Assembly: GCA_031409655.1 (NCBI GenBank)
Contig: JANNXQ010000259.1
Coordinates: 25,914 to 89,913 of the forward strand
Source: Chthoniobacteraceae bacterium
Lineage (GTDB): Bacteria > Verrucomicrobiota > Verrucomicrobiia > Chthoniobacterales > Chthoniobacteraceae
Direction of reading: 5' to 3'
Length of the DNA: 64,000 nucleotides
Shown: piece after piece, positions 1 to 64,000 of the stretch
Layout: each line of letters opens with the position of its first letter
Numbering within the stretch: position 1 is the stretch's first letter
The notes under the pieces: generated by a model
Database searches by the model: none
The model's input: only the letters and a program-made list of their open reading frames with translations
Told to the model about the DNA's origin: nothing
Made by a program: the position numbers and the translations under genes

Positions 1-1
1 A

Positions 2-241
2 CGGACCAAGAGCCGCACCCTGGTAGAACTCACTCTCGAGACGGGGCGCCGGCACCAGATCCGCGTGCAACTCGCGGATGCCGGGTGCCCGATCGTAGGC
101 GATGAGAAATATGGCGCGAAGACCGATCCGGTAAAGCGCATCGCCCTGCACGCCCGCACCCTGCGCTTTATCCACCCGGTGACGAAAAAGGAGATGAGCT
201 TCGAGTCTCCGCTACCGCGCTTGCTGGGCCGGCTCATGTAA
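2..241 (+). CDS. RluA-family pseudouridine synthase, C-terminal fragment (5' truncated by window edge)
   Basis: Manual translation from base 2: ...LVELTLETGRRHQIRVQLADAGCPIVGDEKYG...IALHARTLRFIHPVTKKEMSFESPLP*. TGRxHQIR and GDxxY motifs are typical of RluA/C/D. Confidence 0.9.
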   Translation, partial: RTKSRTLVELTLETGRRHQIRVQLADAGCPIVGDEKYGAKTDPVKRIALHARTLRFIHPVTKKEMSFESPLPRLLGRLM

Positions 242-256
242 GCCGTGGCCGAAAAA

Positions 257-318
257 CAAGGAGCCGGGGCGCCCTCGCCCCCAGGTGCCGCGCGGGGCGA
301 GGGCGCCCTGGCTCCTTG
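257..318. repeat. GC-rich inverted repeat (REP-like hairpin or bidirectional terminator) between convergent genes
   Basis: CAAGGAGCCGGGGCGCCCTCGCCCC (257-281) pairs with GGGGCGAGGGCGCCCTGGCTCCTTG (294-318), 24/25. A similar left arm starts at about 63960. Confidence 0.75.
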
Positions 319-364
319 CGCGGGCCGCTCCGGGTGAAGCCGCAAACACCGCCCGGCGCTCTGG

Positions 365-982
365 TCATCCCATCGCTGTGGGCTGGCCGCCGCTCGGTCT
401 TTCCACCGTTCGCAATTTCCGACACGGATTGCCGGCATTCACCGTGAATGCTTCGACATCCTTCGTGACCACGGAACACGCGCCGATGACCGCACCCGCG
501 CCCACGGTCACTCCCGGCAGGAGAAAGCACCGCGCACCTATGAAAGCATCTTCCGCAATCCGGATCGGCATCGTCTCCAAAGGCAAACCCGGAACTCCGA
601 AAGCATGCGTGCCGGTGCAAAGATAAGCCTCCTGCGCCACCACCGCCCGCGGTCCGATTTCCACGAACCCGAGATTGTAGATATTCGCCCGATCGCCGAG
701 GCACGCCCCATTTCCCAACTTCAAAAGCCACGGCTTCTGAATCCGCGCCCGCTGATGGACAAAGGCCCAGCCATCGACCTCGGCCCCAAACAAGCGAAGC
801 CATCCCAGACGCCAGCCGTGCAGCGGCTTCGGCGTCCACTGGCAGAAAAAGCACCAGCACGCCTCCCAGAGCAGCATGCGGAGGCGTTCGCCAACGCCCC
901 AGGGCGAGGTCTGTGTGATCGTTTGCAAAGGTGCGATGGAAGAGGGGTGCGAGCCGCGTTGCTGATCGTCAATTTTCCCCAC
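365..982 (-). CDS. WcaF-like hexapeptide-repeat (LbH) O-acetyltransferase; start uncertain
   Basis: C-terminal part of ORF 365..1861: LRLFGAEV...PWLLKLGNGACLGDRANIYNLG...YLCTGTH...IGARCFLLPGVTVGAGAVIGACSVVTKDV...AGNP. The upstream part of that ORF is antisense to the adaptor gene and is not real. GTG at 982 chosen. Confidence 0.8.
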   Translation of the reverse strand: MGKIDDQQRGSHPSSIAPLQTITQTSPWGVGERLRMLLWEACWCFFCQWTPKPLHGWRLGWLRLFGAEVDGWAFVHQRARIQKPWLLKLGNGACLGDRANIYNLGFVEIGPRAVVAQEAYLCTGTHAFGVPGLPLETMPIRIAEDAFIGARCFLLPGVTVGAGAVIGACSVVTKDVEAFTVNAGNPCRKLRTVERPSGGQPTAMG

Positions 983-1012
983 TGGGACAAGCACAACCAA
1001 GGCCCGCCCCTC

Positions 1013-1137
1013 GGAGCGCCGCCGTCGCCGTGCGGGAAACGTGCCCGGTCGCGGAGCGCAAAAAAACTCCGGGCGCGGCGCAGAGAGGGAAGGGCGCTCC
1101 GCGACCGGGACGATGCCGCACGGGACGGCGGCGCTCC
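1013..1137. repeat. Nested inverted-repeat (REP-like) element between divergent genes
   Basis: Outer arms GGAGCGCCGCCGTCGCCGTGCGG / CCGCACGGGACGGCGGCGCTCC. Inner arms CCCGGTCGCGGAGCGC / GCGCTCCGCGACCGGG. The outer arm family recurs at about 20225-20346. Confidence 0.75.
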
Positions 1138-1207
1138 CGGGGGCGGGCCGCTTTGATGGAAGCGCTGTCGCGTGGCGGGCGTTTCGTGATACGGTGGTGA
1201 TTCGTCC

Positions 1208-2296
1208 ATGAAGAAGATACCCCTCCTGCTCGCGCTGGCTGCCCTCGGTGGCGGTGGTTGGTATTTTTTCGGCGATCGGCTGCAGGGCGGGAAGGGCGAT
1301 CCGCGGGCGGGGGAGAAGCTGCTGACGCGGGCGGAGAAGCGGGACATCGACTTTGCGGTGGAGGTGAGTGGGGATGTGGCGCCAGCGTTTCAGATCGATG
1401 TGAAGCCGGAGGTGGGGGGGAAGGTGAAGGCGCTGCACATCGAGCCGGGGGATACGGTGAAGACGGGGGATCTGCTCGCGGAGATCGATGATCGCGATCT
1501 GCTGACGGAGAAGGCCTCGGTGCTCACGGAGATCGAAGGGGCGCGGCTGGACGCGGAGAAGGTGCGGCGGAATTACGAGCGAGCGAAGGAGCTCTTTGAG
1601 CAAAAGCTGATCAGCAGCGAGGGCTATGAGAATCTTTCCTCCGAATCCGCGATGGCGGCGAATAACCTGGTGAAGGCGCAGCGGAAGCTGGATCTCGTGG
1701 AGGAGAAGCTGCGCAAGGCGCGGGTGACGTCGCCGATCGACGGGACGGTGCTGACGGTGCCGGTGCTGCAGGGGCAGGTAGTGATCGCCGCGGCGAGTGT
1801 GAATAGTGGCACGACGCTGCTGACCATTGCCAATCTCGCAAAGCTTTTGGTCGAGACGCACATCAACCAGGTGGACGTGGCGAAACTGGAACTCGACAAG
1901 CGCGTGAAGCTGCGCGCGGAGTCGCTGAAGGACGGGGAGATGGAGGCGCGGATTTCTTTCATCGCGCCGGTGGCCACGGTGAAGAATAACGTGAAGGGTT
2001 TCCAGGTGCAGGCGGTGATCGAGACGCCGGATCCGCGGCTGCGTCCGGGGATGACGGTGAATATGAATGTCCCCATCGCGAGCGTGGATGATGTGGTGAG
2101 CGTGCCGATCTCGGCGGTCTTTAAGGGGGAGGGGAATAAGAAGATCGTCTATGTGATGCAGGGTGAGGCACCGGAGAAACGCGAGGTGACGGTGGGGGTG
2201 ACGAACATCGACTTCGCGGAAATTTTGCAGGGGCTCGCGGTGGGTGAAAAGATCCTGCTCGTGGAGCCGGGCAAGGCGGGGAAGAAGAGTTCGTGA
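1208..2296 (+). CDS. Efflux periplasmic adaptor subunit (MacA/HlyD-like membrane fusion protein)
   Basis: N-terminal membrane anchor, lipoyl-like half motifs (VKPEVGGKV...GDTVKTGDLLAEID; VTSPIDGTV), coiled coil, LRPGMTV; upstream of ABC ATPase and permease. Confidence 0.9.
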   Translation: MKKIPLLLALAALGGGGWYFFGDRLQGGKGDPRAGEKLLTRAEKRDIDFAVEVSGDVAPAFQIDVKPEVGGKVKALHIEPGDTVKTGDLLAEIDDRDLLTEKASVLTEIEGARLDAEKVRRNYERAKELFEQKLISSEGYENLSSESAMAANNLVKAQRKLDLVEEKLRKARVTSPIDGTVLTVPVLQGQVVIAAASVNSGTTLLTIANLAKLLVETHINQVDVAKLELDKRVKLRAESLKDGEMEARISFIAPVATVKNNVKGFQVQAVIETPDPRLRPGMTVNMNVPIASVDDVVSVPISAVFKGEGNKKIVYVMQGEAPEKREVTVGVTNIDFAEILQGLAVGEKILLVEPGKAGKKSS

Positions 2297-2350
2297 GCGG
2301 AGGGACGGACTAGCGGTTGCGAGAAACAGCGTGGCGCGCTCTCACCCCAA

Positions 2351-3070
2351 ATGGCCCTCATCGAACTCACCGGCGTGACCAAACGCTACCGGATCGGCGA
2401 ACAGGAAATCGTGGCGCTCGATGGAATCGATCTGACGATCGAACAGGGGGAGTATGCGGCGATCATCGGGCCGAGCGGGAGTGGAAAATCGACGCTCATG
2501 CACTTACTCGGCTGTCTCGATACGCCGACCACGGGGCGGATGGTGATTGATGGTGTGGATGTCAGTCGCGCGAGCCAGAACCGGCTGGCAGAGCTGCGCA
2601 ATGCGAAGATCGGCTTTGTCTTCCAGAGCTTTAATCTGCTGCCGAAATTCAACGTCCTGCAAAACGTGGAACTGCCGATGATCTACTCCGGCGTCTCGGC
2701 GAAAGAGCGCCGGGATCGCGCCCTCGCTGCGATCGAGCGCGTGCAACTGACGAACCGGATCAAGAACACGCCGCTGCAACTGAGCGGCGGTCAGATGCAG
2801 CGCGTGGCCATCGCTCGCGCGCTGGTCAATGATCCGCGCATCGTCTTTGCCGATGAACCCACCGGTAACCTCGACTCGAAGACCGGAGCGACGATCCTCG
2901 AACTTTTTCGCGAACTGAGCGTGCAAGGCCGCACTGTCGTCCTCGTCACGCACGACACCAACATCGCCGCGCGGACGCCGCGGAGGATCGAGATGTGCGA
3001 TGGGAAGATCGTGGGGCAGGGCCGTGCGGAAGCCCTCGACGCCCCAGCGGCAACCCTCCACGCCGGATGA
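2351..3070 (+). CDS. ABC transporter ATP-binding protein (MacB/LolD family)
   Basis: Walker A GPSGSGKST, IGFVFQSFNLL, signature LSGGQMQRVAIARAL, Walker B FADEPTGNLD, H-loop VTHD. Confidence 0.95.
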   Translation: MALIELTGVTKRYRIGEQEIVALDGIDLTIEQGEYAAIIGPSGSGKSTLMHLLGCLDTPTTGRMVIDGVDVSRASQNRLAELRNAKIGFVFQSFNLLPKFNVLQNVELPMIYSGVSAKERRDRALAAIERVQLTNRIKNTPLQLSGGQMQRVAIARALVNDPRIVFADEPTGNLDSKTGATILELFRELSVQGRTVVLVTHDTNIAARTPRRIEMCDGKIVGQGRAEALDAPAATLHAG

Positions 3071-4413
3071 ATCTCTGGCTCGGCTTTGGCATCGGTCTGA
3101 AGGAAATCTGGGCGCATAAGTTCCGCAGCATTCTGACCATGCTTGGGGTGATCCTGGGGGTGGCGTCGCTGCTCTCCATGTTTTCCCTCACGGCCGGAAT
3201 GGCTCGCGGGATGCGCGAATACATGGCGCAGATGGGCGGCATCGAACTCGTGAGCGTCATCCGGCAGGAGCCGCCACAGGAGCAGGAATCCTTTGCCGAG
3301 ATTTCTCCCGGTCGCTCCATCCTTGATGCGGAAGCCATCGAGCGGCACGCGGATCTCGTCTCCGCGGTTTCGCCGGTCGCCACTGTCGCGGTCGCGAATC
3401 TGGTGGTGGGCGCGAATAACTTCAAAGGCTCCGTGGATGGGAGCTGGCCGGACTACATCGCGGTGAACAAGCACGTCGTCGAACGCGGTCGCGGGCTCTG
3501 CTGGCTGGACGTGGAGCAGGCGCAACACGTCTGCGTGATCGGCGCGACGATCGTGGAAAAGCTGTGGCCAGACCGGCCGGGTTTTGACGCGGTCGGCGAG
3601 TCGATCCTGATCAATCAGCGTCCGTTCAAGGTCGTGGGCGTCTTTGAGTTTTATGAGCGCGAAGAAGACAAACGCCGGCGGGAACTGGGGATCAAGACGA
3701 GTCAGATCAGCAGCAGCGGACGCAAGCGGGAGAGCTCAGGGAGCAATCGTTACAGCCCTTTTTCCCGGAAGAACTCCTGCGTGCTCGTGCCGATCTCGAC
3801 GCTCTTTTATGAATTCCGGAGTGCGAATGTGGTCGGGAAGGAAGACCAGGGGCCCGACTACCGCCTGGATAGCTTGCAGATTCAGATCGCCGATACCACG
3901 CGCTTTGCCGAGACCATCGGGCAGGTAAGTAACATCGTCCGCTCGACCCATCGCGGCATCGAGGACTTCGGCTTCGACACGCGCGAGGAGTGGTTTGATA
4001 ACATCGAGAATGCGGTGCGGAACATCCGCAACTCCGGCGGCATCATCGCGGGCATCTCGCTGATCGTCGGCGGCATCGGCATCACGAACATCATGCTGGC
4101 CTCGATCACCGAGCGCATCCGCGAGATCGGCGTGCGGCGGGCGGTGGGGGCAAAGGGACGCGACATCTTCGTGCAGATCGTCGTGGAGAGCGCGGTCATT
4201 GGGATCATCGGCGGCCTGCTCGGGCTCGTCGCCAGCACCGGGGTCATTCGCTTACTCATCGCCATTTCCTCAAATGAGAATCGACCGGTGATCGAACTGA
4301 ACGACGTGCTGGTCAGCTTCGGGTTCGCGGTGATCATCGGGATTGTCAGCGGCTTCTATCCCGCGGTGAAGGCGAGTCGGCTCGATCCCATCGAGGCGCT
4401 GCGCTACGGCTGA
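3067..4413 (+). CDS. ABC transporter permease (MacB/FtsX family)
   Basis: ATG at 3067 overlaps the upstream stop (ATGA). RSILTMLGVILGVAS, GGIGITNIMLASITERIREIGVRRAVGA, PAVKASRLDPIEALRY. Confidence 0.93.
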   Translation: MNLWLGFGIGLKEIWAHKFRSILTMLGVILGVASLLSMFSLTAGMARGMREYMAQMGGIELVSVIRQEPPQEQESFAEISPGRSILDAEAIERHADLVSAVSPVATVAVANLVVGANNFKGSVDGSWPDYIAVNKHVVERGRGLCWLDVEQAQHVCVIGATIVEKLWPDRPGFDAVGESILINQRPFKVVGVFEFYEREEDKRRRELGIKTSQISSSGRKRESSGSNRYSPFSRKNSCVLVPISTLFYEFRSANVVGKEDQGPDYRLDSLQIQIADTTRFAETIGQVSNIVRSTHRGIEDFGFDTREEWFDNIENAVRNIRNSGGIIAGISLIVGGIGITNIMLASITERIREIGVRRAVGAKGRDIFVQIVVESAVIGIIGGLLGLVASTGVIRLLIAISSNENRPVIELNDVLVSFGFAVIIGIVSGFYPAVKASRLDPIEALRYG

Positions 4414-5162
4414 GGGTTGGCGCGGGATTTGGCCTGGCGCAACTTTGCCAGCGCTTCTTCGCCGAGCGGCGTGCGGCTTTTCACGCGCAAACTCTCAGCC
4501 CATTCGCGGGCAAAATCCCGCTGATGGTGGCGGACGATCAGCGCCGTGATCACCATGGCGAGCAGGGCACCAAGACTGGCGAGGGCCATGTCTTTGTGCG
4601 CGTCCCAGATGTCGCCCTGGGTGCCGAGATAGGCCTGGCCGAGCTCGCCGCCAAAGAATTCCGCCGCCGCCCACTCGATGAGTTCGTAGAGCAGCGAGGT
4701 GGACATGGTGAAATCCAGCGGCAGGAAGTAGCCCCAAAAGCCGCGCACGTCGGCGATGCGCAGGAAGAGTTCGCGCAATGGATAGGCGAGGAGGAAGCCG
4801 TAGAGGAAATGGACGACGCGGTCGAAGTGGTTGCGCTGCCAGCCGAAGAGTTCATTGAACGAGCGCCCGGTGAGACTGCGCCACCAGGCGTCATACGGCA
4901 CCTCGGCGTAGGTGTAGTGGGCCCCGACTTCGTGCAGGCAGAGGAAAAGGAAGACCAGCGTGTAAGAGATGCGGGAGAGGGGGCAACGCCGATGCAGCAC
5001 CGCGAGGACCACCAGCGCCGCGACGACGAGGGCATTTTCCAGCAGCCAATCCGCGCGATGCCACGGCGCGATCCCGAGCGGAATCGCGAGCGCAAGGAAA
5101 AGAGCGAGGAGGATGGCAACGTAGCGGTGGTGGGGGATACTTCGGAGCATCATATCGGGCAC
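4404..5162 (-). CDS. DUF2238 (YjdF-like) inner membrane protein; start may be about 5150
   Basis: WLLEN, LHEVGAHYTYAEVP, RNHFDRVVHFLYG, YELIEW, LGTQGDIWDAHKDM motifs; multiple TM segments. Confidence 0.85.
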   Translation of the reverse strand: MPDMMLRSIPHHRYVAILLALFLALAIPLGIAPWHRADWLLENALVVAALVVLAVLHRRCPLSRISYTLVFLFLCLHEVGAHYTYAEVPYDAWWRSLTGRSFNELFGWQRNHFDRVVHFLYGFLLAYPLRELFLRIADVRGFWGYFLPLDFTMSTSLLYELIEWAAAEFFGGELGQAYLGTQGDIWDAHKDMALASLGALLAMVITALIVRHHQRDFAREWAESLRVKSRTPLGEEALAKLRQAKSRANPQP

Positions 5163-5173
5163 AGGAAGGCCTC

Positions 5174-5306
5174 GTTTGGAGTTTGGAGTTTGGAGTTTGA
5201 AGTTTGGCGTTGAACCGCTGCCTTTTGCCCAAAGCGGTCCAGGCCATGGAGGCGCGAGCCGCCGCGTTTAACACCAAAAGCCAAACTTCAAACGCCAAAC
5301 TTCAAA
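5174..5306. repeat. Heptamer tandem-repeat hairpin, (GTTTGGA/GTTTGAA/GTTTGGC)n ... (AAACGCC/AAACTTC)n
   Basis: Left arm CGTTTGGAGTTTGGAGTTTGGAGTTTGAAGTTTGGCGTT; right arm CCAAACTTCAAACGCCAAACTTCAAA. Same family at 13484, 55256 and 61428. Confidence 0.85.
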
Positions 5307-5409
5307 TACGGATGCGCCCGCACCTTGCTCGCCCGCACGAAGCGGCTAAGCTCGCCCCGCTCTGAACGCTTATCCCCGAGCACCAGAATCTCCTCGCACC
5401 GCCTTCCTT

Positions 5410-8400
5410 ATGCATCTCGGAAAATCCCTCCTGCTCGTGGCCGTATTGGCCATGCCCTCCGCGCTCCGCGCCAACGCTCTCACCTCGGAAATGGCCGCCA
5501 AACCCGCGCCGGAAGCGCTTCCCGCTGGCGCCCAAATCGCCGGTCTCGAGGTGCAGCCGACGAGCGTCGCTTTGACTGGAAGATACGAATGCGCGCAACT
5601 CGTGGTGACGGCGAAGCTCACCTCGGGCGCCGTGGCCGATGTGACGCGCCTCGCCAAGCTCCAACTGGACGGGGGCATCGCCGAAGTCACGCCGCTCGGC
5701 CAGGTGAAGCCGCTGAAAAATGGCACGGGCGCGCTGCGGATCGAGATCGGCGGAAAGACCGCCACCGTGCCAGTGGCCGTCGTCGAAATGAAAGACGTGC
5801 AACCCGTGGATTTCATCCGCGACGTGAACCCCGTGATGACGAAGGTCGGCTGCAATGCCGGCGCGTGTCATGGAGCGAAGGATGGAAAGGTGGGCTTCAA
5901 GCTTTCGCTCCGCGGTTACGATCCGATCTTCGATGTGCGTTCGCTGAAGGACGACCTCGCTGGCCGCCGCCTGAATGTCGCGTCGCCCGATGATTCGCTC
6001 ATGCTCCTGAAGTCCACCGCTGGCGTGCCCCATGAGGGCGGCCAGAAGGTGAAGCTGGGCGACAAATACTATGAGATGCTGCGGGCGTGGATCGCCGATG
6101 GCGCGAAGCTCGACCTCCAGGCGCCGCGGGTTACGAAGATCGATGTCTTTCCGAAAGATCCCGTCGTCCAGCAGATCGGCGCGCGGCAGCAGGTGCGCAT
6201 CGTCGCCACCTTTTCCGACGGTCGCACGCGGGATGTAACCGCCGAATCTTTTGTCGATAGCGGCAATACCGACGTAGCTAAGACTGACGGCGGTGGGCTC
6301 GTCGAGACGCTGCGCCGCGGGGAAGCTCCGTTACTCGCTCGTTACGAAGGTAACTACGCGGCGACGACCCTGACCGTCATGGGGGATCGCACGGGCTTTA
6401 CCTGGAAGCAGCCTGAGACCTGGGGGCGCATCGACGAACTCGTCGCGGCCAAGTGGGAGCGGATGAAGATCGAGCCGAGCGGCCTTTGCTCGGATGCGGA
6501 GTATCTCCGCCGCGTGTCTCTCGACCTCACCGGATTGCCACCCACCGCCGACGAAGTGCGGGCCTTTATCGCCGATCCCCGCCCCCCACGCGAAAAGCGG
6601 AATCAACTCGTCGATCAGCTCATCGGCTCGCCGGAGTTTGTCGATCACTGGACGAATAAGTGGGCGGACATGCTGCAGGTGAATTCAAAGTTCCTCGGCA
6701 CGGAAGGGGCGAAACTCTTCCGGGATTGGATCAAGAAGCAGGTCGCGGCGAATACGCCTTACGATCAATTCGTCCGGGAGATCGTCACGGCGACGGGCTC
6801 GAATAAGGAAAACCCCGCGGCGAGTTACTGGAAGATCCTGCGCGATCCAGCGGAGGCGATGGAGAATACTACGCACCTTTTCCTGGCCACCCGCTTCAAT
6901 TGCAACAAGTGCCACGATCATCCTTTTGAGCGCTGGACCCAGGATCAGTATTACCACCTCGGTGCTTTCTTCTCCCAGGTGGACCTGAAGGCCGATCCGG
7001 CCGCCGGCAAGCAAGTCATCGTCGGCACCGCGGTGGACAAAGCCAAGCCGCTCTACGAGATCGTGAGCGATGCGCCGAAGGGCGACATGATCCACCTGCG
7101 CACCAATAAGGTCGCTGAACCGACCTTCCCATTCCCGGCGAAAGCCGAATCCCTAGGCACGCGCCGTGAGCAACTCGGCGCCTGGATCACCAGCGCGGAC
7201 AATCGCTTCTTTGCCTCCAGTTACGCGAATCGTATCTGGGGTTATTTGCTTGGCGCCGGGATCATCGAGCCGCTCGATGACACGCGGGCGGGGAATCCGC
7301 CGACCAATCCAGAGTTACTCGATTACCTCGCCAAGGAGTTTGTCGGCAGTGGCTTCGACGTGCGGCATGTGATGCGTCTCGTGGCCAAGTCCCGCACTTA
7401 TCAATTGAGCGTCGCCACGAATCAATGGAATGAGGACGACAAGATCAACTATTCCCACGCCCTCGCCCGCCGACTCCCGGCGGAAGTCCTCTACGACTCC
7501 GTGCTGAAAGTGACCGGGGCTGCGACCAAGCTGCCCGGCGGAATGCTCGCCGGCCTGCTGCCGGATTCGCAGAGTGATCTCCCGAGTGGTTTCCTCGCGA
7601 ACCTCGGTCGCCCGGCGCGGGAAAGTTCCTGTGAGTGTGAACGGAGCAGCGACTTGCGGCTCGGCGGCGTCATGGCGCTCTTGAGCGGAGCGGCGGTGGG
7701 GGACGCGATCGGCGATCCGAAGAATGCCCTCGGCAAACTGGTGGCCGACCAGCCGGATGATGCCAAGGTCGTGGACGAGATCTTCCATCGCGTCCTGAGC
7801 CGGCCGGCGAAGCGGAGCGAGGTCGAGAAGACGCTCGCGAGTTGGTCTGAGATCGATGCCGAGCACCAGACCCTGCTGGCGGATCGTGACCTCAAGGAAA
7901 AGGAGCAGGCTCCGATCGTGGCCCGGATGGAAGGCGAACGCACGGCGGCAATGACGGCCGCAAAGCTGGAGCTGGCGCGCCAAGAAGCCGAGATCGCTCC
8001 GAAGGTGGCCGAGGCGGAGAAAAGGCGCGTCGCTGATGCTGCGGCAGCAGATGCGGCGGTCAAGGAATACACCAAGCTGAAGCTCACGTCGGCGCGGGCA
8101 AACTTTGAGGAGACGGTGCCTGTCGCCCGCACTTATACGGCCTGGCAGTTACTCGATCCGAGTGACCTTCGCGCGACCAATCAGGCGACGCTCACCAAAC
8201 TGTCTGATGGCTCGATCAAGGCCGGTTCAGTTCGGCCGAACAGCGTCGATTACACGATCACTGCTGATACCAAAGTTGCGGGGATCACGGGTTTCCTCCT
8301 CGAAGTCCTGCCCAGTGCCGACGAGGCGAACTTCGGCCCCGGACGCGCCGTTGGTAACTTTGTGCTCGGGGAATTCAGCGTAAAAGCTGGCGAGTTGCGT

Positions 8401-9036
8401 GGCCAGCCCACCAATGACGTGGCGTTCACCGAGGCTTACGCGGACTATAGTCAGGATAAGTTCGCCGCCAAGGATGCCATCGACGGTAAAAAGAACGACG
8501 GCAAAAATGGCTGGGCGGTCGCGAGTCAGTTTGGCGTCCCGCACTATGCGGCTTTCGCGGTCAAGAAACCGCTCGGCGACGCGAAAGGCTCGCGCCTGCG
8601 CATTGAACTCAATCAGCCCCGCACCGGTAACTTCAGCATCGGGCGCTTCCGTCTTTGGGTGACGACGTCCAGCCAGCCATTGAGCATCGGGCTTCCCATG
8701 CCGGTCGCCGAAGCGCTCAAGAAGCCCGCCAACGCCCGAAGCAACGAAGACCAACAGGCGATCGCGACTTATTGGAGCGGGGCCGACCCGGCGCTAAGCA
8801 AGCTCCGGCTTGCCTTCGAGAAGTTCCAACTGCCGCTGCCGACGGATCCCGGGATCCTCGAGCGCCGCGCGACTTTGGCGAAAGTGGAGGAACCCATTCG
8901 TCTCGATCCGAAGCTCGTCCAACTGCGGCAAGACGCCGAGCAGAGCAAGCTGCTCATGGCCAACAAACGCCTCACCGCCGCTCAGGACTTAACTTGGGCG
9001 CTGATCAATAACCCGGCGTTTCTTTTCAATCACTAA
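5410..9036 (+). CDS. DUF1549/DUF1553 (PSD1, planctomycete cytochrome c-associated) secreted protein with Ig-like and coiled-coil/carbohydrate-binding-like regions
   Basis: Signal peptide; GCNAGACHG; FKLSLRGYD; YLRRVSLDLTGLPPT; CNKCHDHPF; NRIWGYLLGAGIIEPLDD; FLANLGRPARESSCECER; DLTWALINNPAFLFNH. Confidence 0.88.
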   Translation: MHLGKSLLLVAVLAMPSALRANALTSEMAAKPAPEALPAGAQIAGLEVQPTSVALTGRYECAQLVVTAKLTSGAVADVTRLAKLQLDGGIAEVTPLGQVKPLKNGTGALRIEIGGKTATVPVAVVEMKDVQPVDFIRDVNPVMTKVGCNAGACHGAKDGKVGFKLSLRGYDPIFDVRSLKDDLAGRRLNVASPDDSLMLLKSTAGVPHEGGQKVKLGDKYYEMLRAWIADGAKLDLQAPRVTKIDVFPKDPVVQQIGARQQVRIVATFSDGRTRDVTAESFVDSGNTDVAKTDGGGLVETLRRGEAPLLARYEGNYAATTLTVMGDRTGFTWKQPETWGRIDELVAAKWERMKIEPSGLCSDAEYLRRVSLDLTGLPPTADEVRAFIADPRPPREKRNQLVDQLIGSPEFVDHWTNKWADMLQVNSKFLGTEGAKLFRDWIKKQVAANTPYDQFVREIVTATGSNKENPAASYWKILRDPAEAMENTTHLFLATRFNCNKCHDHPFERWTQDQYYHLGAFFSQVDLKADPAAGKQVIVGTAVDKAKPLYEIVSDAPKGDMIHLRTNKVAEPTFPFPAKAESLGTRREQLGAWITSADNRFFASSYANRIWGYLLGAGIIEPLDDTRAGNPPTNPELLDYLAKEFVGSGFDVRHVMRLVAKSRTYQLSVATNQWNEDDKINYSHALARRLPAEVLYDSVLKVTGAATKLPGGMLAGLLPDSQSDLPSGFLANLGRPARESSCECERSSDLRLGGVMALLSGAAVGDAIGDPKNALGKLVADQPDDAKVVDEIFHRVLSRPAKRSEVEKTLASWSEIDAEHQTLLADRDLKEKEQAPIVARMEGERTAAMTAAKLELARQEAEIAPKVAEAEKRRVADAAAADAAVKEYTKLKLTSARANFEETVPVARTYTAWQLLDPSDLRATNQATLTKLSDGSIKAGSVRPNSVDYTITADTKVAGITGFLLEVLPSADEANFGPGRAVGNFVLGEFSVKAGELRGQPTNDVAFTEAYADYSQDKFAAKDAIDGKKNDGKNGWAVASQFGVPHYAAFAVKKPLGDAKGSRLRIELNQPRTGNFSIGRFRLWVTTSSQPLSIGLPMPVAEALKKPANARSNEDQQAIATYWSGADPALSKLRLAFEKFQLPLPTDPGILERRATLAKVEEPIRLDPKLVQLRQDAEQSKLLMANKRLTAAQDLTWALINNPAFLFNH

Positions 9037-9039
9037 GGC

Positions 9040-9723
9040 CTACTTCAGCTCCTTGATCAGGATATTCCGCCAGCGGACCTCTTCGCCGACTTTCTCGACG
9101 TTCTTGCCGATGCCGTGGACTTGCAGGGCGATGAGGCCTTCCTTGGTCAGGCCGTCTTTCAGGTCGGCCGCGGGGACGCCGTTGATCCACGTCTTGATGC
9201 TGTCGCCGCGGCATTCGATGCGGGCGGCGTTCCATTCGCCCTGTTTGAAGGCCTTGCGGGCGGGTTCGTTTTCCTTGAGGTCGTTGAGCCAGCCACGGCG
9301 GCCTTCATCATAGACGCCGCCAGAGTAGGCGCGGTCGCTCGGATCGATCTCGTATTGGTAGCCAAAGACGCGATCGGCATCGAGTTTCTTTGGCCTGCCG
9401 GCGATCTCGATGGTTTTCGCCTCCGCGTTGATTTCGCTGCGGAATTGGACGCCCGAGTTCATGTCTTTCGCGACTTTGAATTCAAACTCGAGGATGAAGT
9501 CGCCGTACTTCTTTTTCGTGCAGAGGAAGGAGTTGCCGGTATTGGCCACGGTCTTGCCGACGACGGCGCCGTCTTCCACGCGATACTCGGCAGTGCCGCT
9601 GTGCTGCTCCCAGCCATCGAGGGTTTTGCCGTCGAAGAGTTTGACAAAGCCATCGTCCGCTGCGCGGACGGGGAGGGTGAAGGTGACGGCGAGGGCGGCG
9701 GCGGAGAGGAGGGAGAGTTTCAT
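9040..9723 (-). CDS. DUF1080 family (3-keto-disaccharide hydrolase-like) secreted protein
   Basis: Signal peptide MKLSLLSAAALAV; LFDGKTLDGW, YGDFILEFEFK, NSGVQFRS, GEWN, GLIALQVH, VRWRNI. Confidence 0.9.
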   Translation of the reverse strand: MKLSLLSAAALAVTFTLPVRAADDGFVKLFDGKTLDGWEQHSGTAEYRVEDGAVVGKTVANTGNSFLCTKKKYGDFILEFEFKVAKDMNSGVQFRSEINAEAKTIEIAGRPKKLDADRVFGYQYEIDPSDRAYSGGVYDEGRRGWLNDLKENEPARKAFKQGEWNAARIECRGDSIKTWINGVPAADLKDGLTKEGLIALQVHGIGKNVEKVGEEVRWRNILIKELK

Positions 9724-9839
9724 TGGGTGGTGACGGACCAATCCTCGCGGAGATCGCTTATTTGGGGGAGTCTTTTCGGAGGGGTGATTTAGCGGTTTCC
9801 TTTTTGCCGGCGAACTCGAACGCTCCACGGCACCGCGTC

Positions 9840-10187
9840 ATGAAAACTCCCGCCATCTCGATCCTTTACTTTGCGCTGGCTGCCTTCTTTGGGGCGCTGG
9901 GGCAATTTCTCTACAAGTCCGGTGCCGAGCGCGCGGGTGGCGGGCTGGCCAGTTATCTCCTGAATGGGCGTCTGCTCAGTGGAGTCATCTGCTACGGGGT
10001 AGTAATGGGGCTTTTTGTGGCGGCGTTTAAGAAAGGCGGCGCGATCACGACGCTCTATCCGGTCTATGCGAGCACCTTCATCTGGGCAGCGGTGATCGCG
10101 TGGTGGGCCTTTGGCGAGCCGATCAAACTGGTGAATGTGGGCGGCATGGCGGCGCTGATTGCCGGGATGTACTTGATGGCGCGGTGA
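9840..10187 (+). CDS. Small 4-TM DMT/SMR (EamA/ArnE-like) membrane protein
   Basis: 115 aa, four hydrophobic helices, GQFLYKSG, LYPVYASTFIW, FGEPI. Confidence 0.75.
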   Translation: MKTPAISILYFALAAFFGALGQFLYKSGAERAGGGLASYLLNGRLLSGVICYGVVMGLFVAAFKKGGAITTLYPVYASTFIWAAVIAWWAFGEPIKLVNVGGMAALIAGMYLMAR

Positions 10188-10254
10188 AGGCTTGCGGGAA
10201 GATTTCTCCCTCGACCCGCTTGGGTTTGCGGTCGAGAAGCAAGGTCCCGTGAAA

Positions 10255-11166
10255 ATGCTTCCCTCCCTCCTCTTCACGCTCGCGCTTCTCGGCGCGGGCT
10301 CCCCATGCGTTCTGGCGGCGGATGCGCCCGTCGGCACGCCGCTCTTTGGCCGGCATGATTTCATCGAATACACGGCGGGCGATCTACCCATCGTGATCTT
10401 GGCTCCGCATGGCGGGCGCGAAAAGCCGGACGAGATCCCCACCCGGACTAATGGCGTGGTGGATATCGACACGAATACGCAGGAACTCGCGCGGGCCGTG
10501 CAGGCCGAATTCCGCGCCCGGACGGGGCGCCAGCCGCACCTCGTCCTCTGCCGGCTGCATCGGAGCAAACTGGATTGCAATCGGGAGATCGTGGAGGCGG
10601 CTGCCGGGTCCGCGGTGGCCGAGACGGCCTGGACCGAATATCACGGCTTCATCGAAAAGGCGTGCGCGAAGGCTGTGGCCAAGTATGGCCGGGCCTTTTA
10701 CCTCGACCTCCATGGCCACGGCCACAAACACGCGCGGCTCGAACTCGGCTACCTGCACTCGGCGGAGACCCTGGGACTGCCGGACGCGGAACTGAACCGC
10801 CCGGCCACCATCGCGGCCAGCAGCATCCGCCTCCTCGCGGCGCAATCGAAGCTGCCCTACGTCGATCTGCTGCGGGGTCCGCGCAGCCTCGGCGCCCTCT
10901 GCGAGGCTCAGGGTTTTCCTGCGACGCCCAGCCCGGCGCATCCCACGCCAGCGGTGCCCTTTTTCAACGGTGGCTACAGCGTCCGTCGGCACACCGCCGC
11001 CGGGGGCAAAGTGGCGGGCTTGCAGATTGAGTGCAATCTGAAGGGGATCCGCGACACGGCCGAAAACCGGGAACGCTTTGCCCGCGCTCTGGTCACGGTG
11101 CTGGATATCTACCTGGCCGAACACTGGGACCTGAAGCTTCAGGCCCGACCCGCCGCTGCCCGGTGA
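10255..11166 (+). CDS. N-formylglutamate amidohydrolase-like (Zn-peptidase fold) secreted protein
   Basis: Signal peptide; APHGG, DTNTQEL, LHRSKLDCNR, LDLHGHGH, FNGGYSV, LQIE. Confidence 0.75.
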   Translation: MLPSLLFTLALLGAGSPCVLAADAPVGTPLFGRHDFIEYTAGDLPIVILAPHGGREKPDEIPTRTNGVVDIDTNTQELARAVQAEFRARTGRQPHLVLCRLHRSKLDCNREIVEAAAGSAVAETAWTEYHGFIEKACAKAVAKYGRAFYLDLHGHGHKHARLELGYLHSAETLGLPDAELNRPATIAASSIRLLAAQSKLPYVDLLRGPRSLGALCEAQGFPATPSPAHPTPAVPFFNGGYSVRRHTAAGGKVAGLQIECNLKGIRDTAENRERFARALVTVLDIYLAEHWDLKLQARPAAAR

Positions 11167-11277
11167 CCCCCTCGACGCGGCGCCCGGCCCGGGTGTTTTT
11201 CTCCCAAGAGCGGAGGCCGCCCTGCCCAGAGGCGTCAGTTCCGGATCGGGTGGCGGGCAGTCCTTGCCGGTTTTCCT

Positions 11278-11307
11278 TTGACGGGGTCACGCACCCCCCC
11301 CTATGTG
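11278..11307 (+). promoter_or_regulatory. Possible sigma70-type promoter for the mre operon
   Basis: TTGACG, 18-nt spacer, then TATGTG (weak -10), about 130 nt upstream of mreB. Confidence 0.25.
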
Positions 11308-11434
11308 TAGTCGCTTTTCCGACAGTCCCCGGTCCAAAATTCGCTCTGAGGCGTCAGAAAACCTCAACGGTGGATGCTCCGAGGCAGCCACCCGTCACCC
11401 AAATTTCACGCTTTTAACAATAGGTTCACTCTGA

Positions 11435-12475
11435 ATGTTTAATGGTTTTTTCGGATTGTTCTCCAATGACATCGGCATCGATCTGGGGACGGCCAATACG
11501 CTGGTTTATGTAAAGGATCACGGAATCGTGCTGCGCGAGCCCTCAGTGGTGGCCGTGCAGGTGGGGACGAATCATGTGCTGGCCGTCGGCGACGAGGCCA
11601 AGCGAATGCTCGGTCGCACGCCCGGTAACATCGTGGCCATCAGGCCTTTGAAGGATGGGGTCATCGCGGATTTCGAGATCACGGAAGCGATGCTGCGGCA
11701 CTTTATCCATAAGGTTCACAATCGGCGGACGCTCTTCCGGCCCCGGCCTCGCGTGGTCATCGCGGTGCCCTCTGGCATCACCGAAGTGGAGAAACGCGCG
11801 GTGAAGGAGTCCGCCCTGCGCGCCGGCGCCCGGGAAGTTCACCTCATCGAGGAGCCCATGGCGGCGGCGATCGGCTGCGGTCTGCCGGTCCAGGATGCGG
11901 CGGGCAACATGATCATCGACATCGGCGGTGGCACCACCGAAGTGGCGCTGATCTCCCTTTCTGGCATCGTCTTCTGCCGGAGCGTGCGGGTGGCCGGCGA
12001 TGAACTGGATGAGGCGATCATCCAATACATGAAGCGGGCGTACAATCTGATGATCGGCGAGCGCACCGCGGAGGACATCAAGATCAAGATCGGCAGCGCC
12101 TATCCGCTGGAAAAAGAGACCACCATGGAAGTCAAGGGACGCGACCTCGTGGCTGGTTTGCCAAAGACTCTCACTGTCACCTCTCAGGAAGTCCGCGAGG
12201 CCCTCCTGGAACCCATTTCCACCATTGTGGATTCCGTCCGCGTGACCCTCGAGCGATGCCCGCCCGAGCTCAGCGCCGACCTCGTAGACCGCGGCCTCGT
12301 GCTGGCCGGCGGCGGCGCACTCTTGCGCGGTCTCGATCGCTTGCTCACCGAAGAAACAGGTCTCCCGGTCCATGTGGCCGAGGATCCGCTCAGCGCCGTG
12401 GCCGAAGGCACCGGTCGCGCGTTGAGTGAGATCAAGTTCCTGCGCAAGGTGGCGACGAGCGATTCCCGGTTCTGA
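11435..12475 (+). CDS. mreB: Rod shape-determining protein MreB
   Basis: [52 protein letters not shown]. Confidence 0.98.
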
Positions 12476-12527
12476 ACCTGGAAACGCAAGATGACGGCTC
12501 CCGCTGAGCGCATGATGGGAGGGGCGA

Positions 12528-12653
12528 AAAGCTCCAAGATCCAAGCTCCAAGCCCCAAAGAAGCTCCAAGCTCCAAGTTTCAAGGGCGAGCTTCCGTCCG
12601 TCGTGCTGGCAGCTTGGGGCTTCTCTGGTGCTTGGGTTTTGGTGCCTGGGATT
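12528..12653. repeat. Heptamer tandem-repeat hairpin, (CAAGCTC)n ... (CTTGGRG-like)n, between mreB and mreC
   Basis: AAGCTCCAAGATCCAAGCTCCAAGCCCCAAAGAAGCTCCAAGCTCCAAG ... CTTGGGGCTTCTCTGGTGCTTGGGTTTTGGTGCCTGGGATTT. Confidence 0.75.
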
Positions 12654-12660
12654 TCTCCGC

Positions 12661-13473
12661 ATGAACCGCAAGGCCATCACCGCCGTCTCGGTCGCCGGAT
12701 TTTTCATCCTCGTCGCGCTGATCATCGCGCTCAGTCCACACAAGACCCGGCAGGTTCAGGCGGGTTTCCTCGGGCTCATTTCGCCCTTTCTGAAGACCGG
12801 CTCTTCGCTGGAGAAAAAATACCGCGAGTACAGCGAGGGGCTGAAGACGATCGAGCGGCTCGAAGACGACAACAAACGTCTGGCCGTCGTGAACAAGGAA
12901 CTCAGCGCCACGAACCAAACCTTGCGCGGGCTGGAGAAGGAGAACAACCGCCTCCGCAACGCCCTCCAATATCGCGAGCGCGCCGTTTTCAAACTCATGC
13001 CGGCCCGGATCATCGCCCGCGATCCCTCCACCTGGTACAATCAGGTGACGATCGACCGCGGCAGCGCCGACGACATCAAGGAAGACATGCCCGTGCTCAC
13101 CGAAGAGGGTCTGGTGGGGAAAACGACCATCGTCTCCGCGCACGCTTGCGTGGTGGTGCTGATCGCGGATGAATCCTGCAAAGTGGCCGCGACCGTCGAA
13201 GGCACGCGGGAGCAGGGGATCGTGAAAGGGGAACGGACTGGGAGTAACTCGACCCCGGTGATCAGCCTCAATTTCATCTCCAAGAACGGCAACCTGCAGA
13301 ATGGCATGAAGATCTACAGCTCCGGCGTGGGCGGAGTCTTTCCCAGCGGCGTCCTCATCGGCGCGGTGCGGGACTACAAAGTGCGCGAGCTGGATGGATT
13401 TGCGTATGTCGTGCCGGCGGTGGATTTGACCACGCTGGAGGATGTTTTTGTGGTCGTAAGCAAGGAGAAGTGA
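12661..13473 (+). CDS. mreC: Rod shape-determining protein MreC
   Basis: N-terminal TM, coiled coil (LEKENNRLRNAL), ARIIARDP, IDRGS..I..DMPV....GLVGK, SSGVGGVFPSGVLIG; follows mreB. Confidence 0.95.
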   Translation: MNRKAITAVSVAGFFILVALIIALSPHKTRQVQAGFLGLISPFLKTGSSLEKKYREYSEGLKTIERLEDDNKRLAVVNKELSATNQTLRGLEKENNRLRNALQYRERAVFKLMPARIIARDPSTWYNQVTIDRGSADDIKEDMPVLTEEGLVGKTTIVSAHACVVVLIADESCKVAATVEGTREQGIVKGERTGSNSTPVISLNFISKNGNLQNGMKIYSSGVGGVFPSGVLIGAVRDYKVRELDGFAYVVPAVDLTTLEDVFVVVSKEK

Positions 13474-13483
13474 AGATGGAAGA

Positions 13484-13592
13484 AAACGCCAAACTTCAAA
13501 CGCCAAACTTCAAACGCCAAACGCATCAGCGCGAGGCGTGGGGGCAAGCACCCGTTTGGCGTTTAGCGTTTGGAGTTTGGCGTTTAGCGTTT
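13484..13592. repeat. Heptamer tandem-repeat hairpin, (AAACGCC/AAACTTC)n ... (GTTTGGC/GTTTAGC)n, between mreC and mreD
   Basis: AAACGCCAAACTTCAAACGCCAAACTTCAAACGCCAAACGC ... CGTTTGGCGTTTAGCGTTTGGAGTTTGGCGTTTAGCGTTTT. Confidence 0.88.
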
Positions 13593-13618
13593 TCTTCTCA
13601 TCCACGGAGGCGTCTCGC

Positions 13619-14167
13619 ATGACCCTCTTCTTCTGCATCCTCGTCGTCGTGATGTTCTGCTCCCTGGTCGTGCAGCATTTCATCCCGCCGCTCCCGACTA
13701 TCGACGCCCGCGTGCTCCTCATGCCCATCGTCATGTTCTACGGCTCGCTCGCGCTGCCCACGCCCTTCATGTTGGGGCTCGTGCTCATCGGCGGGCTCAT
13801 GTGGGATGCCATCCATGTGCAGGTCATCGAGGGGAGTATTGAAATCGCGATGGGCTGGTCCATCGTCCTCTACGCCGGTCTCGGCGCGATCATGGGCGGC
13901 TTCCGACCACTCTTTCAACGCGGACGCTGGGAAGTCCACTGCTTCCTCAGCGGCCTTTGCACTGCCTTCATCGTGCTCGCCGAGTACCTCATGCTCACCT
14001 TCCGGCGCGACCCGGTGGTCTTCATCTTCAATCAGGAGATCGCTTGGCGCATCGGTGGCGCCGGGATCGTGGCGCTCCTGCTTTCGCCTTTGTTTTTCTT
14101 TGCGCTGAACTATCTCGCGCAACTCGCCAACTACGACCCTCAACCGCTGCGCAAGGGGAGACGCTGA
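13619..14167 (+). CDS. mreD: Probable rod shape-determining protein MreD
   Basis: About 182-aa polytopic membrane protein between mreC and the PBP2 gene; called mainly on synteny. Confidence 0.75.
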   Translation: MTLFFCILVVVMFCSLVVQHFIPPLPTIDARVLLMPIVMFYGSLALPTPFMLGLVLIGGLMWDAIHVQVIEGSIEIAMGWSIVLYAGLGAIMGGFRPLFQRGRWEVHCFLSGLCTAFIVLAEYLMLTFRRDPVVFIFNQEIAWRIGGAGIVALLLSPLFFFALNYLAQLANYDPQPLRKGRR

Positions 14168-14169
14168 CC

Positions 14170-16473
14170 ATGGCTTTAAGATTCCGCATCGGCTCCGGCC
14201 CAGTCGCCGAACTCCGCATTTGGTTCCTCGCGCTCGTCATGCTCCTCGGGCTCGGCGGGCTCGTCGCCAAGCTCTGGTACGAGCAGGTGCTGCGCGGGCC
14301 CAAGTGGACCTCAAAACTGCGCGGGCGCGGCGAAGTCACCGTCCGCATCCCCTCCGTCCGCGGCGAAATCCGCGACCGCAACGGCATCACCCTCGTTGGC
14401 AATCGCGCGAGCTACGAAGTCGATTTCTATCTCCGCGACATGGTCAAGGGTTACCGCGATCTCACGGGCACCGTGCCGCAGGTCGATTTCGAGCTCATCG
14501 TGAAACAGATGCGCAAGAAGAAGAAGGAGCCCGACATCGTGCGCATCGTCAATGAGAGCGTGGTCCCGCGACTCATGGAGCTGGACCTCGCGCGCGACTA
14601 CAATTCCGAGCGGCTCCAGCGGCACTACCGGAATGACACCGAGGTGCCTTTTACTTACTTCGAAATCGATAAGGACGACTTCGGAACGATCGCCAAATTT
14701 TCCGAGCACAACGTCGGCCTGCCTGGGGTGGAGATCGCCGCCAAGCCAGTGCGCGAGTATATCTACGGAGCCTTCGCCGCGCACTTACTCGGGTATGTCG
14801 GCGCGCCGAATGACATCGACCGGTTGCCCGACGTAAAGAAGTACACCTTCTATCAGCCCGACGTGGAGGGGAAGTCGCAGGTCGAGGAAAAGTATGACCG
14901 CTGGATTCGCGGCACGCCTGGGGTGCGCGTCTTGCAGAAAAATGTGAAGGGCGTGATCGAAGGCGAGATCGTCGAGAAGCGCGTCGCCCCCCAGCAGGGC
15001 AATAACATCTTTCTAACCATCGACGCCCGCATCCAGTTCATCGCGGAGCGCGCCTTGCGCGAAGCTGGAGTGGGCCGCGCCGCTGCGGTCATCGTGAATC
15101 CGAAAAATGGCGACATCCTCGCCATGGCTTCTGTGCCGAGCTACGACCCGAATATCTTCATCCCGAGCGTCTCGACCAAGGACTGGAAGATCCTCACCGA
15201 TGACGAGACCGACCCACTCACTAATCGCGCCATCCAAGGTTATGCGCCGGGTTCCACTTACAAGGCCGTCACCGCGCTGGCCGGTCTCCACGCGAAGATT
15301 CCCGCCGATCGTGCCTACAATTGTGGCGGCGGTTATCAGTATGGCGGTAAGTTCATGAAGTGCTGGATCAAGGAGAAGGGTGGCTCGCATGGCGTGATCG
15401 CCCTGCCCGATGCGCTCAAACATTCGTGCAACTCCTACTTCTACCAATTCGGCAACGCTGCCGGCATCGACGAGATCGACCTCGTCGGCGGCCAGCTCGG
15501 GCTCGGCAAAAGGACCGGCGTTCCGCTCACCGGAGAGAGCGGCGGCATCCTTCCCGGCCCCGAATGGCTGAAGCTCGTCGAGCCGAATGCCCGCTGGTCC
15601 ACCGGTTACACCGCGAATGTCTCCATCGGTCAGGGCGCCGTCGAGGCCTCGCCGCTCCAGATGGCCATGGTCACCGCGACGATCGCCAACCGCGGCATGT
15701 CCTACGAACCGCGGCTCATCAATCGCGTGCTCGATCAGAAGGGCAACGATGTGAAGGACGAAGACGGCAAGCTCGTCGCTCCGCCAGAGCCGAAGGTGCT
15801 GGCGGATCTGCGCAAAGGCGGTATCCGCGAGGATCAGATAGAGTCCGTGCGCGAAGGCATGAAGCGCGTCGTGGCCACGGGCACGGGCAAGAAGGCGCAG
15901 ATCAAAGGCATCACCGTGGCCGGGAAGACCGGCACGGCGCAATTCTGGAGGGAGAGCGAAGGCAAAAGAATCAAGGACAACCACACCTGGTTCATCTGTT
16001 TCGCGCCCTATGAGGATCCGAAGTTTGCCATCACTGTTTTCGTCCAGGGGGCGAAGTCTGGCGGCGGGGTCTCCGCGCCCATCGCCCAGCGCATCCTAGA
16101 GGAAAGCCTCGCGCTCGAGAAAGGCTTTGAGGTGAAAATCGAACCGCTCCCTCCGGCGACTGGGAGTTTCGCCCCGATCGAAATGGTCGATTACAAAAAG
16201 AGCGCCGTGCCCGCCAATATCTCCGACCAGCTCTCCGACGACGATCAGGAGCGCTCCGATCACAATGAGGCGCCGCCGGTGGTGCCGAAAAAGAAATCCA
16301 AACAGATCGCCGCCAAGCCGGACATCCGCGCTGAAGCCGACGCCGCCGGCAAAGTGCGCAAAGGCGAAGCCGTCAAACCCACGGCTGACAAACGCGGCTT
16401 CTTGCAACGCTTCTTCGGTGGTAAGTCCAATCCACCCAAGCCCGCGCCCGCCCCGAAACCAGGCGGCCGATGA
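14170..16473 (+). CDS. mrdA: Penicillin-binding protein 2 (class B transpeptidase)
   Basis: RGEIRDRNG, REYIYG..AAHLLGYVG, LTIDARIQ, SxxK (PGSTYK), SxN (HSCNSYFY), KTG (GKTGTAQ); position in the mre operon. Confidence 0.95.
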   Translation: MALRFRIGSGPVAELRIWFLALVMLLGLGGLVAKLWYEQVLRGPKWTSKLRGRGEVTVRIPSVRGEIRDRNGITLVGNRASYEVDFYLRDMVKGYRDLTGTVPQVDFELIVKQMRKKKKEPDIVRIVNESVVPRLMELDLARDYNSERLQRHYRNDTEVPFTYFEIDKDDFGTIAKFSEHNVGLPGVEIAAKPVREYIYGAFAAHLLGYVGAPNDIDRLPDVKKYTFYQPDVEGKSQVEEKYDRWIRGTPGVRVLQKNVKGVIEGEIVEKRVAPQQGNNIFLTIDARIQFIAERALREAGVGRAAAVIVNPKNGDILAMASVPSYDPNIFIPSVSTKDWKILTDDETDPLTNRAIQGYAPGSTYKAVTALAGLHAKIPADRAYNCGGGYQYGGKFMKCWIKEKGGSHGVIALPDALKHSCNSYFYQFGNAAGIDEIDLVGGQLGLGKRTGVPLTGESGGILPGPEWLKLVEPNARWSTGYTANVSIGQGAVEASPLQMAMVTATIANRGMSYEPRLINRVLDQKGNDVKDEDGKLVAPPEPKVLADLRKGGIREDQIESVREGMKRVVATGTGKKAQIKGITVAGKTGTAQFWRESEGKRIKDNHTWFICFAPYEDPKFAITVFVQGAKSGGGVSAPIAQRILEESLALEKGFEVKIEPLPPATGSFAPIEMVDYKKSAVPANISDQLSDDDQERSDHNEAPPVVPKKKSKQIAAKPDIRAEADAAGKVRKGEAVKPTADKRGFLQRFFGGKSNPPKPAPAPKPGGR

Positions 16474-16527
16474 CCTTTCCCCCAATCCAACCCAGTGCTC
16501 TCGAAACTTTACCCAACACTTATTTCC

Positions 16528-18099
16528 ATGACCGAACGTGTCAAACGACTCCTCGGCCTGGCCCCGCGCCAGACCGGTAACAAACTCATCATCAACTGCG
16601 AAAAACTCGAGCGCCGCGTCGCGCTGCTCGAGGGAGGCGTGCTCGAGGAATACTCCATCGAGCGCGAGACCGATCACAACATCGTCGGCAGCATCTTCAA
16701 AGGCCGCGTGAAAAACATTGAGCACGGCCTCAAGGCCATGTTCGTCGATATCGGTTACGAAAAGAATGCCTTCCTGCACTTCTGGGACGCACTCCCTGCG
16801 GCGCTCGATAGCGGCATCGAAGAAGTGGAACGCTCTGGCAAGAAGAAGGAAAAGCGGATCACCGCAAAGGACATCCCGAGCATCTATCCCGTGGGTAGCG
16901 AAGTGCTCGTGCAAGTAACGAAGGGCCCCATCAGCACCAAGGGCCCGCGTGTTACTACCAATATCTCCCTCGCCGGCCGCTTCCTCGTGCTCATGCCTTA
17001 CAGCGAGCAGTGCGGTATCTCGCGGAAGATCGATAACCCCAAGGAACGCGATCGTCTCCGCAAGATCCTCAAAGACCTCAACGTCCCGGAAGGCATCGGC
17101 ATCATCATCCGCACCGTGGGTGAGGGGCAAAAGGCCCGTTACTTCGTCCGCGATCTCGCTTACCTCGTGGAGCAGTGGCGCTCCATTGAGGCCGCGATGA
17201 AAGAGAAAGCCGCGCCGGCCTGCGTCTTCGCCGAGCCCGGTCTCATTGAGCGCACCGTGCGCGATTTCCTCACCGACGAAATCGACGAGGTCGTCTGTGA
17301 CGATGAAAACGCGGTGAAACGCATGACCGAGATGGTCAGCCAGATCTCGAAGCGCTCCGCCATCCGCATCAAGCACTACCCCGGTACCACGCCGATCTTC
17401 GAGCAGTACCAGATTCAGAAACAGATCGACGATAGCTTCCACCGCCAGGTCTGGCTGCCCTGCGGCGGTTACATCGTCATCGATGAAACCGAGGCGCTCA
17501 TCGCCATCGACGTCAATACCGGACGGAATAAAGGCGGTAAGGACGTGGAGAAAACCATCTTGCAAACCAACCTCGAAGCCGCCGACGAAATGTCCCGCCA
17601 GATGCGGCTGCGGAATATCGGCGGCCTGATCATCGGTGACTTCATCGACATGAAGAGCCGGCGCGATCAGCAGGCCGTCTATCAGCGGATGAAAGATCGC
17701 CTGCGCCGCGACAAAGCGAAGACCCACGTCCTCCCGATCTCCCCGCTCGGTCTCATGGAAATGACCCGCCAGCGCGCCGCCGAATCCATCAGCGGCACCG
17801 TCTATGACACCTGCCCCTACTGCAACGGCCGCGGCACCGTCAAAAGTTCCATGACCATGAGCGTCGAGCTCCAGCGCGAGCTCCATCTCGTGATGCGCAA
17901 ATATCAGGACACCATCCACGACATCAAAGTGATCGTGAATCCCCACGTCCTCACCCGCCTGCGCAGCGAAGACGAAGAGCTGCTCGTCGAGATCGAACGC
18001 AAATACGCCGCGCGCCTCACCTTCCGCGGCGACCCCGCCTTTCATCACGAGAAGTTCACCATCACCGACGCCAATAGCGGCGCGGAGCTGAAGGCCTAA
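16528..18099 (+). CDS. rng: Ribonuclease G/E family protein
   Basis: S1 domain (GSIFKGRVKNI...FVDIGYEKNAFLH), LVQVTKGPISTKGPRVT, IDVNTG, TNLEAA, LRNIGGLIIGDFIDM, CPYCNGRG. Confidence 0.93.
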   Translation: MTERVKRLLGLAPRQTGNKLIINCEKLERRVALLEGGVLEEYSIERETDHNIVGSIFKGRVKNIEHGLKAMFVDIGYEKNAFLHFWDALPAALDSGIEEVERSGKKKEKRITAKDIPSIYPVGSEVLVQVTKGPISTKGPRVTTNISLAGRFLVLMPYSEQCGISRKIDNPKERDRLRKILKDLNVPEGIGIIIRTVGEGQKARYFVRDLAYLVEQWRSIEAAMKEKAAPACVFAEPGLIERTVRDFLTDEIDEVVCDDENAVKRMTEMVSQISKRSAIRIKHYPGTTPIFEQYQIQKQIDDSFHRQVWLPCGGYIVIDETEALIAIDVNTGRNKGGKDVEKTILQTNLEAADEMSRQMRLRNIGGLIIGDFIDMKSRRDQQAVYQRMKDRLRRDKAKTHVLPISPLGLMEMTRQRAAESISGTVYDTCPYCNGRGTVKSSMTMSVELQRELHLVMRKYQDTIHDIKVIVNPHVLTRLRSEDEELLVEIERKYAARLTFRGDPAFHHEKFTITDANSGAELKA

Positions 18100-18394
18100 G
18101 CGCCCGTTCCGGGAGTGGCCTCCGGGAGGGACGTGCTTCCTGTCAGGACTGACGTGCTTCGAGCGGCGAGGGAGGGGACTGGCGAGGGTCGCGCGAGCAG
18201 GGGAGACACCCGGACGATGACGCCCCTGGTGAGCACGGCGCTCGCGGCCCCGTCGTCATATCTCTTTACCCCCCGCCGCTCCGCCCGCCCCCGAAGTCTC
18301 TTTTTCCAACGTCCACTTGGGAACAAAATGACGGGTGGCTCATTGCCATTTGAGGTGCGTTATGCAACCCCTTCGAGGAATTACTCCCCTCCAG

Positions 18395-20170
18395 ATGACT
18401 TCCCGCTTCGTCTTTTGCGCTTTGGCATTCCTCGTAACCGGCCTCGTGGCACGCGGCGAGATTCCGTTTTCGCTACAGTATGCGACCTATTTGGGCGGCA
18501 CCAGCTGGGAGCACGCGCGCGATATTTATACCACCGCCGCCGGATTCACTTATGTCGTAGGCGGCACGGGCTCGGGCAACTTCGCCGGTGCCAGCAATTT
18601 TCCCGGCCCAAACACTTACAACGCCGGGCAGCCCAATAGTGCTGCGGACGCGGCGTTTGGCGGCTGCGACGTGTTCATCACCAAAATGTCGCCCTCCGGG
18701 CAGGTGCTGTGGACGAAATACATGGGGGGCGCGAACTACGATCGGGCCTACGCGCTGGAATTGGACGCGACGGGCAACATCTACATCGCGGGGCGCGCCG
18801 GGCGCGGCTTTCCGATGGTCAACGCGCTGCAGTCCACTTTTTCGGGGACGAGTTCGCCGTCGAATTACGGCGATCAGAATGGCTTCGTCGCGAAGCTCAG
18901 TCCGGCGGGCGACGTGCTCTGGTCCACCTACGTCGGCACGGGCGAGTTGGTACGCGATCTCGCCATCGACGTGGCCGGCGACGTATATGTGCCGCTGACG
19001 CTCGCCGCCGCGTCCAGTCGCACGGCTTTCAATACCCCGGCGCTGAGCGCGTTTCAGGGCAAGATCACCAACTCGCCACCGACGACCAATACGAACGACG
19101 TAGGCTTGGTAAAGCTTCGCGGCGATGGGACTGGAGTGGTGTGGGCGCGGTGGATTGGCGGGACTGGGTCCGAGGTGACGAATCCCTCGATCCGCGTCAA
19201 CGCCGCCGGCGAAGCGCACCTGCTCTGCTCCACCACGAGCACCAATAGTAGCTTGCCGGCGGTCGGCGCCGTTTCGCAGACCAACAACGGCGGTGCCGCC
19301 GACAGCTATCTCGCCAAGGTAGCGGCCGATGGGGCGAGCCTTATTTATGGCACCTATCTGGGCGGCACCGGCAGCGAGGCCCACGAGACACACAGCCTGG
19401 CGCTGGATGCCGCGGGAAACGCAGTGGTGTCCATCCACACGAGCTCGGCCAATTTCCCGATCACGCCGGGCGCCCTGAACAGCGCGACGCGTGGGGGGAA
19501 CGACATTGCCATCGTGAAGTTCAACGGCAGCGGGGCGCGCATCTTGAGTGCGGTCATCGGCGGCAGCGGAGGCGAAAATCCGGACGGAATTTATGTGGAT
19601 GCCAATGGACGGGTGTTTATTGCCTTCGAGACGAGCTCGACAAATTTCCCCACGACGCCCGGTGCCTTTGATCTCACGGCCAACGGCAGCAACGACGGCG
19701 GGTTCCTAGTCCTCTCCGCGGACTTTACGCACCTGGAATACGCGACGCTCTTTGGCGGCTCGGCCTATGACAACGCCCGCACGATGTTTCTCGCGGGCGA
19801 TGGGTCGGTCTATCTCACGGGTGGCACGCTCAGCACCAATCTGCCGACGCTCAATGCCTATGACACCACCTTCAACGGCGGCAGTCACAACTTCGCGCCC
19901 GGCAGTGGGGACGCGTGGGTCGCCCGCTTTATAAACAACGACCAGGCTGGCGTGAATATCCGGAAGATCGAGGTGCCGCCCGGCAGCGGCATGAAGGTGA
20001 CCTGCGCGCGCATCCCGGGATTAGGCTACCGCGTCCAAAGCAGCGACAGCCTGGCCGTCGGTTTATGGATGGACCGAGCGACGGTTCTGCCGGATGCGCC
20101 GGGCGAATTCGAGTTCATCGATCCGCTGCCGTTGCCCGCGCGTCGCTTCTACCGCGCCGTCACACCCTGA
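18395..20170 (+). CDS. Secreted SBBP-repeat beta-propeller protein with C-terminal FYR-ending domain
   Basis: Signal peptide; repeats such as YATYLGG, D..GNIYIAG, S.NFP.T, D.FI.K; ends YRVQSSDSL...W...RRFYRAVTP. Alternative start at 18362. Confidence 0.8.
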   Translation: MTSRFVFCALAFLVTGLVARGEIPFSLQYATYLGGTSWEHARDIYTTAAGFTYVVGGTGSGNFAGASNFPGPNTYNAGQPNSAADAAFGGCDVFITKMSPSGQVLWTKYMGGANYDRAYALELDATGNIYIAGRAGRGFPMVNALQSTFSGTSSPSNYGDQNGFVAKLSPAGDVLWSTYVGTGELVRDLAIDVAGDVYVPLTLAAASSRTAFNTPALSAFQGKITNSPPTTNTNDVGLVKLRGDGTGVVWARWIGGTGSEVTNPSIRVNAAGEAHLLCSTTSTNSSLPAVGAVSQTNNGGAADSYLAKVAADGASLIYGTYLGGTGSEAHETHSLALDAAGNAVVSIHTSSANFPITPGALNSATRGGNDIAIVKFNGSGARILSAVIGGSGGENPDGIYVDANGRVFIAFETSSTNFPTTPGAFDLTANGSNDGGFLVLSADFTHLEYATLFGGSAYDNARTMFLAGDGSVYLTGGTLSTNLPTLNAYDTTFNGGSHNFAPGSGDAWVARFINNDQAGVNIRKIEVPPGSGMKVTCARIPGLGYRVQSSDSLAVGLWMDRATVLPDAPGEFEFIDPLPLPARRFYRAVTP

Positions 20171-20224
20171 GAACAGCATCAGCGGGGCGTCGACGCGCGC
20201 AGATCTGCCGAGCCGTAAACGCCC

Positions 20225-20346
20225 GGGAGCGCAGCCGTCCCGTGAGGCATCGTCGCCCATGCGCGCAGCGCCACTCATCTGCAAGCGCGGTTGGAAGAGG
20301 CGCTGAGCGCATTTGGGGGCTGCCGCGCGGGGACGGCGGCGCTCCC
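20225..20346. repeat. REP-like inverted repeat (same family as the outer arms at 1013-1137)
   Basis: GGGAGCGCAGCCGTCCCGTGAGGCA ... TGCCGCGCGGGGACGGCGGCGCTCCC. Confidence 0.6.
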
Positions 20347-20418
20347 AGGGCTGCCTGTGCGCTCCGAGTGACGGAGTTTCTTGTTGCCCGCGCTGCTTCG
20401 CCGCATCTTCCGCCTCGC

Positions 20419-22464
20419 ATGTCCCGCATCCGTCTTTTCGATCTCAATCCTGAGCAGGAGTCTGCCGTCCGCACGACGGAGGGGCCGCTGCTGATCCTGG
20501 CCGGTGCGGGGACCGGGAAGACGCGGGTGATCATCGCCCGGGTCGCTTATCTCATCGCGCAAGGCGTGGAGCCGAATCACATCCTTGCCGTCACTTTCAC
20601 GAACAAGGCGGCGAACGAAATGCGCGAGCGCCTCGCGGGGATGATCGAGAAAGCCGAGGCGAAGAAGGTCACGATGTCCACTTTTCACGCCCTCTGCGTG
20701 CGCATCCTGCGGCAGGACATCGAGCTGCTCGGGTACAAGAAGAACTTCTCGATCTATGACGAAGGGGACACGTCGGGCTTGATCAAGAAGATCATCACCC
20801 GGACCGCGGCGAAGGACGAGAAGCTGGACCCAGGTGTCGCGAAAAACCTGATCAGCAAAGCGAAGAACAATGGCTGGCGGGAGCCGCAGCCGGGCGAGGA
20901 GCAGACGCTGGTCGCCGCGGTCTTCGCGCGTTACCAGGCGGAGCTAAAGACGCTCAATGCGGTGGACTTTGACGACCTGCTGCTGCTCACCGTGCAATTG
21001 CTCGCCGAGCACGGCGCCGTGCGCGAGAAATGGAACCGGCGTTTCCGCTACCTGATGGTCGATGAGTTTCAGGACACCAACCGCCTGCAGCTCGAACTCG
21101 TGACGATGCTCGCGAAGCCGGACGTCGGTTCGGAACTCGCCAACGCGAACACTCCCAATATCTGTGTCGTCGGCGATGACGACCAATCAATCTACGGCTG
21201 GCGCGGCGCGGAAGTGAGCAACATCCTCGAATTTGAGCATCACTTTCCGAATCCGACGGTCGTGAAACTGGAGCAGAACTATCGCTCGACGAACGCGGTG
21301 CTGAACACCGCGAACGCCCTGATCAAAAACAACCCGCGCCGCCGGCCAAAGCAGCTCTGGAGCGCATCCGGCGATGGCGAGAAGGTGCGCGTGGTCCAGA
21401 TGACCGACGACCGCGAGGAGGCGCAATTCATCGCCGAGGAGATCCAGCGCCGGCAGCTCGATGGTGCGAAGCACGAGGACTTCGCGGTGCTCTTCCGGAT
21501 GAACGCGCAATCCCGGCTGATCGAAACAAACCTCCGCGCGCTGCAGATTCCGTATCGCGTGGTCGGGGGAAAAAGTTTCTTTGACCGGCGCGAAGTGAAG
21601 GACCTGCTGGCTTACGCGAGCTGCGTCTTGAACACCGAGGACGACGTTTCCCTGCTCCGCATCATCAACACGCCGGCGCGCGGCATCTCCTCGACGACTG
21701 TCGAGCGGGCCACGGAGTGGAGCGCGCGCCAGCGGTGCAGCGTCTTCGCCGCGCTGCAGTCGGCGGAGTTTCGCGCCACGCTCCCGGAGCGGACTTGCCG
21801 GAGCATCGATGCCTTCACGGCGTTGCTCGATCGCTTCGAGACCCGGCTCCACGAGCCACTCGCGGTCCAGAGCGGCGTGCTCCGCGATTTCATCAAGGAG
21901 ACTGGCTACGTCGAAGATTTGCGCCGGACCTGCAAGACGCCCGCGGAGTCGCTCGGTCGCGAGACGAACATCGAGGAGATGCTGACGTCGTTCAAAGATT
22001 ACGAAGCGAAGGAGACCGAGGGACTGCGCGGTTTTCTCGATCAGATGATGCTGCGGCAGGAGCGCGAGGAGGAGGACGAAGACGGGAAGGGGAGCGGCGT
22101 CACGCTGATCACCCTGCACGCCGCGAAGGGGCTCGAATTTCCGCACGTCTATCTGATCGGCCTCGAGGAGGGACTGCTCCCGCACGATCGCTCGAAACTC
22201 GAAGGCACGGTGGATGAAGAGCGGCGGCTGCTCTACGTGGGCATCACCCGCGCGCGCCAGACCCTGGCGCTGACGTGGTGCTACAACCGCATCAAATACG
22301 GCAGCGTCGCGCCCTGCACCCCGAGCAGCTTCATCAAGGAACTGCCCGCGGAGTGGATCGAACATCAGAACGCGGGGCAGATCATGTGCGCGCCGGTGGC
22401 CGAGGAGAGCGTGAAGGGGCGCTTCGGCGCGATGCGGGCGCTGGTCTTGAAACGGAGTTCGTAG
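20419..22464 (+). CDS. ATP-dependent DNA helicase, UvrD/PcrA/Rep family
   Basis: LNPEQ, ILAGAGTGKT, AVTFTNKAA, VDEFQDTN, VGDDDQSIYGWRGA, LEQNYRS, TLHAAKGLEF, EERRLLYVGITRA. Confidence 0.96.
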   Translation: MSRIRLFDLNPEQESAVRTTEGPLLILAGAGTGKTRVIIARVAYLIAQGVEPNHILAVTFTNKAANEMRERLAGMIEKAEAKKVTMSTFHALCVRILRQDIELLGYKKNFSIYDEGDTSGLIKKIITRTAAKDEKLDPGVAKNLISKAKNNGWREPQPGEEQTLVAAVFARYQAELKTLNAVDFDDLLLLTVQLLAEHGAVREKWNRRFRYLMVDEFQDTNRLQLELVTMLAKPDVGSELANANTPNICVVGDDDQSIYGWRGAEVSNILEFEHHFPNPTVVKLEQNYRSTNAVLNTANALIKNNPRRRPKQLWSASGDGEKVRVVQMTDDREEAQFIAEEIQRRQLDGAKHEDFAVLFRMNAQSRLIETNLRALQIPYRVVGGKSFFDRREVKDLLAYASCVLNTEDDVSLLRIINTPARGISSTTVERATEWSARQRCSVFAALQSAEFRATLPERTCRSIDAFTALLDRFETRLHEPLAVQSGVLRDFIKETGYVEDLRRTCKTPAESLGRETNIEEMLTSFKDYEAKETEGLRGFLDQMMLRQEREEEDEDGKGSGVTLITLHAAKGLEFPHVYLIGLEEGLLPHDRSKLEGTVDEERRLLYVGITRARQTLALTWCYNRIKYGSVAPCTPSSFIKELPAEWIEHQNAGQIMCAPVAEESVKGRFGAMRALVLKRSS

Positions 22465-22521
22465 GCGCGGGGCGAAACCTTCCGCTAGACGCGCTCGGCA
22501 CTCTGCCGAAGATTCCCGTTG

Positions 22522-23226
22522 ATGGATCCTGCCCCCACCAGCGCTTCCGTGGCGCAAGAATTTTCCGTCCTCAAGGACGGCGGCATCATCGGCCCCATGT
22601 CCCTCGCCGAGCTGCGCTCTGGGTTGGCGGATGGGCGCTTTGCGGAGAGCGATCTCGTGCAGCATGCGAAGGTGCCGCTCTGGCGCCGCGTCGCGACCCT
22701 GCCGGCGGTGGGGGAGGTGCAGGCGGGATTCGCGCGGGAGTGGGGCTGGCGGGAGATCTCCGGCGCGGCGGTCGCTCGGTTGAGGGAGGATGTGCAGTCG
22801 GCTTCGCTCGCCACGGCAGCGGTTTTTCTCGCGCTCGGTCTCGCGGCGTGGCTGCTCACCCACTGGCCGGTCTTTCTCTGGTTGCCGTGGTTCATCCCGC
22901 CGGTGGCGGCCGGCGTCATCGCGCTGACGCGAGGCGATCTCCGACGCGGGCTCCTGCTTTTGCTGACGGTCGCGGCTGTGCCGGCGCTGGCCACCACCTT
23001 CCGCCCGAAGCCAGCGCTCCCGACTTTGCCACCCGAGTCGGCGTCTCCGGATCGTGCTCCAGCGGAGTTGCCGCCCGCGGTCCCGATACCAGTGGCGAAG
23101 GTCGCGCCGATCGAACCTGAGCTGCCTTCGGTGAATGTCCGCCAGATTCCGCTGCCTCCGGACAAACCCGCCGCGCTCAAGCCACTCGTCCCGGCGGCTC
23201 CGGGCGAGCACCGCCTCGACCAATGA
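22522..23226 (+). CDS. Membrane protein with N-terminal GYF_2/DUF4339-like domain and Pro-rich C-terminus
   Basis: GPMSLAELR...DLV...W motif, about 3 TM segments, Pro-rich tail. Confidence 0.55.
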   Translation: MDPAPTSASVAQEFSVLKDGGIIGPMSLAELRSGLADGRFAESDLVQHAKVPLWRRVATLPAVGEVQAGFAREWGWREISGAAVARLREDVQSASLATAAVFLALGLAAWLLTHWPVFLWLPWFIPPVAAGVIALTRGDLRRGLLLLLTVAAVPALATTFRPKPALPTLPPESASPDRAPAELPPAVPIPVAKVAPIEPELPSVNVRQIPLPPDKPAALKPLVPAAPGEHRLDQ

Positions 23227-23262
23227 TACGATTTCCACGGTCGAATTGCCTGAAAGTCTAGG

Positions 23263-23475
23263 GAACGCCAACGGCGTTTCATCCGTCAGCCCAGGGTTGC
23301 GAGGAACGAGCTACCCTGGGTTTGCAAATTAAAATGGGAACAACCCTGAAAGGGTTGAATCAATCGTGGTCGAGGACGAAACCCCTTCAGGGTTTGCCTC
23401 GTTTTTACCCGATCGAACCCAGGGTAGCTCGTTCCTCGCAACCCTGGGCTGGAAGATGGAACGCCGTTGGCGTTC
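23263..23475. repeat. Large palindromic REP/REPIN- or MITE-like element between convergent genes
   Basis: Perfect 36-bp inverted arms 23287-23322 / 23416-23451 (CAGCCCAGGGTTGCGAGGAACGAGCTACCCTGGGTT). Terminal GAACGCCAACGGCGTT / AACGCCGTTGGCGTTC. Internal CAACCCTGAAAGGGTTG and AACCCCTTCAGGGTT hairpins. Confidence 0.9.
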
Positions 23476-23551
23476 TCGCAGCGTAACTGGGCAAATCGTG
23501 TGAAGCGCAGGTCGTCGCCCGCTGGCCGGTCGGGCTCCTGAAGCGCGCTCG

Positions 23552-26500
23552 TCAGAGCGCGCGGATCAGGAGGAGCACTTCGCGCAGACGCTTCCTCGGA
23601 TCGGTCGCGCCGACGCGGGGGAATTTCCCGTCGATCTGAATGAAGTCCCCGTGGCGGGTGAGCATCACGCGGTTCTCCTGCACTTCCACGATCGCCACCT
23701 TCCGCGCGGCTGCGGAAAGTTTGATCTCGGTGAGCAGGAGCAGATTTTCGACCGGCTCCGGGAGCGCGCCGAAACGGTCGCGCCAGGTCGCGCGCAATTT
23801 ATCGAGGGCCTCCTGGGACGCGATCTCGGAGAGCCGGCGGTAGGCTTGGATGCGCGGCTGGGCTTCGGCGATGTAGCTGGCGGGGAGGAACGCCGCGGCC
23901 ATCGCGGGGTCGTTTTTTTTCCAATCCGCCTCGCGCAAGGCCACGAAGTCCGTGCGCAAGACCACCTCGAGCCGCGACCGCACTTTCTCTCCCTTCAGCC
24001 TGTTGATCGCCTGCTTGAGCAGCGAGCAGTAGAGGTCGAAGCCGATGGTGATGATGTGCCCACTCTGCGCGGTGCCGAGGATGTTCCCCGCGCCGCGGAT
24101 CTCCAGATCGCGCATCGCGATTTTGAAACCGGCGCCGAGCGAACTGTACTGTTTGATCGCATTGATCCGCTTGCGCGCTTCCCCGAGCGTCATCATATCG
24201 CGCGGGAGCAGGAGGTAGGCGTAGGCCTTGTGCTGCGCGCGGCCCACCCGGCCGCGGAGCTGGTAGAGATCGGCGAGGCCGAAGCGATCTGCGCGGTCGA
24301 TGATAATGGTGTTCGCGTTCGGGATATCGAGGCCGCTCTCGATGATCGTCGTCGAGATGAGGACGTCCGCCTCGCCATTCACAAACTGCTGCATCACGCC
24401 CTCGAGCTCGTGCTCATTCATCTGCCCATGGCCCACGACGATCCGCGCTTTCGGACAAAGCTGCTGGATGCGCGCGCGCACTTTCTCGATCGATTGCACG
24501 CGGTTATGGAGGAAGTACACCTGCCCTTGCCGCGCCATCTCGCGGGTGATGGCATCGCGGATGATCCGCTCGTCATACGGGCAGATGAGGGTCTCGACCG
24601 GGATGCGATTGAGCGGCGGCGTCTCGATCGTGCTCATGTCCTTCGCGCCCATGAGGGAGAGGTACAAAGTGCGCGGGATCGGCGTGGCCGAGAGCGTCAT
24701 CATGTCCACGAGCTTGAACATCTCCTTGAACCGCTCCTTGTGCAGCACGCCGAAGCGCTGCTCTTCGTCGATCACCACGAGACCGAGATTTTTGAACTCG
24801 ATGTCCTTGGAAAGTAGGCGGTGCGTGCCGACGAGGATGTCCGCCGTGCCTTCGCGCGTGGCGGCCACGGCTTTGCGCTGCTCGGCGGGCGTGCGGAAAC
24901 GGCTGAGGACCTCCACGGTCACCGGATAGTCCGACATCCGCTCGCGGAAATTCTGGTAGTGCTGCTGCGCGAGGACCGTGGTCGGGACGAGGATGGCGAC
25001 CTGCTTGCCGCCCATCACCGCCTTGAACGCCGCGCGAATCGCGACCTCCGTTTTGCCAAAGCCGACATCGCCGCAGATCAGCCGATCCATCGGTTGCTCG
25101 CTCTCCATGTCGGCTTTCACGGCGTTGATCGCAGTCAGTTGGTCCGGCGTTTCTTTGTAAAGGAACGACGCCTCGAACTCATGCTGCCATTTCGTGTCCG
25201 GCGAAAAGGCGTGGCCGACCGCGGTCTCGCGCGCCGCGTGGACGGCGAGCAGCCGTGCGGCATAATCGAAGACCGCCTGCTCCGCGCTTTTCTTCGCCTT
25301 TGACCACTTGCCGTCGCCGAGCGTGGAGAGCGGCGGGTTATTGCGACCGACGCCGACGTAGCGCGAAATGAGGAAGGATTGTTCGAGCGGGACGTAGAGC
25401 TTCGCTTCATTAGCAAACGCGACGACGAGCACTTCCTCGGTAGCCGATTGTAGGGCAAGCGCTTCGCTTGCCTCGCCGTTCGGCAAGCGGGGCGCTTGCC
25501 CTAGAACGCCGTCGCCTCGCGGGATCGAGCGCATCCCCTCGTAGCGCCCGATGCCGTGTTCGAGATGCACCACGAGGTCGTCTTCATTCAGCTCGCTGAA
25601 GTCGATCTGCGTGCGGCTGGCCTGATCGCGCGCGCGGCGCAGGGCGAGACGGCGCGCGCGGTTGTTCCGATAGCGCCCGAAGAGCTCCGCATCCGAGAGC
25701 ACCGCGACCTTGGCCTCGGGAAAGGTGAAGCCGCGCGCCAGCGTGCCGATGCTGAAGACGAGCGGATCGAGTTCGACGGCGGGGATGAGTTCGCGGAGCC
25801 GTTCGATCTCGCCCTCGTTGTTGCAGAAGATGTGGGTCTGCCAGCCTTGCTCGCGCCATTGCCGGAGCTGCGCGAAGAAGCTCTCGCGCTTGAGCTCATC
25901 GACCACGAAATCGCCGGCCTCGAATTCGCCCAGCCCGTGATCGAAGAAGGCCGTGGTGAAATCCTCGACGCCTTCGTAGCCGTGCGCGCCCTCGACCATC
26001 GACACCCGCGCCGCCGGAAAGCTGCCGCCCACATCCACTGTCAGGTCGCGTTTACCGAGGTAGTCTTGCAGCACGCAGTCGAGCTTCTCCACTTCGCCGA
26101 GGAGGAGGGTGCAAGCGATCATCGAGCGCACCGAAGTCTGCGTATCGAGGTCGAACTCGCGCAGCGATTCGATCTCCTCGTCGGAGAGTTCCACGCGGAT
26201 GGGCAGTCCGTGGTGCAGGGAAAAAATGTCGAGGATGCCGCCGCGCACCGCGAATTGGCGCCGCGCCGAGACCTGCGCCACCCGCTCGTAACCCGCCGCC
26301 GCGAGCTGCGCGATGAGTTGCTCGCGATCGAGCTTCATCTTCGGCCGCAACCAGACCTCCTGCGCCTTCAGCGTCGCTGGCGTCGGCACGCTATTGGTCA
26401 GACTCGCCTTCGTGAGCACGATGGGGTGGCGGTTCTTCGGATCGGAAAGTTTCTGGACGATGGCCAGCCGCTCGGCGGTGGTCTCGGGATCGGCCACGGC

Positions 26501-26773
26501 CCCGGCAAAGGCCGCGAGTTCCGACTCCGGGAAAAAGAGCGCGTCCGGGAACCAGTTGAGGAGTTCATTGTGCATCGTCTCCTGCGAGCGCACATCCGAG
26601 CAGACCAGCCAGAGCCGCTGCTTCAGCTCCCGCACGAGGATCGCCGCGAGGAAGGGCTGCGCGGATTCCGTGACATGCTCAAAGACCACCGTGCTTTCCG
26701 CGCCCGAGATCTGCGCGAGCTTGGCCGCCAGCGGCGGAGCCGAGGCGAGGGTGTCGAGGAGGTCGCGCTTCAT
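23552..26773 (-). CDS. mfd: Transcription-repair coupling factor Mfd
   Basis: UvrB-homology N-terminus (FAVRGGILDIF), RID (VVHLEHGIGRY), ETPDQ, DRLICGDVGFGKTEVA, DEEQRFGV, SATPIPRTL, QLRGRVGR, RDLEIRGAGNILG. Confidence 0.97.
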   Translation of the reverse strand: MKRDLLDTLASAPPLAAKLAQISGAESTVVFEHVTESAQPFLAAILVRELKQRLWLVCSDVRSQETMHNELLNWFPDALFFPESELAAFAGAVADPETTAERLAIVQKLSDPKNRHPIVLTKASLTNSVPTPATLKAQEVWLRPKMKLDREQLIAQLAAAGYERVAQVSARRQFAVRGGILDIFSLHHGLPIRVELSDEEIESLREFDLDTQTSVRSMIACTLLLGEVEKLDCVLQDYLGKRDLTVDVGGSFPAARVSMVEGAHGYEGVEDFTTAFFDHGLGEFEAGDFVVDELKRESFFAQLRQWREQGWQTHIFCNNEGEIERLRELIPAVELDPLVFSIGTLARGFTFPEAKVAVLSDAELFGRYRNNRARRLALRRARDQASRTQIDFSELNEDDLVVHLEHGIGRYEGMRSIPRGDGVLGQAPRLPNGEASEALALQSATEEVLVVAFANEAKLYVPLEQSFLISRYVGVGRNNPPLSTLGDGKWSKAKKSAEQAVFDYAARLLAVHAARETAVGHAFSPDTKWQHEFEASFLYKETPDQLTAINAVKADMESEQPMDRLICGDVGFGKTEVAIRAAFKAVMGGKQVAILVPTTVLAQQHYQNFRERMSDYPVTVEVLSRFRTPAEQRKAVAATREGTADILVGTHRLLSKDIEFKNLGLVVIDEEQRFGVLHKERFKEMFKLVDMMTLSATPIPRTLYLSLMGAKDMSTIETPPLNRIPVETLICPYDERIIRDAITREMARQGQVYFLHNRVQSIEKVRARIQQLCPKARIVVGHGQMNEHELEGVMQQFVNGEADVLISTTIIESGLDIPNANTIIIDRADRFGLADLYQLRGRVGRAQHKAYAYLLLPRDMMTLGEARKRINAIKQYSSLGAGFKIAMRDLEIRGAGNILGTAQSGHIITIGFDLYCSLLKQAINRLKGEKVRSRLEVVLRTDFVALREADWKKNDPAMAAAFLPASYIAEAQPRIQAYRRLSEIASQEALDKLRATWRDRFGALPEPVENLLLLTEIKLSAAARKVAIVEVQENRVMLTRHGDFIQIDGKFPRVGATDPRKRLREVLLLIRAL
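25450..25504. repeat. GTAG-type REP-like palindrome located in frame inside mfd
   Basis: GTAGGGCAAGCGCTTCGCTTGCC-9nt-GGCAAGCGGGGCGCTTGCCCTAG; arms 25451-25472 / 25482-25503 match 20/22. Confidence 0.8.
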
Positions 26774-26827
26774 GAGAGCCCCGACTTTCGCGAAGCCATC
26801 CAGCCAATCCACTACTTTCCATCGAGT

Positions 26828-26987
26828 CCTGGATGGACCTGCTCCATCAGGTCCCTGATCAAATAGGCGGAGGCGGCGCGGAGCTTCCGGCAGCCTCGGG
26901 CTCCGCGCCGCCTCCGCCTGCGGAAGATGGGGACATGACGAAGCAGGTCCCTCCAGGTATGGCCACGACGGAGCGTGTCCCTCCAGG
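26828..26987. repeat. Nested REP-like cluster between the GT2 gene and mfd
   Basis: Outer arms 26828-26855 / 26930-26957 (24/28 complementary), perfect 20-bp inner arms 26865-26884 / 26900-26919, and a third degenerate outer-arm copy at 26961-26987. Confidence 0.8.
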
Positions 26988-26989
26988 GC

Positions 26990-27868
26990 TCACGGAATTT
27001 TCTCTCCGCTTGGACGCGGGGCGTGGCGGAGTTCGTGGGTCTTGGCCACGCTCAGGAATTCGTAGATGCCGTGGAGCCGGGCAAAGTAGTAGCCGGCCGC
27101 GCCGTCGAGGAAGCCGCGCTGCCACACATACACGTAGAGAAAACGGAGCAGGCCGCGGAAGGGGAGCGCCTGGGAGAGCTCCTTCAGCCGCCGCCGGGTG
27201 CCGACTTCGCTGCTTTGCAGTCGCCCGCTGCTGGCCCGCAGATGGCGGTCCAGCGCGACCCGGGCTTCCCAGTTTGAGTAGCGATTATGCTTTTCCACGA
27301 AGACGGCCACGGAGGGGAAGGCGTAGTGATCCATCTCGGACCGGAGCCGCGCGGTGGGGCCGGTGACGACGACGTGTTCGTGGACTTCATTGTCGCCGCT
27401 CTGGGTGTCGATGTCGGTGAGCTTTTCGTAACGCCCGAGCCGGTGCCGGAAGAGGCGCAGATTCCAATTCGGGTAATAGGCGTGCCGCAGCCACTGACCC
27501 ATGAACATGAAGCGGCGATTGATCCAATAGCCCGCCGTCGCGTGCTGCGGATCGGTGACGATGGCGCGGAACTCGGCCTCGGCCTCGGGCGGGAGCACCT
27601 CGTCCGCATCGAGGATGAAGACCCACTCGTGACGGAAGGGGAGATGCTCCAGCGCCCAGTTTTTCTTCTTCGGCCAGGTGCCGTTGAAGGCGAATTGCAC
27701 GACCTGCGCGCCATGTGCCTTGGCGATCTCCTGCGAAGCATCCGTGCTCGCGGAATCGACGACGAAGATCTCCGCGGCCCAGCGCACGGAGGCGAGGCAT
27801 CGGAGGAGATTGTCCGCTTCGTTTTTGATCGGGATGAGGATGGAAACGGGGACGCGGTCGGGGTTCAT
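26990..27868 (-). CDS. Glycosyltransferase family 2
   Basis: VSILIPIKNEADNL..CLASV, VVDSASTD, KKNWALEHLP, WVFILDADE, VHEH, KHNRYS; ATG overlaps the upstream GT4 stop. Confidence 0.92.
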   Translation of the reverse strand: MNPDRVPVSILIPIKNEADNLLRCLASVRWAAEIFVVDSASTDASQEIAKAHGAQVVQFAFNGTWPKKKNWALEHLPFRHEWVFILDADEVLPPEAEAEFRAIVTDPQHATAGYWINRRFMFMGQWLRHAYYPNWNLRLFRHRLGRYEKLTDIDTQSGDNEVHEHVVVTGPTARLRSEMDHYAFPSVAVFVEKHNRYSNWEARVALDRHLRASSGRLQSSEVGTRRRLKELSQALPFRGLLRFLYVYVWQRGFLDGAAGYYFARLHGIYEFLSVAKTHELRHAPRPSGEKIP

Positions 27869-30153
27869 GCGGGTCGATCGGGAGCGGCCACGAGGGACTG
27901 GAAGTCGTCGAGATACATCCCGGCGATCCGCGTCAGCGAGTAGTTTTCCATCTTCCGCAGGGCGGCGTCGCTGGCGCGGGCGAGGCCTGCGGGATCGCTG
28001 AGCAAGGTGGCGAGCTTTTCCGCCAGCGCGGCGGTGGGCTGCGACGCGCGGTGGTCGAAGACGAAGCCATCCACGTCGGCGCTCACGAAATCGCGGAAGC
28101 ACTCGAGGTCCGAGACGAGGGCGGGGCAGCCGTGCGCCATGGCTTCGAGGGGGGCGAGGCCGAAGGTCTCGCCGTGCTCGGCGAGGGACGGATAGACGAA
28201 GAGCGACGCGCGCAGGAGGTGGCTGCCGAGCAGGCCGGGATCGTAGATGGGGCCGGCGAAAGTGACGCCGCTCTCCGGCGCGCCCGCGAGGTCGGCGAGA
28301 CGCTGCTGATATTCGCGACCGCCGCCGCCGGCGCTCACGTCGGACGGGCCGACGATGAGGAGTCGCCAGTCGCCGAAGCGCGCGCGCGGGAGGAGGCGGA
28401 AGGCCTCGATGAGGAGATGCACGCCTTTCTCGGGATGCACGCGCCCGATGAAGAGGATCTCCTTTTCCCGCGTGCTGAAGGGGGGCAGGGACGCGGGTCG
28501 CGCGTGGAGCACTGGGTAGGGGATGGTGCAGGCCTGATGGCGCGGGACGCGGGCCTCGGCGAGGATGGCCTCCAGGACGACGCGCGAGACTGTCTGCAAA
28601 CGCGCGACGTGGCGGTAGAAGCGCATCTGGCCGCGGGGAAAGCGCGCGACGTGGACGTAGAGGCGGCCGCGGCGCGCGGAGCGGAGGAGGATGGGCAGCC
28701 AGAAGGTATTCGTGACGAGGATGTCGGCGGGCGGGAGCTGGCGCGCGACGCGCAGGGAGTAGAGGAGATCGAGCAACTTCAACCACAGGAGTGAGCGCGG
28801 GGTATCGGAGCCGCCGATGCGGATGTGGCGCACGCCGGCGATGGTCTCGGTCGTGGGCAGGCTCGGATACTGGCGGGAAATGTGGGTGACCTGGTGGCCG
28901 CGTTGCGCAAACTCCTGGCCGAGCGCGAACCAGACCTTTTCGACCGCGCCGCCGAGGAGTGGCGGCACGGGGAGGAAGGCGCCCTGGGCGATGGTGATCC
29001 GCAGCGGCGCCGCGGACCCGGGCAGTCCGGCATTCCGGGCGCTGAGGGCGCGGAAATCGGCGAGATATTCCTGCGCGATGACGGCCGCGGAGAAGCGGTC
29101 GCGGGCTTTTATGAAAGCGGCGGCGCCGAGACGCGGCAGGGCGTCGCGATGCGTGGAGAAGTACGCGAACGCCGCGCCCAGGCTGGCGGCGTCACCCGCG
29201 CGGGCGACGTAGCCATTGATCTGGTGATCGATGGCTTCCGTCATCGGGCCGAAGTCCGAGACGAGGATCGGCTTGGCCTGCGCCATGCCTTCGAGCACGG
29301 CCATGCTGAAGGTCTCGCCAGTGAGCGACGGCACGCAGATGACGTCGGCGGCGGCGACTTGCGCGGCGAGCTGCGCTTTGTCGTAGATCGGCGGGAGCAG
29401 CTCCACATTTCCCGCGAGCTGCCGCTGTGCGACATAGGCGGACATTTCGCGGAAGAAGGCGGTGTCCGCGCCGCTCTCGTCGGTCTGCGGGCCGACGGTG
29501 GCGAGCGTGTTTTGCGGATGCTGCGGCAGCGCGAGCTCGAAGCCTTTGATGAGCGACTCGAGGCCCTTGTCGCGCACGAAGCGGCCGACATACAGGAACC
29601 GCAGCCCGGCCCCGGTGCGCGGTGGAGACGGGGGCGGCTGCGCGTCGGGCGGGATGGCGACGCAATTCCAGATGCGCTTCAGATTGCGGATGCGCGGGTC
29701 GATGGCGAGCGCCTGCTGGACCACGGCGTCGCCACCGCCATACACGCGATCAAGGTTGCGGTAGAGCGGGACGATCGGCTTCGGCGTCCGATGGATCGTG
29801 TGCGCGCAGACGCCGATGCCGCGGCGGTAGCGCAGGAGAAAAGAGAACGCCGTGTGGAAGGTGGTCACGTCGGCGCTTTCGAGCACCGGCCAGAGGCGCA
29901 CGGCCCAGCGGAGCGCGTTGAGATGATCGAGCCACAGATTCGGATGCAGCGGGTAACCACGGAGCCGGATGTGGCGGATGCCGTGCGCGTCCGTTTCGCG
30001 CTCGGGGAGTTCGGGCACGGCGCGGGAGTAGGCGACGACCTCGTGGCCGAGCCGCGCGAATTCCCGGGCGAGCATCCAGTTCAGATTTTCGACGCCGCCG
30101 CCGCGGATGGGAGGAAAGACGAGCTGCTGCCCGAGCACGAGATTGATCTTCAT
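27865..30153 (-). CDS. Tandem (two-module) glycosyltransferase family 4 protein
   Basis: Two GT-B modules: GGGVE...GHEV...YVGRFVRDKG...ETFSMAVLEGMA and GGAVEK...GHQV...FIGRVHPEKG...ETFGLAPLEAMA. Confidence 0.9.
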   Translation of the reverse strand: MKINLVLGQQLVFPPIRGGGVENLNWMLAREFARLGHEVVAYSRAVPELPERETDAHGIRHIRLRGYPLHPNLWLDHLNALRWAVRLWPVLESADVTTFHTAFSFLLRYRRGIGVCAHTIHRTPKPIVPLYRNLDRVYGGGDAVVQQALAIDPRIRNLKRIWNCVAIPPDAQPPPSPPRTGAGLRFLYVGRFVRDKGLESLIKGFELALPQHPQNTLATVGPQTDESGADTAFFREMSAYVAQRQLAGNVELLPPIYDKAQLAAQVAAADVICVPSLTGETFSMAVLEGMAQAKPILVSDFGPMTEAIDHQINGYVARAGDAASLGAAFAYFSTHRDALPRLGAAAFIKARDRFSAAVIAQEYLADFRALSARNAGLPGSAAPLRITIAQGAFLPVPPLLGGAVEKVWFALGQEFAQRGHQVTHISRQYPSLPTTETIAGVRHIRIGGSDTPRSLLWLKLLDLLYSLRVARQLPPADILVTNTFWLPILLRSARRGRLYVHVARFPRGQMRFYRHVARLQTVSRVVLEAILAEARVPRHQACTIPYPVLHARPASLPPFSTREKEILFIGRVHPEKGVHLLIEAFRLLPRARFGDWRLLIVGPSDVSAGGGGREYQQRLADLAGAPESGVTFAGPIYDPGLLGSHLLRASLFVYPSLAEHGETFGLAPLEAMAHGCPALVSDLECFRDFVSADVDGFVFDHRASQPTAALAEKLATLLSDPAGLARASDAALRKMENYSLTRIAGMYLDDFQSLVAAPDRPA

Positions 30154-30184
30154 CTAAGCGGGGATGGTGCAGGCCCAGCGGCTA

Positions 30185-30319
30185 TTTGAAAACGCAGAGA
30201 CGCGGAGACGCAGAGGACGCAGAGAAAAAGCCTTTCGCATTTCCCCGACGGCAAAAGTGAAAAACGCCTGCTTTCTTCCTCTGCGATCTCCGCGTCTCTG
30301 CGTCTCTGCGTTTTCAAAA
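30185..30319. repeat. 8-9-nt tandem-repeat hairpin, (ACGCAGAG)n ... (CTCTGCGT)n
   Basis: TTTGAAAACGCAGAGACGCGGAGACGCAGAGGACGCAGAG ... CTCTGCGATCTCCGCGTCTCTGCGTCTCTGCGTTTTCAAA. Confidence 0.88.
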
Positions 30320-30343
30320 TACAGCGCCTCAGCAGCGTTCCGT

Positions 30344-31110
30344 TTAAGGTCGCAGTTCGGCCGCCAGCTTCGGCCCGATGCTGCGCGGGCCGAGCGGGCG
30401 GCCTTCGAGCGTCGCGACGGGCATGACGCCGAGCCAGCTATTGGTCAGGAAGATCTCATCGGCGGCGATCACGTCTTCGCGGCGGAGGCGGCGCTCCTCC
30501 ACTTTCCTCCGCGCGATCACCCACTCGCGGATGACGCCCGCGCGCGCGCCGCTGGAGCGGGCGGGTGTCGCGATCTTGCCGTCGTGGACGAGGAAGACGT
30601 TCGCCATGCAGGCGGAGACGAGTTCGGCGAGGTCGTTGAAGAGCAGTGCTTCGTCGAAGCCTCGGGCGCGGGTGAGGGCGAGCGCGTTGGTGTTGAACCA
30701 GTAGTTCGCCGTTTTCAATCCGCCGAAGGGTGCGCGGTACGGCTCGTCGTGCAGGGTGATCTCGAAGCTGTCTGCGGTGGGCAAGGTGCGCGGTTCGATG
30801 AAGAGGAAGAGGCGCGGGTGGGTGACCGCAGCGGTCGGCGCGCCATCGCCCGCCGTCACGTAGAGGCGGGCAAAGCCATCGCCACTTTCCGCGAGGACGG
30901 CAGCGGCGGCACGGAGCGCGGATTCCTCGATGGCGAACTCGCGCTCGCCACACGCGTTGAGCAGTCGCGCGAGGTGCTTTTCAAAAAACTCCGACTCGCC
31001 AGCGATGACCCGCAGGCTCTCGAAGACGGACATGCCGTAGCGGAAACCGCGGTCGGTGAGCGGCACCATTGCGCACGGCGAAAAGGCGCCGTCGATCCAC
31101 TGCCACGCGG

Positions 31111-31114
<4 letters not shown>
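30344..31114 (-). CDS. Class IV PLP-dependent aminotransferase / aminodeoxychorismate lyase-like protein
   Basis: DRGFRYGMSVFES, HLARL, GLKTANY (PLP lysine), GFDEALL, ANVF, GVIR, ADEIFLTNS. Confidence 0.88.
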
Positions 31115-32550
<1,436 letters not shown>

Positions 32551-32642
32551 CTAGGCGGCGAAGGCAGAGATGAGGCTACGACGGAAACCGTGCATCATTG
32601 TCATCGGGCTTCTGCCTTCTGTCTGCATATTAAGTTGGCGCG

Positions 32643-33341
32643 TCATAGACCTCCGTAGCGGCGTTCGCGCTTGTGGTATTCGTCGATGGCTTCGCGCAAT
32701 TCGGCCTTGCCGAAATCGGGCCAGAGCTTCGGGGTGACGTGGATTTCGGTGTAACTGAGCTGCCATAGCAGGAAGTTCGACAGCCGCAGCTCGCCAGATG
32801 TCCGGATGAGCAGATCGGGATCGGGAATGCCGCGCGTATAGAGGTGGGCGCCCACGACTTCCGCGTCGATGGATGCGATGTCGCGCTGGCCCGCAGCGAC
32901 TTCGCGGCAGAGTTCCTGGACGGCATCGACAAGCTCGGTGCGGCCGCTGTAGTTCAGCGCGAGGATCAAGGTGGTGGCCGTGTTGGCGGCGGTCTGCGCG
33001 GTAGCGTCGCGCAGGGCAGTCTGGCAGCTTGCGGGCAGTTCATGCAGCCGGCCGATGGCCTGGAGTCGCACGTTGTTTTTCATCAAGGTGGGCATTTCCT
33101 GGGTGATGAAATGTTCGAGGAGCAGCCACAAGGCGCTGACCTCGGCTTCGGGCCGGCGCCAGTTCTCGGTCGAGAAGGCATAGACGGTGAGATACTCGAC
33201 GCCGAGTTCGACGCAGGCCTCGGTGACGGCGCGCACGGATTCCGCGCCCTGCTCGTGACCCTTGATCCGCGGCAGCCCGCGCTCCTTTGCCCAGCGCCCA
33301 TTGCCGTCCATGATGATGGCGATGTGGCGGGGAGGGGTCAT
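32643..33341 (-). CDS. uppS: Undecaprenyl diphosphate synthase (cis-prenyltransferase)
   Basis: HIAIIMDGNGRWA, YAFSTENWRRP, ALNYSGR, PDPDLLIRTSGELRLSNFLLWQ, RRYGG. Confidence 0.97.
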   Translation of the reverse strand: MTPPRHIAIIMDGNGRWAKERGLPRIKGHEQGAESVRAVTEACVELGVEYLTVYAFSTENWRRPEAEVSALWLLLEHFITQEMPTLMKNNVRLQAIGRLHELPASCQTALRDATAQTAANTATTLILALNYSGRTELVDAVQELCREVAAGQRDIASIDAEVVGAHLYTRGIPDPDLLIRTSGELRLSNFLLWQLSYTEIHVTPKLWPDFGKAELREAIDEYHKRERRYGGL

Positions 33342-33352
33342 GGGGAAGGGGG

Positions 33353-33455
33353 AACATCGAACGTCGAACGCCGAACGCTGAACATCGAACACCGAGCGTC
33401 GAGCACCGCGGAGTTCGTTCGATGTTCGATGTTCGATGTTGGAAGTTCGATGTTC
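33353..33455. repeat. Heptamer tandem-repeat hairpin, (TCGAACR)n ... (TTCGATG)n, between purA and uppS
   Basis: AACATCGAACGTCGAACGCCGAACGCTGAACATCGAACACCGAGC ... GTTCGATGTTCGATGTTCGATGTTGGAAGTTCGATGTT. Confidence 0.88.
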
Positions 33456-33456
33456 A

Positions 33457-34797
<1,341 letters not shown>

Positions 34798-34866
34798 TCA
34801 GACTATCGGTCGTCCACTAGCGCGCAAGCGTCGAAAAGGGCCGCCGGGCCTTGCTGCCGCAGGCGC

Positions 34867-35283
34867 TCAAGCCTCCGCGGAGAAGGCGCCGATGAGGCGC
34901 TCCACGGTCGTCTCAAATTCGCGGTCGTCGCTCATATCGAGCATCAGGCGGGACTTAAGGCGCAGGGAGGGGACGGTGCCATCGCGCAAGATCACGAGCA
35001 GGCGCACGGCGCGTTCTTCGACGCCGCGATGATCCGCCAGGATGTTTTCGAGGTCCGTAAATCCGCTCTCACTGTAAGCCTTCGTATAGACCGCGATGGT
35101 GAAGCGCGACTCGAGCACCCCGCGCTCCATTTCGTCGAGCAAAGCGGCGCCGAGCCGGAAGTCGCGATAATCGACGCAGAGCCGAAGGCCGGCGGCTTCG
35201 AGCCGTGGGACCAGCGTCTTGCGGACCCACTCCTGGTCGGAATGGCGGTAGCTGAGGAAGGCGTCGTAGGGACCTTTGGACAT
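34867..35283 (-). CDS. Standalone TIR domain protein (TLR-like, putative catalytic Glu retained)
   Basis: YDAFLSYRHSDQEWVRKTLVPRLEAAGLRLCVDYRDFRLG...MERGVLESRFTIAVYTKAYSESGFTDLE: TIR box1, BB loop and alphaC Glu. Confidence 0.9.
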   Translation of the reverse strand: MSKGPYDAFLSYRHSDQEWVRKTLVPRLEAAGLRLCVDYRDFRLGAALLDEMERGVLESRFTIAVYTKAYSESGFTDLENILADHRGVEERAVRLLVILRDGTVPSLRLKSRLMLDMSDDREFETTVERLIGAFSAEA

Positions 35284-35292
35284 GGGTTTGGG

Positions 35293-38200
35293 TCAGGGGT
35301 TGGCGACCGAGATGTTTGGGCGGTCGATCAGGGTGGTGGCTTCCTTGAGGAGGATGCCGAATTCGAGTTCGTTCCAGAGCCGGCGTGGGGCGCCGACCTC
35401 GCGGCTCTGGCCTTGCTGGATCTGATCGTAGGTGTCGAGGGCTTTGCGCAGCCACCGCTGCGCCTCAGTGGCGTGCTCCGCGCGCTCGCCGTCGCTGAGA
35501 CGCTTCTCACGGCTGAGCTGATGATGGGTCAGGGCGAGGAAGATCTGATCCTGCTGGCGGCCGTCCTCGAGCGCCATCAGGGCGGAGGCGGCGGACTCGT
35601 CGGTCACCTGAGCGAGCGCTTCGCGCACTTGCACCTCGGCCCAGGTTTTGCGGGAGCGATCGAGGGTCTCCCGCGCTTTGGCAAAATCCCCGACGCGGAG
35701 ATACACGGCGCCGAGGGTGTTGAGGCGAAAGTAATTTGGGTCGGCCTCCGCGGTCTTCTCGATGGTGGGCAGGAGTTCGCGGAGCCGGGCGACGTCCGCG
35801 CGGGGATCGAGCACGAATGGCCAGGCAAGGCGCAGGGCAAACTTGCCCGCCCCGTGAAACTTCGCCCACATGTCCTCGAGGGCCTTGAAGTAGGGGGCTG
35901 GATCGTCGGGGTGGAGCTTGAGTTGCAAGCCGGCACGGCGCTGCCACGGGCCGGGGTCGTCCAGCGCCAGCTCCGCCGCTTGGTTGACGGCCTGGAGGCA
36001 GTCTGCCCAGTGCCTCGTCTCGTCCGTGGCCCGGCCTCGGCGGGAGCAATCCAGAGCCTGGTCGAGATGGATGGTGGCGAGCTGCGTCCACGGTTCGTGG
36101 TCCAGAGGATCCTGCGCCGCCATCAGCGCGCAGTCCTTGATCGCGTCCTCCCAGCGGTGCAGTTCGGTGCGCATCCGGGCCCGCAGGGCGATGGTCGGAG
36201 CCCACAACTTTTCCCCGGGCTGGACGCCGAGCAGCGTCCAATTGAAATAGTGTTCCGCCTCGGCCCAGCGTTCGCTCGACTGGAAGGCGTCGCCGCAGCG
36301 CCGGAGCTGGGCAGGCAGGGGGTCGTCTCCGGAGGCGCGAATGGTCGCCTCGAGGTGCCAGGCGGCGGCGAACCAGCGCCCACTGTCTTCGCAGAAAGCC
36401 GCTTCTCGCTGGTGAAATTTCCCGGGCGGGAGCCGGGGAACTTGCGCGAGATAGTCCGTCTTCAGCCGCTGCCACTGCGGCGGCGATTTTTGCAAATCCG
36501 CGGGCCCGAGCGCAGCGCCGGTGATCGTCGCCGCGGTGACGAGTTCGGCCCGGCCGCGGAGATCGCCCGTCGGCAGGTGGTCAGGCGCGATATTCCAGAG
36601 ACGCGCCTCGTCCAGGCGGAGCTGCGGCGCCCTGGAGACGGCGCCGCTGGCCCGAGTCGTGGAGTAGTGCGGGCGGATGCTGGCGAAGCTCAAGGTCAGG
36701 ACCCGCTTTCCCGCGGCATCAAAGGCGGCGCTCCGCACTTCGGTCTGGTGAGGGAGGATGGCGATGAGTTCGCCGGTGCGGGCGTCCCACACGCGCGCGC
36801 GGCGATCGGCGCAGCCGGTGATCACGCGGGAGCCATCGGCGCTAAACGCGGCATCGAGGACGACGCCGCCGTGCGGCAGGCGCGTGGTGGCAGCGGCCTT
36901 TTCACCGGACCATCGCGCGAGATCGTAAAGGACGGCCGAGCTGTCGTAGCTGGCGGTCAGGAGCGTCTGCCCATCGGGGCTGAAGCGCGCGACGGTGAGG
37001 TCGGCACTGTGGATCTTTTCGATCCGCAGGAGCTCGCGATAGGGCGTCGCACTCAGGTCCCAGATCGCCGCCGCGTCGTCGATGCCCGCGGTGGCGAGGC
37101 GCTGCATCGGCGGGTCAAAGGACGCGAAAGTCACGGCCTCGCGATGCGGGAGTTCGCCGCGGAGGGCACCGGTCGCGGCGTCGAAAATCCGGGCGGCGCC
37201 CGTGCGGACGATGCTGTCGCCGCTGCCAGTCACGGCCAGCGTGCCATCGGGACTGAAGGCGATGAAGGTGACGGCGTGAGCGTGCTCGAGAGGCGTGATC
37301 TTTCCGGTAGCCGGCTCCCAGAGCGTGACCATGCGCGACTGTCCGTCCGCAGCGCGGCTGACGACGAGCAGGCGCCGGCCATCGGGCGGGGCAAAGGCGA
37401 GCGCGGTGATTTCGCCGCCGGGCGTCAAGGGGGTGCCGATCCCCTCCGCGCTGCCCACCTTCCAGACGCGCACCTCGGCCGTCGCGGAGGGACCGCCGCC
37501 CGCGGCGATGCGCTGCCCGTCCGCGCTGTAGGCCACGCACGGCACCGGGCCGGGCATCGTCAGGCGCGGCGCGATCGGCTCCCCGCTGGGCGAGACCAGT
37601 TCCACGATGCTCGTTCCTTTGGCATCGCCTCCGGACGCGGTCAGGATGCGTTCGCCGTCCGGGCTGAAAGTGGCCGCGCTCACGGGGCGCTCGAATTCCG
37701 GCGGCGGCGGCATGGCGGTCATCAAGTCCCAGACGCGCACCACATCTCCGCCCGAGGCCACCACCCGGCGGCCATCTTCGGCAAAGGCGGCGGAGACCAC
37801 GCTGCCTTCGTGCCGCAGCGGCGGGAGGAGCAGCCGTCCGGTGGCGAGATCCCAGACGCGCGCTGCCTTGTCGCGGCTGCCGGTGAGCAGATGGCGCCCA
37901 TCCGGGCTGAAGCGCGCCTGAAAGACCCAGCCCTCATGCGAGAGGGTGAGGAGGGTGCGGCCATTGCGGATATTCCAGACGCGGGCGGTGCCATCGTTGC
38001 TCGCGGTGGCCACGCGCAGGCCATCCGGGCTGAAGGCGGCCATGGCCACGCGCGCGGTGTGCCGCAGGGGTGGAGTGGCAGGCTCGCCCGTCTCCGCATC
38101 CCAGACCCGCGCCTCGCCGACTGAGGCCTCTCCCGCGAGGCCGCTCGCGGTCACGAGCGATCTCCCGTCGGGGCTGAATTCCACCCAATTGACGGTCGTC

Positions 38201-40785
38201 TCGTGGGCGATGCGCAGGCGCGTGGAGGATTCGTCGCGGGGTGCGGAAAAGGTCCAGATCAGGGCCGCGCCGGGCTCCGGCTTGCGCGCGTCCCCGAGTG
38301 CGATGGCCAGGCGATCGCCCTCGGGATTGAAGGCGATCCGATTGACGCGAGTCGGGACTGGCTGCGCCCAGATTTCCCCGGTGGCGCGATCCCAGACGGC
38401 CACTTCTCCCGCCGCGCCGTCGGGCGCCTCCACCCAGTAGGCGATCCGATCACGGCTCGGACTGAAGATGACCATGCGCACTGCGCCGAGGGTCTCCACG
38501 CGACCAGCGTCGGTGCCCGCTGCCGACTCCCAGACCTGGACCGCGCCGTCCTTGCCCCCGCTCTGCCCAAAGCCGACCGCGACGATCCAGCCATCGGGGC
38601 GAAAGGCGACCGCATTTGCTGGCCGTGGCGGGGTGGAAACGAGCGGGTGCGGATTTCCCTGCGGATCCCAGAGGTGCGCGACGCCGGATTCCTCGCCAAA
38701 GGTGGAGGTGACCGTGACGATGCGGGTGTCCGGGAGGGCGGAGTCTTTGCGGAGCGTGGGCTCCACGGTGACTTCGGCCGCGGCGAGGCGCGCTTGGGTC
38801 ACGAAGTGCGCGAGGCGCGGGGTTTGCCGGAGCGCGATGGAAAGCCGCTGGCGGTGGGCTGCGCGCCGGGTCTCGTCCTGCGGCAGGGTTGCGACGCCGT
38901 GCGCTTTCATTTCCGTGACCGCGCTCTCCGCCTCCCGCAGGCTCTCGGCAAACCAGAGCGCGGCCAGGGAGAGGTCGCCTTTGGCGATGGCCTGGGTGCC
39001 TTCCTTCACCGTCGTCCGCGCGAGCAGGAAAGACTTTTCACCTCCCTCCCGGGCGACGGTGAGGGCGTGCTGCCGCGCGACTACGCCGGCCCGCCACATC
39101 AGCCCGCCCCAGCCCGCCAGGAGGAGGATGATGGTCGTGAGCGCCGCTCGCTTGAGCAGGAGGCGCTGCCTTTGGGCGCGCTGGCTGGCGGCAAGGAAGT
39201 CGTGCTCCACGGGATTGAGCTGCGGGTAGGTGAAAGCCTCCGCCAGCATGCTGCCGCGCCAGAAGAGCGAGCCCTCACCGCTCTCCCGCCATTGCTCGGA
39301 GGCGTTGCGCAACATCAGCCGTCCGCGCATCTGCACGCGCTTCTCGTCCAGCCACTCCACGATGCGCGGCCAGTGCCGCACGAGGGCGGGATGGCTCACC
39401 GTGACCCGGCGCGGCTCGCTCTGCCCGGGCTCGATCACGCGGAGCAGCCCCGCCTCGCAAAACTCCGCGACGATCTCGTCGAGCCGCTCCTCGGGCGCGG
39501 CCGCCCCGCCCGGAAAATCGAGGGGCACGGGCGTGACCGAAAATCCGCTCCCGAGATGGGGCGTGAGCAGGCGCATGAAAAGACCCTTGATGGCGTCCCG
39601 CGCGATGCCGGGCTGGCGGTACACGCGCTCCGCTGCCCGCTGGAGCGCCACCCAGCCGCCACCGAGCTGCCGGTAGATCTCAAAGCTGATCCGATTGCGC
39701 AGCCGGCCGCCGCGTTCATCCCACATCCGGCGCAGGCTGAACTGGAGCAGCGCGAGGGCAGCGGGATCGCCCTGCACATCGCGGAGCAGCCGCTCGATGA
39801 CCCCTTCCTCAAAGATCAGCCCGACGCGCTGCGCCGGCTCCTCGACGATCTCGCGCAGTTCATTGGCGTCGAAGGTGACATTGAGCTGGGCGTCGTTGAG
39901 CCAGCGGGTGAATTCGTCGCGCCCGGCGAGGCGCGTGAGGGTGTCCGCATCGCCCACGACGATCGCCGTCTGCCCCAGATCCACCCAGGCCGCGAGCGCG
40001 CGCAGAAAGGCGGTGACGTCCGGCCCGGCGGCGAAGGCGAAAATTTCCTCGAACTGATCCACCCCGATCACCGCATCGCGGCTCGCGGGCGCCGTCTCCT
40101 GGATGAAACGCGCCGGCTCCGCCCGCAGGCGGGCGACGCGGGCCGCCAGCTCCCGCGGATCGTCCGTGGGGGCGAGGATGCCCACGAGATTTTCCAGCGG
40201 ACTCCCCCCTGCCGCCAGCACCCCGAGACAGCGCAGGGGCGCGGCCGTGGCGTCGTCCGCGACCGGGCCGCGGCGGGCGAGCCGTGGCCAGAGTCCCTGC
40301 TGGAGCAGAAAGGAGCGGCCACTCCCTGGGGCGCCGATGATCACGAGCAGGCGATTGGCGCGCAGGATGGTCAGGGCGTCCGTCATCAGCCGGGACCACG
40401 CGCGCCGCTGTGCTGGGGAGGCGTCGTCCAGGGTCTGCGGCGAGGCAAAGGGAAACTCCGCAGTCCGGAGATCCGCGCCGGCTTCGGGGTCATAGGGGGC
40501 GAGTTCGCCGCGCGGGAGACGATCCGCGGGCACGTCGTAGCGGTAGAGTGAATTTGACCAGTAGCTGAGCAGGCTCTGCGCGGAGGACCGGTCCGAGTCC
40601 GAGTACAGCCGTGCGCCCATGGCCGCGACTCCGTGCAGGAACTCGATGACCTCGCCGCACAAGGCCTCCCGGTTGCCGCCTTCGCCCTGGAAGCGCTCGA
40701 CGAGCCGGTCATGCTCGGCATTGATTTCGTCGATGGTCGTCAAGGGCGCCTTCGGCGGAGGCTGGATGGGGTTCGTTTCAGGCAT
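35293..40785 (-). CDS. NLR-like protein: unassigned helical N-domain + nSTAND-type NTPase (degenerate Walker A) + TM helix + WD40 repeats + TPRs
   Basis: LLVIIGAPGSGRS, VIGVDQFEEIF, ELREIVEEPA..VGL.FE.G, LALLQFSL..MW, Y..LGG, HPALVRHWP; hydrophobic ALTTIILLLAGWGGLMW; about 16 WD-like repeats (H...V..A.FSPDG...TAS.D..ARVWD); C-terminal TPR-like helices (NTLGAVYLRVGDF..A). Confidence 0.9.
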   Translation of the reverse strand: MPETNPIQPPPKAPLTTIDEINAEHDRLVERFQGEGGNREALCGEVIEFLHGVAAMGARLYSDSDRSSAQSLLSYWSNSLYRYDVPADRLPRGELAPYDPEAGADLRTAEFPFASPQTLDDASPAQRRAWSRLMTDALTILRANRLLVIIGAPGSGRSFLLQQGLWPRLARRGPVADDATAAPLRCLGVLAAGGSPLENLVGILAPTDDPRELAARVARLRAEPARFIQETAPASRDAVIGVDQFEEIFAFAAGPDVTAFLRALAAWVDLGQTAIVVGDADTLTRLAGRDEFTRWLNDAQLNVTFDANELREIVEEPAQRVGLIFEEGVIERLLRDVQGDPAALALLQFSLRRMWDERGGRLRNRISFEIYRQLGGGWVALQRAAERVYRQPGIARDAIKGLFMRLLTPHLGSGFSVTPVPLDFPGGAAAPEERLDEIVAEFCEAGLLRVIEPGQSEPRRVTVSHPALVRHWPRIVEWLDEKRVQMRGRLMLRNASEQWRESGEGSLFWRGSMLAEAFTYPQLNPVEHDFLAASQRAQRQRLLLKRAALTTIILLLAGWGGLMWRAGVVARQHALTVAREGGEKSFLLARTTVKEGTQAIAKGDLSLAALWFAESLREAESAVTEMKAHGVATLPQDETRRAAHRQRLSIALRQTPRLAHFVTQARLAAAEVTVEPTLRKDSALPDTRIVTVTSTFGEESGVAHLWDPQGNPHPLVSTPPRPANAVAFRPDGWIVAVGFGQSGGKDGAVQVWESAAGTDAGRVETLGAVRMVIFSPSRDRIAYWVEAPDGAAGEVAVWDRATGEIWAQPVPTRVNRIAFNPEGDRLAIALGDARKPEPGAALIWTFSAPRDESSTRLRIAHETTVNWVEFSPDGRSLVTASGLAGEASVGEARVWDAETGEPATPPLRHTARVAMAAFSPDGLRVATASNDGTARVWNIRNGRTLLTLSHEGWVFQARFSPDGRHLLTGSRDKAARVWDLATGRLLLPPLRHEGSVVSAAFAEDGRRVVASGGDVVRVWDLMTAMPPPPEFERPVSAATFSPDGERILTASGGDAKGTSIVELVSPSGEPIAPRLTMPGPVPCVAYSADGQRIAAGGGPSATAEVRVWKVGSAEGIGTPLTPGGEITALAFAPPDGRRLLVVSRAADGQSRMVTLWEPATGKITPLEHAHAVTFIAFSPDGTLAVTGSGDSIVRTGAARIFDAATGALRGELPHREAVTFASFDPPMQRLATAGIDDAAAIWDLSATPYRELLRIEKIHSADLTVARFSPDGQTLLTASYDSSAVLYDLARWSGEKAAATTRLPHGGVVLDAAFSADGSRVITGCADRRARVWDARTGELIAILPHQTEVRSAAFDAAGKRVLTLSFASIRPHYSTTRASGAVSRAPQLRLDEARLWNIAPDHLPTGDLRGRAELVTAATITGAALGPADLQKSPPQWQRLKTDYLAQVPRLPPGKFHQREAAFCEDSGRWFAAAWHLEATIRASGDDPLPAQLRRCGDAFQSSERWAEAEHYFNWTLLGVQPGEKLWAPTIALRARMRTELHRWEDAIKDCALMAAQDPLDHEPWTQLATIHLDQALDCSRRGRATDETRHWADCLQAVNQAAELALDDPGPWQRRAGLQLKLHPDDPAPYFKALEDMWAKFHGAGKFALRLAWPFVLDPRADVARLRELLPTIEKTAEADPNYFRLNTLGAVYLRVGDFAKARETLDRSRKTWAEVQVREALAQVTDESAASALMALEDGRQQDQIFLALTHHQLSREKRLSDGERAEHATEAQRWLRKALDTYDQIQQGQSREVGAPRRLWNELEFGILLKEATTLIDRPNISVANP

Positions 40786-42298
40786 GGCTGATCACGTCGA
40801 GCCGCTGGTCGGCCGTCTGCCGCAGTTTGCTGATTTCGCCGCAAAGGGTCTTCAGGTCCGCATCCGTCCGGCTGAAACCTTCGCTCACCGCGGGGCGCAG
40901 CTTGCGAAATTCGCAGCGGATCGCGCGGGCCACGGCGGGATCGCTGGCGGCCTTGGCGAATCCGCCAAGCGCGACTTCGAGGCCGGCCATTTTTTCGGGG
41001 AGCTTGAATTCGTCGATCCAGCGCGATGGCTTCAGACGGCGGAGCGGCTCGGCGATGCCCCGCCAGACCTGCCGCACGCGCAGGATGTCGGGCGATTCGC
41101 TGTGATCGAGCACATGCATCTGGTCATCGCTGATCTGGAGGGCGTCGTGGTTGGAGATCAGCCGGTTGACGCTTTCTTCGATGAGCTCGAGGGCCTTTAC
41201 CCCCGCGGCAAAATCCTCGATGCGTTGGCGGGCTTCGTCGTCGAACTCACTGGCCCGGAGATCGGCCAGGATCTCCCCCTGCCGCTTGATCAGATCGGGC
41301 AGCGGGAGCTGGCGCGCCTTTTCCTTGAGGCTCCCATTGAGCCGCGTCGGCTCGCTATGGAGCACCGCGGCGATGCCCTCGATCCCGGCCTTCAGGAGTT
41401 CCACGTCCTGGGCACAGACTCCGTCCGTCACGTCCGCCTCCGCGGCCAGGAGGATCGCGATCCACGGGGGCGGGTCGCCCGGCGGCGCAAACTCCGCCGC
41501 CCGCGATTGCACCGTCGTCAGCCGCGCCTCCAGATTGGTGAAAGCCGCCCCGACCTTTTCCCAGGAGCGGTCCAGAGCCTCCGCTTCCAGGGTGCTTTGC
41601 GCGCGCTTCTCGAGGAGGTCGAGCTTGCGGTCGATGACGACGTTGAAGGCATCCTGCGCGGAGTGAAAATCGTCGTGCAGGAGCTTGTCGTGGGTGAGCA
41701 GCTCGATCTGTTCGCAGGCGCGTTCGAAGACGCTCAGGAATTGCTCGACCCGCGCCTGGACTGCCGCCGTGCCGAGAAACTGCCGCAGAGTCGCGACGCC
41801 GAGGCGCGCGGATTCGGCGCTCTTCTGGTTCAGGGTTTTCCGGTCGCCGCAGAGCTGCGCGAGCAGGGTATTCATCATCCCGGTGCGCTGCGTCAGGTCG
41901 GAAAGGTCCACTCCATTGAGGCGCGCGATGAGCAGCCTGGGCTGCACGCCCGGGCCGCCGAGGTTCTCTTTTGGCTCAAAAAAAAGCGGGATGAACCGCG
42001 CCTCCCGCGCCGCGGGATCGAGGTGCATGGTCAGGTTGTCGAGGAGCTGGCAAAGCGGGTCCGCGAGATAACTCGAGGTGATGACGGCCAGGGTGCGACG
42101 GGACTGGGTCACGGCGTTTTCCAGATTGTCGAGGATGGTGGCGCCATAGCGGCCATCGCTGCGGGTCACGGCCTTCAGGCCCGCGGTGCGTAGCGGCAGC
42201 AGCACCTGCTCCTCCGCGAGCTCCTTGTCGCCGTCGCAGCAGGCCACGAAGACATCGTAAGACACCGGCTCAGGGGCGGCGTCTGGTGGAGTATTCAT
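40778..42298 (-). CDS. TIR domain (divergent, probably non-catalytic) fused to an uncharacterised alpha-helical domain
   Basis: YDVFVAC...D......L...GL...GATILDNLENAVTQSRRTLAVITSSYLADPLCQLL...RFIPL, then about 340 aa helical region with KLLHDDFH; stop overlaps the start of the STAND gene by 8 nt. Confidence 0.8.
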   Translation of the reverse strand: MNTPPDAAPEPVSYDVFVACCDGDKELAEEQVLLPLRTAGLKAVTRSDGRYGATILDNLENAVTQSRRTLAVITSSYLADPLCQLLDNLTMHLDPAAREARFIPLFFEPKENLGGPGVQPRLLIARLNGVDLSDLTQRTGMMNTLLAQLCGDRKTLNQKSAESARLGVATLRQFLGTAAVQARVEQFLSVFERACEQIELLTHDKLLHDDFHSAQDAFNVVIDRKLDLLEKRAQSTLEAEALDRSWEKVGAAFTNLEARLTTVQSRAAEFAPPGDPPPWIAILLAAEADVTDGVCAQDVELLKAGIEGIAAVLHSEPTRLNGSLKEKARQLPLPDLIKRQGEILADLRASEFDDEARQRIEDFAAGVKALELIEESVNRLISNHDALQISDDQMHVLDHSESPDILRVRQVWRGIAEPLRRLKPSRWIDEFKLPEKMAGLEVALGGFAKAASDPAVARAIRCEFRKLRPAVSEGFSRTDADLKTLCGEISKLRQTADQRLDVISHA

Positions 42299-42513
42299 GG
42301 AAGGAATCCCGTGCTGGCTGAGTCCGAATCACCGGTGCGACGCCCGCCGAGGTCTGGCAAAATCCGCGCGTCCGTCTGCACTCTCGGGGGAACGCTGGAC
42401 CCTTCTTTGCGCACAATGCAACCAGAATTTTGACCGGGCTGCGGGGCCCGCTTGCGCTCCCGGGTGGACGTTTGGGATTGCCAGCCTTCACCGGATCGTA
42501 AAACACGTCTGCC

Positions 42514-43248
42514 ATGGCCCTGCCCTCGCTGCTCTCCACCAAGCCCATCGACCCGCGCGACCGGCTCATTTTCGCCCTCGATGTGCCGACGAAGACGGAG
42601 GCACTGGCGTGGATCGACCGCCTCGGCGACGCGGTCACTTTCTACAAGCTGGGCCTCGAATTTTGCATGAGCGGCGAGTACTTCGCGGTGCTCGATGCGC
42701 TGGTCGCGCAAGGGAAGCGGGTCTTTGCCGACCTGAAGTTTGCCGATGTTCCGGCGACGGTCGGTGGGGCGGTGGCGAATCTCGCGGGACGCGGGGCGAC
42801 GCTTTGCACGCTGAATGCGACCACGGCCGCCTACGCCGCGGCGGTACCGGTGAAGGGCGCGATGCAATTGCTGGCGGTGACGGTGCTCACGAGCATGGAC
42901 GCCACGGATCTCGCGGAGCTCGGCTGGTCCGGCCCAGTGGAGGAACTCGTCTCCCGCCGCGCCCGCGCCGCGGTGGCGGCCGGGATGGACGGGCTCATTT
43001 GCTCCGGTCTCGAAGCGGCGCGGCTGCGCCGCGAAGTGGGCGCGGGACCGATCCTCGTGACCCCCGGCATCCGCGTGGCAAGCGACCGGGGGAGCGATGA
43101 TCAGAAACGCACCATGACTCTCGAGGAGGCCTTCCGGGCGGGAGCGGATCACATCGTCGTCGGGCGTCCGATTCGGAAGGCGGCTGATCCACGCGCTGCC
43201 GCGGAAGCGATGCAGGCGGAGATCGCGGCGCTCTTTGCCGCGCGCTGA
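42514..43248 (+). CDS. pyrF: Orotidine-5'-phosphate decarboxylase
   Basis: LIFALDV, YKLGLE, FADLKFADVPATV, AVTVLTS, VTPGIR, DDQKR, IVVGRPI. Confidence 0.96.
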   Translation: MALPSLLSTKPIDPRDRLIFALDVPTKTEALAWIDRLGDAVTFYKLGLEFCMSGEYFAVLDALVAQGKRVFADLKFADVPATVGGAVANLAGRGATLCTLNATTAAYAAAVPVKGAMQLLAVTVLTSMDATDLAELGWSGPVEELVSRRARAAVAAGMDGLICSGLEAARLRREVGAGPILVTPGIRVASDRGSDDQKRTMTLEEAFRAGADHIVVGRPIRKAADPRAAAEAMQAEIAALFAAR

Positions 43249-43308
43249 GCGTATGACAGGATTGACCCTTGAGGGTGCGGCGGCCTTCCCGCTATCCATG
43301 TCTGTCCA

Positions 43309-44172
43309 ATGAGCGAACCCACTTCCCCATACGCCCACCCCGAAATCCTCGTGAGCACCGAGTGGCTCGCGGAGCACCTGCACGATCCCGGCACCCGGAT
43401 CGTCGAGAGCAATGAAGACGTGCTCCTCTACGACACCGGCCACCTCCCCGGCGCGGTGCACATCGACTGGCGCCAGGATCTGCAGGACGCCCTGGTGCGC
43501 GACTATATCACGCCCGCCGATTTCGCCGCGCTCTGCGCCCGCCATGGCATCACGCCAGACACCACCGTGATTTTCTACGGCGACAAATCCAACTGGTGGG
43601 CGACCTACGCCCTCTGGGCCTTCCGCCTCTTTGGGCACACGAAAGTGAAACTGCTCAATGGCGGCCGCGACAAGTGGGTGAAGGAAGGTCGCGCGGTCAC
43701 CAAAGAGAAGCCGAAGCACGCTGCCGCAAACTATCCCACGCCCCCGAAACGCTACGACGACGAGATCCGCGCCTTCTTCGACGACGCCCTCGCGCAAAGT
43801 CGCGCCAGCCGACCGCTGATCGATGTGCGTTCGCCCGGCGAGTTCAAAGGCGACGTCACCCACATGCCCGAGTATCCGCAGGAAGGCGTGCTCCGCGGCG
43901 GCCACATCCCCGGGGCGAAGAGCGTCCCGTGGAAGACTGCCTGCAACGAAGACGCCACCTTCAAGTCTGCCGACGAACTGCGGAAGATCTACACCGAAGG
44001 CTGCGCCCTCGCGCCCGATGCCGAGATCGTCGCCTACTGCCGGATCGGCGAGCGCTCCAGCCACACCTGGTTCGTGCTCACCTATCTGCTCGGCTACGAG
44101 AAGGTGCGGAACTACGACGGCTCCTGGACCGAGTGGGGCAATCGCGTGCGGGCGCCCATCGAGCGCGGATGA
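43309..44172 (+). CDS. Tandem-rhodanese sulfurtransferase (SseA/CysA-like)
   Basis: [38 protein letters not shown], active-site [18 protein letters not shown]. Confidence 0.95.
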
Positions 44173-44627
44173 GTGCCTATCCCGCCAAGCTGGAGGCCAT
44201 CATCGGGCTCTTCGAGTCGCTCCCGGAGGAGGAGAAACGCGAGAACCTCATCGCCTACTCGGAACAGGCCAAGCGCCACGAGCCGAAGTCCGGCGAGACC
44301 TTCCAACTCGAAGACGTGCGCAAGGACGAGGAATGCACGGATACCGTGGGCGTCTTCCTGCAAGTGGACGCGGAGCGCCAGGCGCGCTTCCGGATCACCC
44401 TCGGCCCTCAGGTCCAGACGCTGACGAAGGCCATGACCTCGATCCTCTGCAAAGGACTCGAAGGCACGACGCTCGACGAGATCCTCGAACTGCCCGCTGA
44501 TTTCGTCCCAAAGATCGTTGGCGGCCACCTCGTCCGCATCCGTTCGCAGACCGTCTATTACATCCTCACGCGGATGAAGAGCGCCTGCCGAGTGTATCTA
44601 AATCGGTTGCGCGCGGCGACAGCTTAA
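44169..44627 (+). CDS. SufE-family Fe-S metabolism / sulfur-acceptor protein
   Basis: ATG overlaps the sulfurtransferase stop; [10 protein letters not shown] (conserved Cys), [13 protein letters not shown]; a common partner of sseA-like genes. Confidence 0.8.
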
Positions 44628-44652
44628 AGCGGTCGAGGGCAGCGGCAGTGGT

Positions 44653-44725
44653 TCGTCCTCGTCCTAGTCCTCGAAAGTTCGCGCATCTGATCGAGGACGA
44701 GGACGATTACGAGCACGAGGACGAA
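44653..44725. repeat. Hexamer tandem-repeat hairpin, (TCGTCC)n ... (GGACGA)n
   Basis: TCGTCCTCGTCCTAGTCCTCGA ... TCGAGGACGAGGACGATTACGAGCACGAGGACGA. Confidence 0.82.
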
Positions 44726-44821
44726 TCACCGCAGTTCAATCAACCGCCGGTGGACGCTGGGCGCAAAACCGGCTTGCCCAAGGCAAGGAACCTGCGATAC
44801 CTACCGACCGCTTTCCGAGAG

Positions 44822-44896
44822 GCCAGTGTAGCTCAGGGGTAGAGCAGCTGTTTCGTAAACAGCAGGTCATGGGTTCGAATCCCATCACTGGCTCCA
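44822..44896 (+). tRNA. tRNA-Thr (anticodon CGT)
   Basis: Acceptor GCCAGTG/CACTGGC + T-CCA, D arm GCTCAGGGGTAGAGC, anticodon stem GCTGT/ACAGC with loop TTCGTAA, T loop GGTTCGAATCC. Confidence 0.96.
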
Positions 44897-45103
44897 GCGT
44901 GCTCCACCCGGTGCGGTCGCCGAGCCCTCGGGCTTTTGACCGCGAGGCTTCGCGGTCCTTCATCCATTTTGTCATCTTCATTCCACCGTCCTTCCCCTGC
45001 CGCTTCTTCGGCGCCGGCTCCTCAGGTTTCGGAGCTCACCCCTGATCCCCGCCAATCCGGCGCGCGGCCCCTCTACCACCAGCCCCCGTCCGCTCCCGCA
45101 TCC

Positions 45104-47206
45104 ATGTCCGTCGTCGATCGTCCTTCCTCCACCAGTTTCTCCCGCGCCGAATTTGACGGCTGGCTCACCCAACGCCGCGCCGATGAAGGGCTCCCGCCCG
45201 TCGCGCTGCGCGGAGGGCGTGCCGTCTTCAAGTCTTGGCTGCGCGATGTCTGGGAGCACATTCACGACCTCCCGGAAGCGCGCGGGCTCGGCCTTTTCTG
45301 CGAACGCGACGTCACCATGGTCGTCGCCGAGGTGGCGGAGACGGCGACCATCGGCGAGCATCCCTGCGCGCTTCAGGTCTTTGAAGTCCTGCCGCTCAAT
45401 CGGCCGAAGCGCGCGGATTTCCTGACCCAGCGTTTTCGCCAGCTTTCCGCGGATGCGGTGCGCCGGTCGGCGGAGATCTCGGAGGAAATCCAGACGCAGA
45501 TCCCGCGCATCGAACAAGCGATCGCCGAGCACCGCGACCGGCTGGCGGAGGTGGATATCCACGAGGAACTCGGCAAGCTCGCCGGCCAGATGTCGGTGCG
45601 GCAATTCATCGATCAGGCGTCGCGGACGATCCGCGAGCTGTCGCTGCGCGCCGCGAATCGCCGGATGGCGGAAGGCATCGCGCTGCATCGTTTTCACGAG
45701 ACTTTCCCCGGTGCCCGCGCCCGCGAGCGGAAGCTCGTGCTGATCGCTGGACCGACGAATTCCGGCAAGACCTACGCTGCCTTTCAGCAGCTCGCTGCGG
45801 CGAAGTCCGGCGTCTATCTCGCACCGCTGCGGCTTATGGCTGCGGAATTCTGGGACCGCATGCGCACGGCCGGGGTGCCGTGCTCGCTGATCACCGGCGA
45901 GGAGCGCTTTCCCGATCCCGAGGCGCGCCATGTCTCCTCGACCATCGAGATGCTCGCGACGGATGCGGAGTATGACGTGGCGATCATCGATGAAGTGCAG
46001 ATGATCGCGGACAAGGATCGCGGCTGGGCGTGGACGCAGGCCATCGTCGGCGTGAATGCGAAGCTCGTGATCTTCGTCGGCTCGCCGGATGCGGAGCATG
46101 TGCTGCGCGAAATCGCGGATCGCCTTGGCGAGCCCTTTGAGGTCCAGCGCACCGAGCGCCTCACCCCGCTCAAAGTGGCCGCGGCCCCGCTCGACTCTGA
46201 CAAGAAGCCCGAGGACGCGACGGCATTCATTTCCTTCTCGCGCCGCGACGTGCTGGCCTGGCGCCAGACCCTCGGTGCCGCGGATTGCGCCGTCGTTTAC
46301 GGCGCGCTCGCTCCGGAAGTCCGCCGTGAAGAAGCGAGGCGTTTCGCCGCGGGCGAAGCGAGATTCGTCTCCGCCACCGACGCGATCGGCATGGGGCTGA
46401 ATCTTCCGGTGAAGACGATCGTCTTCACCACGCTCACCAAGTGGGACGGCGAGAAAGAGATCACCGTCAGCGATTCCGCGATCCGCCAGATCGCCGGGCG
46501 CGCGGGCCGGTTCGGGATGCACGAGGTCGGCGTCGTCTCGGCGCTCAATCGCCGCGATCTCGAGCACATCCGCCAGGCCATGGTCGCCGAGGCCGAGCCG
46601 CTGCCGACCATCGCGCCGATCGCGCCGCACATGAAGATGCTCGAATTCCTCGCGCAGGAAACCGGACGCAATGATCTGCCCTCGCTGCTCGATTGCTTCG
46701 CCGCGCTGCCGGGCGACACCGATCTTTTCCGCAAGGCCGATGTCTCTTCGATGCGCGAACTCGCCGGCCAGATCGGCGACTCCACGCTGCCGCTCGCCAC
46801 GCAATTTGCCCTCTGCGCCTGCCCGGTGGACACGCGCAGCGGCGATCACATGCGCGTCTGGCGGCAGTGGGTTGCGGCCGTCGCCGAAGAGGTGCCCTCG
46901 CCGCTGCCCCGTGGCCAGCGCTTCATGGCCGAGGGCAGCACCGCGTCCACCACCGCACTGCAGAGCGCCGAAGGCCGCGTGCGCCAGCTCGCCGCCTATC
47001 GCTGGATGCATCACCGGATGCCCGAACTTTTCCCCGACATCGACGAAGCGATCGCCGTCTGCACCGCTGCGAATCAATTCATCTCCAATTCGCTGAAAAA
47101 GAAGAGCGTCCGCCGCTGCCGCCGCTGTGGTCATGGCCTGGCCGACGATCATAAATATCCCATCTGCGAACCGTGCTTCACGATGCGCTACGAGCGGAAT
47201 GACTGA
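45104..47206 (+). CDS. SUV3-like superfamily 2 helicase with C-terminal CxxC..CxxC Zn ribbon
   Basis: GPTNSGKT, GVYLAPLRLMA, CSLITGEE, STIEM, IIDEVQMI.D.DRGWAWT.A, YGAL.PE.R, ATDAIGMGLNLP, QIAGRAGRFG; tail CRRCGH...PICEPC. Confidence 0.9.
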   Translation: MSVVDRPSSTSFSRAEFDGWLTQRRADEGLPPVALRGGRAVFKSWLRDVWEHIHDLPEARGLGLFCERDVTMVVAEVAETATIGEHPCALQVFEVLPLNRPKRADFLTQRFRQLSADAVRRSAEISEEIQTQIPRIEQAIAEHRDRLAEVDIHEELGKLAGQMSVRQFIDQASRTIRELSLRAANRRMAEGIALHRFHETFPGARARERKLVLIAGPTNSGKTYAAFQQLAAAKSGVYLAPLRLMAAEFWDRMRTAGVPCSLITGEERFPDPEARHVSSTIEMLATDAEYDVAIIDEVQMIADKDRGWAWTQAIVGVNAKLVIFVGSPDAEHVLREIADRLGEPFEVQRTERLTPLKVAAAPLDSDKKPEDATAFISFSRRDVLAWRQTLGAADCAVVYGALAPEVRREEARRFAAGEARFVSATDAIGMGLNLPVKTIVFTTLTKWDGEKEITVSDSAIRQIAGRAGRFGMHEVGVVSALNRRDLEHIRQAMVAEAEPLPTIAPIAPHMKMLEFLAQETGRNDLPSLLDCFAALPGDTDLFRKADVSSMRELAGQIGDSTLPLATQFALCACPVDTRSGDHMRVWRQWVAAVAEEVPSPLPRGQRFMAEGSTASTTALQSAEGRVRQLAAYRWMHHRMPELFPDIDEAIAVCTAANQFISNSLKKKSVRRCRRCGHGLADDHKYPICEPCFTMRYERND

Positions 47207-47304
47207 GTCGTGGCGCCGGGAGCGTCGATCGCGGTCGGAACGTTGAATCGTCGCTGGATCGGTGCGGGCTTCCTGCTAAGAAAACACGGAAACCGCTCCA
47301 GCCT

Positions 47305-48213
47305 ATGACCCTCGACGAACTGAATCGCGACCTGCCTGCACTCAAAGCGCGCTTCGCTTCCGCCAAGCCGTATCCGCATGTCGTCATCGACAACTTCCTC
47401 GACCCCCAGCTTGCCGAGCAAGTCTGCGAGGCCTTTCCCAAGCCGGAAGAAATGCGCGTCCACGGCGGCGACTCGAAAGTGCTCAAGGGCTGGCAGGTCA
47501 ATCCCAAGGACGACAACTACATCCCCAAGCCACCGCTCGAGGCCATGTTTCGCCACATCCAATCCGCGGGCGTGCGCCGCTGGATCACCGAACTGAGCGG
47601 CTCGCAGACGGAGGCGCTTTGCGACCCCGAGTACGTCGGTGCGGGTCTGCTCGCCGCGAAGGATAAAGGCATCCACAAGATCCACCTCGACCGCAATCGC
47701 CACCCGAATGGCCGCTACTGTGCACGCCTCGTCCTGCTCATCTATTTTAACAAAGGCTGGAAGCCCGAGCACGGCGGCGCGCTCGAACTCTGGGATCGGA
47801 AAATCGCGAAGGCCACGACCGTCGAGCCGCTCTTTAATCGCTGCGTCGTCTTTGAAAACGCGCGCTTCGCCTACCACAGCATCTCCGACGTTCACCTACC
47901 CGAAGGCATGACCCGCAAGGCACTCAACTTCTACTTTTACACGCGCGATCTGCCGGCGGTGGAAAGGAACATGTATGTGCATAACACGGAATTTTTCCCC
48001 CGCCCGCACGAGCGCGCCGAGCATTGGAAAAAGAGCCTCACGAGTAACTTCCCGAAAGGCCTCGTCTCCACGCTCATGCTCCAGACGCTGCCCACGGCAA
48101 AGCTTTACCACTCGATGAAACGCGGCGCGGGTCACTACGCGGGCGGCAAGGATTTCGGCTCGGACGAGGTCATCGATCTAGCCTGGCAGAAATATAATTC
48201 CGGTAACTTGTAA
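47305..48213 (+). CDS. 2OG-Fe(II) oxygenase superfamily protein
   Basis: PYPHVVIDNFL, HxD (IHLD), LLIYFN..W..EHGGALELW, PLFNRCVVF, distal His (AYHS), RKALNFYFY. Confidence 0.88.
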   Translation: MTLDELNRDLPALKARFASAKPYPHVVIDNFLDPQLAEQVCEAFPKPEEMRVHGGDSKVLKGWQVNPKDDNYIPKPPLEAMFRHIQSAGVRRWITELSGSQTEALCDPEYVGAGLLAAKDKGIHKIHLDRNRHPNGRYCARLVLLIYFNKGWKPEHGGALELWDRKIAKATTVEPLFNRCVVFENARFAYHSISDVHLPEGMTRKALNFYFYTRDLPAVERNMYVHNTEFFPRPHERAEHWKKSLTSNFPKGLVSTLMLQTLPTAKLYHSMKRGAGHYAGGKDFGSDEVIDLAWQKYNSGNL

Positions 48214-48318
48214 CCGCCCCAGCTTGGACTTGCGTCCGCAATTTTCCGGGGAGCATACGCGTCTCGCGTGTTGGTTTCGGCGTCCCGCCGAAACGAACTT
48301 CCGCAACTCCTCGGAACG

Positions 48319-49431
48319 ATGAACGTCCGCGGCGTGCCCTATCGGACGATCTGGGAAAAGAAAGGCGATGCGGGCTGCATCCAGATCATCGACCAGCGCC
48401 ACTTGCCGCATCGGTTCGTGATCGAGGACCTCACGACGCTGGACGCCGTCGCCATGGCCATCCGCGAAATGCACGTGCGCGGGGCGGGTTTGATCGGAGC
48501 CACTGCTGGCTACGGGATGTATCTCGCCGCCCGGGAGTCGGCGGAGGACGCGGACTTGGAGCGCGGTGCGGAAAAGCTCAAGGCCACGCGGCCCACGGCA
48601 GTGAACCTGGCTTGGGCAGTGGATCGTCAACTGACCCGCCTCCGCCCGGTTTCGGGAAAGCTCGAACGTTTCAGCGCAGCGTTGGAGACGGCGCGAACGA
48701 TTGCCGACGAAGACGCGGAATTCTGCCGGCGCATCGGTGGGCACGGTCTCGAGATCATCCGCCAGCTCAGTGCGCAGAAAGGCCGGGCGCCGGTGAATAT
48801 TCTGACGCACTGCAATGCTGGCTGGTTGGCCTTCGTGGACCACGGCTCGGCCACCGCCCCGATCTACGCCGCGCACGACCGCGGCATCCCGGTTCATGTC
48901 TGGGTCGATGAAACGCGCCCGCGCAATCAAGGCGCGAAGCTGACCGCGTGGGAACTCGGCGAGCACGGCGTGCCGCACACCGTCATCGCCGACAATGTCG
49001 GCGGGCATCTCATGCAGCACAGGCTCGTCGATCTGGTCATCGTCGGCACCGACCGCACCACCCGCACCGGCGATGTCGCGAATAAGATCGGTACTTACTT
49101 GAAAGCCCTCGCCGCCCACGACAACGGCATCCCTTTCTACGTCGCGCTGCCGTCCTCCACCTTTGATTGGAAGATGCGCGATGGCGTGCGCGAGATCCCG
49201 ATCGAGGAACGCGGCGCGGAGGAAGTGAGCCACCTCGACGGCTGGACGGCGGGCGGCATTGTCGAGGTCCGCATCACGCCTGAGCACAGCCCCGTGGCGA
49301 ACTTCGGCTTCGACGTCACCCCAGCGCGCCTCGTTACCGGCCTGATTACCGAGCGCGGAATCTGCCGCGCCGACGAAGCCAGCATCCTTGAGCTTTTCCC
49401 CGAGCAGCAGTCCGGAAACGCGCTCAATTGA
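48319..49431 (+). CDS. mtnA: S-methyl-5-thioribose-1-phosphate isomerase
   Basis: IIDQRHLP, MHVRGAGLIG, TRPTAVNL, ILTHCNAG, DETRPRNQGAKLTAWEL, GDVANKIGTY, NFGFDVTP. Confidence 0.95.
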   Translation: MNVRGVPYRTIWEKKGDAGCIQIIDQRHLPHRFVIEDLTTLDAVAMAIREMHVRGAGLIGATAGYGMYLAARESAEDADLERGAEKLKATRPTAVNLAWAVDRQLTRLRPVSGKLERFSAALETARTIADEDAEFCRRIGGHGLEIIRQLSAQKGRAPVNILTHCNAGWLAFVDHGSATAPIYAAHDRGIPVHVWVDETRPRNQGAKLTAWELGEHGVPHTVIADNVGGHLMQHRLVDLVIVGTDRTTRTGDVANKIGTYLKALAAHDNGIPFYVALPSSTFDWKMRDGVREIPIEERGAEEVSHLDGWTAGGIVEVRITPEHSPVANFGFDVTPARLVTGLITERGICRADEASILELFPEQQSGNALN

Positions 49432-49445
49432 GACTCCTCTTCCAA

Positions 49446-51020
49446 ATGAAAATCCCCCTTCTCACGCTCGGTCTCAGCTTCATTGCCATGCTTCCCATTC
49501 GAGCGGCGGATTTCGATCTGATCATCCGCAATGGCCAGGTCATCGATGGCTCGGGTAGTCCGGCCGTTCGTGGCGATGTCGCCATCAGTCGTGGACGAGT
49601 CGCGGCAGTCGGAAAGGTCAGCGGTTCTGCGACTGCGGAGATCGATGCCGCGGGCCTCGTGGTCGCTCCGGGCTTTATCGACGTGCATACGCACGCGGAG
49701 GATTTGGAAAAGGCGCCGCGGGGGGAAAACTTTGTCCGCATGGGCGTGACCAGCATCGTGCTGGGGAACTGCGGCATGTCGAAAGTGAACCTCGGCGAGT
49801 TTTTTCAGCAGCTCGAAGCGATGACCTTCACGCCGAATGTCGCCTCGCTCATCGGTCACGGCGATGTGCGTTCTCGCGCGATGGGCGGATCATTTTCCCG
49901 TCCGCCCACTGATGCGGAAGTCGCCACGATGGCCACCCTCGTGGAGCAGGCGATGCGCGATGGCGCGGTGGGCATGTCCACCGGCCTCATTTATCTGCCT
50001 GGCACTTTCGCCACGACGGACGAACTGGTCGCACTCGCGAAGATCGCCGCCGCGCATGGTGGCATCTACGCCAGCCATATGCGGAATGAAGGGAATTTGA
50101 TCCGCTCGGCGCTTGACGAACTCTTCCACATCGCGCGCGCGACCGGCATCCGCGCGGAAGTTTCGCACCTGAAGATTTCGAGCAAGAAAATGTGGGGACA
50201 GGCGGATCAAGTGCTGGCGGCGCTCGACAAGGCCCGCGCGGAAGGGCTCCGCATCACCCACGATCAATACGTCTATCCCGCATCGAGCACCGGCCTCAGC
50301 CAGATGATCCCGGACGAAGCGCGCGAGGGCGGGATGGAAAAATACCGGGAGCGGCTGACGGACCCGGCGCAGAAAGCAGGCATCGTCGCCGAGATGAAGA
50401 AAAAACTGAGCGCCAGCACGCGGACGAACTACGACTACGTGATCGTGGCGTCTTGCAAACAGGATCGCTCGCTCGAAGGCCTGAGCATTCCCGCCGTCGC
50501 CAGGAAGCTGCGCGGGAGCGACGACGTGGATGCCCAGATCGAGTGCATCCTCGATCTGCATCTGCGCGGTGGCGCGAGCGCCGTTTATTTCAGCATGGAT
50601 GAGCGCGACCTCGAGCAATTCCTGCGGGACCCGCATACCATGTTTGCCTCGGACAGCGGCGTGCGCATTCCCGGCGAAGGCCTCCCGCATCCGCGCGGCA
50701 ATGGCAACAATGCGCGCGTCCTCGCCAGCTACGTCCGCGAGAAAAATCTCCTCCCGCTGGAAGAGGCGATCCGCAAAATGACATCGCTTCCGGCCTCCAC
50801 TTTTGCGCTCAAAGATCGCGGCGTCGTGCGTGCCGGAGCCTGGGCCGATCTCGTCATTTTCGATCCCGCGAAAGTGCAGGACCACGCGACCTTCACCGAC
50901 CCGCACCACTTCGCCACCGGCTTTGCCCACGTCTTCGTCAATGGCATCGGAGTCGTGAAAGTCGATGCGCACACCGAGGCCCGGCCCGGCGTGATCCTCC
51001 GGCACCAATCGCGAAAGTGA
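49446..51020 (+). CDS. N-acyl-D-amino acid deacylase (D-aminoacylase) family amidohydrolase
   Basis: Signal-like N-terminus; APGFIDVHTH, GNCG, GMSTGLIYLPG, SHMRNEG, SHLK, ASD, PHPR. Confidence 0.9.
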   Translation: MKIPLLTLGLSFIAMLPIRAADFDLIIRNGQVIDGSGSPAVRGDVAISRGRVAAVGKVSGSATAEIDAAGLVVAPGFIDVHTHAEDLEKAPRGENFVRMGVTSIVLGNCGMSKVNLGEFFQQLEAMTFTPNVASLIGHGDVRSRAMGGSFSRPPTDAEVATMATLVEQAMRDGAVGMSTGLIYLPGTFATTDELVALAKIAAAHGGIYASHMRNEGNLIRSALDELFHIARATGIRAEVSHLKISSKKMWGQADQVLAALDKARAEGLRITHDQYVYPASSTGLSQMIPDEAREGGMEKYRERLTDPAQKAGIVAEMKKKLSASTRTNYDYVIVASCKQDRSLEGLSIPAVARKLRGSDDVDAQIECILDLHLRGGASAVYFSMDERDLEQFLRDPHTMFASDSGVRIPGEGLPHPRGNGNNARVLASYVREKNLLPLEEAIRKMTSLPASTFALKDRGVVRAGAWADLVIFDPAKVQDHATFTDPHHFATGFAHVFVNGIGVVKVDAHTEARPGVILRHQSRK

Positions 51021-51075
51021 GCGCGCCAACTCGCGCGTTGTGCGGCCCCGGCGCGGCTCGTCAGAATCCTGCCCC

Positions 51076-52260
51076 ATGAAATACCGCCGCTTCGGTCGCA
51101 CAAATCTCCAGATGCCCGTCTTCTCCTGTGGCGGCATGCGCTATCAGCAGAGCTGGAACGACGTGCCGCCGGAGGACGTCGAGGAGGCCGGACAGCGCAA
51201 TCTCGAAGCCACCGTCCTGCGCGCGCTGGAACTCGGGATCAATCACATCGAGACCGCGCGCGGCTACGGATCGAGCGAGATGCAGCTCGGCTGGATTTTG
51301 CCGCGGCTGCCGCGCGAGAAGATGATCGTGCAGACGAAAGTCGCGCCCTTCGCGACCGCGAAGGAGTTTCGCGAAACCTTCGAAACCTCGATGCGCTACC
51401 TGAAGCTCGAGCACGTCGATCTTCTCACGCTCCACGGTGTCAATGACGCCGAGCTGCTCGACTGGTCGCTGCGCAAAGGAGGCTGTCTCGATGCCGCCCG
51501 CGAATTGCAGCGCGAGGGTCGGTGCCGCTTTATCGGCTTCACCACGCACGCCACCACGGACCTAATCCTGCGCGCCATCGAGAGCGACGGGTTCGATTAC
51601 GTGAACCTGCACTGGTACTTCGTGAATGATTATAACTGGTCCGCCGTCGAGGCCGCAGCCGCGCGCGACATGGGCGTCTTCATTATCAGCCCAAGCGACA
51701 AAGGAGGGATGCTTTTCAATCCGCCGCCGAAGCTCGTGGATCTCTGCGCGCCGCTCACGCCGATGGCCTTTAACGATCTCTACTGCCTCGCTCGTCCGCA
51801 GGTCCACACGCTCAGCATCGGCGCGGCGCGGCCCAGCGACTTCGACGCCCACATCGCCGCGCTCGCCGACTACGACAGGGCCGCCGAGGTCGTCGCGCCG
51901 ATCGCGCAGCGTCTCCGCGCCGAACTCGACCGCGTGCATGGTGCCGACTGGTGCGCGCGCTGGATGCAGGGCCTGCCGAACTATGTGGACGTCCCCGGCG
52001 AGGTGAACGTGCAGGAGATCGTCCGCCTCTGGCATTTCGCCAAAGGACTCGAACTCAAAGACTGGGGGCGCATGCGTTACAACCTCATGGGCAACGCCGG
52101 CCATTGGTTCCCCGGCGCAAACGCCGCGACCTTCGAAGAGAAGAAAGTCCGCGCTGCGCTCGGCGACTACGAATTCGCCGAGCGAATTCCCGCGATCCTG
52201 CGCGAAGCGCACGCCACACTTTGGGACAAGCCCGTGAAGCGGCTCAGCCAGAGCGATTGA
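51076..52260 (+). CDS. Aldo/keto reductase family oxidoreductase
   Basis: MKYRRFGRT, GINHIETARGYGSSE, VQTK, VDLLTLHG, FIGFTTH, IISPSDKGG. Confidence 0.9.
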   Translation: MKYRRFGRTNLQMPVFSCGGMRYQQSWNDVPPEDVEEAGQRNLEATVLRALELGINHIETARGYGSSEMQLGWILPRLPREKMIVQTKVAPFATAKEFRETFETSMRYLKLEHVDLLTLHGVNDAELLDWSLRKGGCLDAARELQREGRCRFIGFTTHATTDLILRAIESDGFDYVNLHWYFVNDYNWSAVEAAAARDMGVFIISPSDKGGMLFNPPPKLVDLCAPLTPMAFNDLYCLARPQVHTLSIGAARPSDFDAHIAALADYDRAAEVVAPIAQRLRAELDRVHGADWCARWMQGLPNYVDVPGEVNVQEIVRLWHFAKGLELKDWGRMRYNLMGNAGHWFPGANAATFEEKKVRAALGDYEFAERIPAILREAHATLWDKPVKRLSQSD

Positions 52261-52270
52261 CGTCTTTCGC

Positions 52271-53857
52271 TTACTCCGGCGTCACGTAGAGGGCGCTGAA
52301 GCGGATCCTGGTATTCTGCTCGCCGACGAAAGTTCCTTTGATGCGGAAGCGCGGCGGCAGATTTGTGAGTACGGCATTTCCGTTCCACGCGATCGGCGTC
52401 TGGAAACCGTTTGTTCTCACGACCGCCGCATCCTCGCCTGAGAATCCGGCGAGCGGCTTTTCCAGCTCATCGAGTAGCTCAATCTTCAGCGCCGACTCGG
52501 CCCCGAGGCCATCCGCGTTGAGGAAAAACCGCTGCGCCGTCCCGGCCTTCGCGACCACGCTCGCGGTGATGAACTCACTCGTGATCGCCGGCAACTGATA
52601 GTCCCCCGGCCCCTTGCCCGCCTCCTCCACGACGAGGTCCCCGAAACGATCCCGCGGGACCGTGGCGATTCCCACTCCGCCGCGCGCCACATTGCTCGTC
52701 CGATCCCGCGGATCCCACGCGCCGTAATAGATGAGCGTCTCGTCGCCCACATTTTCAAAGCCTTGCCCTTGGAGCAACCCGCCCTGATCCCAGGCGCCAT
52801 CTTCACCACGGCGGAGGAAGGTCCACTCGTGCGCTGGCTCACGAAAGTTGAGGCCGTCGTTGCTGACCACAAAGCCGAGATCCACGGTGATGTCCTTCCA
52901 TTCCTTCGCGCCGTGCCACTGCCCGTAGAGCCCGAGCAGAATATTGCGTCGATTCCACACGCTGATCCCCTCGTGGCATTGCTCGCCTTCCAGACTTCGG
53001 CCCGCGCCGAGCGGCGTGTGCTGGACCGCGCGGACAAACCCGAGGCTGCTCGTCTGCGACCAATGCACAAAGTCCGCCGACCGATACATCCGCGTCACCC
53101 GACCCTGGTAGGGGCGCGTCGCATTCAGCGCATTCTGCCCGCAGAGATAGAACATGCCATCCCACTGATACAGACCGCCGCACGGCTCAAAGTGAATCGC
53201 CGGCAGCACCAGATCCTGCGCCCGCAGTTCCGCCTTCAGCGGCTTTGCGTCGGTCAGCAGTTTCCAGTGCAGACCATCCGCGCTGGCAAAGGGCGCCAGC
53301 GTTCCGAGCCGCCGCTGTTGGCGAAAATAGACGTGCGTCGAAATCTTATAGCGGCGCGCAGGATCAGGATCAGCGTCATCGCGCAGCACTTTCAGATTCA
53401 CAAAACCCAGCGGCCCCGGCTCCGTCAGGATGAGATTGTTCTCCTTGTTCCCGCCGAATTCCACCAGCCCGAGGCGCGGCTTGCGCCAGTGGACGCCATC
53501 GTCGCTCTCCGCGTAAGCCGCGCGCCAGCGGGCGGACGCCACCTTGTTCCCCACGTCGTCATCGAAGGCCACGTACCACAGGCGAAATTTTTCCCCTTCC
53601 CGAATCACCGACCCATAGAACTGCACCCCCAGCGCATCCGGCGTGCCCTTTTCGCCGAGCGGCACCACCGGATTCGCGGGATGCCGGCGCGGCGCCCGCA
53701 TTTCGAGCCGCAGATTCTGCGTGAAAGGAATCGTGACCGAATCGAAGGCAAAGACGGTCGTGGCTCGCTGTTCGTCGAAGAGTTCCGCTGCGCTTGCGCG
53801 GGTCAGCAGCGAGAGAACGCAGGCGAGGAGAAGGGCGGGGCGGGAGAGGGAAGGCAT
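52271..53857 (-). CDS. Secreted five-bladed beta-propeller protein (GH32/GH43/GH130-like fold), function unknown
   Basis: Signal peptide; NPVV, YGSVI...FRLWY, Asp-box-like AESDDGVHW / ASADGLHW / SADFVHW / SNDGLNF, RDRF. Confidence 0.7.
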   Translation of the reverse strand: MPSLSRPALLLACVLSLLTRASAAELFDEQRATTVFAFDSVTIPFTQNLRLEMRAPRRHPANPVVPLGEKGTPDALGVQFYGSVIREGEKFRLWYVAFDDDVGNKVASARWRAAYAESDDGVHWRKPRLGLVEFGGNKENNLILTEPGPLGFVNLKVLRDDADPDPARRYKISTHVYFRQQRRLGTLAPFASADGLHWKLLTDAKPLKAELRAQDLVLPAIHFEPCGGLYQWDGMFYLCGQNALNATRPYQGRVTRMYRSADFVHWSQTSSLGFVRAVQHTPLGAGRSLEGEQCHEGISVWNRRNILLGLYGQWHGAKEWKDITVDLGFVVSNDGLNFREPAHEWTFLRRGEDGAWDQGGLLQGQGFENVGDETLIYYGAWDPRDRTSNVARGGVGIATVPRDRFGDLVVEEAGKGPGDYQLPAITSEFITASVVAKAGTAQRFFLNADGLGAESALKIELLDELEKPLAGFSGEDAAVVRTNGFQTPIAWNGNAVLTNLPPRFRIKGTFVGEQNTRIRFSALYVTPE

Positions 53858-53928
53858 GACGAAACGGTTCTCCTTGGCGAAGGCCGGCGCGCGGACTTCG
53901 TTAGCCATTTTTTCCGAGAGGATGCGGC

Positions 53929-55182
53929 TCAGCCCACAAATTCCCGCAGCGCGAGCGTCGCGTTGTGACCGCCGAATCCGAAGCTGTTGTTCAGGGCCAC
54001 GCGCACCTTCTTCTCGCGGGCGGTGTGCGGGACGAAGTCGAGGTCGCACTCTTCGCCGGGGTTATCGAGATTGATCGTCGGCGGGATGATGCCGGTCTCG
54101 ATCGCCTTTACGCAGACGGCGGTCTCCACCGCACCAGCGGCGCCGAGCAGGTGGCCCGTCATGGATTTCGTGGAGCTGACGAGCAGCCCGGAGCGGGCGT
54201 GTTCGCCGAAGACGGCTTTGACCGCGCGCACTTCGGCCACGTCGCCCATGGGCGTGCTGGTGCCGTGCGCATTCACGTAGTCCACGTCGCTCGCATTGAG
54301 CCCCGCCTTTTTCAAAGCGATGCGCATGGAACGCTGGGCCTGCTCGTGATTCGGCAGCGGCGCGCTCATGTGGAAGGCATCGGAGGTGACGCCGTAGCCT
54401 ACGATCTCCGCGTAGATGCGAGCGCCGCGAGCCCTGGCGTGTTCGAGCGATTCGAGCACGACGACGCCGGCACCTTCGCCCATCACAAAGCCGTCGCGAT
54501 CTTTGTCCCACGGACGCGACGCCCTGGTCGGATCGTCATTGCGCGTGGAGAGCGCCTTCATCGCCGCGAAGCCGCCGATGCCGAGCGGGACGATCGCCGC
54601 CTCGGAGCCGCCCGCGAGAAAGGCGTCGGCGTCATCTTCCCGAATCATCCGCCAGGCCTCACCGATCGCATGGGCGCTGGTGGCGCAGGCGGAGACCGGG
54701 GCGAAGTTTGGCCCCTGCACGCCGTACTCCATGGAGACGATGCCGCTGGCCATGTTGCTGATCAGCATCGGGATCATGAAGGGCGAGATCCGGCTCGGGC
54801 CTTTGGTCATCAGGACGGTGTGCTGATCTTCGGTCGTCTTCAGGCCGCCGATGCCGCTCCCGATGACACAGCCAAAGCGCTCGGGATCGCCCACCGGCCC
54901 GCTCAAGCCCGCGTCGGCCATGGCGCTCTTCGCCGCGGCCACGGCGAGGTGGGTGAAACGGTCGGTGCGGTTCACGTCCTTGGGCGTCTTGAAATGCTCG
55001 ACGGCCGTGAAACCGCGCACTTCGCCCGCGATCCGGCAGCGGTAGTCGGTGACATCAAAGTGGGTGATGGGACCGATGCCGCTCACGCCGTGCGTGAGAT
55101 GGTGCCAGAAGGTCGGAAGATCCGAACCGACGGGCGAGACGATGCCCATGCCCGTGATGACGACTCTGCGCTGGTGACTCAT
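53929..55182 (-). CDS. fabF: Beta-ketoacyl-ACP synthase II
   Basis: [15 protein letters not shown] (catalytic Cys), [43 protein letters not shown]. Confidence 0.97.
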
Positions 55183-55255
55183 AGGGCGGAGAAAGTGAGG
55201 GGCAAGCCTATGGGGAGCAAATGGAAACTGCGCGGGCTGCTGGGGGTGTCATTCT

Positions 55256-55380
55256 GAGTTTGGCGTTTGGCGTTTGAAGTTTGAAGTTTGGCGTTGCTGA
55301 CGCCCGTGGCACGGGTGTGCTTTCCGAAGCGCTAAACGCCAAACTTCAAACGCTAAACGCCAAACGCTAAACGCCGAACT
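55256..55380. repeat. Heptamer tandem-repeat hairpin, (GTTTGGC/GTTTGAA)n ... (AAACGCY/AAACTTC)n, between divergent genes
   Basis: GAGTTTGGCGTTTGGCGTTTGAAGTTTGAAGTTTGGCGTT ... GCTAAACGCCAAACTTCAAACGCTAAACGCCAAACGCTAAACGCCGAACT. Confidence 0.88.
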
Positions 55381-55416
55381 CGGCCATTGCGCAGGGTCTT
55401 CTCCTCATCCGCCATC

Positions 55417-56442
55417 ATGAAACTCAGCGAAAATATTGCCGACCTCGAGGACCAGCTCAGCGCGCCGACCGAGGGCGCCATCGAGACGCTGCGGGCGATC
55501 GGCGGCGACGTGCTCATCCTTGGCGCTGGCGGGAAGATGGGGCCGACCCTGGCGCGGATGGTCCGGCGGGCCGCGGATCAGCTCGGGCAAAGCCGCCGCG
55601 TGATCGCGGTGTCGCGCTTTTCCAAGGCCAGTGCCGTGGCGGAGTTGAACCGGCACGGTGTCGAGACCATCGCGTGTGACCTGACGGATCGCGCGGCGGT
55701 GGCGCGGCTGCCCGATGCGCCGAATGTCCTCTTCCTGGCCGGACAAAAGTTTGGCACCGCCGACGCGCCGGAACTCACCTGGGTAATGAATACGCTCGTC
55801 CCCGCGGTCGTCGCCGAGCGGTATGCGCGTTCACGGATCGTCGTTTTCTCCACCGGCTGCGTGTATCCGCTGGTGCCGGTGGAAGGTGGCGGCGCGCGCG
55901 AGGGTGATCCGCTCGGCGTGCTCGGCGAATACGCGGCCTCGTGCGTCGGACGGGAGCGCATCTTCACCCATTTCTCCGCGCAAAATGCGACGCCGGTGCT
56001 GCTCTTCCGGCTCAGCTATGCCATCGATCTGCGCTACGGCGTGCTCCTCGACGTGGCGCGCAAAGTCGCCGCCGGCGAGCCCATCGATGTGACCATGGGC
56101 TGGGCGAATGTGATCTGGCAGGGCGATGCGAACGCCCGCGCGATTCAGTCGCTCGCGCTCACCGCCACCCCGCCGTGCCCGCTCAATGTCACGGGGCTGG
56201 AAAGGGTTTCCACCCGCGAACTCGCGCACACTTTCGGCCGCCTCCTGGGGCGCGCACCGATCATCGTCGGCGAGGAAGCGCCGACCGCGTGGCTCTTTGA
56301 CGCGACGCGTTCCTTCGAGCACTTCGGCCCCGTGATGGTATCGCTCGGGGAAATGATCGCCGCGACCGCGCACTGGGTAAAGCATGGCGGGGAGACGCTC
56401 GGGAAACCGACACACTTTGAAATCCGCGATGGGGCGTATTGA
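55417..56442 (+). CDS. NAD-dependent epimerase/dehydratase family protein
   Basis: ILGAGGKMG Rossmann motif, LAGQKFG, FSTGCVY, GEYAASCVGRER, NVIWQGDAN. Confidence 0.88.
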   Translation: MKLSENIADLEDQLSAPTEGAIETLRAIGGDVLILGAGGKMGPTLARMVRRAADQLGQSRRVIAVSRFSKASAVAELNRHGVETIACDLTDRAAVARLPDAPNVLFLAGQKFGTADAPELTWVMNTLVPAVVAERYARSRIVVFSTGCVYPLVPVEGGGAREGDPLGVLGEYAASCVGRERIFTHFSAQNATPVLLFRLSYAIDLRYGVLLDVARKVAAGEPIDVTMGWANVIWQGDANARAIQSLALTATPPCPLNVTGLERVSTRELAHTFGRLLGRAPIIVGEEAPTAWLFDATRSFEHFGPVMVSLGEMIAATAHWVKHGGETLGKPTHFEIRDGAY

Positions 56443-56470
56443 ATCCCGCAAGTTCCCGGCACCTTTCCAC

Positions 56471-56938
56471 ATGACCATCCGCCCTTTCCATGTTGCTGAT
56501 CTTCCCACGCTCCTGCGCCTCACCGTCGAGTCGTTTGAGGGCATCGCGATGGATCAGACGATCGAGGAAAAGTTTGGCCTGCTCGCCGAGCACGACTGGC
56601 AGTGGCGGAAGGCGCGGCACATCGAGGAGGACTGCGCGGGAAATCCGGCGGGCGTCTTTGTGGCGGAGGAAGACGGGAAAATCATCGGCTACATCACCAC
56701 GCAGCTCGATCGCGCGGCGGGGAAGGGGCGCATCCCGAACTTCGCCGTGGACGCCGCGGCGCGCGGCCGTGGACTGGGCCGCACTTTGATCGAGCATGCG
56801 CTGGGCTACTTCCGCCGCGAAGGGCTCGCCTATGCGACCATTGAGACGATGACGCACAATCCGATCGGGCAGCATCTGTATCCGGCGTGCGGGTTCGTGG
56901 AGATCGGGCGGCAGATTCACTACGCGCAAAAGTTGTGA
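56471..56938 (+). CDS. GNAT family N-acetyltransferase
   Basis: FVAEEDGKIIGYI, AVDAAARGRGLGRTL, N..GQHLY...GF. Confidence 0.9.
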   Translation: MTIRPFHVADLPTLLRLTVESFEGIAMDQTIEEKFGLLAEHDWQWRKARHIEEDCAGNPAGVFVAEEDGKIIGYITTQLDRAAGKGRIPNFAVDAAARGRGLGRTLIEHALGYFRREGLAYATIETMTHNPIGQHLYPACGFVEIGRQIHYAQKL

Positions 56939-57948
56939 CCGACGAGACGCGCACCCTGCTGCGGCGCGGCGTCGCGATCCCTGCGCACCCGCTCGCGCTG
57001 AATGCCGCGCGGCAGCTCGATGAACGCCGCCAGCGCGCGCTCACCCGTTACTATCTTGCGGCTGGCGTGGGCGGACTGGCGGTCGGCGTGCATACGACGC
57101 AGTTCGCGATTCGCGACGTGGGGCTCTTTGAGCCCGTGCTCGCGCTGGCGTCGGAGGAAATGGATCGCGCCAACCGTCCACTGGTGCGCATCGCGGGAAT
57201 TTGCGGAGCGACGGCGCAGGCGGTGAAAGAGGCGGAGATGATTCGCCGGCTCGGGTATGACGCGGGTCTGCTAAGTCTCGCGGCTTTGCGGGATGTGTCG
57301 GAAGACGCACTCCTCGACCACTGCCGGCGAGTGGCGGCGGTCGTGCCGCTCATCGGCTTCTACCTTCAGCCGGCAGTGGGCGGACGCGTGCTTCCGTATT
57401 CGTTCTGGCGGCGCTTTGCGGAGCTCGAATCCGTGGTGGCGATCAAGATTGCGCCGTTCAATCGCTACCAGACGATCGAGGTCGTGCGCGCCGTGATCGA
57501 CGCGGGCCGCGACGATCTCGCGCTCTACACCGGCAACGACGACAACATCGTCGCCGACCTCACGACGCCGTTTCGGTTCGCCGGGAAAGAGCGCCGGATC
57601 GTCGGTGGCTTGCTCGGGCATTGGTCCGTGTGGACGCGGCGCGCGGTCGAGTTGTTCGAGCGCTGCCGGAGCGAAGCGTCGTCGCCGGAACTACTCCGGC
57701 TTGGCGTCGAGATTACGGACTGCAACGCCGCTTTCTTCGATGCCGAGAATGGCTTCCGCGGCTGCATCGCTGGGCTGCACGAAGTGCTGCGGCGGCAGGG
57801 TTTGCTGGAAGGTGTCTGGTGCCTCGCTCCCGCCGAGTCGCTCAGCCCGGGCCAGTCCGCGGAGATCGACCGCGTTGGCCACGCTTATCCGCACCTGAAC
57901 GACGACGAGTTTGTCGCCGCGCAGCGTGACGAGTGGCTGCGCGGCTGA
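56935..57948 (+). CDS. Dihydrodipicolinate synthase (DHDPS/NAL) family aldolase-like protein
   Basis: GTG overlaps the GNAT stop; IPAHPLAL, AVGVHTTQF, GFYLQPAVGG, AIKIAPF (Schiff-base Lys), YTGNDD. Confidence 0.87.
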   Translation: MTDETRTLLRRGVAIPAHPLALNAARQLDERRQRALTRYYLAAGVGGLAVGVHTTQFAIRDVGLFEPVLALASEEMDRANRPLVRIAGICGATAQAVKEAEMIRRLGYDAGLLSLAALRDVSEDALLDHCRRVAAVVPLIGFYLQPAVGGRVLPYSFWRRFAELESVVAIKIAPFNRYQTIEVVRAVIDAGRDDLALYTGNDDNIVADLTTPFRFAGKERRIVGGLLGHWSVWTRRAVELFERCRSEASSPELLRLGVEITDCNAAFFDAENGFRGCIAGLHEVLRRQGLLEGVWCLAPAESLSPGQSAEIDRVGHAYPHLNDDEFVAAQRDEWLRG

Positions 57949-58045
57949 AGGCGAGCGGATGCTCCCCGGATACTCACCCACTCGCCTTTCGCCATCTCCA
58001 AGGAATAGCCTCCGCGAAGATCGTTCGCCTTGCCCATCAGCCCCA

Positions 58046-60649
58046 ATGCTCCGCGTCATTCCCACACTCACTGCCGCTCTACTGCTCCTCACTCCGCTCG
58101 CCGCGGAGGATCGCTATGCGCCGTGGGTCCAGCCCGATTTTCCGTTCTTCTCCTCGTCCCTCGATCTGCGCGCGCTGCAGCCCGACGCCCAGCCCTTCAA
58201 TGTCACCCCGCGCGGGCTGGTGCTGAATCTCGGGCACGACTGCTGGGCCTGCTTTGATACGGAATCTTTGCGCGTCGCGGCGGTCTGGCGGGGCCGCGGC
58301 GTGACGCCCGAGGCGCTCGGGCCGCTCACCTGGCAGGACACGCATCTGAAGACCATCGGCGGTCAGGATAAACTGCCGAAGCCGGATGGCGAAGTGTGGC
58401 TGATCAATGGGATCTATCCGGGCTGGCAGACCGGGGGCGCGGTTTCGCTCGCGGATTCGCGACCGGCGGAGACGAGTGCGGAGGAGCCAGGTCGCGGGCC
58501 GCTTTCGGCGGAGGCGAGGTTCAAGTCCGTGCGGCTCGGCGCGGATGGCGTGGTGCTCGAATACACGGTGGCAGGCGCGAAGGTGGAGGAATGGATGACC
58601 GCCAGCGAACGCGCTGGAGTCACGACGGTGCAGCGGAATTTCCGCGTCGCTCCTTGCGCGCAGCCGCGCGCGCTGGTGCTGGCCCAAAAGAGCGTGAGCC
58701 ACGCGAGCTTCGCGCTCGCGACGGGTTCGGCGAAAGCGGTCGCGCTTTCGGAAGGCGAGGGCGCTTGGTTCGTGCGGGTGCCGGCGCATGAGGGCGTAGC
58801 CGAGTTTTCCGTGGTGATCGGCGACGGAAAAGTCCCGCCGTCCGCGACCCTCGCGCCGCATCTGGCCGCGAATGCGCCCCGCTGGCCGCAGTCCGTGACC
58901 ACGCACGCGGTGCTTTCCGCTGCGCAGGACGCCTACGTCATGGACGACATCCCGCTGCCAATGGAAAACCCTTGGCGGCGCAATATCCGGCTGAGCGATA
59001 TCGCGTTTTTCAAAGACGGCTCCGCAGTGGCCAGCGCCTTTGATGGCGACGTCTGGTCGATCCGCGGGCTCGGTGGAAAATCCGGCGAAGTGCAGTGGCG
59101 GCGTTTCGCGACCGGGCTGCACGAGCCGATGAGCCTCGTGGTGCGCGATGGCGAAATCTTCGTCTTCGATCGCATCGGCATCTGGCGCCTGCGCGACACC
59201 GACGATGACGGCGAAGCGGACGCGCATGAGCTTTTCTCGAACGTCTTTCCGCAATCCGCCGAGACCCGCGAATTCCCCAACTCGCTCAAGCTCGGGCCCG
59301 GCGGTTCTTTCATCATCGCGAAAGGGGGCCAGCAGGCTTCGACGCTCAGCCGGCTCAATGGCAGCGTCCTCCGCGTCGCGCCGGATGGCCGCAGCTACAC
59401 GGTGCTCGGCGTCGGTTTTCGTCAGCCTTTTGCCGGCGTGCATCCGCGCACCGGACTCGTCACCGCGAGCGATCAGGAGGGTCACTACACGCCGACCACG
59501 CCGCTCTACATCGTGAAAGATGCCGAGTACCACGGCTACCTGAGCGAACTGCTGCCCCGGGAAAAATACCCCGCGCCCATCGCCGATCCGCTGACCTGGA
59601 TTCCGCACACGGTGAATCCTTCCGCCGTCGCGCAAGTCTGGCTCATCGACGCGAAGATGGGCCCGCTCGATGGCGCGCTCATCCACATCGGCTTCAATCG
59701 GCCCGAGCTTTTCCGGGTCCTGCTGAATAACCGCACGGCCAAGCCGCAGGGTGCCGTGGTCAGTGTCGCGCGCGACTTCGATGTGCCGGCGCTGAATGCC
59801 ACCGTGAATCCCGCCGATGGCTGCCTTTACGTCGCTGGCTTCCAACTCGCGGGCTGGGGCACGACCGCGAAACGCCTCAGCGCGTTCGGACGCCTGCGCT
59901 CCACCGGCGCACCGTGCATGCTGCCGCGGGAAGTCGTGCCGATGGACAAAGGCGTGCTCCTGCGTTTCGACGTGGCGCTCGACCCAGCCACGGCGGCTGA
60001 CCCAGCCAGTTACTCGCTCGAGAGCTGGCACTATCGGCGTTCCTTTCAATACGGCTCGCCGCATCTCAATGCCGAAGGCAAGCCGGGTCAGGATTGGCTG
60101 ACGCCGAGCAGCGCCTATCTTTCCAAGGACGGACGCAGCGTCTTCATCGGCGTGCCGGAGATGAAGCCCGTGATGCAGATGCGCATCGGTTGGTCGCTGG
60201 CCACCGTGGAGGGAGAGAAGTTTGGCGAGACGGCTTACTTCACGCCTTACGAGTTGGTGAAGTTCGATCCGGCGGCGGAAGGCTTCGCGGCCGTGAGCGT
60301 CGATCTCTCGCCGCGGGCGGTGACCAGGCGCGCACCCGAGCCCCCGACCGTGGAGGAGGGCGAGCGCATTTATAAAATGATGGGCTGCATGGCCTGCCAC
60401 GCGGCGGACGATTCGAAGCAGCCCAAGATCGGACCGAGCTGGCGTGGCATTTTCGGCACGCAACGCGAGATCGCGAAAGCTCCGAGCGTGACCGTGGACG
60501 AGGAATATCTGCGCGAGTCCATCCTCACGCCGGCGGTGAAAGTCGTGAAGGGCTTTGAGAAAGTGGAGGCGGGGATGCCGCCCTACGCCGGGGTGCTGTC
60601 CGATACGCAAGTCGAGTCCGTCATCCTTTTCATCAAGTCCCTGAAGTAA
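58046..60649 (+). CDS. Secreted protein with DUF6797-like N-terminus, beta-propeller and C-terminal cytochrome c
   Basis: Signal peptide; FDTESLR..AVW, FATGLHEP, RLRDTDDDGEAD, heme motif CMACH, GPSW, YLRESIL.P....KGF.....MP. Confidence 0.8.
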   Translation: MLRVIPTLTAALLLLTPLAAEDRYAPWVQPDFPFFSSSLDLRALQPDAQPFNVTPRGLVLNLGHDCWACFDTESLRVAAVWRGRGVTPEALGPLTWQDTHLKTIGGQDKLPKPDGEVWLINGIYPGWQTGGAVSLADSRPAETSAEEPGRGPLSAEARFKSVRLGADGVVLEYTVAGAKVEEWMTASERAGVTTVQRNFRVAPCAQPRALVLAQKSVSHASFALATGSAKAVALSEGEGAWFVRVPAHEGVAEFSVVIGDGKVPPSATLAPHLAANAPRWPQSVTTHAVLSAAQDAYVMDDIPLPMENPWRRNIRLSDIAFFKDGSAVASAFDGDVWSIRGLGGKSGEVQWRRFATGLHEPMSLVVRDGEIFVFDRIGIWRLRDTDDDGEADAHELFSNVFPQSAETREFPNSLKLGPGGSFIIAKGGQQASTLSRLNGSVLRVAPDGRSYTVLGVGFRQPFAGVHPRTGLVTASDQEGHYTPTTPLYIVKDAEYHGYLSELLPREKYPAPIADPLTWIPHTVNPSAVAQVWLIDAKMGPLDGALIHIGFNRPELFRVLLNNRTAKPQGAVVSVARDFDVPALNATVNPADGCLYVAGFQLAGWGTTAKRLSAFGRLRSTGAPCMLPREVVPMDKGVLLRFDVALDPATAADPASYSLESWHYRRSFQYGSPHLNAEGKPGQDWLTPSSAYLSKDGRSVFIGVPEMKPVMQMRIGWSLATVEGEKFGETAYFTPYELVKFDPAAEGFAAVSVDLSPRAVTRRAPEPPTVEEGERIYKMMGCMACHAADDSKQPKIGPSWRGIFGTQREIAKAPSVTVDEEYLRESILTPAVKVVKGFEKVEAGMPPYAGVLSDTQVESVILFIKSLK

Positions 60650-60662
60650 CCCCGCACTCCCC

Positions 60663-61430
60663 ATGTTCCGCCGCCTCCTGCTCCCGCTCCTCTGTCTGCT
60701 CGCCAGCCTCGGTGCCGTCTCCGCCGCTGCGCCGGCGCACCTCGTCTTCATGATCGGCGAGGACGAATATCGCACCTGGGAGACGCTGCCGGATTTTGCG
60801 GAAAAAGATCTCCAGCCGCGCGGCTACCGCATCACGATCATCCGCGCGGACGCGACGGATAAGAACCACTTCCCCGGCCTCGTCGCTGCGCTGCGAGATG
60901 CCGATCTGCTCTTTCTGAGCGTCCGTCGCCGCACCCCGCCGAAGGATCAACTCGAGGCCGTGCGCGCCCACCTCGCCGCGGGCAAGCCACTCGTCGGCAT
61001 CCGCACTGCGAGCCACGCCTTCGCCTTGCGGCCAAAGGACAAAATCGCCGATCCAAAGCTTGCCGCGTGGCCGGAGTTCGACCCCGAGGTGCTCGGCGGC
61101 AACTATTCGAATCACTACAAGGGCGAGCAGGTCGCGACCATTTCGCTCGCACTCGGTGCGGAGTCGCATCCCATCCTGCGCGAGATCACGGTGACGAAAC
61201 TGCCGGGCAATGGCTCGCTGTACAAAGTGAGCCCGCTGGAAAAGGGAACCACGCCACTGCTCATCGGTGCGATCGTCGGCGAGGCGCCCGAGCCCGTCGC
61301 CTGGACCCGGCTCTACGGCCCCAAGGCCGCGCGGATCTTTTACACCTCGCTCGGGCATCCCGAAGATTTCAAGAGCGCTGATTTTCACCGCTTCCTCACG
61401 AATGCCGTCGTCTGGGCGCTCGGCAAGTAA
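60663..61430 (+). CDS. ThuA-like (class I GATase-like fold) secreted protein
   Basis: Signal peptide; MIGEDEY, ADLLFLSVRRR, GKPLVGIRTASHAF, PVAW, RIFYTSLGH. Confidence 0.85.
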   Translation: MFRRLLLPLLCLLASLGAVSAAAPAHLVFMIGEDEYRTWETLPDFAEKDLQPRGYRITIIRADATDKNHFPGLVAALRDADLLFLSVRRRTPPKDQLEAVRAHLAAGKPLVGIRTASHAFALRPKDKIADPKLAAWPEFDPEVLGGNYSNHYKGEQVATISLALGAESHPILREITVTKLPGNGSLYKVSPLEKGTTPLLIGAIVGEAPEPVAWTRLYGPKAARIFYTSLGHPEDFKSADFHRFLTNAVVWALGK

Positions 61431-61507
61431 CGCTAAACTCCAAACGGGAGTGACGCGTGCGCGCGGCCTTTGGCGTTTGATGTTTAGCGTTTGAACTTTG
61501 GCGTTTC
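61428..61507. repeat. Degenerate heptamer tandem-repeat hairpin (AAACGCY family)
   Basis: TAACGCTAAACTCCAAACG ... TTTGGCGTTTGATGTTTAGCGTTTGAACTTTGGCGTTT. Confidence 0.7.
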
Positions 61508-61568
61508 TGTCCCTCGCGCGTGTTTCACATTTACCTCCCCGCCCCACGCTGCTAAGGCTCTGCCCCCG

Positions 61569-62021
61569 ATGAGCGCGTTCCTAGATCTTCTCCGCGAACT
61601 CCCGGTCGAAACCTATCAACCGGGCGACATCCTCCTCGAGCAACGCCACCACACTGGACGAATGCTGGTCTTACTCGAGGGCGAAGTCGAAGTGCTCCGC
61701 GACGGCGTGCGCGTGGGTAGAGCCTCCGAGCCCGGCGCCTGTTTTGGCGAAATGTCCGCACTCCTGGACCGCGCGCACACCGCCAGTGTGCGCGCGTTGC
61801 GGACGACATCGGTGGCGGTGATCCAGGAGCCGCGCGCCTTTCTCGTGAACTCCTCCGCGGCCAGCCTGCACGTCGCCGAACTCCTGGCGCGGCGGCTCGA
61901 TGCGCTCAACAAGTACCTCATCGACGTGCAGCGCCAATACGAAGGGCACGATCACATCGGCATGGTCGATGAGGTCATCGAGACGCTCATGCACCGCCAG
62001 CCACGAGCGGCGGCGCGTTGA
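61569..62021 (+). CDS. Standalone cyclic nucleotide-binding domain protein
   Basis: Y.PGD.LL.Q, VLLEGEVEV, GACFGEMSALL....TASVRA, LARRL; no HTH. Confidence 0.85.
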   Translation: MSAFLDLLRELPVETYQPGDILLEQRHHTGRMLVLLEGEVEVLRDGVRVGRASEPGACFGEMSALLDRAHTASVRALRTTSVAVIQEPRAFLVNSSAASLHVAELLARRLDALNKYLIDVQRQYEGHDHIGMVDEVIETLMHRQPRAAAR

Positions 62022-62748
62022 CGGGCGGCTCATCGAGCGCGCGGATTGCCCGGCCTTCGATCGAAGTCCATTCCGCCGTCATCTTCTCGAGGTCAAAGGT
62101 GACGCAGGTCGGCTGCGCACCGAGCTGTTTGCCAGGATTGAAGACCCACGTCCGGCCGATGCGATCGACCCACGAGCCGGCGGCGTAGAAGGGCGCATTG
62201 TGGACGTGGCCGGAGAGGACGAGATCTGGCTGGTAGCGCCGAATCCAGGCGAGCAGGAATTCGTCACCGGCGAATTTCTTCCCCGTCCAACTGATGGGCG
62301 ACGCATCCGGTGGCGCGTGATGCACCCAGACCCAGCACTTCTTTGCTTTGGCGGCATCGGCGGCCAGTTGCCCCTCGAGTTCCGCGCGCGAGACGGGGCC
62401 ATCCCACCAGGCGCAGACGGTGATTAAGTTTCCCTCGATCTCGAGGGTGTCGCCGTCGGAGAGAAGCTGCGGACTCTTCGCATCGAGCAACCAGCGGGCG
62501 ATGGATTCGTCGGCGGCACTCCGGCTGTCGCCGTCGTGATTCCCCGAACTCACGATGAGCCGCGTGAGTTGGTGCAGGCGCGTGAGATACTTTTCCACGA
62601 CGACGATCTGCGTATCGATATCCACTGGCGAAGAGAGATCGAGCAGGTCACCGCCAATGGTCACGACGTCGTAGTCCCGAGCGTGCGCGACCAGCCAGTC
62701 GAACTGCTTGAGCGCATAGTGCAGATCAGCGACGAAGAGCAGGTGCAT
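61987..62748 (-). CDS. Calcineurin-like metallophosphoesterase (Icc/CpdA-like)
   Basis: ADLH, GGDLLD, SGNHD, HHAPP, SGHVH, NPG. Confidence 0.88.
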   Translation of the reverse strand: MHLLFVADLHYALKQFDWLVAHARDYDVVTIGGDLLDLSSPVDIDTQIVVVEKYLTRLHQLTRLIVSSGNHDGDSRSAADESIARWLLDAKSPQLLSDGDTLEIEGNLITVCAWWDGPVSRAELEGQLAADAAKAKKCWVWVHHAPPDASPISWTGKKFAGDEFLLAWIRRYQPDLVLSGHVHNAPFYAAGSWVDRIGRTWVFNPGKQLGAQPTCVTFDLEKMTAEWTSIEGRAIRALDEPPVNAPPLVAGGA

Positions 62749-62830
62749 GCGGCGCGAGACGGTGGCGAAGCGCGCGCGGGGAGTCGATGGAAATTGACGC
62801 AGGCACCACCCCTGCTTTGAGTGGCCGCCA

Positions 62831-63958
62831 GTGCCCCACGTTTTCGAGCTCCTCTTCAATGTCTTCGCTTTCGTCCTCGGTGCTGCGATCGGCTCCTTTC
62901 TGAACGTGTGCATTTACCGGATGCCGATCGGCAAAAAGGTCAATGAACCCAAGCGCTCCTTCTGCCCGAGCTGCCAGTATCAGATCCCGTGGTATCACAA
63001 TCTCCCGCTCATCTCCTGGCTCGTGCTACGCGGCAAATGCGCGAACTGCGGCGGGCGCATTGCCTTCCGTTACTTCGGGGTGGAACTGCTCACCGGGCTG
63101 CTCTTCCTCGGCGTCTGGCTGAAGCTCATGCACTGGCCCGATCCCGCATGGCCAGAGACGCCGTGGCTGCTCGCGTTACCGTACTTCGTCCTCGTGAGTC
63201 TGCTGGTCGTCGCGACGTTCATCGACTTCGAGCACTTCATCATTCCGGATGAAATCACCTGGGGCGGGGCCGTCGCCGGCGTGCTACTGAGCTTTGCCAT
63301 CCCCACCCTGCACGGGCAGGAAAGTGCGATCCTCGGGGGTGTCTGGGCGCTCGTGGGGGCTGCTTCCGGCTACTTCGCGCTCTGGGGGGTAGTGGAACTG
63401 GGGAAGATCGCCTTTGGGAAAAAGCGCGTGGCTTTTGCAAAGCCGGAGCTCTTCACCTGGACGCGTCGCGATCAAGAGGCCGACTTCACCGTCGGCGACG
63501 ACAAGATGCTCTGGAGCGACTTCTTTGTCCGCGGCAATGAAGCGCTCGTCATGACGTGTTCGGAGGTCGAGATCGACGGGAAGAGGTCTGAAAACGTGAC
63601 GCTCAACTTTTCCTGCGACTGGCTGGAACTCGACGGCCAGCGCACCGAACTCGTGAAGACGGACGTGATCCGCGGGGTCGTCGAGGCGGCGGTGTTTCCG
63701 CGCGAGGCGATGGGTTTCGGCGATGTGAAATTCATCGCCTGCATCGGCGCGTTTCTCGGGTGGAAGGCGGTCGTCTTCACGATCATGGCTGGCTCCACTT
63801 TCGGGGCAGTGATCGGCGGCCTGATGATCCTCATCGGCCATCGCGAGTGGTCAGCGAAAATCCCTTTTGGGCCTTACCTCGCGCTTGGCGCGCTCGTCTG
63901 GCTTTTCGGAGGCAGCGAGCTATTCGCGTGGTACGTGCGCTACGCGGCCGGGGCGTAA
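62831..63958 (+). CDS. pilD: Prepilin peptidase (A24) / N-methyltransferase
   Basis: GSFLNVCIYRMP, RSFCPSC, NLPLISW..LRGKCANC, FIDFEHFIIPD, MGFGDVK, IPFGPYL. Confidence 0.92.
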   Translation: MPHVFELLFNVFAFVLGAAIGSFLNVCIYRMPIGKKVNEPKRSFCPSCQYQIPWYHNLPLISWLVLRGKCANCGGRIAFRYFGVELLTGLLFLGVWLKLMHWPDPAWPETPWLLALPYFVLVSLLVVATFIDFEHFIIPDEITWGGAVAGVLLSFAIPTLHGQESAILGGVWALVGAASGYFALWGVVELGKIAFGKKRVAFAKPELFTWTRRDQEADFTVGDDKMLWSDFFVRGNEALVMTCSEVEIDGKRSENVTLNFSCDWLELDGQRTELVKTDVIRGVVEAAVFPREAMGFGDVKFIACIGAFLGWKAVVFTIMAGSTFGAVIGGLMILIGHREWSAKIPFGPYLALGALVWLFGGSELFAWYVRYAAGA

Positions 63959-64000
63959 CCAAGGAGCAGGGGCGCGCGCCCCCCCCCTTGGACCGCGCGG

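Follow-up and report, generated by a model that had tools for sequence, protein, structure and literature searches.

What kind of system is encoded by three tightly coupled genes lying between purA and pyrF in a 64,000-nucleotide stretch of DNA from a Chthoniobacteraceae bacterium (hereafter, the window)? The original prediction, made from the sequence, described them as a candidate undescribed immune or conflict system in which an NLR-like STAND protein is encoded between two TIR proteins. Here, we find that at its core lies a rare but conserved cassette of two genes; the locus is a variant with three, the third TIR being an add-on. By their sequences, the three products look like a membrane-spanning NLR-like receptor, a pseudo-TIR helper, and a small intact TIR that would together form a bacterial cell-suicide or immune switch.

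Results

Organization and insertion of the locus

The three genes lie on the minus strand in the order A-B-C and encode proteins of 506, 1830, and 138 amino acids, with all three frames open across 7.4 kb (Table 1). As originally described, they are co-oriented and tightly packed, with an 8-nt overlap between genes A and B (40778-40785) and a 9-nt gap between genes B and C (35284-35292). Pfam searches and AF2 models, together with a hydrophobic segment at residues 547-570 of gene B, bear out the proposed domain order of TIR and helical domain, then N-domain-STAND-TM-WD40-TPR, then TIR. The same searches identify the core nucleotide-biosynthesis flanks as purA on one side and pyrF on the other, which are housekeeping genes and not a defence island.

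Table 1. Coordinates of the genes and domains at the purA-pyrF locus (positions in the window)
Feature	Position	Strand	Evidence
purA	33457-34728	minus	Adenylsucc_synt E 1e-175
Hairpin + T-run, just upstream of purA	34757..34790	minus	Kept in purA-pyrF spacer of G005
Gene C, 138 aa, stand-alone TIR with catalytic-position Glu E79	34867..35283	minus	TIR_2 E 4.2e-20
Gene B, 1830 aa, NTD - nSTAND1 NTPase - predicted TM helix - WD40 propellers - TPR-like C terminus	35293..40785	minus	ORF, Pfam
Gene B C-terminal helical/TPR-like region (last 435 aa)	35293..36600	minus	TPR_14 E 1.3e-5, TPR_2 E 1.7e-5, TPR_12 E 4.6e-5
Gene B WD40 beta-propeller region, predicted sensor, residues ~813-1369	36679..38349	minus	WD40 E 1.5e-57 + many propeller models
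Gene B predicted single TM helix, residues 547-570	39076..39147	minus	Kyte-Doolittle 1.68 over 19 aa
Gene B nSTAND1 NTPase module, residues 132-504	39274..40392	minus	PF20703 E 7.3e-58
Gene B NTD three-helix bundle, residues 18-82	40540..40734	minus	AF2 model pLDDT 80.6, three helices
Gene A, 506 aa, TIR + C-terminal all-helical domain (HD)	40778..42298	minus	ORF + translation, Pfam, AF2
Gene A HD, residues 153-505	40784..41842	minus	Long helices throughout in AF2 model
Gene A TIR domain, residues 14-150	41849..42259	minus	Leu86 (codon 42041-42043) in place of catalytic Glu
pyrF	42514-43248	plus	OMPdecase E 7e-48

The original prediction had also asked whether purA and pyrF are neighbours in relatives. 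In genome G005, from another genus of the same family, the gene order is that of the window (sigma-54 activator, uppS, purA, pyrF, rhodanese) and the two genes are only 162 bp apart, so that the 7.6-kb block between them in the window is an insertion. Judged by its conservation in G005, the hairpin with its T-run is ancestral and lies outside the cassette, and we place the right-hand limit of the insertion there. The GC content is 0.66-0.715 in the cassette versus 0.62-0.67 in the flanks. Among the open reading frames and DNA repeats around the operon, we found no terminal repeats, integrase, or tRNA at the insertion edges, and an Rfam scan of positions 33000-44500 gave 0 matches at E ≤ 0.1. 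Scans for regulatory sites returned no promoter-like sites; of terminator-like sites there were 9 (4.5 ± 2.2 in shuffled sequences), 0 of them at gene ends, and no RNA datasets carrying the locus are listed.

As a check on the assembly, an 8106-nt Logan contig, from a run that is possibly the source of the genome, spans positions 34693-42798 with 0 differences, and contigs from a second sample bridge both the C/B and the B/A junctions. From another study, a contig at ~93% identity bridges the B/A junction, and a relative at ~90-93% DNA identity has pieces of all three genes.

Gene A pairs a Glu-less TIR with a large helical domain

The TIR domain of gene A is assigned by Pfam to TIR_2 (PF13676; residues 16-135, E 1.2e-10, 42.3 bits against a gathering cut-off of 28), and the AF2 model of the protein has a pLDDT of 93.4 and a pTM of 0.86. 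The Glu expected of NADase-type TIRs in the S-x-W-x-x-x-E region is missing. With Leu86 at the catalytic-Glu position, the domain is likely a pseudo-enzyme. In an alignment of 68 TIR-HD proteins (alignment A2), this column holds Glu in 46, Asp in 8, and another residue in 14; the TIR-HD proteins of five other loci (L051, L063, L056, L068, and L069) retain the Glu, and the subclade of P0001, P0004, P0005, and P0125 has L, L, I, and M, respectively. Read from this alignment, the loss of Glu in the fused TIR is derived and clade-specific. Orthologues of gene A at 78%, 47%, and 45% identity keep the Glu-less state with the remainder of the TIR conserved, and another, P0126, appears truncated or frame-shifted. 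When the AF2 model was used for a structure search, the best matches to the TIR were TRR-2 (Z 19.2) and MyD88 (Z 19.1), followed by TIRAP, with SARM1 lower; the plant RRS1/RPS4 heterodimer 4c6t is listed at Z 13.8.

The rest of gene A is the HD, a domain of ~340 aa with 0 matches in Pfam (E ≤ 0.01) and no NCBIfam or PADLOC family. Its whole-model fold search returned generic four-helix bundles alone (residues 195-330, Z ≤ 14.5), its sequence profile found nothing under E 0.1 in the PDB, and the ESM Atlas gave 0 usable matches. A word-based protein search recovered only 2 relatives of gene A; the rest came from an exhaustive HMMER search, in which a TIR+HD profile matched 479 cluster representatives at E ≤ 1e-10. 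A search of genome_contigs and metagenome_contigs with alignment A1 gave 0 relatives, and P0130 is absent from metagenome_contigs. We scanned the domains of 54 proteins chosen out of 149 listed HMMER matches, and ahead of the HD, we found 20 TIR, 11 CHAT, 1 CHAT with a weak TIR, 4 EAD7, 1 TIR+EAD7, 2 EAD1, 1 EAD2, 1 EAD10, 1 SEFIR/TIR, 1 FHA, and 1 ParA-like+TIR (P0150), with 9 proteins matching no family and 1 giving a TIR-only match. By this comparison of sequences, the HD stays constant while the effectors ahead of it vary.

Gene B is an nSTAND1 protein with an altered Walker A motif and a predicted TM helix

The NTPase module of gene B is a clear member of nSTAND1 (PF20703; 197.4 bits against a cut-off of 27.1), and P0006 (1847 aa) is a full-length orthologue with 52% identity over a 620-residue query region. 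Preceding the NTPase is a small N-terminal domain (NTD) that has 0 Pfam matches and in fold searches finds generic three-helix bundles alone (Z ≤ 7.9). This domain is conserved only in STANDs downstream of an HD protein, with 44-45% identity to that of the L051 partner. One BLASTP comparison of the STAND N terminus with the helical part of gene A gave E 3e-4, as a homotypic adaptor might; because profile-profile comparison of the NTD and HD (hhalign) gave a probability of 0.4, we regard the match as chance and rejected this candidate.

The Walker A sequence of gene B, GAPGSGRS (residues 151-158, 40312-40335), departs from the canonical GxxGxGK[ST] in that Arg157 replaces the Lys. The same substitution is present in P0006, L051, L063, and L056, and the NTPase regions of the five loci that share it are only 29-52% identical. 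L068 and L069 have the Lys, and GK[ST] is found in 115 of a set of 120 nSTAND1 proteins (P0002 included). Because the Walker A Lys is an Arg here, this STAND may not be an NTP-driven switch at all.

The predicted TM helix of gene B scores below the 1.9 threshold passed by most relatives. In the same set of 120 proteins, 113 have a hydrophobic segment with a Kyte-Doolittle value ≥ 1.9, mostly 500-1200 residues in among those listed, and a TM segment is also present in L051, L056, L055, and L068. Lys and Arg residues flank the segment unequally, with a mean of 5.6 on the N-side versus 2.6 on the C-side and a higher N-side count in 111 of the 120. From this hydropathy and charge bias, we predict that the WD40/TPR part lies outside the cytoplasm, provided that the TM helix crosses the membrane. 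A DNA repeat family (D1) mirrors the WD40 blades of the gene.

Gene C is a stand-alone TIR that retains Glu

Gene C likewise belongs to TIR_2 (PF13676; residues 9-131, 72.9 bits against a gathering cut-off of 28) and is 32% identical to the TIR of gene A. Its E79 aligns with the Glu of other TIRs, and the predicted division into a pseudo-TIR in gene A and a Glu-bearing TIR in gene C therefore stands. Its best sequence matches in the PDB are the TIRs of TLR15/1/6/2, and since these also have Glu at the same position, E79 is no proof of activity. Both TIRs of the operon look, by model and sequence, more like scaffold TIRs than like known NADases.

Orthologues of gene C are 96-61% identical. One homologue (P0282, 64% identity) and the STAND orthologue P0006 each trace to one ENA contig, 12,388 bp long in both cases, and so are probably neighbours there too. 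A separate Glu-bearing TIR gene is seen directly in the window locus only; it is absent at L051, L063, L056, and L068, and the L069 contig stops inside the STAND gene. The coincidence of Glu loss with an extra TIR gene is thus observed directly at one locus, and at one more, it is inferred from the equal 12,388-bp size. Among 401 genomes of the class, we found no close stand-alone relatives of gene C, the best being 34-37% identical TIRs inside larger ORFs.

The HD protein and the STAND form a conserved, patchily distributed pair

We compared seven HD loci (the window, L051, L063, L056, L055, L068, and L069). At all seven, the HD protein is followed downstream by an NTD-bearing STAND/WD40 gene, mostly with a 4-8 nt overlap; the P-loop of the L055 partner is not recognisable, and the L069 partner extends past the contig end. 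The STAND had been predicted to lack an effector of its own, and indeed none is fused to it, the effector-bearing protein being its conserved neighbour at 7/7 loci. Of the proposed three-gene unit, the two-gene core holds at all seven, whereas the third TIR is limited to the window locus among those seen directly.

The locus is as patchy as was anticipated. Of 41 genomes, G000 alone has full-length gene A, apart from which there is one TIR-only match; the cassette was not found in 3 genomes of the same genus or in 37 further relatives. With the query genomes counted in, matches to the HD profile occur in 3 of 401 genomes of the class and, for the order around G712, in 3 of 301. The insertion site differs at each HD locus. 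Housekeeping genes flank the cassette in the window, L051, L056, and L068, while L055 adjoins Roc-COR-EAD1-trypsin genes and L063 adjoins a TPR-S protein.

Comparison with known systems

None of the named systems that we compared matches the locus, nor do the PADLOC models (genes A and B) or the NCBIfam family models. In PADLOC-DB 2.0.0, gene B matched 0 families at E ≤ 0.01, with no Avs or bNACHT match, gene A matched none, and gene C gave weak TIR matches only (ThsB1, E 1.4e-5). In NCBIfam, there was no match for gene A and only sub-cutoff matches for gene B (TolB propeller) and gene C (retron TIR). The suggestion that the system is undescribed therefore survives in part: no PADLOC model covers gene A or B, but systems of this kind are described in outline in the available text of PMC8195603 and bioRxiv 10.64898/2026.10.19.760177. 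As a known kind, the locus fits with the Aravind-type STAND/TIR conflict systems.

Among these, the EAD-coupled STAND/nSTAND1 systems follow the principle of an nSTAND1 protein with effectors supplied in trans, as described in the accessible portions of PMC8195603 and PMC7159879. The window locus shares with them the nSTAND1 and repeat sensor, the patchy occurrence, a small non-enzymatic domain at the STAND N terminus where other members fuse an effector, and a TIR or caspase-like effector from an adjacent gene. It differs in that the same EAD/Death-like domain is not on both proteins, the NTD and HD being unrelated; EAD Pfam models gave no match to the operon at E ≤ 0.01 (best EAD5, E 0.096). 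It differs further in the ~340-aa HD, which itself bears EADs in some members, and in the TM helix between NTPase and sensor. In the accessible portions of the two papers, both by Kaur et al., we found no description of the HD/NTD-STAND pair.

Systems that combine an active TIR, inactive TIRs, and a STAND are described in the available part of bioRxiv 10.64898/2026.10.19.760177. In these TIR-ParA/FxsC-FxsT "apoptosis" systems, as in the window, an active TIR lies beside an inactive-TIR protein, sometimes with nSTAND1, and a multimerisation role is proposed there for the inactive TIRs. The HD-family member P0150, with its ParA-like+TIR+HD architecture, adds to the resemblance. Unlike these systems, genes A-C have no detectable ParA/CbiA/AAA_31 and no NCBIfam FxsC or FxsT match, and the gene order is different in that the HD protein, not the NTPase, bears the inactive TIR.

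Each Avs or bacterial NACHT protein is one cytoplasmic polypeptide that carries its effector as a fusion, and phage proteins in the cytoplasm are what the known antiviral STANDs sense. Gene B resembles them in joining a STAND NTPase to a repeat sensor, a combination thought to oligomerise on ligand and then activate the effector; unlike them, the window locus has its effector in trans, a predicted TM helix, and the K-to-R change in Walker A. In Thoeris (ThsA/ThsB), small stand-alone TIRs are the signal makers. Gene C is likewise a small stand-alone TIR with a weak ThsB match; however, neither ThsA (SIR2 or TM plus SLOG/Macro) nor another messenger-activated effector was found, and we do not assign the locus to Thoeris.

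By analogy, the proposed layout recalls the animal TLR-MyD88/MAL relays, in which a repeat sensor is joined through one TM helix to TIRs that assemble with each other in the cytoplasm, and also the plant RRS1/RPS4 pair, where, by the available text of PMC13732033, an active TIR has an inactive partner. Unlike both, the window locus interposes a STAND module between membrane helix and TIR adaptor, and common descent of the whole architecture is not implied. The available text of PMC11032199 describes Planctomycetota membrane Ser/Thr kinases predicted to have the kinase in the cytoplasm and long WD40/TPR arrays in the periplasm, with one TM helix between them. They are like gene B in having a cytoplasmic nucleotide-using module, a single TM, and a predicted periplasmic WD40/TPR part, but their output is a kinase, whereas that of the window is a STAND plus TIR. 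For the vWA-MoxR ternary systems (VMAP/iSTAND/TERNS3), we found no MoxR AAA+ or vWA genes among the scanned ORFs near the window operon, L051, L056, L063, or L068. The main text of a Nature 2026 STAND survey (PMC13581612), as far as available, yielded neither membrane-spanning STANDs nor partner genes; its supplementary tables may list the clade.

Discussion

We favour, at roughly even odds (a probability of about 0.5 for the explanation as a whole), a horizontally acquired conflict cassette in which a membrane STAND receptor clusters a pseudo-TIR adaptor, which in turn recruits a catalytic TIR. Its core would consist of an effector-HD protein, in which the constant ~340-aa HD carries at its N terminus an effector or recruiting domain that varies (here TIR), and a single-pass membrane STAND, with the NTD and nSTAND1 module predicted to be cytoplasmic and the WD40 propellers and TPR-like tail beyond the TM helix. 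The WD40/TPR part would sense a cue, probably periplasmic, that alters the oligomeric state of the STAND, and the HD protein, docked on the cytoplasmic NTD/NTPase part, would thereby become clustered. In ordinary family members, clustering would turn on the HD protein's own Glu-bearing TIR. In the window subclade, the Glu-less fused TIR may instead act as a scaffold that nucleates the gene C TIR, which would cleave NAD+. As the outcome, a cell that is invaded or damaged would stop growing or die. Because the NTD and HD lack sequence similarity, the homotypic "EAD principle" does not explain their pairing, and we propose that the NTD-HD contact is heterotypic.

Neither PADLOC, NCBIfam, nor the flanking genes examined give a direct sign of a defence role, and the nSTAND1-TM-WD40 architecture may instead be a general signalling platform with TIR as one output of many. 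The cassette would then serve in programmed cell death or in transducing envelope or environmental signals rather than in phage defence. In a by-eye count of precomputed Pfam lists for the 120 nSTAND1 proteins, covering the matches listed, the BTAD/SARP DNA-binding domain (PF03704) occurs in at least 58, many have a kinase or cyclase, and TIR_2 is in only 3. The housekeeping flanks and the lack of a PADLOC match for genes A and B point the same way, as does the interpretation of periplasmic WD40/TPR arrays on membrane kinases as signalling in the available text of PMC11032199. We nevertheless consider this unlikely: the HD partners (TIR, CHAT, trypsin-like, EAD) are the repertoire that Kaur et al., in the portions available, link to conflict systems, the distribution is very patchy with a different insertion site at each locus, and L055 and L063 adjoin the Roc-COR-EAD1-trypsin genes and the TPR-S protein, respectively. 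It is quite improbable that the Glu-bearing TIR (gene C, or the fused TIR elsewhere) makes a NAD-derived messenger for an unlinked effector or for the HD/STAND, as in Thoeris, instead of depleting NAD+. Such signal-making is what small stand-alone TIRs do in Thoeris, and gene C has its weak match to ThsB1, yet neither the operon nor the scanned neighbours showed a ThsA-like, SLOG, Macro, or SAVED domain or any other that would bind a messenger.

The preference of both TIRs, in structure and sequence, for non-enzymatic TLR/MyD88-type TIRs raises the question of whether they are pure scaffolds or regulators, with gene C capping or inhibitory and killing carried out by an unlinked partner or, say, by the HD on the membrane, whose long helical bundles might suit such a role. 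We think this very unlikely. The HD is constant while what precedes it alternates between known types of effector, a pattern expected of an adaptor and not of an effector; in addition, the retention of Glu in 46/68 family TIRs suggests selection for catalysis. Two hallmark catalytic residues, the TIR Glu and the Walker A Lys, are gone, and the P0126 orthologue appears damaged, as would be expected if these losses were steps toward a non-functional locus. That the locus is a decaying relic is nonetheless hardly credible, given the three open frames, the persistence of the Glu-less state in orthologues down to 45% identity with the TIR otherwise conserved, the K-to-R change common to five divergent loci, and the presence of pieces of all three genes in the relative from another study.

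A bolder and more doubtful reading, which we offer tentatively, is that the system is a bacterial counterpart of TLR-adaptor logic on a STAND chassis: one TM helix would join a periplasmic WD40/TPR sensor to a cytoplasmic STAND that has ceased to hydrolyse NTP (Walker A K-to-R), and a heterotypic NTD-HD contact of a new type would tether to it a pseudo-TIR that nucleates the separately encoded catalytic TIR. Immunity or self-destruction would then be set off from outside the cytoplasm, for example, when a phage enters, when the cell suffers predatory or contact-dependent attack, or when its envelope is damaged.

If the favoured explanation is true, a large helical adaptor domain, with 479 representatives and no Pfam, NCBIfam, or PADLOC family model, would join the bacterial STAND systems, and the conserved Lys-to-Arg change in Walker A would call into question the use of NTP by this STAND clade. 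The pairing of genes A and C would be a natural bacterial partnership of a dead and a live TIR, parallel to the animal TIR adaptors and the plant paired NLRs, and bacterial STAND/NLR-like receptors could detect cues from beyond the cytoplasm.

A rare three-gene cassette inserted between purA and pyrF

The cassette between purA and pyrF encodes a TIR protein with a C-terminal all-helical domain (HD; gene A), a protein in which an N-terminal three-helix domain (NTD) is followed by an nSTAND1 NTPase, a predicted membrane helix, and WD40 and TPR repeats (gene B), and a stand-alone TIR protein (gene C). The three minus-strand reading frames are all as the original prediction described them, with an 8-nt overlap between A and B and a 9-nt gap between B and C. 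Pfam likewise agrees with the predicted domains: TIR_2 covers residues 16-135 of gene A (E 1.2e-10) and 9-131 of gene C (E 4.2e-20), while in gene B nSTAND1 spans residues 132-504 (E 7.3e-58), WD40/propeller models ~813-1369, and TPR models the final 435 residues.

Coordinates of the cassette and its flanks
Feature	Position	Strand	Length or note
purA, flank	33457-34728	minus	
Hairpin, 7-bp stem, then six T	34757-34790	minus	~30 nt upstream of purA start
Gene C	34867-35283	minus	138 aa
Gene B	35293-40785	minus	1830 aa
Gene A	40778-42298	minus	506 aa
pyrF, flank	42514-43248	plus	

The cassette region is not an assembly artefact, since an 8106-nt Logan contig, whose run is possibly the source of the window, spans 34693-42798 with zero differences; A/B and B/C are both joined on contigs of a second sample, and A/B on one further contig, ~93% identical, from a different study. 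In all four metagenome runs, contig depth over purA (33400-34735) is tens of times above that of the cassette; purA fragments of many organisms map to this interval, and the cassette depth is that of a single population only.

In G005, a genome of the same family and another genus, the order sigma-54 activator, uppS, purA, pyrF, rhodanese matches that of the window, and purA and pyrF are 162 bp apart. The spacer holds the same hairpin and T-run found upstream of purA in the window, with no gene upstream of it on its own strand. This element, which has no Rfam match, may be a purA leader; because it is kept in both genomes, the cassette can be placed between the hairpin and pyrF. In two genomes of the same genus (G001 and G002), purA and pyrF lie on separate contigs with other neighbors (L013, L014, L017 and L018), purA adjoining mnmA and a hybrid histidine kinase and pyrF adjoining lpxD/skp/bamA, so the junction is a site of rearrangement within the genus. 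By the adjacency in G005, the block is an insertion. No integrase, tRNA or terminal repeats were found bounding it. Its distribution is patchy: full-length gene A occurs in 1 of 41 related genomes, namely that of the window, and the HD profile hit 3 genomes both among the 401 of the class and among the 301 of the order around G712, with query genomes counted.

Elsewhere in the genome of the window, we observed another TIR-like match (G000:C234:3352-3660, E 9.6e-12 with the TIR part of the TIR+HD alignment). The window also encodes a 762-aa double glycosyltransferase (27865-30153, minus strand) that matches GT4-conflict (PF20706, E 5e-28) and general GT4 models; Kaur et al. 2021 (PMC8195603) tie the GT4-conflict family to conflict systems.

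A helical domain with changing N-terminal partners

A word-based protein search returned two relatives of gene A (78% and 47% identity). An exhaustive HMMER search with a profile built from gene A relatives gave 1619 cluster representatives at E<=1e-3, of which 479 pass E<=1e-10 and 51 pass E<=1e-30. Many of these are ~470-540 aa long and align end to end; others match only C-terminally, at profile positions ~160-500. Among 54 of the 149 listed matches, chosen as the partial and long ones plus six full-length, the domain preceding HD was TIR (20), CHAT (11), CHAT with a weak TIR (1), EAD7 (4), TIR with EAD7 (1), EAD1 (2), EAD2 (1), EAD10 (1), SEFIR/TIR (1), FHA (1) or ParA-like with TIR (1), with no recognizable domain in 9 and a TIR-only match in 1. 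HD itself (residues ~153-505) belongs to no family in Pfam, NCBIfam or PADLOC. The high-confidence gene A model (pLDDT 93.4, pTM 0.86) predicts long helical bundles for this region, which in a fold search with the whole model matched generic four-helix bundles only. Its occurrence behind varying N-terminal domains matches the pattern of a conflict-system core component, a constant module with changing effector or recruiting domains, as set out in part of Kaur et al. (PMC7159879). One HD orthologue, the 432-aa P0126, is 43% identical over 293 residues and comes from a 49,142-bp ENA contig; it has no TIR and ends in ~140 unrelated Arg/Gly-rich residues, so it may be truncated or frame-shifted.

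A conserved pair forms the core

We compared seven HD loci: the window, L051, L063, L056 (G699), L055 (G596), L068 (G993) and L069 (G1003). An NTD-bearing protein is encoded directly downstream of the HD gene in all seven, the two genes overlapping by a few bases in most, and in six this partner carries nSTAND1, then a hydrophobic helix, then WD40; that of L069 extends past its contig end. The partner in L055 (1033 aa) is a short NTD-TM-WD40 protein without a recognizable P-loop. L051 and L063 are divergent copies of the pair ~200 kb apart on one contig of a Chthoniobacter sp. MAG, and the NTD of L051 is 44-45% identical to that of the window. Outside the window, the flanking genes are prc/ridA, rlmN/mutS, SDR/phosphoketolase or pfkB; with each locus between different housekeeping genes, the behavior of the pair fits that of a mobile two-gene cassette. 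The L055 region (G596:C166:9000-28999) encodes an HD protein with a weak trypsin-like N terminus and neighboring trypsin, Roc-COR-EAD1-trypsin and AAA genes, and L063 (G712:C30:222500-240500) adjoins an opposite-strand gene with a TPR-S domain.

The NTD is predicted to form a three-helix bundle (pLDDT 80.6). It is unrelated to HD (hhalign probability 0.4), so any contact between them would be heterotypic, a departure from the homotypic principle of EAD coupling.

The STAND protein resembles a membrane receptor

The Walker A motif of gene B (40312-40335) reads GAPGSGRS, with arginine replacing lysine. The same replacement (GSGRS or GSGRH) occurs in five HD-partnered STAND proteins, those of the window, L051, L063 and L056 and the database protein P0006; L068 and L069 have GSGKT. 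In a set of 120 nSTAND1 proteins retrieved with gene B residues 1-620, gene B counted, GK[ST] is kept in 115. Walker B is DQFEE in the window, close to this in L051 (DDFEE), and degenerate in L063, L056 and P0006.

A strong hydrophobic segment (Kyte-Doolittle hydropathy >= 1.9) is found in 113 of the same 120 proteins, 500-1200 residues in for most rows printed. Flanking Lys+Arg average 5.6 on the N-terminal side and 2.6 on the C-terminal side, the former being higher in 111/120. The gene B segment (547-570) lies in the same place, at a hydropathy of 1.68, under this threshold, and the partners in L051, L056, L055 and L068 also have one. A single span with a positive-inside bias would place the NTPase in the cytoplasm and the WD40/TPR part on the extracytoplasmic side, and nSTAND1 proteins as a family look, by sequence, like single-pass membrane receptors. 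A layout of this kind is predicted for Planctomycetota membrane kinases with WD40/TPR arrays in an excerpt of PMC11032199.

A degenerate TIR and a separate intact one

The catalytic glutamate is needed for TIR NADase activity. In an alignment of 68 TIR+HD proteins, its column holds Glu in 46, Asp in 8 and other residues in 14. The window has Leu, and its three closest relatives have Leu (P0004), Ile (P0005) and Met (P0125); all four have lost the neighboring Trp too, the rest of the TIR being conserved. The TIR-HD proteins of L051, L063, L056, L068 and L069 retain the glutamate. There is no additional TIR gene at the first four, and the L069 contig stops within the STAND gene. Gene C, 32% identical to the gene A TIR, retains the glutamate (E79) and has metagenomic orthologues at 96-61% identity. 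One of these, P0282 (64%), comes from a single ENA contig that is 12,388 bp long, as does the STAND orthologue P0006 (52% over the query region), from which we infer that their genes are very probably neighbors.

The simplest reading of these sequences is that the ancestral pair had its own active TIR and that, in one subclade, catalysis may have passed to a separate small TIR, the fused TIR being kept as a scaffold. An enzymatic reading calls for caution, as the modeled gene A TIR superposes best on scaffold TIRs (TRR-2, Z 19.2; MyD88, 19.1; TIRAP, 16.4), above SARM1 (15.5). The top PDB sequence matches of gene C are TLR TIRs with the same glutamate, so E79 by itself would not prove NADase activity.

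Proposed mechanism and relation to known systems

What the sequences themselves show is the anatomy of the locus, its insertion, the conserved pairing and the residue changes; we infer the following sequence of events throughout. The WD40/TPR part would bind a cue and change the assembly state of the STAND protein, which would gather HD proteins at the cytoplasmic NTD/NTPase side so that their TIRs could build an array. In the window, this array of dead TIRs would recruit the gene C TIR to cleave NAD+, and the cell would stop growing or die. The sensor-adaptor-enzyme relay originally envisaged is the best available reading and has comparative support, but what is conserved is a pair of genes, here with a third one added, rather than a three-gene system.

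No named system compared shares its defining feature with the operon. The operon lacks the shared EAD of EAD-coupled systems, the MoxR/vWA of vWA-MoxR systems, the ParA of TIR-ParA and the ThsA of Thoeris, and none of the PADLOC STAND models matches it. The concept, however, is not undescribed. Excerpts of Kaur et al. (PMC8195603), who named nSTAND1, have STAND proteins drawing effectors from neighboring genes via shared adaptor domains, and include a STAND-FGS gene beside a TIR gene; part of PMC10907252 describes nSTAND1+EAD8 adjoining an EAD8-trypsin gene. TIR-ParA systems (FxsC/FxsT), according to a 2026 preprint (bioRxiv 10.64898/2026.10.19.760177), combine one active with at least one inactive TIR, some with an nSTAND1 fusion. 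The available portions of the main texts hold no passage on HD, NTD-HD pairing, nSTAND1 membrane topology or the Lys-to-Arg clade. The cassette is real, rare and uncharacterized, and of a kind already known in print. Its significance would be greater if the outside-sensing topology and the relay from dead to live TIR are true.

Follow-up and report, generated by a model that had tools for sequence, protein, structure and literature searches.

The window, by which we mean the whole stretch of 64,000 nucleotides that was analysed, carries on its minus strand an island of three genes flanked by purA and pyrF. The first gene encodes a TIR head followed by a large helical body, here called the X domain; the second encodes a long protein that opens with a small helical module, here called N, placed before an nSTAND1 NTPase, a hydrophobic segment and C-terminal repeats; the third encodes a stand-alone TIR. 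The stop of gene 1 and the start of gene 2 share 8 nt, ATGCCTGA, and gene 3 starts 9 nt past the stop of gene 2. Two minus-strand genes do lie where the first-pass annotation had placed them, and the region 40778-41840 that it had singled out corresponds to residues ~154-506 of the gene 1 protein. PADLOC-DB v2 returned 0 families for the proteins of genes 1 and 2 (E<=0.1), and the window holds no vWA or MoxR gene. We consider that the island is probably, if far from certainly, a conflict (immunity or cell-death) system with the X-N pair as its constant core. The features to which we refer are the following.

40778..42298, minus strand: gene 1, a 506-aa protein with a TIR head and the X domain (open reading frame and translation)
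41894..42253, minus strand: TIR_2 head of gene 1, residues 16-135 (Pfam TIR_2, PF13676, E 1.2e-10)
40790..41857, minus strand: X domain, a ~330-aa all-helical body (residues ~150-506), a tandem duplication of a ~160-aa unit
41663..41686, minus strand: motif 1, KLLHDDFH, residues 205-212 (K205, H208, D209, H212; consensus YKxLHDxLH)
41135..41149, minus strand: motif 2, HDALQ, residues 384-388 (H384, Q388; consensus HDxWQ), which echoes motif 1 within the second repeat
35293..40785, minus strand: gene 2, an 1830-aa protein with the N module, nSTAND1 NTPase, hydrophobic segment, WD40 propellers and TPR-like tail
40402..40785, minus strand: N module, with a three-helix core at residues 18-82 (40540-40734)
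39274..40392, minus strand: nSTAND1 NTPase, residues 132-504 (Pfam PF20703, E 7.3e-58)
39076..39147, minus strand: hydrophobic uncharged segment, residues 547-570, likely a single membrane span
35296..38685, minus strand, approximate boundaries: C-terminal repeat region, WD40 beta-propellers (~residues 700-1400) and then the TPR-like tail
34867..35283, minus strand: gene 3, a 138-aa stand-alone TIR with its Glu retained (open reading frame, Pfam and whole-genome TIR_2 search)

Both TIRs are assigned with comfortable scores, the gene 1 head at 42.3 bits against a cut-off of 28 bits and the gene 3 protein at 72.9 bits (E 4.2e-20). When 56 TIR heads of X proteins were aligned together with the gene 3 TIR, the column following the S-x-x-W/F motif, which we take to hold the catalytic residue of the TIR NADase, was found to be Glu in 30 of the 56 heads, with the Glu one position later in 10 more; gene 3 keeps Glu in this column, and the gene 1 head has Leu there, followed by Asp. 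Judged by this alignment column, the X-fused TIR of the window appears to have lost catalysis. The gene 3 TIR would then be the likely NAD+-consuming executioner, and the Glu-less head might serve as an adaptor, recruiting or nucleating the intact gene 3 TIR through TIR-TIR contacts, a role resembling that of the adaptor TIRs in animal Toll signalling. An extra TIR gene was present in none of seven other TIR-X loci.

The X domain and its interchangeable heads

AlphaFold2 folds the X region into a single confident all-helical domain (pLDDT 93.7, pTM 0.86), and apart from TIR_2 the gene 1 protein has no Pfam match; the unassigned helical domain of ~340 aa with an HDxxH motif suggested by the first-pass annotation is thereby borne out, NCBIfam and PADLOC models likewise failing to match it. 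The annotation had also suspected an internal duplication from a weaker echo of the motif, and this too holds, as hhalign aligns the first half of the family alignment with the second over 124 columns (probability 84.6%, E 6.8e-6) and places motif 1 on motif 2. Among 136 aligned relatives, the columns of K205, H208, H384 and Q388 are the sole invariant ones and that of D209 is at least 90% conserved, while K-x-[LVIMW]-H-[DE] is present in 143 of 151 stored proteins, a set that includes the TIR protein of the window itself. We note the size of X and the i, i+3, i+4 spacing of these K, H, D, H and Q residues on long helices.

When all Pfam entries down to E<=10 are considered, the only one returned for X is EAD5 (E 0.11, 12.8 bits, under the 27-bit cut-off); none of the Pfam EAD, VMAP, EACC and bDLD models matches X or N, nor does any NCBIfam model. 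VMAP, EACC1 and FxsC-C were considered as identities for X and ruled out, there being no Pfam or NCBIfam match; in the passages of the papers that describe them, EACC1 is a single-TM alpha+beta domain and FxsC-C an inactive TIR. The region is more than a product of chance: searched at E<=1e-3 in a set of 1.84 billion representative proteins, X matches 456 clusters, and the family HMM finds X in the genome of the window at E 1.4e-89. The nearest relative of the gene 1 protein is 79% identical, the word-index search gave this one relative only, X was found in 0 of 400 other genomes of the same phylum, and metagenome scans returned no close relatives of the TIR-X protein of the window or of the protein P0007.

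In all 456 matches X is C-terminal, behind varying heads. A census of the 149 best of these relatives gave TIR_2 alone in 58, CHAT in 18, EADs in 16 and no Pfam match in 50, with DUF4062 in 3 and a kinase, an alpha/beta hydrolase, SEFIR plus TIR and ParA-like plus TIR in 1 each; the EADs that head X are EAD1, EAD2, EAD5, EAD7 and EAD10. Across 55 genome loci the heads are CHAT (17), EAD1 (9), TIR (7), EAD7 (4), EAD10 (4) and EAD5, SEFIR/TIR, hydrolase and Metallophos (1 each), with no head in 10. On the X tree the head label changes 18 times, against a possible minimum of 7. Variation of the domain fused to the HDxxH region, which the first-pass annotation had put forward as something to look for, is thus plain, extending over TIR, CHAT, kinase, hydrolases and EADs; its idea that the pair couples an NLR-like sensor to a TIR is supported insofar as TIR is among the heads of X, but TIR is only one of many that are exchanged.

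The N module and its association with X

The AlphaFold2 model of N has three helices (residues 18-34, 39-59 and 63-82) and then an extended stretch (pLDDT 85.5), which agrees with the helical module noticed earlier at the start of the second gene and places it, as a predicted three-helix unit, directly before nSTAND1. G57, R66 and W76 are invariant in an alignment of 59 N sequences, and the family HMM matches gene 2 at E 1.1e-28. Residues 1-131 of gene 2 have no Pfam match at E<=10, and Foldseek against the PDB with the N model gave no row at E<=0.001 (best row E 1.4). A pairwise BLASTP match (E 4e-4) raised the thought that N could be a copy of part of X; this was rejected by profile comparison, in which hhalign gives the N and X profiles a probability of 0.3%, so that X and N are not homologous.

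Behind N, PF20703 covers profile positions 21-376 of 379 at 197.4 bits against a cut-off of 27.1, the sole nSTAND1 match over the cut-off in the genome of the window. The C-terminal repeat region, the presumed sensor, matches WD40 (Pfam E 1.5e-57) and propeller families, and its tail matches TPR weakly (TPR_12, E 6e-5). Between NTPase and repeats, residues 547-570 contain the highest Kyte-Doolittle 19-mer of the protein, at 1.68 weaker than in relatives, and a single hydrophobic segment stands at the matching relative position in 51 of 59 N-bearing proteins. The 15 residues before the segment hold on average 4.7 K+R and the 15 after it 2.7, with more before than after in 41 proteins and fewer in 7. 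A membrane span between NTPase and sensor, with a positive-inside bias, is therefore the likely prediction.

Loci for the study of the two domains together were found with a degenerate DNA pattern for the motif YKxLHDx[LF][HQ]x[LIVM][QE], which covers about half of the X family, the subtype of the window lying outside it. N opens the next gene on the same strand in 56 of the 59 loci that extend 400 nt or more downstream; in the 18 chance-match control loci it never does. The X and N genes overlap by 4 nt in 20 loci and by 8 nt in 4, and the window too shows the 8-nt overlap. Six whole genomes each hold one X and one full N, side by side; one of the six also has two nSTAND1-like frames whose match to the N profile is confined to its final part, where the NTPase begins. 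Other nSTAND1 paralogues of the same genome have neither N nor an adjoining X. Genomic co-occurrence of the two domains, as the first-pass annotation had anticipated, is thus seen in the loci and in the six genomes alike, and we found neither a match of X or N to a known family nor a pattern in which they occur independently. Exceptions include an EAD7-X gene with no N gene (L047) and an X inside a 704-aa frame with no N (L078). A natural X-N fusion was not noticed in 80 flanked loci.

N keeps to X and not to the STAND NTPase. Nine partner proteins have N with no STAND NTPase (four with Endonuclease_NS, five with no Pfam match), one has nSTAND5 and two retain only the last third of nSTAND1, and a word-index search for N in longer proteins was dominated by Mesorhizobium N-NucA proteins. 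The modules behind N thus include nSTAND1 with repeats, nSTAND5, the NucA nuclease and unknowns, and the X-N pair is kept while the head before X and the module behind N are exchanged. The distance matrices of X and N correlate with r=0.79 over 56 pairs, a value reached by 0 of 2000 permutations; the corresponding values are 0.79 for X with the NTPase and 0.84 for N with the NTPase, and the partial correlation of X with N given the NTPase is 0.39. X and N co-diverge as tightly as two domains of a single polypeptide.

X and N are, then, conserved domains that are unnamed in the libraries searched, and we define them here as two widespread domains around which a two-gene module is built and which stay constant in it. 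At least 8 phylum-level groups have the module, and on it at least 11 kinds of head, along with several types of partner body, have been exchanged. Naming the pair could allow annotation pipelines to place hundreds of 'hypothetical' TIR, CHAT and EAD proteins in one system, and would tie the alphaproteobacterial NucA-peptidase operons to the nSTAND1 systems.

A possible docking mechanism and its rivals

We favour, with somewhat more belief than doubt, the reading of the sequence data in which X and N dock on each other as a heterotypic pair, and in which this pair is central to a so far undescribed branch of EAD/STAND conflict systems. X would dock at N, which would make the X protein a heterotypic adaptor: through it an effector, or an EAD able to recruit one, would be attached to a single-pass membrane protein at the N-terminus, on the cytoplasmic side. 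In the versions with nSTAND1, a trigger might bind the C-terminal WD40/TPR part, probably outside the cytoplasm, and the NTP-dependent oligomerisation that follows would crowd the heads borne by X and perhaps activate them by proximity. The predicted span and its positive-inside bias would mean that these STAND sensors may watch the periplasm or envelope and not the cytoplasm, and a docking pair as compact as this one could be reused to couple effectors to sensors.

One may go further and join all of these elements into transmembrane NLR-like receptors with heterotypic X-N adaptors, in which an outside sensor, of WD40/TPR or another kind, acts through a single helix on an nSTAND1 oligomer at the inner face, N-X fires swappable cytoplasmic death enzymes or sets of enzymes brought in by an EAD, and a dead TIR serves as adaptor for an active one. 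We hold this combined picture only tentatively and think it rather less probable than its contrary; if true, bacteria would have outside-in, receptor-type STAND signalling with swappable outputs.

The strongest competitor to the docking pair, although we consider it unlikely, is that X is mainly a sensory or regulatory domain, a double four-helix bundle whose ligand would be a small molecule, a metal or an invader protein, and which either gates its head or signals to the STAND protein, perhaps docking N as well. One face of long helices carries K205, H208, D209, H384 and Q388, and polar residues of this sort are seen more often at a site for ligand, metal or catalysis than in a passive adaptor, which counts against a reading in which X does nothing but dock. 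VIA-align of the X model finds generic four-helix bundles only, over residues 56-193, and among them are the ligand-binding bundles of chemoreceptors (McpS 2yfa, Z 12.9 over 111 residues; PcaY 6s18, Z 12.2; Tsr/Tar, Z about 10); one relative has a weak CHASE3 match (E 4.4e-5, under the cut-off). These Z-scores, however, are within the range of generic helical bundles, de novo designed ones scoring higher (Z 14.4), and Foldseek with the X model returned nothing at E<=1e-3. The chemoreceptor sensor families 4HB_MCP and HBM have no Pfam match in the X protein of the window. A sequence search of the PDB with the X and N profiles gave nothing below E 0.006, the rows at that level being designed proteins or TatB, and an ESM Atlas search gave no usable match. 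Moreover, the partner already has its own extensive repeat region, such as STAND proteins use for sensing, and a sensory X leaves it unexplained why N, and not some other part, accompanies X.

Less probable again, and in our estimation improbable, is that X is itself the effector, a membrane-active or toxic bundle, so that EAD-X proteins would be ordinary EAD-effector fusions and N an unrelated regulatory piece of the partner. The EAD-X layout is indeed that of the EAD-effector protein described by Kaur et al. 2020 (PMC7159879), EADs head 16 of the 149 best relatives and 18 of the 55 loci, and the weak top Foldseek rows for X are TolC-type channels and the AhlB pre-pore (E 0.025-0.18, TM 0.17-0.27; the first row is TolC with E 0.025 and TM 0.24). 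These fold matches are far below significance, however, and at the threshold applied no hydrophobic segment shows up in X; TIR-X, CHAT-X and kinase-X proteins would, on such a view, each bear two effectors. The matching EADs, furthermore, are found on other, neighbouring effector genes (EAD1 with Trypsin_2 in L021 and L055, EAD10 proteins in L002, L012 and L025) and not on the STAND partners; because these partners have no matching EAD, L081 being the sole exception, X must be tied to them by something other than the EAD.

Equally improbable is that X and N travel together merely through their shared operon, X contacting the NTPase, the juxtamembrane helix or the heads and N, for example, autoinhibiting the NTPase or targeting the membrane, for although co-inheritance of an operon alone would give synteny and correlated distances, and the X distances do track the NTPase and N equally, X and N persist in at least 9 systems lacking the STAND NTPase and in 2 with only its last third, their partial correlation given the NTPase remains positive, and the other nSTAND1 paralogues of the same genome lack both N and a neighbouring X.

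Relation to described conflict systems

The module stands closest to the NTPase-centred conflict systems coupled by EADs (Kaur, Burroughs, Iyer and Aravind, eLife 2020, PMC7159879; eLife 2021, PMC8195603), where, as these papers describe it, coupling is homotypic, with the same small EAD or Death-like domain on both partners. As described there, those systems likewise combine a constant core with variable heads (TIR, caspase/CHAT, kinase, trypsin) and a central nSTAND1 with repeat sensors; EAD1, EAD2, EAD5, EAD7 and EAD10 bring further effectors into both, and X-N occurs in taxa that are rich in such systems, namely cyanobacteria, Chloroflexota, Myxococcota, Planctomycetota and rhizobia. Unlike the homotypic pairs of those papers, the X-N partners bear unrelated domains, a ~330-aa body and a three-helix module. 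The likeness to death-like or EAD adaptors drawn by the first-pass annotation therefore holds for the logic of the arrangement but not for the kind of pairing, which is heterotypic in X-N. Neither X nor N is named in the passages of PMC7159879 and PMC8195603 consulted here, and a literature search found no description of the X-N pair. The bacterial STAND/NLR immune systems are being charted fast, but among effectors encoded on separate genes the mode of attachment to the sensor is known just for Death-like or EAD pairs, which are homotypic.

Death-fold modules, which build apoptosomes and inflammasomes through CARD-CARD and PYD-PYD contacts, are six-helix bundles that pair with their own kind. 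As in the account of such adaptors in the introduction of PMC8195603, a small helical N-terminal module on a STAND NTPase would here recruit a separately encoded effector, and oligomerisation would activate it by proximity. N differs from the Death-like superfamily (Death, CARD, bDLD) in its three predicted helices and has no Pfam match, and its partner X is a far larger fold. The Avs and bNACHT antiviral STAND proteins (bioRxiv 10.64898/2026.01.04.697583) share with gene 2 the STAND NTPase, the C-terminal repeat sensor and the N-terminal effector position. Proteins of these families are typically soluble with a fused effector; gene 2 would differ in that the effector is on a separate protein, which would be attached through X-N, and a span is predicted between NTPase and sensor.

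Part of the X-N family lies in just the genomic surroundings of the NucA-peptidase 'System 3' of alphaproteobacteria (PMC7159879, section 32), the Mesorhizobium and Hyphomicrobiales members of X-N lying amid Trypsin_2 genes, Trypsin_2 plus Endonuclease_NS genes and EAD1. That section cites 'other EAD1-containing proteins' and describes no X-like body or N module, whereas in L013, L031, L038 and L053 the NucA protein has the order N, hydrophobic segment, NucA, with the X gene just upstream.

Lastly, X resembles VMAP, which completes the vWA-MoxR ternary systems as their third component (PMC7159879): as presented there, VMAP too has a constant helical body linking an effector or EAD head, placed at its N-terminus, to a regulatory NTPase machinery. 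Unlike VMAP, X has no VMAP-C or VMAP-M match at E<=10, and it is partnered by the N of a STAND protein in the membrane rather than by vWA and MoxR. At one locus, L002, a vWA-MoxR pair adjoins.

A three-gene island and its two helical domains

The domains considered here are carried by a run of three minus-strand genes that follow one another head to tail, with purA and pyrF on either side:

33457-34728, purA
34867-35283, minus strand, gene 3 (138 aa), a stand-alone TIR
35293-40785, minus strand, gene 2 (1830 aa), helical module N, nSTAND1 and repeats
40778-42298, minus strand, gene 1 (506 aa), TIR_2 head followed by helical domain X
42514-43248, plus strand, pyrF
44822-44896, tRNA-Thr

The ATG of gene 2 and the stop of gene 1 overlap by 8 nt (ATGCCTGA), and 9 nt separate the gene 2 stop from the gene 3 start. 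In 2-kb bins, G+C is 0.70 over 36-40 kb and 0.675 over 40-42 kb, 0.65 and 0.66 in the bins flanking the island, and about 0.63-0.66 farther out. X occurs once in this genome, and a survey of 400 further genomes from the phylum found it in none. The segment 34867-42298 looks like an acquired island. Two plus-strand ORFs, 35029-38124 (1031 aa) and 38203-40551 (782 aa), are not counted as genes; they run antisense to gene 2, which has strong family matches, and we take them as artefacts of the high G+C (~70%).

TIR_2 (residues 16-135, E 1.2e-10) is the sole Pfam match of gene 1; NCBIfam and PADLOC gave nothing further, and the protein scanned separately without its TIR (Pfam, E ≤ 10) returned just EAD5 at 12.8 bits, under the 27-bit cut-off. 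The model of residues 140-506, built from a 136-relative alignment, shows a single all-helical domain composed of long helices (pLDDT 93.7, pTM 0.86), here called X. It carries motif 1, HDKLLHDDFH, containing K205, H208, D209 and H212, and motif 2, NHDALQ, containing H384 and Q388; the pattern K-x-[LVIMW]-H-[DE] is present in 143 of 151 collected proteins. X is internally duplicated: when its two halves were compared within the family alignment by hhalign, motif 1 fell on motif 2 (probability 84.6%, E 6.8e-6, 124 columns). A Foldseek search of the PDB gave no match to X at E ≤ 1e-3, the top entry being TolC (E 0.025, TM 0.24), and a wide structural search matched residues 56-193 only, to four-helix bundles only (designed proteins, Z 14.4; McpS sensor, Z 12.9); helical bundles in general reach scores of this order.

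The first 131 residues of the gene 2 protein match no Pfam family at E ≤ 10. This region, here called module N, is modelled as three helices (18-34, 39-59 and 63-82; pLDDT 85.5); its fold search gave no match (top row E 1.4), and it is followed in order by nSTAND1 (132-504, E 7e-58), a hydrophobic stretch (547-570), WD40 propellers and a TPR-like tail. Profile searches of PDB sequences with X and with N gave nothing meaningful, and the two profiles compared with each other reach an hhalign probability of 0.3%; X and N are unrelated. The first-pass annotation had thus read this region well in describing an unassigned helical domain with an HDxxH motif, a hint of internal duplication within it, and a further helical module at the start of the next gene.

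Conservation of the pair and exchange around it

A word-index search for X turned up a single relative, with 79% identity. Scanning 1.84 billion representative proteins in full with HMMER widened the X family to 456 representatives at E ≤ 1e-3, 140 of them at E ≤ 1e-10. Among the best 150 of the 456, the match extends to the C-terminus in all 150, with 0 to ~570 residues preceding X. Pfam scans covered all 149 other entries of that list (97 scanned at E ≤ 1e-3 and 52 at E ≤ 1e-4) and assigned no family to X itself in any of them.

Domains ahead of X in 149 scanned proteins
TIR_2 alone, 58
CHAT, 18 (one also with TIR_2)
EAD7, 8
EAD1, 5
DUF4062, 3
EAD10, 2
EAD2, 1
Protein kinase, 1
Abhydrolase_6, 1
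SEFIR + TIR_2, 1
ParA-like AAA_31 + TIR_2, 1
No Pfam match, 50 (among them many fragments or proteins with just 50-100 unassigned residues)

DUF4062, a domain of unknown function, is the head on X in P0101, P0110 and P0118 of the collected proteins, which ranks it with the heads, effector or adaptor, that these systems use. Short repeats rich in Gly and Asp, such as G-G-D-V-V-G-R-D-K, begin many X proteins lacking a Pfam head (e.g. P0064, P0053, P0074, P0131); they could represent a small signalling motif, beta-rich or amyloid-like in character. In P0005 (432 aa, ENA contig), sequence resembling the start of N (…IAELNAVHDELVPRF…) runs on beyond X, probably through a frameshift or gene-call read-through into the next gene.

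For genomic context, a degenerate pattern of the motif-1 consensus was scanned over species-representative genomes, yielding at least 120 stretches, 80 with 10-kb flanks; the family HMM confirmed X in at least 90 loci, whose record titles name cyanobacteria, Chloroflexota, Acidobacteriota, Planctomycetota, Myxococcota, Verrucomicrobiota, Gemmatimonadota and Alphaproteobacteria. Starting from the window's N, iterated searching found the module in 58 ORFs among the loci listed. Downstream sequence of at least 400 nt is available for 59 of the listed X loci, and in 56 of these the next gene on the same strand bears N; a 4-nt overlap of the X and N genes occurs in 20 loci and an 8-nt overlap in 4. 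In the three exceptions, N follows X in an overlapping frame (L069), a sugar dehydratase follows X and N is absent (L047), or X lies within a 704-aa frame without N (L078). N was found in 0 of 18 flanked loci that match the pattern by chance. Exactly one X and one full N, adjoining, occur in the window's genome and in five other whole genomes. One of the five has two extra nSTAND1-like frames whose match is confined to the N profile's final part, where the NTPase begins.

The heads tabulated for 55 listed loci are CHAT (17), EAD1 (9), TIR_2 (7), EAD7 (4), EAD10 (4), and one each of SEFIR/TIR, EAD5, alpha/beta hydrolase and Metallophos, with none in 10. A FastTree built from 56 X domains requires 18 changes of head label, against a minimum possible of 7 and a shuffled mean of 34. 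Most partners have nSTAND1 and repeats after N; the others are as follows.

Partners of X with other bodies around N
Endonuclease_NS instead of nSTAND1: L013:10894-13572, L031:6456-9149, L038:6507-9203, L053:10857-13340
A part that Pfam does not know: L003, L020, L034, L052, L058
EAD10 + nSTAND5: L081
Only nSTAND1 profile positions ~255-359 kept: L004, L021
Two GAF domains ahead of N: L012:10896-14291

Since both the heads before X and the bodies after N vary, the X-N pair is the constant part. The two domains are conserved as a pair: they match one to one, are co-transcribed and diverge together, and heads and bodies are swapped around them. The earlier proposals that the two domains co-occur across genomes and that the fusion partner of the HDxxH region varies have both held. 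The partner at L012 (two GAF domains, N, nSTAND1) is the sole case seen with N away from the very N-terminus. The Endonuclease_NS partners, from Mesorhizobium/Hyphomicrobiales, consist of N, a hydrophobic segment and the nuclease without a STAND NTPase, and public records name them merely 'DNA/RNA non-specific endonuclease'.

A possible working of the X-N system

In 51 of 59 N-bearing proteins, N or the NTPase is followed by a single hydrophobic segment, 19-27 residues long and without charges; six of the eight proteins lacking it are truncated at a contig end or split between frames. On average there are 4.7 K+R in the 15 residues preceding the segment and 2.7 in the 15 following it; 41 proteins have more before it, 7 have fewer and 3 have the same number. 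The window's segment (residues 547-570; 39076-39147, minus strand) includes the protein's most hydrophobic 19-mer (KD 1.68), weaker than those of its relatives. Because of the K+R bias, and because the NTPase needs cytoplasmic nucleotide, the sequences suggest single-pass proteins with the C-terminal repeats or nuclease outside the cytoplasm, and a transmembrane receptor topology is possible for X-N systems.

A whole-genome TIR_2 search located gene 3 (72.9 bits) just downstream of gene 2. In an alignment of 56 TIR-X heads with the gene 3 TIR, the column that we take to be the catalytic Glu holds Glu in 30 of the 56 heads, with Glu one position later in 10 more. It holds Leu in the window's head and in the 79% relative and Met in a 44% relative, Asp coming next in each; gene 3 keeps the Glu. 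An extra TIR gene was present in the flanks of 0 of 7 other TIR-X loci.

On balance we favour, with moderate confidence, a scenario in which X docks on N, the oligomerised STAND protein brings the heads together, and the Glu-less TIR head recruits the gene 3 TIR. N would be the socket and X the plug, and the X protein would act as an adaptor that sets an effector, or an effector-recruiting EAD, on the cytoplasmic end of the membrane protein. Triggering of the sensor would then lead the STAND protein to oligomerise, bringing the heads together and activating them; in the window, the head would recruit the intact TIR of gene 3.

Across 136 aligned relatives, the only invariant columns of X are K205, H208, H384 and Q388, and these polar residues favour X being chiefly a ligand- or metal-binding regulator, a reading we consider unlikely, and one that is compatible with X-N docking. 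It seems more doubtful still that X and N merely share an operon. Their pairwise distances correlate at r=0.79 over 56 pairs, a value reached in 0 of 2000 permutations; the correlation is likewise 0.79 for X versus NTPase and 0.84 for N versus NTPase, which lie in one chain, and controlling for the NTPase leaves a partial r of 0.39 between X and N. Co-inheritance alone, without X-N contact, could be the source of this result. That X is itself an effector we regard as similarly improbable.

Relation to described conflict systems

Returning to the favoured docking scenario, the working logic of the X-N system resembles that of EAD- and Death-fold-coupled STAND systems, and the layout of the X protein resembles VMAP. 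The domains match none of the models for these, however; the putative pairing joins unlike domains (heterotypic), and three helices are predicted for N where the Death fold has six. We consider X-N a widespread unnamed candidate adaptor pair that forms a two-gene core and belongs to the NTPase-centred conflict systems, a known class. The existence of such a system will not surprise the specialist; what is new is the heterotypic pair, its breadth, the bridge to NucA-peptidase operons and the possible membrane topology, all directly testable.

A link to the EAD network is seen at EAD-bearing X loci, where effector genes with the same EAD lie alongside: EAD1+Trypsin_2 directly upstream at L021 and L055, and EAD10 proteins at L002, L012 and L025. 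Trypsin_2 and Trypsin_2+Endonuclease_NS genes lie at L020 and L034, the arrangement of the alphaproteobacterial NucA-peptidase 'System 3' (Kaur et al., 2020, PMC7159879), in whose section neither X nor N is named. The pair was likewise not found in the portions covered of a 2021 paper (PMC8195603) and of the 2026 ParA, 2026 Avs (bioRxiv 10.64898/2026.01.04.697583) and DGR preprints, and our literature search found no description of it. At L002:10952-18521, beside an EAD10-X / N-nSTAND1 pair, lie LexA_DNA_bind+TIR_2, vWA(CoxE-like), MoxR-like AAA_5 and NACHT-HEAT genes, and several conflict systems are clustered at this locus.
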